From Pseudovirgaria hyperparasitica (lineage: Eukaryota), in the NCBI GenBank assembly GCA_010093815.1, contig ML996567.1: a stretch of DNA of 41,230 nt, one strand, 5' to 3'. Of the stretch, positions 1 to 41,230 are shown piece after piece; positions within the stretch are counted from its first letter, which is position 1, and every line of letters begins with the position of its first letter. The position numbers were made by a program, and so were the translations under genes. The notes under the pieces are model-generated. The model was not told where the DNA came from, did no database searches, and saw only the letters and a program-made list of their open reading frames with translations.

Positions 1-2208
1 CAGAGGGAGCTTCCACATGTTGCTGAAGAGGACGAAGGGCTCGGAATCGATATTAGCGGGCTGGAAGGACCCATCGCTCTTCAGTCAATCCATAGGGGAA
101 GACCAGCCAACGTCTCAGATCAACTCGATGCCGACGAGGATGCCATGTATGCTGGCCATGCGGCAGAGTTTGAACGACTAGAAGCTCATGATAGGGCCCT
201 CGGACTGGGTATGGCAAATGTTGTGGAAGCAGCTTTCGAAACTTCTACTACTTCCAAAGTCACTCCTTCCCAAGGCATGACGATAATACATAAGCGGGAA
301 CTGTCAAATCAAAATGTTGCAGCCCAGGACGCCGCAGAGAAGACTGGCGAGATACTTGCTGTGCCTGAAACTCCAGCATTCGACATCAGCACATTTGGCG
401 GTGGTGACATTGGCACAAGCGATCCACTCAGCGTGAACGCGGAATCACGGGACGTATCTGATAAGCCTATGAGTTACTTCTTCCCGGAAGATAAGGAGAT
501 GCCGGACTGGCGACCAGTGTCGATGCGCTGGTTTTATGTCGGCCTTCTAGTCTTACTCGCTTTCACCCTGGCTGGACTACAGGAATATCTTTGTCAACTC
601 TCCATTAAGAAGAAGAAGGAAGGTGGTGGCATTCTGGCATTCAAGGAGGCCAACGAACTCAGCGTTCTAGCATACTTTACATGGAAGTACGCGCCCACCA
701 TTGTCCTGCTATCTTACGGTATTCTCTGGCAAATCACCGACTACGAAATTAAGCGTCTCGAGCCCTACTATCAACTCTCTAAACGAACAGGTGCCACCGC
801 AGCAGAGTCCCTTAATATCGACTACATATCACTTATTTCATACTTTGTACCTTTCCAAGCTGTCCGACATGGCCATTGGGCTGTTGTAATCTCCTCTATG
901 GGATATCTTTCAGCCGGCTCAATTGTGCCCATTCTCCAGTCTGCATCCGTAAACATATATCCTGATAAGGCACACCGGAAAGAAAATGAGTTCAAATACG
1001 TTCTGATTGATCCCGGCTGGTCACGTGCCGTCTCGGCAGTATTGGTCTTTGCTGCCATTCTGGGTATTGCCTTATTGGTCTCAATACGGCGCAAATCAGG
1101 CCTTCTGTCCGATCCCAAGGGTATCGCAGGCATTGCAGCCATGGCTACGCGCAGCCATATCCTCAACGATTTCCGCGGCTTAGACACCGCAAGCCAGAAC
1201 ACTATCAATAAACAACTACGGCACCGAAGATACATTCTACACAAGAGTGCCCTATGGCAAGGAGAGTACATCCGTAACTCGGCCCACACAATCCGCGAAC
1301 ACCACACGGATTCCCGACCGATTATGCTCACGAAACGTGCGGGTTACCCGTTCGTCGGCTCCATTGTTGTCGTCGCAATTCTTATACCTATTTTTATGTT
1401 TATTCCATCAGCAAACGTCCTCACTGAAAAAGTGCCTTTTCTCCTTACCGCCATCGCTACCGGCATCAAACTCATCTGGGGCTCTCTTGACATGAGCATG
1501 CGGCTCATGGAACCCTGGGTCATCCTCAGCATGCGCGGCGCCCCTGCCTCGACACTCACCCTGGACTACACTGGCACGATACCCGGATATTTGTCTTTGA
1601 AAGCCCTCGTGAACAAACACTACCTCGTGAGTCTCGTCGGAATTGGAGCCATCCTCACTGAGATACTCACTGTATGTGCATCCTCGTTCTCTGTCGACGG
1701 CCTCAAATTCATCGCTGGCCAAGACGGGGGGCTAGGCAGTAGCAGTGGTGATCCTCCAGACATGCTACGCCTACGCGACGAAGATGACGTCGATGATGGT
1801 GTGTCTCGCTCCAACTCTGGAGAGACGTTCAAATCATTCTGGGTATCATTCGGCCTATCCATCACTATTCTTATCTACCTCACTATCGTAGCTATCCTAT
1901 GCCTCGTCCGACGCAGCAAGAAAATTATGCCGCGTACGCCGGGTCCAATCGCATCTACGCTAGCCTTCATCCACCAGAGTAAGATGCTGAATGTGTTTGT
2001 GGGCGCTGAACGGTTCGATAGCGTCAGGATGACCAAGTGGTTGGAGGGCAAAGGCGGGAGGTACGGCTTGGGCTGGTTCAATGGCAGAGACTCAGAGGAT
2101 CATTGTGGTGTTGATGAGGAGCCTTTACTGGCGAGCTATGAGTGGGGTAAAGATTGGACAAAGGGGAGGTTGGTTGGGGGTGAAGTTGGCGGGTGGGAGC
2201 ATTTTTGA
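1..2208 (+). CDS. DUF3433-type multi-pass membrane protein (spray-like), 5' end outside window
   Basis: Frame is open from base 1 into the 687-aa ORF. Two similar hydrophobic halves each carry 'RLEPYYQLS/RLMEPWVILS ... LNIDY/LTLDY' motifs typical of DUF3433 proteins. Confidence 0.75.
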   Translation, partial: QRELPHVAEEDEGLGIDISGLEGPIALQSIHRGRPANVSDQLDADEDAMYAGHAAEFERLEAHDRALGLGMANVVEAAFETSTTSKVTPSQGMTIIHKRELSNQNVAAQDAAEKTGEILAVPETPAFDISTFGGGDIGTSDPLSVNAESRDVSDKPMSYFFPEDKEMPDWRPVSMRWFYVGLLVLLAFTLAGLQEYLCQLSIKKKKEGGGILAFKEANELSVLAYFTWKYAPTIVLLSYGILWQITDYEIKRLEPYYQLSKRTGATAAESLNIDYISLISYFVPFQAVRHGHWAVVISSMGYLSAGSIVPILQSASVNIYPDKAHRKENEFKYVLIDPGWSRAVSAVLVFAAILGIALLVSIRRKSGLLSDPKGIAGIAAMATRSHILNDFRGLDTASQNTINKQLRHRRYILHKSALWQGEYIRNSAHTIREHHTDSRPIMLTKRAGYPFVGSIVVVAILIPIFMFIPSANVLTEKVPFLLTAIATGIKLIWGSLDMSMRLMEPWVILSMRGAPASTLTLDYTGTIPGYLSLKALVNKHYLVSLVGIGAILTEILTVCASSFSVDGLKFIAGQDGGLGSSSGDPPDMLRLRDEDDVDDGVSRSNSGETFKSFWVSFGLSITILIYLTIVAILCLVRRSKKIMPRTPGPIASTLAFIHQSKMLNVFVGAERFDSVRMTKWLEGKGGRYGLGWFNGRDSEDHCGVDEEPLLASYEWGKDWTKGRLVGGEVGGWEHF

Positions 2209-2403
2209 TGCATGTAGTAGACTGGGTTTAGAGACATACAGGCGCGTGTTGCCAAGTCGAGCGTGTTAAGGGGTGTTCAAGTCGCTTAGTTGTATTGTCA
2301 TGTACCCATACGCTAATGGTCCATTGCATTCAGCAATATTATTCAACTGCAAATGTTCTACCGTCTAATCGTAACAATCATATCCTCTTCATCTTATCTC
2401 ATG

Positions 2404-5400
2404 TCATCTTCCCATTCTAATACTCTCACCTCCTTCCCTTATGATGCCAAACTCCGCGACCTGTGCCCCCTTTTCTCCACCTGCCTGAGTCCCCTCAATT
2501 ACAAGCGTGGCGTACCGCCCACTCCACACGGGACTTTCCAGCGTCACATTCGTCGTATTCCCCAGATATACCCCCACTATATCCCCAGCCGTGGCTGGAT
2601 CGTACGGCTCGCTAATTGCAACGTTCTGGCTTGTTGTCACGTTCACAATCATCCCTTGGTCGGCGGTTCCAAATGGCGGCAGCGTACTGTTGCTGAAAAC
2701 TACACTGAATGAGATTGGTGGGCTGCGTGACCAGGCGAGGTGTATGGCTGTAATGGGATAGAATCTATCTCCTGGAATGCCTTTCTCGCTGCCGGTGCTC
2801 GACGAGAGGTCTACACTGATCCATGCTTCTGTTGCGCTGGCTGGTTGCCATACGGTGCTGATTGCGCCATCGACCGCGCTGAGAGGCATTTGCCCCGGGA
2901 CGTATGGCTGCGGCGACGATGCTAGTGGGCGACATTGTGCGATGTTGTTTTCCCATGTTGAGATTGTGCCAATGCGGCGGTTTGGTAGTGTGATTGTGGA
3001 GTTAGGTGCAAGAGGAATGGTAGAGTTTGAGGAAAGACCATGGGAGATGGGAATGGGGGAGGTAGTGTACTTTGAGTTTGCGGATGGAAGCGAGTGTGGG
3101 AGGCGGGAGAGGGTAGTGTGTGTCTGGTTGCTTCGGGCAGTGATCGCGTGACCTTGCCAGTAGATGGTACGATATGTCAGGTGTGGGATCTGAGGCGGCA
3201 GGTTGGGGTTGATGGAGAGAGCGTCTAGGGAGAGGTTGAGGCCAAGGTAGCCGAAGACGGCGACGCGGTGGGACCCGCCTGTGCCGGTCAGGAATGGGTA
3301 TGCTGGGTTTGCACCACCGTTGGAAGAGGGATCGTCTACAAGTTGTTCTGAGTATTGGAACCATGGGCCGCGTATGTACGGCTCGGTGCCGTAGATGTCA
3401 TATGTGTAGGCAGAGCAGCCCGAGGGGGAGAACTTGTTGGCGACGATGCTGAAGACGCTGTATGTCATTCCGGGACCATCTTGCGATTGACGGCCGGCGT
3501 AGTAGTCGAGGTTGGAGAGAGAGTAGGGGTTGGGGTAGTCGAGGAAGTCGTCAATGAGGACAACGTCTGCTTGTTTCACGTTGATGGAGCCATTCATGGT
3601 GTCGTACTCAAGGATTATGGAGGCTTTTTCATTGACAGGAAGATCAAGAGACGAGGCTCGCTCAGAATATGCGTCAATGGTGGGCATGTTGAAGATATGG
3701 CGAAAACGGTTGGTATTGTTAAGATGCTTTTCGATGAGTGCGGTGGTGAAGCCGGCCTTGTCGACATGATTAGCGTACTCGTCGGGATCTGTAGCATTTT
3801 TGAGGCTATATAGCTTCGTTGTTTCGTTATAGTCGAGAAGGTCTGTGTAAAATGTTGCAATGGCATCATAGATTGGGAAGAGCTCGTTCCGGAAATAGTC
3901 AATGTCACCACTGACAATCCAATAGTTGACGAATTCAAGCCCGATATCTCCATTTAAATGATACTCATAGTCGAATGCTGGTCCCGCCGCTGTCGAGTTA
4001 CCAAACCGTCCGCTAATCCAGGGGTAAGCTGCTCCTCTGGGGGAGAACCGGGCTGTCTGATTTTTGGAAGACTGATATGCTGTATTAATGTTCTCCTGAG
4101 CAGCTGGGAACTTGTTGACACGATACTGCGCAATTTGCTTCGCCACCTGGGGTTGAGAGACGACTAGTCCCGGTTGCATCCAAGTTTCGGCATCCCAAAA
4201 GATCCAGCCAGCATAGCAATCAGAACCCAGTCCACAAACGCTGATGCTGTTTCCGCCGAGATTGATATTGTGTCCCGCTTCTGCAATAGCATTCTCTCCC
4301 ACAGTTTGCTGCAAGAGCTGGTATGGATTGGAAACGGCAAGAATTTGAAGCTCGACGATTTGTGGATCTTCAGGGAGACTTCCGTCATCTGCACGGAAGC
4401 TATCAACCGAGTCGTCAGAGAAGATATTGTGCCATTCTGTGACATGTGACTCTAGTAGACTCGCAAATCCAGCGTCCGCACCAGAAAGTGAAGCAGACCG
4501 TGCCGTCTTCTGTGGATCAGAAAATGCGTCACTTGATGCACCGCCAATGTGTTTTTCGACTTCAGTAGTATGTTTAGCTAGCAGCTGAGCGGGAATTGAC
4601 TGTGCGATTGAAGACTGATTCCCACCAATACCGCCAGAAACGAGCTGTGTAGCCAAAATATCGTTGCAGCTAGATGTTAGAGTAGAATAAATATATGCCG
4701 TGACGTTGCTGACGCCATTCGGTCGGACCGCAGACCAAATGGTAGCAGCATCATGACCCTTGTCCACAAAGTCTGTCCGGACCGCAGCATCGCCTGCTAG
4801 GACGTCTGTAATGGTAACCAGAGTATCGCGAGAAGGTGTCATCTTGAGCTGTACAGCTGCTTGATTGACGTATAACTTATGCACAAACATGTTGTACTCG
4901 ATGTTGATTGCTTGGGTTTCGGAAGGAGCCCACGTGTAGTCCCACGACAGAAGTCCCTTCTTCATGTCTAGTGTTGAGGAGAAATTGAATATTTGAGAAG
5001 CGTGGGTGGATGCATCTAATACATTGCCATCGACTTCAATCGTCAGTCCCGCCCAATGAGGGACACCAGATATAACGCTCTCTCCACCATACTGATATAG
5101 CCATTCGAAGTTGGTTCCATTTGTCCTTGGCTGTGAATCATAGAATCCAGCAATGGTCCCAAACGCTTGTCTTCTGGTAAATAATGGCCATCCACTGACT
5201 GCTCCTGGCTCGTCAACTTCGAAGAACGGACCCAGGGCAGCGATGCTGATACCAAGATAGCCATTGGCCAGGGACATGCGCGACTGGAACTTGCCCTGCT
5301 CTAGGGTACGAGTAGTCAGCTGCCAGTTGTTGTCATCCCAGGTCACATCTTCAAAGCGAGTATCGTATAGCCTCGCTGAGGCATGAAGTGATTGGGACAG

Positions 5401-5433
5401 GAGTAAAAGACAAAAATGCCAATTGAAGATCAT
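2404..5433 (-). CDS. treA: Secreted acid trehalase, glycoside hydrolase family 65 (treA/ATH1-like)
   Basis: 1009-aa intronless ORF with signal peptide. GH65 motifs: SLANGYLG, GWIFWDAETW, EYHLNGDI, TDPDEYAN, VKQADV, PFLTGTGG. C-terminal beta-sandwich-like region. Confidence 0.9.
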   Translation of the reverse strand: MIFNWHFCLLLLSQSLHASARLYDTRFEDVTWDDNNWQLTTRTLEQGKFQSRMSLANGYLGISIAALGPFFEVDEPGAVSGWPLFTRRQAFGTIAGFYDSQPRTNGTNFEWLYQYGGESVISGVPHWAGLTIEVDGNVLDASTHASQIFNFSSTLDMKKGLLSWDYTWAPSETQAINIEYNMFVHKLYVNQAAVQLKMTPSRDTLVTITDVLAGDAAVRTDFVDKGHDAATIWSAVRPNGVSNVTAYIYSTLTSSCNDILATQLVSGGIGGNQSSIAQSIPAQLLAKHTTEVEKHIGGASSDAFSDPQKTARSASLSGADAGFASLLESHVTEWHNIFSDDSVDSFRADDGSLPEDPQIVELQILAVSNPYQLLQQTVGENAIAEAGHNINLGGNSISVCGLGSDCYAGWIFWDAETWMQPGLVVSQPQVAKQIAQYRVNKFPAAQENINTAYQSSKNQTARFSPRGAAYPWISGRFGNSTAAGPAFDYEYHLNGDIGLEFVNYWIVSGDIDYFRNELFPIYDAIATFYTDLLDYNETTKLYSLKNATDPDEYANHVDKAGFTTALIEKHLNNTNRFRHIFNMPTIDAYSERASSLDLPVNEKASIILEYDTMNGSINVKQADVVLIDDFLDYPNPYSLSNLDYYAGRQSQDGPGMTYSVFSIVANKFSPSGCSAYTYDIYGTEPYIRGPWFQYSEQLVDDPSSNGGANPAYPFLTGTGGSHRVAVFGYLGLNLSLDALSINPNLPPQIPHLTYRTIYWQGHAITARSNQTHTTLSRLPHSLPSANSKYTTSPIPISHGLSSNSTIPLAPNSTITLPNRRIGTISTWENNIAQCRPLASSPQPYVPGQMPLSAVDGAISTVWQPASATEAWISVDLSSSTGSEKGIPGDRFYPITAIHLAWSRSPPISFSVVFSNSTLPPFGTADQGMIVNVTTSQNVAISEPYDPATAGDIVGVYLGNTTNVTLESPVWSGRYATLVIEGTQAGGEKGAQVAEFGIIREGGESIRMGR

Positions 5434-5959
5434 ACTTGTGTTAACTCTAGTTGAAGAATGGACTGCGTGACCCTTTCGATCATGAAGTCAATGAAACTAT
5501 TGACAAGTCTGGGAAGAGAGCGAAGGGGCGGCGACTTGCTTGTAGGACGTCTGCGATTCTGGGCATTGTTAGGGCACAAGGAGCGCGTGACTGGTGCTGA
5601 TGAGTGAATAATATGGATGAGCCAGCCTAGACCAATCAACACGCAAGGTTGGAACTGGGCTTCAAGTAACCTCAGGCATCCATCATGCAAGTGACGTCGT
5701 GCGGCTCCCTCACCCCGCTACAGCTGTCAGGCCACTGCGTTCCTGATTCTGCGAGGGCCGAGAGACGGACTGCGTACTAAGGTACCAACTTATTCATCCT
5801 TGCGCCTTGTGGCCTTAGGCTTGTAATGCAGATTGCAGCCATGCCTCGGCTAGATGAGGTTTAACTGAGCGAGCGTGGCAATCGATGTCCTTCTCCTGAA
5901 CCTGGCTCTACAGCTTCGATTGTCTCGGCATCGTCTGATTGACTGAAAGTACAGAAACC

Positions 5960-6940
5960 ATGCTGGCTATACGAAGCACAGCACGGCTCACTTCCCGGAT
6001 CTGCCCTGTGAGCTTTCCCCGTATCCTGCGACCATACTCAACTGAGCTGTCTGGCTACGAATACATCAATATCAGCACACCAAGACCTGGCGTCGGTCTG
6101 GGTAAGCTGGCTGCGATTTCACATACTCGAGATGCTGGAAGACTAACCGGCATTTCTCTAGTCACCTTCAACCGGCCTAGAGCCCTCAACGCCCTGTTCA
6201 CGCCACTCTTTCGTGAGCTGAATGACGCCCTCAGGAAGCTCGACAAAGATGCAGAAGTTGGTGCTGTTGTTCTGACCGGCTCCGAAAAAGCCTTTGCTGC
6301 CGGTGCGGATATCAAGGAAATGAAAGACAAGACATTCTCTGATGCATATGGCGACGATTTCATTGAGCTGTGGTCCGAAATGGCCTCTGCCATAAAGAAG
6401 CCCGTCATCTCGGCTGTCAATGGATACGCGCTAGGAGGCGGATGTGAGCTTGCCATGATGGCGGATATCATGTATGTCTCCATGGGCGCGACGCTAGGTC
6501 AACCAGAGATCAAGCTAGGCATCATACCGGGTGCTGGCGGCTCTCAAAGATTGACAAAGGCTGTTGGAAAGAGCAAAGCTATGGAGCTCATTTTGACTGG
6601 CAACAACTTCTCAGGAAAAGAGGCTGAGCAGTGGGGTCTAGCTGCCAAGGCATTTCAGACTCCTGAAGAGTGTTTAGAGGGAGCAATTACGACCGCAGAA
6701 AGGATTGCATCATACAGCCGGATTGCTGTCAAGGCCGCGAAGGAGGTTGTCAATAAGAGCCAGGATCTTGGAGTGCGAGAAGGTGTTGAGTACGAGCGAA
6801 GAGTATTCCACGGCATGTTTGGAAGTAAGGATCAGAAGATTGGTAAGTTGCACACCGCGTGAACAAGATAGATCTCTAATAAATCCCCAGGCATGGCGGC
6901 ATTTGCGGCTAAGCAGAAGCCGGAATGGGAGAATGCTTAG
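5960..6940 (+). CDS. echA: Mitochondrial short-chain enoyl-CoA hydratase (crotonase family)
   Basis: ATG at 5960 with Arg/Ser-rich presequence. Motifs AFAAGADIKEM, GYALGGGCELAM, GQPEIKLG. Introns 6102-6161 and 6843-6890. Last exon GMAAFAAKQKPEWENA*. Confidence 0.92.
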
Positions 6941-7315
6941 CTTTCACTATTTGACAAGACAAATTCCAACCAAACATGTACACAAGACTATACTTACGCA
7001 ACCTAGTGCGGAAAGGGATTTGATTAATCTGCCTCTGCACCATCTCGCCAGCTTACCCCGTTACCACAGATGCTGGTTTATCGTGTCGACCACTCAAAAA
7101 GCTTCATTCGACGTGCTAGATATATGGTGCGGTCCTTGCAATTACCGCTGTAAGCATGACGTCTTGCCCTGCCCTGTACCAGGATGACACGGAAAACACT
7201 AGGATACAGGCAAAGGGCACCATTAGAATCGTCTTCGAGATGACAATGCATTGTCGAACACCGATCTTGATTCATGGTCTGCTGTAATGTGGTATGTGCA
7301 CAACTTACTATAACC

Positions 7316-8636
7316 TCAAATATGCTGCCTATGTAGACTCGGACTATGAACATCTAGCGAGTCAGCCTCCGTATCTCCCCTCACAATATCAATTCGCGTG
7401 TTAACCACGATCCCCTTCTGGTCGTCCGCACTCTTTCCAAAGTTCTGCCCGAAACCTTCACTCCTGTCATACACCAATTCATCCTGCGACTCACTGTTTC
7501 GCCGCACTGCCGTAGATCCGCCTGTGATGACTGTGCTGCCGTGTCGCAGTCGTGAGCCCTGTGTGGAGGACAGCTCGTACTGCCTTCCGTATGTGCCATA
7601 ATTGGATTGTGAACCGCGACCGAGTATAATGGCACGGAGGGCTGCGATGCCAACGTCATCAACTCGAGATTTTGCAAGGGTGTTACCGAGTAGTTTTACA
7701 TACCAGGGAGACAAGCAGCGATAATGGCAACGGCAATCTCAACTACAAGCATTGTGCACGACAGCATCGTGTCGCCCTGATTTCCATAGTAGGCCCGCAC
7801 GATGCTTGCAACTGGCACAAACACGCCGAGAACGAAGATGCCGATAACGCCGAACTTTTGCTTGCGCTTCATGCGTAGCCTCAGTACCATGGAGATAGGT
7901 AGGATGATGATTGCTATGTCAGTGAAGATGTTTGTGAGAACTGTGAGCCAAAAGTTAACCTGTGAGCCCTTGGCGTCGCACTGGTCTGGGATAGTTGTAA
8001 GTTCAGAAATGCTTGCGTAGAATTGGATCATCGTACAGTCAAGGTCAAGAGACCAGCGCTTGTCGAGCGGCAGGCAATGAAGGAAGATGTCAAGGAACAG
8101 CACGGTCCACGTTATTGCAAGGACAATCAGTGCCACGTTGTAGGCTCTTTGCAACCTTGAGCCACTCACGGTGAGGCTTTTGTAGAAGATCACAAGAGCC
8201 GCTTTGATAGCCCACAGAGAGGAGATGTATAGAATGGACCCGGGTATGTCGACCTGAATTAGTCAGTGCACTGAGTACGTACGGAGGACTTTATAAGCCC
8301 GTACTTTTAGGATATTGACAACTCCTTCCAGGGTCATCGTCTCGATGTTGGCAATACCGTTGTTCCACATGTACTGCTGAACACCCAAGCACCCAACAAG
8401 ACAACTTGCCGACATGACCAGCAGGAAATCGTCGATGGTCAAATTGCCTATCTTCGACCATCGTGTACAGAGGCGAAGAGCAAGTAAGACGAGAGCGCAG
8501 CCGGTGAGGATGTACCAGGACACCTGATCCCAAGTCAGTATACAAACGCACGTCAAAGGTTCTTCTAGGATTACTGTGCGTAGATAGACCACACAGCAAA
8601 GAGTGTTCTTACCACTTGCCCTCGCCCTTGAGCCAT
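7316..8636 (-). CDS. PTH11-like / fungal rhodopsin-domain integral membrane protein (no CFEM domain)
   Basis: Spliced ORF starting MAQGRGQV|VSWYIL. Motifs 'LRLCTR...LTIDDFL', 'NIFTDIAIIILP', 'KQKFGVIGIF', 'EIAVAIIAACLP'. Several GT-AG introns. Confidence 0.8.
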
Positions 8637-10413
8637 ATTCCTGACCTCTAGAACGTTAGGGATCCGCGATTAGAACATGAGCATGGCACAGGAGTACAAG
8701 GACTGATATAAGAAAGATCTGCACCGGAAATGCCGTAAGTTGGAGTCCATCATTGCTTTGTTCTCCCACCTGGGTTTCCCTTACGCTTGTCGGGTTTTCA
8801 ACGCCTAGTCTAGAGGTTATAAGAGGCTTTCAAACGACTCAAGCAGAAAACAGCAAACGCAACACCCGACTCGTCCAACAGTGGTAGATGACAAGCATTC
8901 CTCTTCCCGGACCATGCCGCTCCAAAGGCCAGAACGTGGCAAGGGACCAAGAATGTGGACTTGATGCCCGATGGGTGTGATTACATACGCTGTACATGAC
9001 TTGTAGACACCGGTTTCCAGGTTTTGGTACCACCTTAGGGGCTTATTGGTGGAAAGCTTAAACCCAAATTCTAGATTGTTTTTTCCGAACTTCGATGATA
9101 TTGACGAATAGACTGGTGTTACTTTCGGTTAAGATCCGTTGTGCGCTTGGAGGGATCCTGATACGAGTGCAATGTGGCACAGTCAAGCCTCAAGTTAGCG
9201 GACAGATGATCCCCCCGTTTACAACAAAGGATGACGACCTTCGTATGACCACATGATGCTTTCTAAAGATGGGGATGATCGGTACCTCGAAATAGTAAGG
9301 TGGAATCGGAGGTGTTCCCAGCGTGGTTCAGCCGTTCATCAGGCTGACCCTGCTGTTTGTCGCCACTGATAAGCAGTGATAGCTATACATTTGATAATCG
9401 ACACGGCTTACCAGAATCTTGTAGATGCGCATCTCAGTAGAAGACAGTCTTGCTATTAAAAAGATGTCGGAAGCCACAGAGCCGGTGGGATTTCTCCAAT
9501 TTGTCTTGCGAAAGTATTTAATGTGCAATCCCGCCATACACCGTACACTGACGATTGACCATCCGGTCTGCATTGGCTTGCAAGCTATCGCAGAGTGGTC
9601 GTGGGAAGTTGAATCAAACTCAAGCTAGAGAGACGTTGTGTCTGGATAACATAGTATCACCGACATCGATTAGGCTGTTCGTAGTTGTGCTGCCATGACT
9701 GCGATTAGCGTTGAACCTTGATACCTACGAAGTTCAATGACTGTGCCGCAATTGGCGTGAGGTGTGGCTACGAAGAACGAGGTATCAAGCAAATGTCATG
9801 ACTTTGCAATATGACATGTTACCTGACTCTTCCAATCCTCGAGATAGGAGCGACCAGCTAGAAGCTAGCCACCCTTCCTTCGTATAAGACTTTTTGGAAT
9901 GCACACCTGTGAGGCTCAGGGCTCAAAACCAAGATTTGCAATCTGTCTCCCTAAGCATGCTTTCGCAGCAGTAAATTGGGAATCTGTTTGTTTCTTTTAC
10001 TAACATTTAATGCTGGACCATGTGGCTTGTAGTATAATCTTGGAAGTGGTGACGTCGAGCTAGAATTGGGAGCGAACCAGGGTTCAGATGGAGGTGGGCT
10101 AAGGGGGCCTCGATATGAAACAAATCTCTCTCCGATATCAGAGACTAGTAGGTATATAGTACCCCTAGGGATGTGTGTAAGAGAACGATATTTGGTTTTC
10201 CCCTACTTTGAATATCAGGACGTTCTCCTGGGATAGATCCCTACTCAGATGGGTCAGTACTGAAAGTGCATTAAGGAAGCATAACGGAGCACGCATATAT
10301 CTATGCTAGTCCAAGTGTGGGCGAAGGAGACTTCAGATTATTTTAGGTAATTAGAGTGTAGCTTTACCAATGCTCATTCATTGTCATCTACGTTCTCGAC
10401 ACGTTTGCGCACA

Positions 10414-10977
10414 ATGACCAGAACATCAACATTTGACTTTGAATACGATCCTTCTGTGGCGGATTTCGCCGTATCCAAGCGCGCGTACCTTGATGCGCAT
10501 TCAGACGTTTCGTACCATTACATCGCCACAAGCGCGCTTGTTATAGACACCAGATACGTATCCATTCCTCGGGTCTTACTTCTGCAACGCGCTGCCAGCG
10601 ACTCCAAACCTAATCTATGGGAGCCTCCGGGCGGGGCTTGTGATGATGAAGATGCAAGCATCCTAAATGGTGCTGCCCGAGAACTATTGGAGGAGGCTGG
10701 CCTTCGAGCAACCCGAATCACCGAACTTGTCGGTGATCCGCATTTCTTCACGACGCGAAGTGGGAAGTTGGTTTGTCGATTCTATTTCGCAGCTCTGGTG
10801 GACATAAGTGATGAGAACACGCCTGTCGTGAAGCTAAACCCCAAAGAGCATCAACAGTTCGTTTGGGCAACTCTGGATGAGGTTAAGGCGAAACAAGTTG
10901 GTGACATTGCTCTGCAATTCACACGAGACGAAGTTCACCAAACGGTCTTACGAGCGTTACAATCTACGAATAATTAA
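10414..10977 (+). CDS. NUDIX hydrolase
   Basis: Nudix box WEPPGGACDDEDASILNGAARELLEEAGL, preceded by VLLLQRA and followed by LNPKEHQQFVW. Confidence 0.88.
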   Translation: MTRTSTFDFEYDPSVADFAVSKRAYLDAHSDVSYHYIATSALVIDTRYVSIPRVLLLQRAASDSKPNLWEPPGGACDDEDASILNGAARELLEEAGLRATRITELVGDPHFFTTRSGKLVCRFYFAALVDISDENTPVVKLNPKEHQQFVWATLDEVKAKQVGDIALQFTRDEVHQTVLRALQSTNN

Positions 10978-11519
10978 TTAGAGGAAGGTGCTATGAAATA
11001 TTATGGCGGAGCTAGCGATAAGATAGGGAAACTACTAGCCCGGTCAATCTTATTAGGAGTTATTGAGTGGTCACAACTGCCGGTTAGGACTGGTGGTTAG
11101 CACATCCATGAATTAAATAGCTCACGAGAGACTCTCTCACTCTCTTTCTCTCTCTCTCAATCTAACACTCTCTCACCTATAAGTAATTTAGTTCAATAAT
11201 TGACGTCTACAAACTCTCTCTTTACACGTCCATCTATGATTAGTAAACATAAGATAGCTGACTTCTGTGGTGGTGACAGTTGGGCCCTCCCACAGAATTG
11301 GGTATCCATCAACCTTCAAGGTCATCGCGCATGGTCGTGTCCATGATATGTGAGTTCTCTATGCCTTGCCGCGGTCTCTAGCCTATCTGATTACTATAGT
11401 GTAGCTCGTTGAGAATCTTCCATCCTCTCATCCATCCCTTTTCGTTTGATACTCCTCCCCCGCCTTTGCCAGATTACCGTGCGTTTAGTTTAGCTCTATC
11501 ATTCGGCGACATTTGTAGC

Positions 11520-12287
11520 ATGGATAATTGCTTCATCGAATATCCAACTGGATTTGGGTCAGAGGACATCGTCGCTTGGGGAAACACTGGCATGGTCTGC
11601 CTTGACGCTGCGTCGCAGACTGTCATTAAGACTCCACATGATGAGACACATGCCAATTCCCTCCAAGTCGAAAGACGCATCTACGAGCGATTCCAAGAAC
11701 GTGGCAACCATGACGGACTCTTACGATATCACGGGCCTTTTGACAAATTTGGCATTCGCCTAGAGTACGCGCCTGAGTTCAATCTCGGCTTGACCCTTTC
11801 TAAACGCACGGACATTGACCATGCTCAAAGACTCCGTTGGGTGCAGCAAATCACAGATGCAGTCGCTTTTATACACTCTGTTCAGGTTATTCATGGTGAT
11901 CTAACTTGTAGTAATGTTTTTTTGACAAAGCAACTTGATGCTAAGCTGGGAGACTTCGGAGGCTCTTCACTCGACGGGTCAGATCTACTGGTCGCAGTAA
12001 CCGAAAGCCACCGTTACCCTGGAGTGTTACTCTCAACGCAGGCCGACATATTTGCTCTTGGTTCCGTAATGTATCACATTATGACTGGAAATGCACCATA
12101 TCATAGCTGTTCTGACTATGAGATTGATGATCGTTTCCAAAGGGGCGAGTTCCCTAACACTACCTCCCTTGGGCTGGTTGGGCAAGTCATCACGAAGTGC
12201 TGGCAAGCAAAGTACGACAATGCAGAGGACGTACACAATGATATAAAACGCAATAGTACTCTCAAGCTTAAACTAGGTTCACTATAA
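11520..12287 (+). CDS. Small stand-alone protein kinase
   Basis: VIKTP, IHGDLTCSNV, DFG and ADIFALGS motifs; ATG at 11520. Confidence 0.85.
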   Translation: MDNCFIEYPTGFGSEDIVAWGNTGMVCLDAASQTVIKTPHDETHANSLQVERRIYERFQERGNHDGLLRYHGPFDKFGIRLEYAPEFNLGLTLSKRTDIDHAQRLRWVQQITDAVAFIHSVQVIHGDLTCSNVFLTKQLDAKLGDFGGSSLDGSDLLVAVTESHRYPGVLLSTQADIFALGSVMYHIMTGNAPYHSCSDYEIDDRFQRGEFPNTTSLGLVGQVITKCWQAKYDNAEDVHNDIKRNSTLKLKLGSL

Positions 12288-12863
12288 CGATGAGACCATA
12301 GTAACCATATCCAGTCAAGAGTCCGATTTAGCGACTATAACACGTGCCTTTAGGGCTTTCGACATTCCTTTGTGTCTTATTTTCGCCTTGTAATGACATG
12401 ATTTGGAACTACAGTGTAACCTATGTACTTCTCCTTGGACTCGGTATAGGTGCACATGTTCTCGATTTGCTGCGTCATTAGTGCTCGCATATATATATAT
12501 AGACGTAACAAGGGGAACTAACATAAGCCTGATTTCGAAGCGCCTAGAGGAAGACTCAATGGATGCTGTTGCTGTATTTCTAATCTAGTACAGTTGTCAC
12601 GGCCATATATATACTTCTTAAATTTATAGAAGACCCCTTGTTACTATAGTCGTATTGAGTGGCTTGATAGTATCACGTCCTGCGATCAACGGAAGCGCTA
12701 CGTCCGTGTGGGCACTGCTGCCTGCCTGTATCCATGCTATCCCGTCGTTGTCCTCCTAGTGTTGACTGAAAGGTGTAGCCCTGTGGTTGGTCTATTTAAG
12801 ACCTTCGTGTGTTTGCATATCTCGCATATTCTTACGCGAAGCAATTGATCAATGCGCCCTCTT

Positions 12864-14068
12864 TTAAATCGCTTCCTCACTGCTCGCCTCATCTGATAAG
12901 CTTTCATCCCCATAAGACTTGTCGGCCTTCTCTATCTTCCTCAGGGTCCTACGTTCCTCCTCTATAACCTTCTCCTCGTCTGACACCGTGAGCTGCTCCT
13001 CCGGCGTTTTTTGACGATACTTCCGCTTGATTCGCGCGGGCTTCACACCCTGTAGTAGCGTCGACTTGTCATTCCACTTTTCTGCTTTGGCCAACAATTT
13101 GCATAGTGTTTCAGGACAAACTATCACAGAGCACTCGGGAAGCCCGTCAGACAGTGCTTGAGTAGCGAAGTTGTTAAGAGGCAGCTCGAGGCCGGCTGAT
13201 GATCGGACAGGGTTGCCTTCGGCGTCTCTGAAAAGCTACCTTATGTCAGTGATGTCACTAATCGTCGAGCAACATACAGACCTCATTGTCAAGCTCCTGA
13301 ATGACTTCCCCTTCAGGCTGTCCATCGTTCCCCGGCGATGTTTTCAATCGCCAGATGGAGATACTGGCTTCCTTCGACTTCTTGTATTCCAAATCAATTC
13401 CAATCATAACTCTGATTCCACCATCCGATGCAAGTATGTAGTTATCAGCCAGGTCAATTAAGCTCTTCCGCTTCTGCGAGTACGAGACTTCAATTACGAC
13501 GCCGGGCCATGCGGCATCCTCATGATGAAACCTTATATCAGGCTCATGTCTGATTTTTTTGCCATCATCTTCGAAGTGTATTGCGCCGCTCACTGAACTG
13601 ATTTTGTCAATGAATGGCCGCGTCTCCACGTGATTCTCTTTTAAATTTTCCAATCCCTTCTTGATGTCCGCAACCAATTCTGACGAAAAGGTGTCGTGCA
13701 ACGTCGTTGGCATCCGGATAACGAGTCTGCTGCCAACAGGATCGTAATCGTATCTAGAAACTGCTATCAGCATGCTACAATAACCTATTAGTTATGTTTA
13801 TTACTGACCTAACTTTGTCATCCACGTATTCGCAGAGTTCCACGTCGTCTTTTAGTCGACGTTGCAGTTCCTCGTACTCCCCACTATCGAGTTTATACAC
13901 TGTCCAGGGTACTGAAGGTGGATAGCCGGTTTGACAGCTCTTGAAGGCGCATAAGATCGCTACGACACGCGCTGAGGATTTGGCGTCGGCAGAAAGGGGT
14001 GGTGTCGGAGGGCCGTCAACGATGCTTGCTGGAGGTGTAGTTTGCTGGGATAGATCTAGCAGCGCCAT
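12864..14068 (-). CDS. Fungal hypothetical protein with PD-(D/E)xK / Uma2-like restriction-endonuclease fold, 3 exons
   Basis: Three ORF pieces joined by GT-AG introns near 13755-13808 and 13238-13279. Motifs 'RLVIRMPTTLHD' and 'HEPDIRF...WPGVVIEVSYSQ'. Confidence 0.6.
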
Positions 14069-14383
14069 GAGCGTTGCGGTGAGGAAGTTAGGGTGGAAAG
14101 ATGTGTTTTGATGATGGAGGGGACTAGAATGTTATCCGTATATCCATAGTTGCATGGGAAAGCTTGGCGCCCGATGTTGCGCCCGGACATGGGTTGCTTA
14201 ACTAATCGATCGATGCGGTGCATCTGTCGCTTTGCTCTTTCAATCTAAAATAGTATATATATAGACATGTGCATGTGCATGTGCATGCCAGCTAAGATAA
14301 GCCTAGGTCCGTCTTCGCGGCTAGGAACTAGCCCTGTTCTACGCATCCTAACGTGACACCTACATGTGCGGGTGTACACCACA

Positions 14384-15896
14384 ATGTCTACTGTTCTCCC
14401 AAAGGATATGCTGGGGTGTAGATCAAGAGTTTTGGTGGTCCCGACGTCCTGCGCTATAAGACTGACTTACCCGTTCCCGTTCCGCGAGCTGGAGAGATTT
14501 TGGTCAGAAACGAATTCATTGGCATTAATTTCGTTGATACGTTCGTGAATTATCCCGCTATTCTCGCCGCTCGCGATCTCTAATGGTCTGACAGATACTG
14601 GCGGGCAGGCATGATGGGGTTTCCCGAGAATGGAATTCTTGGCCGTGAAGCAGAGGGTGTCGTTGTCGCTATTGGGAGGGTTCCTCAAGCGTCCAGCGTA
14701 TTTTAGTGTTCTAAACGTTCGAAACAAAGATTTACTAAGTAATCATGTAGTCATTAGTTTAGCCGAAGTAACCTCCGGTACCCTTCTATCCGCCTCTTAT
14801 TCTTCTCTCTTTCTCTCTTTCTCTCTCCCTCTCTTCCTCCCCCTCTCTCTCTTTATTATATATAACTTTAACTAATTTTGACCTCGTAGGCTTCCAAATA
14901 ACACTTATACACGTGTTTTTGACTGATTTTTACTCTTTTTGACTGATTTTGACCTTGCAGGCTTCAAAATAACACTGATTACACGTGTTTTTGACTGATT
15001 TAAACCTTATAGGCTACGGATGTACACGTGCTTTAAGCTGATTCTATATTACTTAGTAAGACGGCTTAGATATATGGTAGAATAGCCGACCCGTATAGTA
15101 TACATAATACAGCTGGACGCTTGAGTAACCCTCGCTATTGGTCCTGGTAACGCCCACGCTCGAGAACTCGGCCAACGCGTTGTATGGTACGATATGGGTA
15201 GTTATACCTCTATACCTGATTGGAGAGCCTACCCGGTGCCAAGTGGCATCCAGCCTGGTCTGGCCGCCGCAGCTCTTCTACAGGGCCTGACTGCACTCAA
15301 CCTTACCTGCAATGTATATCCAGTGAAGAGCGGTGATTAGATCCTTGTGCGTGCTGCCGCTGGAGGGGTAGGCTTGCTCCTGTGTCAGCTGTGTCATAAA
15401 CTCGGCGCAATCATAATCGGAACTACAAGCACAGCTAAGAAGGTTGATCTTGCCAAAGCAAATAGTGCCGACTATATGGTCAACTATAAGAGGGGGAATG
15501 ATCTTATAACTAAAGTAAAACACATCAAACAACGTAGAGATCGTTGGTCGATCCGGGACCATCGTGACTAATGGAGCAGCTGTAAGTTACGCGTGCGTCA
15601 GGAAAGTGATCTGCCGATGACTAACTTACACGCTCAGTGGTATGCCAACGTATATCTCACCTCAGAGGCTGAGAATGAAAAATATCAATTTCATCGGACC
15701 AGGAGTATCTGCATTGGCCAATTCTGTTGGATCACTCCAACAGTTTAGTAGTTACTGTAACATACTTTATGATCTCGTCGCGAAGGGAGATCTGAAGATC
15801 AGAATTCACGATACATATGCTCTTTCAGACATGAAGGTAGTCTATGAGCGCCTATAAGAGAGGATGACAGCGGGCAAGGTCCTGGTAAAGCCTTAG
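14384..15896 (+). pseudogene. Zeta-crystallin-like NADPH:quinone oxidoreductase pseudogene
   Basis: Motifs FGGPDVL, GINFVD, ILGREAEGVVVAIG, LLQGLTA, AAAGGVG, TAGKVLVKP*. Frameshift near 14415, in-frame stops (SGD*IL, ERL*ER), and a TIR element inserted at 14676-15133. Confidence 0.85.
14676..15133. mobile_element. Non-autonomous TIR DNA transposon (MITE-like), 458 bp, 8-bp TSD
   Basis: 22-bp TIRs gagggttcctcaagcgtccagc (14676-14697) and gctggacgcttgagtaaccctc (15112-15133), one mismatch. TSD gctattgg at 14668-14675 and 15134-15141. Confidence 0.92.
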
Positions 15897-16292
15897 ATAG
15901 GACTATTGACGAATTCCTACACGGCGTTGTGTCTATTTATTGTGTCATTTAAGATACACTGGCCTGGTTGGCGTCAATCGTCATATCATAGCTTTAGTAG
16001 TAGTTAATAGCTACCGAATATCAAAAGCCTAAGTAGAGGATCAGATAATAAAATTCGCATTTAAAGAAGTCGTCAAGTAAGATCGACCTTGAGTACGGTG
16101 TACTCGAGCATGAGCGAAGGAAACTAGCAGAGTAAGAACTTAAGCTACATTGGGATTGAACATAGATATTAGTTATCCAAAGTTTGCGTCAATTTCGATC
16201 GAAAGGAAATCATTTGATAGAAACGAACCCAGGATAAGCATGGCATCCAAACATGCCACTCTCCAAGTGAGCCTTTCTCTATGTCTGAAGCC

Positions 16293-18436
16293 CTATGCTT
16301 TGGAAGGAGTAGCTTTTTTTTTGAGGGTTTTCCATCCCATACCAGCAGCAAAGAAAAAGCAGCCAACGCCCATCCCAGCAGCAAGGTAAAAGACGCGGTC
16401 AATACTTTCAGCATAAGCGGTTAAGACACCCCTTAGCTCAGTCCCTGGGACTATGCTTCTAAACATTGTTGCACCAGCATCTATGACGCTCCATGCATTA
16501 ACTAATGGCGCATATTTTGCAATGAGAGTCTTGAAGCTGTTGCTGTATATGGTTTCAGCAAAACTGAGCATCATGGCTGCACCAAAGGATTGACTGAAAA
16601 TGACAAGCGCCATTGCAATTGGAAGCTGCTGGGGTAGTACAGTACTCTGGACGGCGATAAGAGGCTGCGCGACTATCAGCAATTGAGCTATTCCTATGGA
16701 CTCAAAACAAACCATTTGTAGACCAAGGCCACGACCGACACCATAGATGATTTGATATCCAATCCACTTGCCAGTAGAAGTATCGGGGGAAAAAGTAGCC
16801 ATGAGACCACTTCCAATAGTCAATAAAATAGCCGCAAACATCGCTATCGGGACGTAATAGCCCACAATTTTGACTGCCGGAGTGTTAGCTAGATTTCATG
16901 TGCACGGGGATTGGGGTGGTACCCACCAATAGGACCCGAACAGAGCGCGGCGCAGACGTGGGAGATGATCATGGGTAGAATGTATACACCGCTGAGTAAA
17001 GGCGATACTCCTTTAACACCTTGGAAGTAAACAGGCACCCAATACGAGGCAGTGTACAGATTGCCCATAAACAAACCATACACAAGACAGCTAGTCCAAA
17101 CTGTCTGTTGGCCAGCGATAGAGAATGGGAGCATCGCTGTCATGCCTTTCCGATAGTTCCAGTATAAGAACACGATGAACGTAGCTCCTGCACCACAGAA
17201 AAGGCCAATGACTTGAGAGCTGTTCCAAGACCATGTGGTGCCGCCACCTTGTAGCGCGAGAAGTAGCATGACAAGGGCTGGAGCAAATATGGCGAACCCT
17301 GTGAGATCAAGGACTGTGTGTATTTTTCGAATAGTCGAAAGGGGCGGGGGACGTGGGTGCTGCATTGGTATGCGAACAAAGACTAGCATTGCAGCGACTA
17401 GACCTCCAAGGGGGAGATTAAGGTAAAAACCTATTCAGGTCAGTCGTCTGAGGTCCTTTGCAAGCCGACTGATCTTACACCATCGCCACGTCGAATATTC
17501 CGTTAAAGCTCCCCCGATCAGAGGTCCGAGAGCAAGGCCAAGCTGTGCGACTGCCATAAGTCAGTGAACGAAGGCCTACTTCTGATGAGGTCGACAGACT
17601 CCCCATAACAATGCCAATGATAGCTGTGCTGCTGATCAGTATCATGTCAACAAAAGGTTTTGGGACGTGTGGTGACCTACTAGGCCTCTTTTGCATTGGG
17701 ACACACTCTGCAATGATGAGCATTGTCCCGTTCAGCATGCCAGACGTGCCCACGCCAGCGACAACCCGTCCTCCTATCAGCATACCCGACGTGCTAACGA
17801 CTCCGCATATCAACGATCCAATTTCGAAGATAATGAAGAAAGCCAAGAATGACCACTATGATTGTCGGTGAGTACCTCCAAAGCACAATAGGGGTCAGAC
17901 GAGGGCTATCAGGTACCTTTGGAATGAAATTCATGTATATTTTCCCTGTCAGCGGTTGGAAGACTGCACTACGAAGAGAGGAGATCAATTAGTTGTTTTG
18001 CGGTGTCAATGCCTTTGACTTACCTCCCTAGTTGGTATGCAGCTCCATACCAACCGATGTCTTTGAGAGAATTGAAGTCATCTGTGATGCGTGGTACAGC
18101 CGCAACGACGATGGTCCCATCGAGAAGCATAAGGAAAGATACAATCGTCACAGCGGCCAAAATATTGAGCAGCTGAAAGCCGTACGCCCACTCGGGCTCT
18201 TTTGTAACTGTTATAGAGTCGGACTTCATGGCTACAGTCGAGGATTGTTGCGCGCTCTTGTCTTCGTAGTCTTTGGCGTCTTTCTTCAAAATGGATGAGG
18301 GCGACGGTCGTGCGCTACTGCTATCGAGAGTAGCATCTGCGTTTGGTGAAGAATCTTGCAAGGCCATTCTGTAGACTGATGAGCTGGAGGATAGAGTGGT
18401 GGCTGCGAGAGTCGTTAGCTCCGAGACGCTGGCCAT
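16293..18436 (-). CDS. MFS DHA2 drug/toxin efflux pump (aflT/gliA-like)
   Basis: Multi-exon. Motifs [73 protein letters not shown]. Start codon uncertain (18436 or a downstream ATG). Confidence 0.88.
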
Positions 18437-19723
18437 CTCCACGATTTTTCGTCCGGTTGATCGATAGCCCACGTGCGGCGCTGCACGAAATGAGATTGCG
18501 CCGACCTACCCGTCCTGCCTTCATGTACATGTCGACGCGTGGAAGTACTTCAACATTTCCACAACAAGGTGAGGTGGACGATCCTAGATCTGCATGTTGA
18601 GGGAGGCTGGCCCTATGTTATTTGGGGGCACTGAAACACTCAAGGCAAACACCAAACTCGAATGTTATCTCTAATATAGAAAGTAACATATGGGGTCAGC
18701 TTACCTGCGAACCTATAAGTAAGGGGCAAGAATTGGGCCCATGGGCTCTATCTAGTAAGAATGCAGTCCACGTATGATAACATGAACATTGCAAGAGAAT
18801 GCTAGGACTTAGAGAACGTGGACGCAACACACTGTCCGAACTAGATTAGCAACAGCCCTACTAGAGGAGGAAGCAAGGCATTTACGACGAGGACTTCTTA
18901 AAACAAATCCTTAGGTTATGGCTACATGAATAACTAATCGAACCTAAGCCAGAGGATCAACGTACTACCAGGTCCCTATACTCTTACCCTACTCTTATCT
19001 TAATCTCTTTGATCCGTTCAGGCGTCGCTAAACTTTACTCCAAAGCACATCTATAGCAGAGAGCCGCGAGCAAAGTACACAAGTACGTAGTCAAGAGACT
19101 CCCCATCGTTTCGTTGAGACTGGCCTGCCAATATATTAGTTGTGGCTTATGTGTATCTCACGAACGGCGCCATTCGTGCAGGGCACTCAGCCAACCTTAT
19201 ATATCCCTAATCCCTACTTCCTGTTCCTTCTCATACCCTCTTCCCCTCCTCTCTTCTCTCTCCTATCTTTTCTCTCCTGTCTCTTCTCTCGTCTCTCTTC
19301 TCTCCTCTCTTTACTCTCCTCTCTTACCCCTTTTCCCTGTTCTACCTTCTGTAAAGCTACTAAACTCGTAAACGTAGTCTAGCCCTAGACCAGTATAACA
19401 GGATAGTAATGATATTAAGGAACTAGACTCTTATAAGGTTAAGCTATATCGTAACGTTAATAGTAATATATACCTTAGGACTAACACATGCATACTTGGC
19501 ACTACTAAGAAGCCAGTGAGCTAATGCAGAACACTCTTACTAGTAACGATGCTATTCGATTTATTAAAATAGAGCTTAGTGTACATCATCTATCTAGTGG
19601 TCGTCCCACAGCACACAATCCTACCTAGCTGTACCCACCGGACCCACCAAGCGCATCATTAGAATACCCTCCATAGGTCTTCGGATCGACAAAGTACTTA
19701 ACTTCCAACGGCCGTTTCGCCCC

Positions 19724-20340
19724 CTAAAAGCCCACCTCCCACGCCCTAATAAAGGTTAGCTCCTGGACGTCGTCGACACTGGCATACATCTTGCCTTCCA
19801 ATCGCTGCAACATAGTACACCTCTTATCTATCGTCCATGCCAAAGCCGCCACGCCATAATGCTCCGGCATGAGCTTGTCGTTGCCCCTCCGCCCTAAAAT
19901 CAGCTTCTCGCACGCGAGCATGCACAATGGCTCTACACTGTGCGATGGCCACGCAACACGCACTCATCCCGGTTCTCGGCGCGACGGCGCCAGGCTCTCG
20001 TATGCATCCAGTTCGTCCATGGTAGCTTCGTCCGCATTCTCGAGCCTTACGACGAACGCGCGGCGCGCGTCACTGTACCAACACTTCGCGCCCAGCTGTA
20101 GTAGAGCCGGAGAGCGGCAGATCGAGCGGGTCCAGATGTAGAAAGCCCAGGTCCGCCGGGCTGGCATGCTCGAGGACGATGATACCGCCTCGCGAAAGCC
20201 AGCCCTGGAGTGTGGCGGTCTCTTGGATGAGGATGGTGCGGCGGGAAATGCGAAGATTATAAGCGCGATGTTTGCCTTGGGCAGAGTTTCCAAGTGGTGT
20301 GTTCTGATGATACAGTCACCGTTCATAAGTTCCCGAGGAT
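19724..20340 (-). pseudogene. Decayed fungal hypothetical gene
   Basis: GC-rich coding-like segment: 'GGIIVLEHASPADLGFLHLDPLD', frameshift, 'LLQLGAKCWYSD', stop at a probable Trp codon, 'VAWPS...LAWTIDKRC...KMYASVDD'. Its 5' side abuts the AT-rich block. Confidence 0.4.
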
Positions 20341-20762
20341 GCGCCGGAACATGCATTTCACACATCACGCGTCTTATTTTATAAATAGTTCTATAATAGC
20401 TCTAGCTTCTATAAGCTCTAATATTTTTTATAAGAAGTATCTTAATATATCTACTTATTCTATTATTCTAGGGATCTATTATAGTAGTACTAGTATTATA
20501 GAAATTAAGGACTTTATAGATATACTCTATACTATAATTAGAGATACTATTAAGAAGTTAACTATACGCTCTAATATAACTAAATTAATATCTAGAAGTA
20601 GTTATTCTAGGGTATTTATATCTAGAGATAAAAGATAATTACTCTTATTTATATATCTAACTCTCTAATATATATATAATAAGCTTAGAAGTCTTACTAG
20701 ACTAGATATAAGTAATTCTATAATTAAGTAGATATTTTTAGAGAATAGAATTACTAACTAGT

Positions 20763-20890
20763 TATTAGAACTTAGCTTTAGATAAAGACTAGACTTATAT
20801 ATACCTTAGCTAATAGTTAGTTAGAAGGTAGTATAATAGATAGTAAATAGTTATATACTAGATAGATTAACGCTTCTTTATATATATACT
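20763..20890 (+). repeat. LTR-A fragment (5' part)
   Basis: tattagaacttag...taccttagctaa...ttagaaggtagtataatagatagtaaat...ctttatatatatact matches 21515-21640. Confidence 0.75.
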
Positions 20891-21514
20891 ATAGAAGACT
20901 ATATCTATAGCTCTATATATATATGTCTCTAGCTTAATTATATAGTATATTTATATACTTAAGAAGAATATTTCTCTACTTATTTTAATATACATGTACC
21001 CTCTATTACTAATATTTAACTATTTAGCTTTACTTTATATTTATAGACTTCTATAGGTATTAATTAATAGATATAGTTATTAAAGAATTAATTATAAGTA
21101 TTATATAGATCTATTCTATTATATAAGAGAACTAATAAGTAGTTATAAGATTAAAGAGTACTTATAGTATATAGAAGAGATAGATATAACTTTATTATAT
21201 CTATCTTATTAAAGAGTAAACCTCTTTCTTTAAAGGAATACACCTAAGAATAGCTTACTATAATTTTAGAGATTATATCTAGACCTTAAACTTATAGAGA
21301 GAGATTAGAACTATTAAACTAATATAGAGGAGATATATTAAGTAACTACTAAGATAATCTAGATCTACTAGACTAAAGCTATAAGTCTAGAAGCTAAAAA
21401 GTCTAGAATTACTAGAGGCTAGCCTCTTAGAAATCGCTACTAAGAGTATATATATACTAGCCTATATAATAATATAACTTAAAAGAACTTTAAAGAAATA
21501 GAATATAAAAGAGA

Positions 21515-21688
21515 TATTAGAACTTAGTCTTAGATATAACTATATCTATATATACCTTAGCTAACTTAGTTAGAAGGTAGTATAATAGATAGTAAATGGT
21601 TATATACTAAATAGATTAGCGTCCCTTTATATATATACTCTTAGATTTCTACTAAAAGAGTTTAGTAGTAATTTTATAAGAATAGAGT
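21515..21688 (+). repeat. LTR-A copy, 3'-truncated
   Basis: Reverse complement aligns by eye with 24750-24925; preceded by a purine-rich run. Confidence 0.75.
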
Positions 21689-21818
21689 AATTAGATAGTA
21701 GTATAGTTAGATAGAATAATAGAGTATATTCTATTGTAGAATAAATTACTACTAAACCCTTTTAGTAGAAATCTAAGAGTATATATATAAAGAGATACTA
21801 ATCTATTTAGTATATAAC
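21689..21818 (-). repeat. LTR-A fragment, inverted, interrupted by LTR-B
   Basis: Direct match to about 24713-24843 (gtagtatagttagatagaataatag...gagtatatatataaagaga). Confidence 0.8.
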
Positions 21819-22347
21819 TATAATAAATTACTAGTTAAAGACATAGAAGAATACGTAGACTCTAGTATAAGTAGTATAAGAAATAGTATAATACGTAGAA
21901 GGGGAGCCTACGATACAATAGATAGCCTTAGATAGTAATCTAAGGCTAAGATAGATACCTATAGGAAGAGCTAATTATAGGTACTTAGAATAGGTATTCT
22001 AAGTAGTCTACTAAGTAATTAGAAATAGAATATCGATATTCTAAGTAGTATACTAAATACTTAGAATAGGCATTCTAATTAGAGGACTTTAGTAGAACTA
22101 TATAGACTCTTTAAACCTAACCTCTAGAGATAGTTCTATAGTAATTAATTTAAATTTATACTAATACAATTACTACTTTACTCGTCTACTAGCTAGTTAC
22201 TATTTATACTCTATTAATACTTACTATAAACCTACTTATACTCCTCCAAGCCTTCTAAGTACCTTTATCTTTAGAAAAGCTAGAATATACTATATAATAG
22301 ACTACTTTAGAGATAAGCTGTATCCTTATTAGGGAAGGTTTATTATA
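21819..22347 (+). repeat. Putative 5' LTR (LTR-B) of a Ty3/gypsy element
   Basis: Bounded by inverted termini tataataaa...tttattata (RIP form of TG...CA). Internal short repeats near 21982-22077. Lies directly upstream of gag. Confidence 0.55.
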
Positions 22348-22499
22348 GTTTAATTACTTCTACTTAGACTCTAAAGTAAGTATTTATACTATCTATTTAA
22401 ATAAAAAATAGTAAACGATAGATAGTTCTTATCTTTATAAACCGTTCTATAAGCTCCGACTATAGAATAAGTTAGAAACCTTATTATAGAACTAGAGAA

Positions 22500-24711
22500 G
22501 TAAGTTACGGAGCTCTAGAGAGAAAATATTAAACTTAGAAAAGCTAAAGAGGGCTTTAAAAGAAAAATCCTAGAATCTTTTAAAGGTAAGCGAAGCGAAC
22601 TCTAAGGATTTCTAATATAGATTAGAATATATCTATAGACCTATTAAATTTAGAATCTAGAAGAATAAGTTATATTTACTACTAGACTACTAAAGGAAGA
22701 CGCACTCGCTTAGTTTAAACTCTACTTAAGAGACTTTATAGAAAATAATCCGTAGAATTAATAAGATAATACTACTAGAATCTTTAAACGTTTTAAAGAA
22801 TTCGAGAAATATATTAAAATAACCTTTAGAGATATAGATAAATAAAGGATAGCTAAGAGATAAATCTAGTAAATAGTCTAGATAAAATCTACGTCTAACT
22901 ACGTCTCTAAATTCTAATAAATCTCTAGTTAGTTAGGATAGAATAATAAACCCCTAATTCTCTAGTTCTATATAGAATTATATAACAATGTTAAGGATGA
23001 AATCTCTAGAGAGAGAGACCGTCCTACCAACCTCTAAGAATATATTAAGCTAGTAGTTTAGATTAATAACTAACTATATAAGAGACGCTATAAGAAAAGA
23101 GGAAAAAAGATTTTTTAATCTATACTTAAATAAGATACTTAGAAGGGTTACGTTAATAAAGTCCTAAACTATCTATATAAGAGATTCTATAATAGATCTA
23201 TACTAATAGAACTTAGTATCTTATAGATAAAACGCCTATCTAATAAAGAAAGGGAATAACTAAAGAAGAAAGGTAAGTATCTTTACTATAAAGAAAAGGG
23301 ATACTACGCCCACGAATGCCCGAAAAATAAAAATAAGAAAAATTAGATTAAGGACCTAGTATTAAGATAAGGAAACTTTACTATAGAAAAGAAAGAAGTA
23401 CCTTATATAGCTATATTATAGACTAGTTATACTAACGATCTCTACTTCATATATAAGTTAGAGAAAGATAGTATAGATTAGTATCTAAAGAAAAGAAACG
23501 TTTTAATAGCTAGTAAATAACCTCTATCGCTTTATAAAAAAATAGAACTATAGAAATACTTAGATATAATAAGAAGATCTAAACTAACTAAAGAAAGGAT
23601 ATCTAAAGAAGTAATAATTAAAGGAAGTACTACTAAGGAAGATAGTAAGGAAGAAACCCTTACTATAGAAGAACTATATAATAAGTTAATAATAGACTAA
23701 GACTCTATTACTTACTATATTATCTATTATTATAGAAAGTATATAAGTAAGAATAATAGAGATCTATCTAGAAGAGATATAGAAATCTAACTAGAAGACA
23801 ACCTACTTATTTCACCCTACTATAAGGAATATAGTAAGACTTTCTAGATTACTTATCTCTATAATAACTATTCTTACTACCTCTATAAGAAATGAACTTA
23901 GAAATAGTTTCTATAATAGTATTAAAATTAAGTAATTCTAAAAGTCTTTAAGGATAAAGATATATAATAGTATAAAATAATTACTAAGGAAGCTAATAAA
24001 AACTACTTTATATTAAAGTAGATAGAAAATAAAATTTATCTAGAGAACTAATATATCTAATACCCGGACGTTATATACTAAACTTATCTAATATCTAAGA
24101 CTATTATATAGTATAACCTTTAAGTAGACTTAGGTAAAATTAAGAAATAAGTTTAATCTATAATCTAACTTATATAGAAAATAGAACGGGAACTTAGTAA
24201 GCTATGAAAAAACTAGAAAGACTAGATATACTAAGAGAAACGGCCGAGCTTAAAAGAAAATCTCTTATATCTATTAGTAACTTAGATAATAAAATATAAA
24301 TATCTCTTAAAATTTAGCTCTATTAAAAATACTCTATTAAAGTACTAATTAATAGCGGAGTATAGTCTAATTTTATCTCTCTAACTATAGTAGATAAACT
24401 AAAAATACCCTATAATAGTAAAGAAGAACTATATAAACTATCTACATTCAAAGGACTCAATATAGAATATACTAATAGAATAGTATACTTAGAAATAGAA
24501 CCTCTAGATTTAGTCTTAATAGTAGAATACTAATAATTATAACTAGATATAGCGGAGCTAGAATAATATAACTTAATTCTAGAAATACCATAGCTCGAAG
24601 AAGTTAACTCTATAATTAACTAGAAAACTAAGGAAATTATACCCTAGAAAACGTTAAGACCCTTAGAAACTATTAAGGAAGAGATAGAGATTAATAATAT
24701 AAGAATAGGGT
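22500..24711 (+). pseudogene. Ty3/gypsy gag and aspartic protease relic, truncated before RT
   Basis: 'ESFKGKRSEL*GFL', 'LLKEDALA*F', zinc-knuckle relic 'YLYYKEKGYYAHECP' (about 23278-23322), protease relic 'VLINSGV*SNFIS' (about 24342-24380), 'LILEIP*LEEVNSIIN*K'. Confidence 0.85.
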
Positions 24712-24925
24712 TATTAGATCGTAGTATAGTTAGATAGAATAATAGGGTGTATTCTATTATAGAACGAATTACTACCGAACCCTTTTGGTAGAAATCCGAG
24801 AGTATATATATAAAGAGACGCCGATCTATCTAGCACGTAACTATTTACCGCCCTTTACGTTACCTTCTAACTCTATTAGCTAAGGTATATATAGATTAGG
24901 TTCTACCTAAGGCTAAGTCCTAATA
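24712..24925 (-). repeat. Complete LTR-A (about 214 bp), probable 3' LTR of a minus-strand element
   Basis: Termini tattag...ctaata (RIP form of TGTTAG...CTAACA). Adjacent 24926-24944 reads on the minus strand as a polypurine tract (gagggaagggataat). No TSD. Confidence 0.75.
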
Positions 24926-25867
24926 ATTATCCCTTCCCTCTAGGAAGCTACCCTTAGTAACCTAGATTATTATCTATCTCTATATCCCTATCCTAAGTCT
25001 TATAAGACCTTAGTCGTTCTCTACGCTTCGTCTTAGATATTTACTAATATTTACTAATCTAAGATTTATATAAGCGTTTTCCTAATAAACTAGATTTTAT
25101 CTATCCTAACTTCTTATATAGGTAAGATTACCTAATTAGACCTAGCATATCACGTAATATAATTAGATAAGCCCGGGTACTACCTATATTAAAATCTTTT
25201 CTTAGAAATATTCCTTTCTTTAAAAAACTTCTTAACTCTTTATAGAGTTTTTTAGATTATTAGGTATATTACCCGATCCTTATAGATATAGATTTATATA
25301 GATTTACTATAATTTAGTACGATTTATATAATTTACTAATTTTTATACCGTCCTTAGCTAGTAATAATATAATTTATAATAATCTATATAAATTAGTAAT
25401 AATTATAATATAGTTTCCTAAAATCTTAATACTAACAATTAGGAGCCGTTCTTTCGATATACGAAAGAACGTTACACGGGCCCAGGCGGTAACCATGCAC
25501 GACTCTTGGTAGAAAAACTAGGTAGTCGAAAGACACCGTAAGGCAGAGTCGAAAGGCAGCCCTTCCCACGCCTACATCCGAATAATTTTTACATATTAAG
25601 AAATCGCATGGTCGAAAGTTATGTCTGGCTAACTTATAATTATTATTTTCACGGAGGGGGTGGCGAAGAATATGCATGAAAACTACGCATTTTTCGCGAT
25701 TTTCACTTTGATTTTCCCAACCGTGCGCGATCGGTACCTAGGTATACTACACGCCGACCTACGCATACGTCTAAGGACCTTAGTAATCCTCATAGAATCG
25801 CGTACTCTAAGACACCTCTGGGATCGCCGATTCTAATCCATTCTACTACTCACGAACTTTATAAGCT

Positions 25868-27517
25868 ATGGCACCCCCCTTAGTACCGCTTCCTAATGTA
25901 GATAGTATACGTTAAGCATGGGATATTATATTTAAACTTTTCCCCATCGGCGGGAGCGATAGAGCTTAAGCCGCCTTCTTCCGACCGTTATCGTTTCCTA
26001 GCCCGCCACTATTCATCGCACGATTACTAGAGGCAGCGGCTCGTTAGCTAAACGAGCAACAGATTCCAGCCTATTTACACGTTACCAATACGAATAATAA
26101 CTCGCCTAATAACGATGAAGAAGACGATTTCGTTCCTAACACATGCCTACCGCCTCCGACATCTCCCCTACCCTCTTAATAATCTTATATAACTCCTAGC
26201 ACCACGGTAGCTCTTCGTATAGTACCAGCGTAACTAGAGATAATAGCCTACGATACCGATTAAGAGCGAGAAGAGGACGACGAAGAAGAGCGTTAGTCTA
26301 TATATACCCCTAGAAAGCGGCGCCGTAATGATGTATCTAACTAGAACGAATAGTTAACTACGAGAACTCCGCTAACGACCACGAGGGTAAGTAATAAAAT
26401 CCGGGCCAAGTTAAGAGCAAAGTATAAGGCTATGCTTGGGGAGGTCATGGAGCCATTTACCAACCCCGATAGCCCGTCGTCACGGAACGAACATGAAGCA
26501 TGGCTCTGTGCAAATGTAAGTCATCTTCGTTGGATAGGCACATTATAACACTTCCCTAAAGATATAAACATGGTTGGACAACTCCTTAATCGCGCATTAG
26601 AGATTGGTTCACCGTTAACGCTACTTCACTTTAGATTACTACTATAAGAATGGCGAGACGGTAAGACGGTAGACACAGCGCCTCACAGCCTTAATCCCCT
26701 ATAGGTTGTTATTAGGGATACGACGTCGACTAGGGAACGCTTAGTGCGTACATTCATAGACTAGGCCAGTACACTCTACTTTAAGATCGTTAAGCTAGTA
26801 CACACATCGCGTCTTATCGGGATTAGACGTCGCCTAGCACTCGCGGATATATATGAAGCTATAAACGCTACTAAGGAGGCACTAAAAATAGACCGCACAT
26901 TCACCCTTAGCACTAGGCAAGGCATCCGGTCAATTATAAAGGCTCGTCTATATGCCCGTATTAATCAACTCATGGGAGATCATGCGCCAAGTCTAGAATA
27001 ACCGTAGGACCTAGATATCGATATATATATATAGTAAGGGGAGGCCTTTAAGCGGATAAGACAGTGGAAATAAATGAACGATTGGTTGAGTCATGGCGCG
27101 CACTAGGCGTTAATCCGCGAGAGGTTTGGCGACGGGTTATTCGTTCTACTACCACCCGAAATTACGGACTCTTTCTTCTAGAAGATAAGGGTTAGTATAC
27201 TAGAGGACTTCCTAGGCCTCGTAGACCGATGTCATCCATGGCTTAGACGACTTTGTTATGGTGTTAAGCCATATTTACATTAGATTTTGAATGGAGACAT
27301 TGCGCCACCTAGGTAGTTCCCGATCGAGAGAATGACCTCGGAAAATATTACGAATATGGCGCTAGAGTAGTTTATAAATCTAATTAATCTATAAGATCAT
27401 AGCCTAGGGCTAAGTACGCCATAGGACATGCGCACTATAGATAATGATGAGGTAGATTAGAGAATGAAATACACTAATTCAGTAGCGACTACACTAATAG
27501 TAGAACACCTTGGCTGA
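25868..27517 (+). pseudogene. RIP-inactivated unknown protein (about 550 codons), first gene of the cassette
   Basis: One frame from ATG 25868 to TGA 27517 with internal TAA/TAG stops. Acidic/Pro-rich segment, NLS-like PRKRRR, C-terminal 'IRERFGDGLFVLLPPEITDSFF'. Confidence 0.65.
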
Positions 27518-27702
27518 AGATCGGGGCTAGTGGCAGCCATTGATTTCCTATGGCACGGCCGTCGAAAACTAAAGGACCTGAAAACTCCTTACTCTAGAGC
27601 CGTCTAGAATCGCCGTTTCTACACCTATCTATAGGAACATAATTATATGTATTATAGTCTACTCCCGACGCCAACCTACTAACACTATACGAATATATAT
27701 AG

Positions 27703-30700
27703 ATGTCCGTAGATTCACTACTAGTCGTCGACCTTGACACCGGAGCAATTATCTATCGAGATTGCAAGCGCGCCATCCTCCCATCCGCGCTAGACCGCCA
27801 CCTCCTTTAAGAATACCGAGGAATGAGACTAAAGTATCGTAAGATCATTAAAAGCCATATTTACTCGCTTAGTTATACCGCTACTATAATCGACGACCTT
27901 CGAATACCCGCTGCCCTGTCACGGCCTATAAGGTATATTCCGGTTAAGAGAGGGTTCTAATATATTGTCGAGAACTGCGGATTAGTTCTTGGCCTTTTAA
28001 AGAATCTTAAATTATATATTAAAAACGAACATATAGCGTTCTTTAATGGGCGTAGGGGGGCTCCACCTAGAGCGGACGATGAGACACGTGGATATAGAGA
28101 TAATATACCATACCAATGCCTATATAATACAGGCCGGTTAAACCGCCTTATCCCGATTATAACACGTACCACTATATACACTCGTACACCAATTAACACC
28201 ACACTCGATTAGCTCTAGTTAAATTAGTAGAACGTCCTCAAAGACAAAGGTTATATAGTATAAACCGGCGCTATCGACGAAGTTGATCCATGGCTAGAAC
28301 GTATAAAATTCATCAACTACTTCCAAGGCATGGATGTCCTCGCACTTACTAATATCCTAGAGATGCCCACCGAAGGGCCGCTAAAGATAGTATCGTCTAG
28401 TCTAAGAGTTCTATTCTACCAAGCCTATGAGACAGTAGGCGCTCACGATAGACTACTATGCCTAGAAGTAGCGCGTTCTATAATAGAGCCCGGGCTATAG
28501 CGACCTCTCGCACGTTATCGGAACTAGAAAATATTCCGCGATCACTCGAAGTATCTTCAGCGTCTTATTATCGGGGCTATCCAAGCGTACTAGAATCCCT
28601 ACTACCTCCCGGCTTTAGTCTTTAACACTAAGACTAAGGCGTGTATTACTCGGCTTCTGGACTACATCACTACGGAACAGCCATCCGGCGAGAGTAATAG
28701 TAGCTCCGACTCTAAACCCGAGACGAGCGTAACTAACGACTATCGTAGAGTAGAAGGTAATCTTAGCGAGTGGGATCTGGAAACACGTCGGGCAAAACTA
28801 TACGAGGTATTTGGTATCTAAACCCGCCCTCTTTCTCGCATCGCCTACCTTTATATATAGCTTATCATTACATTACTACGATAGACGCTATATGTGTACT
28901 TATTTAAGGCCGCACTAGTCCCATTATCCGGCCTACTATGTGTAGATCGAAACGGGGGCTTCCTTTCACCATAGAACTATACGTCTACTCTATTAGTACT
29001 TATTAAGTTCTCCCGCCTTATTGTCCTTAAGTGGGCCATCTAGGAAGTCTTCCATAAGTAAGCGGGTAGTACTATAGATGTCCTCGGATATCTCTTACCA
29101 TTTATTAACTAGTATCTCCTCCGCGGTAGTCGCGGTGCAGTTGGATAGTAGATATAACTTAGAGCTTACGGTCTTAAAATCGTGGGTAACATAGCTATAG
29201 ACGCAAAGATGTAGTGGGTTAATGATATACTTACGTATAATGCATATACAATTCCAATGAATGCATTTAGAGGGATGGTCTCTAGCTTAATAAATCGAAT
29301 AGCGCGAACATTATATACTAATATTCTTCTACTATCTTCTATAGAGGGAGCACTAGTAATCCCATGGTAGTTACTTACGGATAATACGGCTGATAACACA
29401 ATCGGGTATAGCTTCCTTTAGTTAGCGTGCCTCTAGGAGTAGTCCTCATGGTTTAGAAGGCGAGTTGAAAAGGACTAGAATATACAGTTAGCGTTCTTTA
29501 CCAGAGGAGAGTTAGATACATAAAAAGTATAAGACTAGCTCGAACAGATTCGAGTCTTTCTTAGTTAGCTACTTATCCTTATCTATATAACAGCTGGACA
29601 GTCTACACGCGGACTAGAAATCCTAAGTATATGGTACCGTAACACGCGACAGGGTGATATACGTAATATTATTCTTTATGGTAATAAGCTTTACATTATA
29701 ATAAAGTACTATAAAGGGTATACACGTAAAGGAGATATCCGCCTAATTCTTCGATATCTACCGCCGGTCGTATATAATATTCTAATATGGTATCTTTGGT
29801 TAGTCATCCCGTGGAAGGAACAACTCAAGAGATTCATGGATCCAACATAGACAGTCGTCCCTGTATATATATGGCTATCGCCGTACTAGACTAGCGAGCG
29901 CATAAGCCATGCGATAAGGGAATAGATGCATCTTAGTATAGGAGTAGTTAATATGGGTATCGCAGACTATCGTTAAGTCGCGATTATAATTATAAAGCGC
30001 AAGCTTCAGAAGTACGAGATTAACCATATGGACGAGGCCGATAAGGATAGTCTATAGGACGAGGACCAGAATCCGGGTACCCGAGATGATAGTCTAACCG
30101 CTATCCTTAATGAGTAAGCTAGTCATAGTATAAAGATTACCTAGATCGCGTATAGTCGTGATATAAGTAGCCCGTTTAGTACGGTAAAGACGGTAATAGA
30201 GAGGTACTTCTAGGTTAGTCGCGCATGGTAGCACGAGATCGGGGTGCCTGTGTTTAATAAGGTTACGCCTAGCTAGACGCGAATTTCATAAGCACGGGCT
30301 TACCGTTAGGCTGCACTCTAGGAGAAGAACCCGCATAAGGCTGTTAAGGTCGTACTCCGTGACGAAAACGCTAGAATGTGACTCTAATAAGAAAAGGTAT
30401 TTACCGGGCTAGTCGAAGGCCGTAGTCTAATACTGGTTATATAGCCGACTACCTTAGGTAAAAGTCTACCTTTCATATTAGCTATGTTAATAGTACTAGA
30501 CGGAGTAATACTAGTTATTATCCCGCTAAAGGCCCTTCGAGATGACCTTATCCGCCGTTATTATAATAGTGGTATTACTATAGAAGCATTCGACCCTACG
30601 CACCCCCCTTACGGGACGTCTATTATTATTATTACGCCCGAGTCTATAAAAGGCGAACCGTTTATGTAGTTTATAAACTATATAAATAGCCTAGGACTAC

Positions 30701-32343
30701 TCGACCGTGTGATTATCGATAAGTGCCACTATATCATTAATAACGACTAGTTCCGGCCGGCCTTTCGCGATATCTAAATAATGGTCGATCTAGAGGTGTA
30801 GATTATACTCCTAAGTATAACCCTACCACCCGATGATGAAGCAGGGCTATGGAAAGCCATACGTGTAAACGCTAGAGATGTGTTTATCCACCGCGAAGCC
30901 ATAACTCGGCCTAATATTATATATGCGCTTGGGAGCCTACCTAAGAAGGCTCGAGGTACCCGTAGTTAAGCGGAATACGTGCGACGTGTTAGATAGGGCA
31001 TTACCGGTAGATGTCTCGTCTTCACGCCTATGGTCACGCAAGCTATTAGCCTCGTAGGGGAGCTTGGTTACGATGCGTACTATCGAGAGAGTATAGCTAA
31101 GGAGCAGGTCCTTAACGGATTCATCGCCGAAGAAGAAGGTATTATAGTTACTATAAACGCTCTCGGCCTAGGTGTTGACCTAGCTACCATTCGCGTCGTG
31201 ATATACTTAGGCGCTCCTTCTTTATTTCTAGACTATATATAAGAAAGCGGCCGGGCCGGTCGCGACCACCTAATAAGAAGCCTCGCTATCTTCGTAAAGA
31301 TAGGAGAAGCCACTACTAAGGACGCGATGACACTTGCTTACATGAACTGGATAGGGTGTTATAGGGTGTTTCTAGATGAGTATCTCGACGGGTCGTTTAG
31401 TAGAAAGAGCTATAACGGGGTTAAAGAGAAGTGCGATGTGTACGACCCTACCCTATCGACATTCCTACTATATTTAGAGACCCTCTAGGAGGATCTAGAA
31501 TCGGCGATTCTAGACCTTTCTAGTAGCTCGCCCGTGGGTTCCTTAAACAGTTAACCCGACCTACTCTAGACCGATTAACCGTCGCGCTAGCCGCCTTATA
31601 CGTGGAATAAGATGAAACGAGCACGTATACATGGTAATAGTGTAGGCGAGGCAGGAAGACCAGCGAAAGGGCGGGTATTAGAACTTCCTAGTGCGCGTCC
31701 GGACGAAGATTGCGTGGGCGAGGACACTTATAATCAACGAATGTTCATATAATAACAGTCCATGAAACTGGTAGCACAAGAACGTCGTCTATAAAATAGA
31801 CAATATATAAGTCTCGTCTAGTCATTATCCGAGTAGAGACGATAGTAGGCTAGTTATTACGATGCATGTGGTACTAATAGTAGAGTCTATACTACGCACT
31901 ACTTAGATAATAGACGACTTATAGACATGGTTAAGCGTGTGCTGGCCGACTAAATACGAAAGAGTAATGTCATGCCTAAACACGTGTACTACTTCACCTG
32001 TCACTGGCCATAAATTCTATGTCCGCGGTAGGAGCCTAGACCGGAGGGATAACTAGGGTTCCGTCGGCTCCCGGGAAATATTAAGTATGTATAGAAATTC
32101 GGTTTATATCGAGCTCTTAGCGTAATAGTAGTCCACCTATCTAGACGATGGGCTACCCGGTTAGAAGGGTTTGGAATTTCGAAAACGGGCCAACCACCAA
32201 TAGTAATAAGAGAAGGTGCATGGGACTCTAGTGAATTAGCCCGTTAGCTATAGCGTAAGCGGCGAGAGGGGGCGTATGAAATTACGAATGCTATTCTAGA
32301 ATTTAATTAGGGCACTCTACTAGTTGTGGATGTTAGTCGATAG
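27703..32343 (+). pseudogene. RIP-inactivated DUF3505 zinc finger + tyrosine-recombinase-like + RecQ helicase fusion (telomere-linked-helicase-like), about 1546 codons
   Basis: Single frame. N-terminal 'IIYRDCKRAI...LDRHL' and 'GF*YIVENCG...KNEH'; 'PWLER'. Central 'TAGQSTRGLEILSIWYRN', 'ADYR*VA', 'E*ASHS...AYSR'. Helicase motifs 'PTTLGKS', 'IIPLKAL', 'ITPES', 'IIDKCH', 'FRPAF', 'ALGLGVD', '*ESGRAGRD'. Cys-rich RQC-like and C-terminal zinc segments. Confidence 0.88.
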
Positions 32344-32840
32344 GGTCGGTGGGATTTATAGTTATTATAGTTTAAGTCTAGAAGTATGCAAAGTCTATGG
32401 AGCATCTTAATGCCTATAGGTAACGTCCGTGAGTTAGTGCTCTTAATCCACGTCGCCCTATGTTAAATAGAATATGAAGAGGGAGACGTGAAAAGGATTC
32501 TCCTAGTAACGCAGTTGCGCATTTAGTATAAGAGTATAAGAACTAGGATCTATGACCCTAACTATAGGGCACCCTATAAACAGTGATTCCTAGAGTAGGG
32601 GCTGGAATTTCTAATAAAACCGATAGGTTAATTCACTTCACTTATAACACGTCATGACGTGACGTAAGGAGGTTGTGTAACAACACGTGACAAGACCCAA
32701 AATATATATTTATATATATTATTTCCGTCAACTCTCTCTATCTCTCCTACATCATTTTACTATTTTCTTACGTAATCTTATTTTTTCGACATATATATAT
32801 TCAACCCACCGATCGCCGTTTATAGACCCTTCTAGAGATT

Positions 32841-35800
32841 ATAGCTCCTTTTCTTCTAGTTAACATTCAAGCATAAGAGGAAGAAGATGATGATTTTCTC
32901 GATCCGTTTTTAGATGCAGCTACTAAAGAGATTCGCGAAACCAGAGCAGCGTTATAGAAGAAATATACTACCTTATCCGCTCTTATCGTAGGTAGTAGCT
33001 TAATAGGCTACGATTCTAAAGCCATAGAGCGATTTCTCGAGGTCGCTGCTATAGAGGAGGAAGTAGGCGAAGCAGGAAAAGGCGCACCTATCGAGCTAAA
33101 GCCGGGAAAAGAGGCTAGACAGGAGCGTAAAAAGGAACCTAGGCTGGAAAAGGACCGTCGCCTTGGTAAGATTGCCTCTAACCTCGGAATTAGCGTGGTT
33201 AAAGCAGCCATTTTATTCTAGGATCCTGAAGTTAACGCCTTGCTTAATGAATACTATATAGAGTTCTTTGACCCGCGGATTCTGGAAGGTTCGCATCCGT
33301 TTAGCCAGTTCACTTTAGCTATGGAACTTATTAAAGAAGACCGTGCCCATTACCTTATAGTAATAGTCGCTAGTCGTAGTGAATGGGAAGATTACTAGTA
33401 GCGCGCGTCTCTTATTCTCTAGATAGATCTTAAGCTATCTTCTAATCGTACGAATCCTCTTTCGCGAATGCGTATGTCGGAGAACGACAAATATCTTCTA
33501 TTTAACGATATACTTAAATACCGACGCCATGCCCGTAACTAAGGGCAAGAATACGAGGACAACTTTCGCATGAAAATTGTCTATGCTAACGCGAGGTAGA
33601 TGTCCACAATGCCTTAGAAAGTTCCTACTAACTGGGTTCCCCCTACTCATCCACTAATCACTCTATAGGCCCGTCTAGGATCGACGATTATAGGCCCTTC
33701 TAAGAAAAAAGCTAGAAGGCGTTTAGATTAACACTAAGCCGCCGATAGTAACTCCACCACTAACCGGAATAGGGAACTTGGTAAGAATACTAGCGATGCT
33801 ATAGATTAGGACCCGATAGAAGATATCTAAGCGATAGATCCGAACTCGCTCCTCGACGCACCCATGCTAGACGCACTAGCTATACCAGATGCCACTATAA
33901 AAGAAGGACCTATAGCTGCCCTAGTAAAACTAAAACGTTCCTTGAAGCCTATAAAGGCACCGAGGAAAAAATTGCCTAAGTACCATACTAAGGCGTGGAC
34001 TAATATATAGAAACGCGGTCTAAATCCATCGGGAGCATCGATAGATACCTATAATAATCTAGAATTTATAGTCGAAGACAAGGGCATTAATATGGGCGAT
34101 CGGCGTGTGTTCGCTAGGTTATATCTCGAGAGTCTCCCCTCCGAAGAAGAGCTCTAGGCCACGCTTACGGTAACTTATAAGGATTATAACGTCGTTAATC
34201 CGGATCATCTTAAACTAGGAACGTGTCCGTACCACTCTTACCTTACTATTAAGAATCTTGTAAAGGGCTTAAGCGGTACTTAAAAGATCTCCGAGATTGA
34301 AACTAACGAGGTTATTTAAGCGAATAATAATAAGACGGCAATTACCGCACGCATTGACACGGATCTTAGTAATATAGTACTAATTATAGATTAGTTAAAG
34401 TCGGGCAGCGAGAAGAGAAGCAAACTATAGGATTGGTTAAATGACTAGAGTAATAACGGCGCCGCCCAACTATAAGACTATGTTACAGCCGCGGTGGGTC
34501 TCCGAGTCACTAGTACCCGAAAACCTTAGATTCTTAACATGAATCCTAGCGTTACTCTATATTAGTGGTAACTTATAGGAGCTTGGTGGCTCCGAAAGAG
34601 TATGGATAGTTCGGTTTCACGGGGTATAGTATTAGTAGATGGTGTCGGACTAGGTAAAACATTTACACTTTTGGCGCACTAGCTACATGTAAGTTCCTTC
34701 CCCTAGTGGCCTCTGGAATCGCCGATTCTAGACGCGCCTACACATATCTAACTAAAATATAGTTAATTAACGAGCGCATCGCCAATCGCGAGAAGGGTAT
34801 CCTAGTGTCTCCTCTAAAGCCCGCCCTGCTATTAGTACCCGTAAATCTCCTTACCTAAACCGCTGAGTAGATTACGGACTTTTCCTCGCTCTTCCGTGTC
34901 ATTACTAGTCACGGCGATAGCAGGGTCGGGAAATCAGCCACTGGTACTACGCGTTTAGTAGGTATCTTAACATAGAAGAGTTAGTACTTTAGACCGGAGG
35001 AGATTAACGCCCGTACTATCATCTTAATGTCCTACGCAACGTTTAACGCCCGTTATGGCCTTACTAGGTGGAGGGAGGAAATACGAGGGTACGCGGAGTT
35101 CTAGAATATTAAATCTAGAAATTGGGACGCCGTCGCATCGGTAGAAATGAAATATATGGAGAAGTAGCATTTTCCACATGATGCCCCTTGGAACCTCGCT
35201 TAGTACTTCGACTATACGGTAGCTAACGAAGCACACGGCTTCCGGAATGTTAACTCTACGACCAACCGGTCCATCTACGAGCTTAACATTAAACACTACG
35301 TCCTTATGACTGGTACTCCCGTCTACAACTTCGCTAGTAATATGCAGGGTCTTCTTAAAGTCACATAATAGAGCGCATCCCTCGACGATTATTTCAACGG
35401 TATTTCCGGTATATAGCCGCCATTTAAGGCGAAGTCTAACCTATATAAGTTTCTATCGATGATAGTAAGACTGTATCCGGACGTTTCGCAGGAAAAACTA
35501 GATCGCGTCCTAGGTATATGTCTGACTTCTCCGGCCTTTAAGCACTGGTGCCTAGGTTCCGGCTATAATGATCCTAAGCCGCCATTAGAGCTAGTGCAAG
35601 GCCAGTGCTTAAGTATAATATACGGAGCATTTGTACTTCGCCGCACGAACGACTCACGGTATAGCGATGATAATGCTACTTTAATCCGCAACTACATTCC
35701 GCGGGCCGAAAGGGTATAGATTAAAGTGGCGTATCTACTAGAGGTGTAGGCTAAGTACGACACGATTAGCGAGGAGACCCGAAAGAAGCTTATTTAGCCG

Positions 35801-37327
35801 AATCCTTACCGACCCTCGGAATTAAGCCTGAACTCCCGCATATAGCGGAACTTAGTGCTAATGTCTACTATTATCTACATTAGGTATTCACACTTTTTCA
35901 TGCGTAGGGACATAGTAGCGTTAAGGAAAGATAATGAATAGAAGCCAAAATTCCCTCGTCCTAGCTCTAAGAACGAGAGCCCGCGTTAGATATACGCTTT
36001 CCTACTAAACATCGCCTAAGCTCGTGATCGAAGCCATCCTAAGGGTGGACTTACCAAGCTAGTTAACGAAGTAGAGAACGTGCTAGTAGTACTACTAGGT
36101 ATTCTATTTAACTAGTCCCCTCGGCTCGTAGCACTCGCTATATAAGCTGTAACGTAGTACTTTAAGTACCAGGAGAAGGGCATCGTATAGGTGTAATATC
36201 CTATTGAGCGTGAGTTAGTATGTTACATGTTACGGCTAATAGGCTTTAAGCACGTCGGACGCGTCTTTGCCGAAGACGACGCGCCAACCAGATAACAAAA
36301 GTATAGACTATTTAACTAGAAGATGGACTCTACCTTTAATAAGACCACGCCTAACGACATTACCGGTGATAAGGACGACCTGCTAGAGGCGCCTAGAATC
36401 GCCGATCCTAGTGCGTTCTTAGACGGCGACAATACCCATTAGGATAACATTAATAGAGTTCCCTCCCGGATCGATTAGTTCGTTAATACATGCGGAATTA
36501 CAGGGGTTGGTTTTAATTTATAGAAGGCGAATAGAAATGTTCATTTCTTTTCTTATCCAGCTAATCTCGCTCTCCTACGGCAGCTCTTGGGTCGTATATT
36601 TCGACTTAAATAGCTCTTACCGACCCTGCTTTCTAAGTACTATATGCTAAACACATGGGCATCTAAAATGTCCATGGCCATGACTCGCTGAGCATTGCCT
36701 AAGATGTTTACTACTCTGTCTAGTCTCGTGGACGGTACCCTCGATACTACTCTCGATGTTATCGTTCCGCCTGTTCTTAAGGGCTGGTATCCCATAATTA
36801 GAGATGTATACCACGATTTCGGTCTAATTATCCATGAAGACGATCCGGAGTTTAAGAAGCTATGTAAACCGGAATCCACGGCTGTTCCCGTGCTTGAAGT
36901 CATAAAACGCCTCCTAACATTTAACCGTAGTATCGTCATTAACTAAAGTGAGAGGCTAGGTGTTACCGATCGGACGGAGAGGGCTACTAGTACATTTAAC
37001 ATCATTAGTGACACTATGCGCCGCCCTAATAACCGCCTGGATGAGGACCCTACTAAGCGTAGTGCCTATGGTCATGGTAAGGACGAGGTAGATAGTAGAG
37101 ATAGGATCCATTCGCTGCGAGAAGCCAGCGAGAAAATAATATTATTAAGATCTATATTAGAGCCTATGATCCGCATAATATAGTTAATCGAAGACTATGA
37201 AGACCTCTTCCTAATAGAATACGCTGCCGAACGATTCGTTAATGAGGACTAGACCACTTATATAGTAGAGTAGTTTATAATAGATGAGACACTAATAAAC
37301 ATAGGTGGAGATAACGATGAGGCTTAA
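32841..37327 (+). pseudogene. RIP-inactivated SNF2-family helicase/ATPase with a long N-terminal extension
   Basis: Probable ATG>ATA start at 32841. Motifs 'GIVLVDGVGLGKT' (34623), intron 34689-34762, 'PALLLVPVNLL', 'MSYATF', 'VANEAHGFRN' (DEAH relic, 35225), 'LMTGTPVYN', 'FVLRRT', 'GVGFNL', 'QLLGRIFRL'. Frames are consistent across the intron. Confidence 0.85.
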
Positions 37328-38018
37328 CCGTCTTCTAGGAGGGATTAGAATCGGCGTTTCTAGTCGCGTCTATAGTTGGTACTTTTCTTTAACAGCGTGT
37401 ATTTATATTCCACTAGTTATTTTATTATGTTCGTGGCTACTAGTATCTTTCCTTTAATAGTCTATATGAGGATGGTCGTCCTCATGGCTTATTACATCTC
37501 CTTACTTTCATAATCGACGCCTAGTTAAATATTATTATAATTTCCAATACTGTCTCACACGCTCCGTTAAGCATTCCCATACTCGTTTTCCATACCTTTA
37601 AAACGTGGTTCCACTCCGTACTAGAGGCGTCTGGAAACGTCGAGCGCCGATAGCCTTTTACTCCTAGTAACATCTTAGTATACGTGAGTATAGGCTTCGA
37701 ACTAGTATTACGTTATTCCGACTTACGCGACGTAAGGGAGGGTTCATTTCATTCACTTAGTATTACTTTACTTTACTACTTATCTATATTGTATCCGGTT
37801 CATTAACCTCTATTTACTTTTATAATGTTACTACCTAAACGAGACTAGCTTGGTATTCGCACGAAGGTATATGAATATATACCACCTTATAATTTCCTCT
37901 CTCCTATATCAACTTACTTACTCTCGTATACGTTAACAAGTCTCACAATTCGTTCGTTTATCTCATTAGTAATCGCAATTCACAGACGCCTCTAAACAGA
38001 TTATATAGGTTTAACAAA

Positions 38019-41009
38019 ATGGCAGGCGATTAGAGCCTTCCGACTAAGCCAAGCAAAGGAAAAGGGAAGGCGGTATAATTAGCTCCGCCACCCGTGGAAG
38101 ATGCTAGACCTTCGGAACCGGCCAAAACTTCTGGATCCATACGCCATGCCCAATAGACACTTCAAGACCTAAATAATCTAGTAGGGAACGATCGTTTCTA
38201 TTAATCTTATAAAAAACCAATGCCGTCATGCATGAACAGCGTAAAGTTCGTGGTCGGTAACATTATGTAGATGCTAGAGAAGGACGTCTGTTTGGTAAAC
38301 GCTACGTAGAGGCAATTAGATACTAATCGTTTCGGTAGCATTAACGTAGTTATCCGCAAAGGAGCCGGTCCGGAACTCGTGGCCGCCCTCGCGGATTATA
38401 AGGTTTTGGAATCCGAGGAAATTCTAGTAACGGAGCCATATAATCTTAATGCAAAAATCATTATACACGTGGCTATACTAACATGCGTAAAGACGAAGTC
38501 GGATATGAAAAAACGTCATGACGTCCTAAGAGGTTTGTATAAAAGTATCGTCGAAACTGCGGTTAATTATTGGGACCCGGATGTTAGTAGCGTCGCTCGG
38601 ATTCTTTGTCCTGTCCTTAGAATATCGAAGTATAGATGGGCTATGGACGCCGGAGCCTATTCTACCCTTCTCGGTATACGAATGGCTTTCGAGGACTCTA
38701 ATAACGATGAAATACCATTCGATATCTTACTCGTCGTGCCATTAGCGGAGGATATGCTTAATATTACACCTGTTATCTAGTGGGTTTCCAATCATACGAA
38801 TTACTATCATCCACTAACATCCTTTAGTATTGTATTCCCGTCGATCGAAACGCGCGCCATTAAGTTTCCAGGTATGTTAAATCCCGGCTTTAGTAATCCT
38901 TGGGATCAGCGATTCCAATACCCGCGCATTCGTCATTATATACACTCTATAGTCTTTCCCTATAACCGTCTGGGATCGACGATTCTAGACCCCTCTTGAG
39001 ATATACATGTTCCCTATAACCGTCTGCGATCGACGATTCCAGGCCCTTCTTAAGATATATATGTTCTATACTAACCGTCTACCGTAGAACTACCTATCTA
39101 ATATATACCGATGACACCTCGTGCATATACGGCTCGCGCCGCTAGTATTAAGTTGGCTCTATCTTAGGAAGTTTACACTAACCGTACACGTTTCGTCGAG
39201 GATACAATTAGGGATAACGTTACACATGGTCGAGCCGTGGTAGCCCGTCCTCTAGTAACCGATAAACCATCCCCCGCGAAGAAGAAGAAGAAGGGTTCTA
39301 AGACTAAAAATGCCGCCGATCCTATTATAAGTGAGACCGGTAAAACGTCTAAGACCGCACCGCTACTTAAGAATAGTGTAGTAGTAAAAGAGCCGACTAT
39401 AGAAACGCTACACCCTACTACGGAACTATCTTCGGTAAAGGAACCCAAAGATAATACTAATAATTTAGGTTCTATACCTCCGCCTGCAGATGGCGAACTT
39501 CCTAATAATCCGGACTCCGAACCCGATACCTCTAACTTGCTACCACCGCGAACACCGTCAAAATCCAAAGCCCGGAAAGTAGTTAGAACGCCATCGAAAA
39601 GATTAAAGGCAAACTAAACCGACACCGTAAAGCCGACTAGCACTACTCTAGTTATAGCCGTAGCTGTAAAAAAGGCCAAAGCGCCAAAGCGTAAAAAAAA
39701 CGATGGTGACTTTATAATCTCCAACGACCTAAAGCTTCCTAGTAGGTGTCTACGACCTTAGGCGATAGCTTTCTTCATCGATCGACTAGTAATAGGCAAA
39801 CCTATTATCTACCGCTCGGTTGGACACTACTACGTCACGTAGTTCTGGTTAGCTGCAGCGGAGAGAATTTCGCGTCTCGAGAATCAAGGTAAGCTCCATG
39901 CCAGATTCACTTTTATCGCGAAGATTATATATATACTAGGTGGCGCCAGAGCGGGCGGCTATGGACCTAATACCTATATTGATCTACACTTCCACAGCTC
40001 CAAGGAATACTACCGTTTGATTCTACCCTATGAGCGGCTCGAGAGACTTACGTGGAGCCCTAAAATTCTCGTAGAGGGTCTTCGTCTTCGGCTCGCCCAG
40101 CCCGTATATAAAGAACCTAGATTTAAGACTCCTACTAATCATCGGGAGCGACAACTCGCCGTACTTCGCCAACTTAGGGAGTCGCTCGGTCGTCTAATTT
40201 TCCATGATTATTAGTCTAACATTGGCTTTGCGTATTAGCTCGCCATATAGTAAGTTCGGGATGAGCTGAAGTATGACGATCCCGACCTTAACCTACCTAA
40301 GGAAGTCGACGAGAGTGACGAAGAGGATTTATTACGTCGCATGAAGCCGCCAGCCGATACCGCCGAAAAGTCTTCTATAGCCGAAGTAACTATAAGGAAG
40401 AAGCGTATAGCGTCGTACAGCGATTTAAGTAAGGCCGTTAAGCGCGTTAAACTTAGTAACGAGATACTAGAGGAGGCACTAGAATTGGCGATTATAGACG
40501 CCTCTAAGGTTTTGGATGATGTGCCCGATAACACCACACGGATAAACTCCCTAGACCCCCTCGTAGACTCTAGTACTATTTCTAAGGAACGTGTGGAATC
40601 GCCGATTCCAGGACCTTCTACGGACCTTAACCCTCCTCCTGTTTTTCCTTTAATCACGCTAACCATGCCGACCATTACTACCACGTTATCGCACACATCT
40701 CCCGAGGGCACTAATGCTATCGCATTAGATGGTGAGGGTAATTCTAGGTCGCGGATCTTAGATCTATCTAAACAGCCAACGATCGATACATAGCCTAGCA
40801 TGCCTAACAGTGGCATTATCATTAACCAAGACCGGCCGCTTACTACCTAGGTATAGTATCTCGCTAATTATGGCCCTTTTAAGGACGAACACGCAGTTAA
40901 AGAACTTTACTATAATATAGCGTTCCCTGGATCTAATCTAGATTTCCCGCCGCCCTCGTTAGTAGATTCGACCGACCCTAATGATATCGACATAGACTTA
41001 AGTAGTTAA
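38019..41009 (+). pseudogene. RIP-inactivated macrodomain (Appr-1''-p / MacroD-like) protein with a long Lys/Pro-rich C-terminal extension, 4 exons
   Basis: 'VKFVVGNIM...LVNAT...GAGPELVAAL...VTEPYNLNAKIIIHV...ILCPVL' resembles the macro fold. Introns 38780-38827, 38872-39087 and 39889-39939 join in frame to the ORF pieces at 39237, 40017 and 40341. Confidence 0.72.
38956..39080 (+). repeat. Tandem duplication of a 54-bp unit containing the palindrome, inside an intron
   Basis: ttccctataaccgtctg(g/c)gatcgacgatt...gatata(c/t)atg occurs twice, followed by a partial third copy. Confidence 0.85.
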
Positions 41010-41230
41010 AGGGTTGGGTTTTTCTTGAGTGCGGACATGCGTATAAGATTCAAGTAGTTATTAGTAAATCATAATCTAGTACTAGGGTAGGCTCATGACT
41101 ATAACACTATAGCCGTAGACTAATAGCTAGACCGTAATACTAAAAGAGTGGGCATTCAGCCGTCTTATTAATTCTTAGTTCTTTATATTTTCGTACGCAT
41201 CTACGAACTTCATCACTTAATATAAATAAG

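Follow-up and report, generated by a model that had tools for sequence, protein, structure and literature searches.

A palindrome of about 43 bp was found in at least 14 copies in the window (the whole stretch of DNA analysed, 41,230 nucleotides), and all of them lie inside one RIP-mutated, multi-copy repeat element. We propose, with a probability of about 40%, that this dyad is a putative lox/dif-like recognition site of the recombinase-helicase encoded by the same element, serving for binding and possibly for strand exchange.

The host element and the distribution of the palindrome

The host repeat carries four plus-strand genes: a gene for which no family was found, an OrsD/DUF3505-RecQ helicase of the telomere-linked-helicase (TLH) type, an SNF2 gene and a Macro gene.

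25868..27290, plus strand: gene 1 (provisional), RIP-broken, possible 55-nt intron at 26516-26570, end uncertain
27703..32601, plus strand: gene 2, RIP-broken, intron-less, TLH type, 3' end approximate
32841..37327, plus strand: gene 3, RIP-broken SNF2-family ATPase, 74-nt intron at 34689-34762, start inferred (ATA, presumed ex-ATG)
38019..41009, plus strand: gene 4, coding for a Macro-domain protein whose C-terminal region is long, 216-nt intron at 38872-39087

The copy of the element in the window is dead, as all four genes contain stop codons. It had been suggested from the sequence that the four genes form one unit, and contig pieces from two DNA runs of one sample (X1 and X2, whose contigs drop rare forms) showed the block to behave as a single unit that is multi-copy and RIP-diverged. 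At 80-100% likeness, 3547 pieces from X1 and 8581 from X2 matched the element, with up to 8 contigs at one variant place, and transitions accounted for 1502 of the 1535 variant places in X1. A search for close relatives of the cassette found none, the homologues being only about 31% identical. The window contains no TTAGGG array and ends inside or just after the element.

The palindrome copies, with their cores, are as follows; strand is given as (.).

25806..25848 (.), core 25818-25836: palindrome unit, intergenic, core end 31 nt before the putative gene 1 ATG (25868)
27592..27634 (.), core 27604-27622: palindrome unit, intergenic, core end 80 nt before the gene 2 ATG (27703)
31483..31525 (.), core 31495-31513: palindrome unit, in-frame, gene 2 hypervariable linker directly after the RecQ-type Cys motif
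32795..32837 (.), core 32807-32825: weak palindrome unit (23.1 bits), decayed left half, in the spacer separating genes 2 and 3, some 15 nt ahead of the presumed RIP-mutated gene 3 start
33663..33705 (.), core 33675-33693: palindrome unit, in-frame, gene 3 N-terminal linker
34701..34743 (.), core 34713-34731: palindrome unit, occupying the middle of the 74-nt gene 3 intron
36381..36423 (.), core 36393-36411: palindrome unit, coding, SNF2 C-lobe, in a frame that differs from the other coding copies
37333..37375 (.), core 37345-37363: palindrome unit, starting about 18 nt past the putative gene 3 stop
37619..37661 (.), core 37631-37649: weak palindrome unit (19.9 bits), decayed right half, intergenic, 388 nt before the gene 4 ATG
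38888..38930 (.), core 38900-38918: weak palindrome unit, gene 4 intron, first of three copies there
38958..39000 (.), core 38970-38988: palindrome unit, gene 4 intron, unit 1 of a 54-bp tandem repeat
39012..39054 (.), core 39024-39042: palindrome unit, gene 4 intron, unit 2 of that tandem repeat (38956-39063; the two units are 89% alike)
40467..40509 (.), core 40479-40497: palindrome unit, newly found, in-frame, gene 4 C-terminal region
40581..40623 (.), core 40593-40611: palindrome unit, in-frame, gene 4 C-terminal region

A further copy apparently begins about 3 nt past the window end, as inferred from the joints 41230>34713/34716.

At each of the 11 positions listed in the first-pass annotation, the sequence was a variant form of CTGGAATCG-N-CGATTCCAG that departed from it at one to four of the 18 specified bases. 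Seven copies had at most three mismatches, against 0.03 expected by chance, and none of 100 dinucleotide-preserving shuffles reached seven matches. By these counts, chance, or a by-product of RIP or base composition, is ruled out for all practical purposes. RIP does drive convergence on TA-rich words such as CTAG, which is present in the unit, but the conserved centre is CpG-rich and not a RIP creation, and the heavily RIP-mutated block at 20-25.4 kb is without any copy.

A weight matrix of 43 columns, trained on 12 copies, added three copies (cores at 32807, 37631 and 40479). The 11 strong copies, that is, ten of those listed earlier and the new one at 40479, scored 42.7-52.6 bits, or 33.0-47.5 bits when each was left out of the matrix. 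The copy at 38900 was weak (27.5 bits; 11.5 bits when left out), as were those at 32807 and 37631, both of which were outside the training set. Anywhere in the window, the next-highest score after the 14 copies was 8.8 bits. The top score in bases 1-25400 was 6.5 bits, with no copy, so that the motif is limited within the window to the 25.8-41.2 kb block, as had been noticed earlier (14 copies in 15.8 kb versus none in the preceding 25.4 kb).

The earlier labels of the copies as intergenic, intronic or coding agreed with the provisional gene models. Non-coding DNA makes up 14.9% of the element and holds 9 of the 14 copies (P 3e-5); when the cluster in the gene 4 intron was counted once, the figure was 7 of 12 (P 6e-4). 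Two introns hold the copies at 34713 and at 38900, 38970 and 39024; they begin with GTAAGT/GTATGT, and their lengths restore the reading frame. Read-through frames were unchanged on either side of the copies at 31495, 33675, 36393 and 40593. The reading frame was kept in all five coding copies, and four of them share the frame L-E-S-x-I-P.

This distribution bears on another explanation, in which the unit acts in cis as a regulatory dyad through which an element-encoded or host factor co-regulates the four genes, either as an operator close to the promoter or as an RNA hairpin in a 5' leader or intron. The genes lie on the same strand, every intergenic spacer of the element holds at least one copy, and the distance from the core end to the putative start is 31 nt for gene 1, 80 nt for gene 2 and about 15 nt for gene 3, whose start is a presumed one. 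An autoregulatory operator, one of the roles suggested earlier, is possible in view of these distances. However, introns and coding sequence together hold 9 of the 14 copies, and the closest copy ahead of gene 4 is a degenerate one at a distance of 388 nt. We consider co-regulation of this kind to be rather improbable.

Anatomy and decay of the palindromic unit

The unit is a near-symmetric palindrome with a 9-1-9 core of 19 bp and semi-conserved arms reaching out to about 21 bp. An extension of several copies toward a longer dyad had been noted before, and this dyad proved real, as the information content exceeded background over the whole range between -12 and +27, counted from the start of the core. 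The core was well kept and RIP-resistant, and the outer arms were about half decayed. Departures of the transversion class were found at 6 of 180 core places (3.3%) versus 44 of 240 arm places (18.3%; Fisher P 1e-6), a contrast that is inflated by ascertainment because the copies were found via the core. The CpG-rich centre, which contains no CpA or TpG, was spared by RIP. Among the 30 core mismatches in the 11 copies listed earlier, 13 were canonical RIP changes (CpA>TpA or TpG>TpA), 5 were other C>T or G>A changes and 12 were something else; the description of many deviations as RIP-type was thus fair, and "most" would not be. These results indicate a well-kept centre, as would suit a dyad contacted by protein; a transposon with terminal inverted repeats shows the opposite pattern.

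Present-day copies did not fold better than shuffles in any of the six tested (z -1.84 to +0.39), which speaks against an RNA hairpin in the cis-regulatory explanation, although the RIP-eroded arms make this point weak. Covariation between the arms, which would also have favoured that explanation, was absent, with a within-copy match of 5.4/12 versus 6.1/12 between copies.

A further explanation is that the unit is a selfish miniature palindromic insertion, which is of no use to the element, multiplied in an ancestor of it and survived where it was tolerated (spacers, introns and in-frame linkers). Bacterial REP, Rickettsia palindromic elements or a transposon of which no more than the inverted ends are left would be comparable, and we regard this explanation as possible but doubtful. 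The common consensus of about 43 bp exceeds the typical need of a binding site, and the copies therefore go back to a single copied sequence. The non-coding bias, the frame kept in every coding copy and the tandem duplication of one unit also favour this origin. Moreover, the copy at 36393 lies within about 40 residues of the gene 3 read-through that were judged by eye to be extra relative to the homologue P0023, and the linker around the copy at 31495 could not be aligned, the homologues being as distant as stated above.

Other results do not favour a selfish insertion. No direct repeat that could be a target-site duplication was found beside the copies; the flanks continue the palindrome (..CTAG / CTAG..), and a self-complementary duplication would be indistinguishable from the palindrome itself. 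No subfamilies were found among the copies (Mantel r -0.10, P 0.61), copies sharing the central base were no closer to each other (P 0.89), and orientation was callable for none. Conservation was best at the centre and not at the termini, where a MITE would have it, with the reservation that copies were ascertained via the core. Among the RIP-diverged genomic copies of the element, no presence/absence polymorphism was seen, as no contig joint in X1 or X2 skipped a palindrome. No copy was present in the DNA next to the element, which consists of 20 kb of ordinary gene-bearing sequence and 5.4 kb of other repeats. In addition, 43 bp is shorter than any MITE we know of. The earlier idea of a tiny mobile hairpin therefore found no support, in view of the missing target-site duplication, the lack of any presence/absence difference and a centre kept better than the ends.

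A tyrosine-recombinase fold in gene 2 and the candidate site

Published accounts describe TLH family members as large proteins in which a C2H2/OrsD (DUF3505) region is combined with a middle domain specific to the family and with helicase motifs of the RecQ type (PMC5576322; 10.1101/2023.02.05.527183; 10.1101/2024.02.27.582403). The product of gene 2 has the same three parts. PF12013, PF00270 and PF00271 are present in it and in the homologues, and its domains are ordered as OrsD/DUF3505 zinc-finger, tyrosine-recombinase-fold domain (about 29434-30267), DEAD and Helicase_C (RecQ-like).

For the middle domain of this protein family, an AlphaFold model had a pLDDT of 70.5 and a pTM of 0.73. In a Foldseek-independent structure search against 48,161 chains, the best 15 matches were all tyrosine recombinases/integrases or type IB topoisomerase. 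The top match was Xer 4a8e (Z 8.7, rmsd 3.8, 153 aligned), and other matches included XerA (Z 8.3), XerH (8.0), IntI (7.3) and Cre (6.7). With Foldseek, the top 11 places were all taken by Cre or by Tre, a variant engineered from it, the best E being 7e-3. R62, K97, R188, H232 and Y241 were invariant in an alignment of eight homologue segments, and gene 2 of the window retains all five; we take these to be the catalytic residues of the tyrosine-recombinase (YR) signature. Pfam gave no Phage_integrase in any of six homologues, and a sequence profile searched against solved structures gave four matches, all with E >= 0.55 and none of them a recombinase. The YR assignment therefore rests on fold and motifs. 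The earlier view of gene 2 as a combination of OrsD/DUF3505, a tyrosine-recombinase-fold domain and a RecQ-type helicase was thus borne out, and the element therefore encodes a plausible partner for the dyad, which would work as a dimer or tetramer. In the literature searched, from which subscription journals were largely absent, no paper on fungal telomere-linked helicases was found that also mentions a tyrosine recombinase.

According to Kojima and Jurka (2011, PMC3212892), a YR site has a central stretch of 6-8 bp flanked by inverted repeats that are 11-13 bp long. The palindrome is readable in this way, as arms around TCG-N-CGA, and a YR-fold protein is encoded in cis by the same element. 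In both size and symmetry, then, the unit corresponds to the core site of a recombinase. In the mechanism we propose, two protomers would sit on the inverted arms (about 11-15 bp each, ...CGTCTGGAA / TTCCAGACG...) flanking the 7-bp centre, as at lox, FRT and dif. The central base alone breaks the dyad symmetry. Sites at gene boundaries and in tolerant places (introns and linkers) might let element copies at different loci pair or exchange; alternatively, they may load the helicase-recombinase along the element.

Some points stand against a recombinase site. YR elements normally carry their sites at the ends and not spread through coding DNA. Fourteen active sites within the element's own genes, with a near-symmetric centre, would be expected to cause deletions and inversions. 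No recombinant joints between palindromes were present among the X1 and X2 contigs, which drop rare forms and come from a RIP-dead element. The dyad could also be bound by the OrsD finger, the gene 1 product or a host factor.

TLH repeats occur at the chromosome ends of many fungi, including major plant pathogens. The question of their spread and homogeneity is now testable, since the middle domain has a tyrosine-recombinase fold with conserved catalytic-type residues and one member bears at least 14 copies of a dyad of the size of a recombinase site. It is conceivable, but in our view unlikely, that TLH elements of fungi are tyrosine-recombinase elements in general, in which the "TLH domain" would function as a recombinase, with the dyad as its lox-like site. 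Through sites distributed over the element, copies at different chromosome ends would then exchange or re-seed one another by site-specific recombination, or the palindrome would even be resolved in the way hairpin telomeres are resolved by protelomerases. If this were true, widespread subtelomeric repeats would gain a mechanism. If the unit were only a selfish insertion, it would still be a rare eukaryotic nuclear case of an in-frame, translated palindromic repeat.

Comparison with known systems

Like lox, FRT and dif, the unit has two inverted arms, a short centre, a total length in the region of 30-40 bp and a YR-fold protein from the same element. Unlike them, it has a centre that is symmetric save for one base, it occurs at 14 or more internal sites and not at one or two at the ends, and recombination products were not seen in the X1 and X2 contigs. 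Integron attC sites are imperfect palindromes at gene-cassette boundaries that are recognised by a tyrosine recombinase; they are sequence-variable, function in folded, single-stranded form and are not known to lie inside genes. The present palindromes are similar in their position at gene boundaries, and IntI is among the fold matches of gene 2, but copies also lie inside genes.

Rickettsia palindromic elements and bacterial REP are short palindromes that multiply and can sit in-frame in genes without destroying them, and they are spread genome-wide in unrelated genes. The unit described here is likewise short, multiplied and tolerated in-frame, whereas all its known copies are in one element family of a fungal nuclear genome. 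Introner-like elements are repeated, structure-prone intron sequences in Dothideomycetes, which bring their own splice sites and make up entire introns in unrelated genes. The unit, in a fungus of that class, resembles them in that 4 of the 14 copies lie in two of the three definable introns; however, it carries no splice signals, the GTAAGT/GTATGT starts and branch sites being outside it, and the other 10 copies are not intronic.

In Magnaporthe oryzae, helicase-associated repeats (HARs) of the TLH regions are reported to be absent elsewhere in the genome, and one of them, HAR-D, is not tandem but interspersed; its conserved core of 50 bp, near the TLH start, contains an imperfect palindrome of 23 bp (Rehmeyer et al. 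2006, PMC1635262). By this description, the palindrome is similar to HARs, especially HAR-D, in being a short repeat specific to a TLH-bearing region, and HARs are a precedent in favour of the proposed site. HARs, however, lie in non-coding TLH flanks and mostly form tandem arrays, whereas the copies of the palindrome are dispersed through four genes and about 15 kb, with some in introns and in in-frame coding linkers.

Palindrome copies and their decay

The 19-bp pattern CTGGAATCG-N-CGATTCCAG was searched for in the window at three or fewer mismatches. Seven matches were found against 0.03 expected, and none of 100 dinucleotide-preserving shuffles attained this number. The first-pass annotation, made by eye from the sequence, had listed 11 copies, and all 11 positions carry the pattern with 1-4 mismatches each. 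A weight matrix of 43 columns for the whole palindrome unit was trained on 12 copies. With this matrix, 11 strong copies scored 42.7-52.6 bits (33.0-47.5 bits under leave-one-out): ten of those listed before and a new one at 40479, copies being named by core start. The remaining listed copy, 38900, was weak (27.5 bits; 11.5 bits when left out of the matrix), and the matrix also picked up the weak copies 32807, at 23.1 bits, and 37631, at 19.9 bits. Beyond these copies, no site in the window scored above 8.8 bits. In bases 1-25400, where no palindrome had been noticed, the maximum was 6.5 bits. Rfam gave no match within the window. A chance origin of the palindrome family is excluded. A half copy (…TAGAATCGCG…), uncounted by the matrix, lies at about 25780-25806, 28 nt upstream of copy 25818; the sequence before it, TTAGTAATCC, also flanks weak copy 38900.

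Counted from the core start, information content exceeded background at positions -12 to +27, which bears out an earlier suggestion that the dyad is longer than its core. The unit is a palindrome, nearly symmetric and about 37-43 bp long, with the approximate sequence CTCTAG-RGGCCGT-CTGGAATCG-N-CGATTCCAG-ACSCCY-CTAGAG. Its centre, AATCG-N-CGATT, was spared by RIP because it lacks CpA and TpG. Many deviations had been ascribed to RIP. Among the 30 core mismatches of the 11 listed copies, 13 were canonical RIP changes (CTGG>CTAG, CCAG>CTAG), as claimed, and a further five were other C>T or G>A changes, but 12 were neither. Transversion-class departures were fewer in the core (6/180) than in the arms (44/240; P 1e-6), a contrast that is inflated because the copies were found through the core. 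Flank scores favoured the plus strand in 11 of the 14 copies, with small margins and a training set that was entirely plus-oriented; the orientation of the copies relative to the genes is not callable.

The likeness of arms between copies was about 6/12 for left arms, for right arms and for left against right. Complementarity of the arms within copies was 5.4/12, not above the likeness between copies, and the two outer arms of a copy showed no compensatory pairing (permutation P 0.97). These results indicate that the arms decayed independently from one symmetric ancestor.

Host element and placement of the copies

At 20-41.2 kb, TpA/ApT was 1.3-1.7 and (CpA+TpG)/(ApC+GpT) was 0.09-0.67, a RIP signature, compared with 0.63-1.01 and 1.05-1.41 in bases 1-18 kb. 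Two DNA runs from one sample (X1 and X2) yielded 3547 and 8581 contig pieces on 21231-41230 at 80-100% likeness. At variant places in X1, 1502 of 1535 changes were transitions, and up to eight contigs were found at one variant place within the element. These many diverged pieces, differing mostly by transitions, indicate that the block is repeated in the genome as several copies diverged by RIP. Of the element-bearing stretch, almost nothing was contained in X3/X4, runs of unstated kind. Between 25.9 and 41.2 kb the summed contig depth was roughly constant, in line with the earlier proposal that four genes are carried by one unit:

Genes of the element (provisional models)
about 25868-27290, plus strand: gene 1, read-through, no family found
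27703 to about 32600, plus strand: gene 2, OrsD/DUF3505, DEAD and Helicase_C
about 32841-37327, plus strand: gene 3, SNF2, with a 74-nt intron
38019-41009, plus strand: gene 4, Macro domain, with a 216-nt intron

The models are our read-throughs of a RIP-broken copy, with X at each stop, and are provisional. By these models, five copies are intergenic, four lie in two introns and five are coding. Non-coding DNA makes up 14.9% of the element yet holds 9 of the 14 copies (P 3e-5), or 7 of 12 when the gene 4 intron cluster is counted once (P 6e-4). Intron ends were refined after this statistic, and no copy's label changed. The longest stretch without a palindrome (27623-31494) coincides with the conserved coding core for OrsD, recombinase and helicase. 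The coding copies occupy variable places: one comes just after the RecQ-type Cys motif, in a part that does not align among homologues; one lies within about 40 SNF2 residues that are extra, as judged by eye, compared with the protein homologue P0023; and two are in the C-terminal region of gene 4. The frame was kept in all five, and four share one frame (chance of at least four, about 0.14 by our arithmetic). We read this placement as avoidance of constrained coding DNA and, within the window, regard the palindromes as belonging to the element. Contig joints from 41230 to 34713/34716 suggest that another palindrome starts about 3 nt beyond the end of the window.

Every intergenic spacer holds at least one copy, and the distance from core end to putative start was 31 nt for gene 1, 80 nt for gene 2 and about 15 nt for gene 3, whose start is an inferred RIP-mutated ATG. 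Such positions would suit a promoter-proximal operator, which, like an RNA hairpin, we hold to be improbable; when six present-day copies were folded as DNA, the hairpins were no better than those of shuffles (z -1.84 to +0.39).

Upstream, 24566-25433 is a different, AT-rich repeat of very high abundance: its summed contig depth in X1 was 158,117, compared with about 1,400 for the element. This repeat stops sharply at 25433 (a loose end), where other copies continue differently, and 24793-24887 is touched by two X3/X4 contigs at about 82% likeness. Contig joints 41091>21515 and 24922>28432 point to truncation of the element's other genomic copies, or to their interruption by this repeat, at 41091 and 24922/28432. 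No telomere repeat array was found in the window.

The SNF2 ATPase gene (32841-37327) adjoins the Macro-domain gene (38019-41009). SNF2 and Macro domains are fused in ALC1/CHD1L, a poly-ADP-ribose-dependent remodeller. An NCBI gene model of Pseudovirgaria hyperparasitica (157 residues) is a spliced reading of 36323-37249, its exon 1 being 100% identical to the window, which makes this Dothideomycete the most probable source of the window. The model joins stop-free segments of the RIP-broken SNF2 gene, and its exon 1 runs into palindrome 36393 and stops there, at a splice donor (GTGCGT) on the palindrome's right edge. This model is probably an annotation artefact.

Recombinase-fold domain and readings of the palindrome

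Gene 2 is of the telomere-linked-helicase (TLH) type. According to previous reports, TLH proteins at fungal subtelomeres combine helicase and DUF3505/OrsD domains (PMC5576322; 10.1101/2023.02.05.527183; 10.1101/2024.02.27.582403), and the TLH domain was defined in a 2009 paper, as cited in 10.1101/2024.02.27.582403. The nearest precedent for the palindrome is the helicase-associated repeats (HARs) of Magnaporthe oryzae TLH regions, which were reported to be absent elsewhere in that genome (PMC1635262); HAR-D has a 23-bp imperfect palindrome in its conserved core. Unlike in the HARs, here a single palindrome recurs across four genes, several of its copies are translated (by the provisional models), and a recombinase fold offers a candidate partner.

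Gene 2 had been labelled 'DUF3505-YR'. Pfam showed no integrase family in any of six gene 2 homologues, and searching the sequences of solved structures with a middle-segment profile gave no recombinase. In an alignment of eight homologue segments, R62, E65, K97, R188, H232 and Y241 were invariant, and the window's copy retains R, K, R, H and Y, which we take to be the tyrosine-recombinase signature. An AlphaFold model of the domain (pLDDT 70.5, pTM 0.73) was aligned structurally to 48,161 representative chains, and the best 15 matches were all tyrosine recombinases/integrases or a type IB topoisomerase. The top match was archaeal Xer (Z 8.7, rmsd 3.8, 153 aligned), and others were XerA (Z 8.3), XerH (8.0), IntI (7.3), XerD (7.2) and Cre (6.7). 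Cre or Tre, an engineered Cre variant, accounted for all of the best 11 Foldseek matches, with weak E-values (best 7e-3). On this modelling we accept a predicted tyrosine-recombinase fold for the domain (29434-30267; homologues P0001-P0013), for which catalytic activity is plausible. The YR label thus holds for structure match and residues, but not for integrase family membership by Pfam or sequence profile. The family-specific middle domain of TLH-type proteins would fold as a tyrosine recombinase in which R, K, R, H and Y are invariant; in the literature searched, no paper brought fungal telomere-linked helicases and tyrosine recombinases together.

In size and symmetry the palindrome matches a site for tyrosine recombinases, and the element would encode a candidate partner, a protein that unites a DNA-binding finger, the recombinase-fold domain and a helicase. 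As the most likely reading (probability about 0.4) we tentatively propose that the palindrome is the cognate binding or recombination site of this recombinase-helicase. Against this, no recombination product was seen, and many near-symmetric sites inside its own genes would be hazardous to the element. All copies descend, in our reading, from one sequence, as would those of a selfish miniature palindrome, which we consider less likely. No target-site duplication was separable from the palindrome itself, and among genomic copies of the element in X1/X2 no contig joint skipped a palindrome.

Relatives and the tandem repeat

In the protein and metagenome collections searched, the best gene 2 homologues were only about 31% identical, as was the best SNF2 match besides the locus's own gene model (31%). 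The stop-free ORF 40254-40790 had no protein matches. The exact 19-mer was found in metagenomes at 20 loci, one match each; no second palindrome-like site was present at any of them, and a tblastn search of these loci for the four genes gave no relatives. We read these single matches as chance and not as relatives of the element.

Palindrome subfamilies (central base C, G or A; common A13>T) were unsupported by permutation tests, and the sole clearly related pair of copies is the tandem 38970/39024. Apart from a 54-bp tandem within the intron of gene 4 (38956-39087 region), made up of palindrome and flanks with units 89% alike, no duplication is evident. The branch site and 3' end of this intron (…ACTAACCGTCTACCGTAG) resemble a fourth, truncated repeat unit. 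From the tandem units and this truncated one, the gene 4 intron seems to have grown by repeat expansion.
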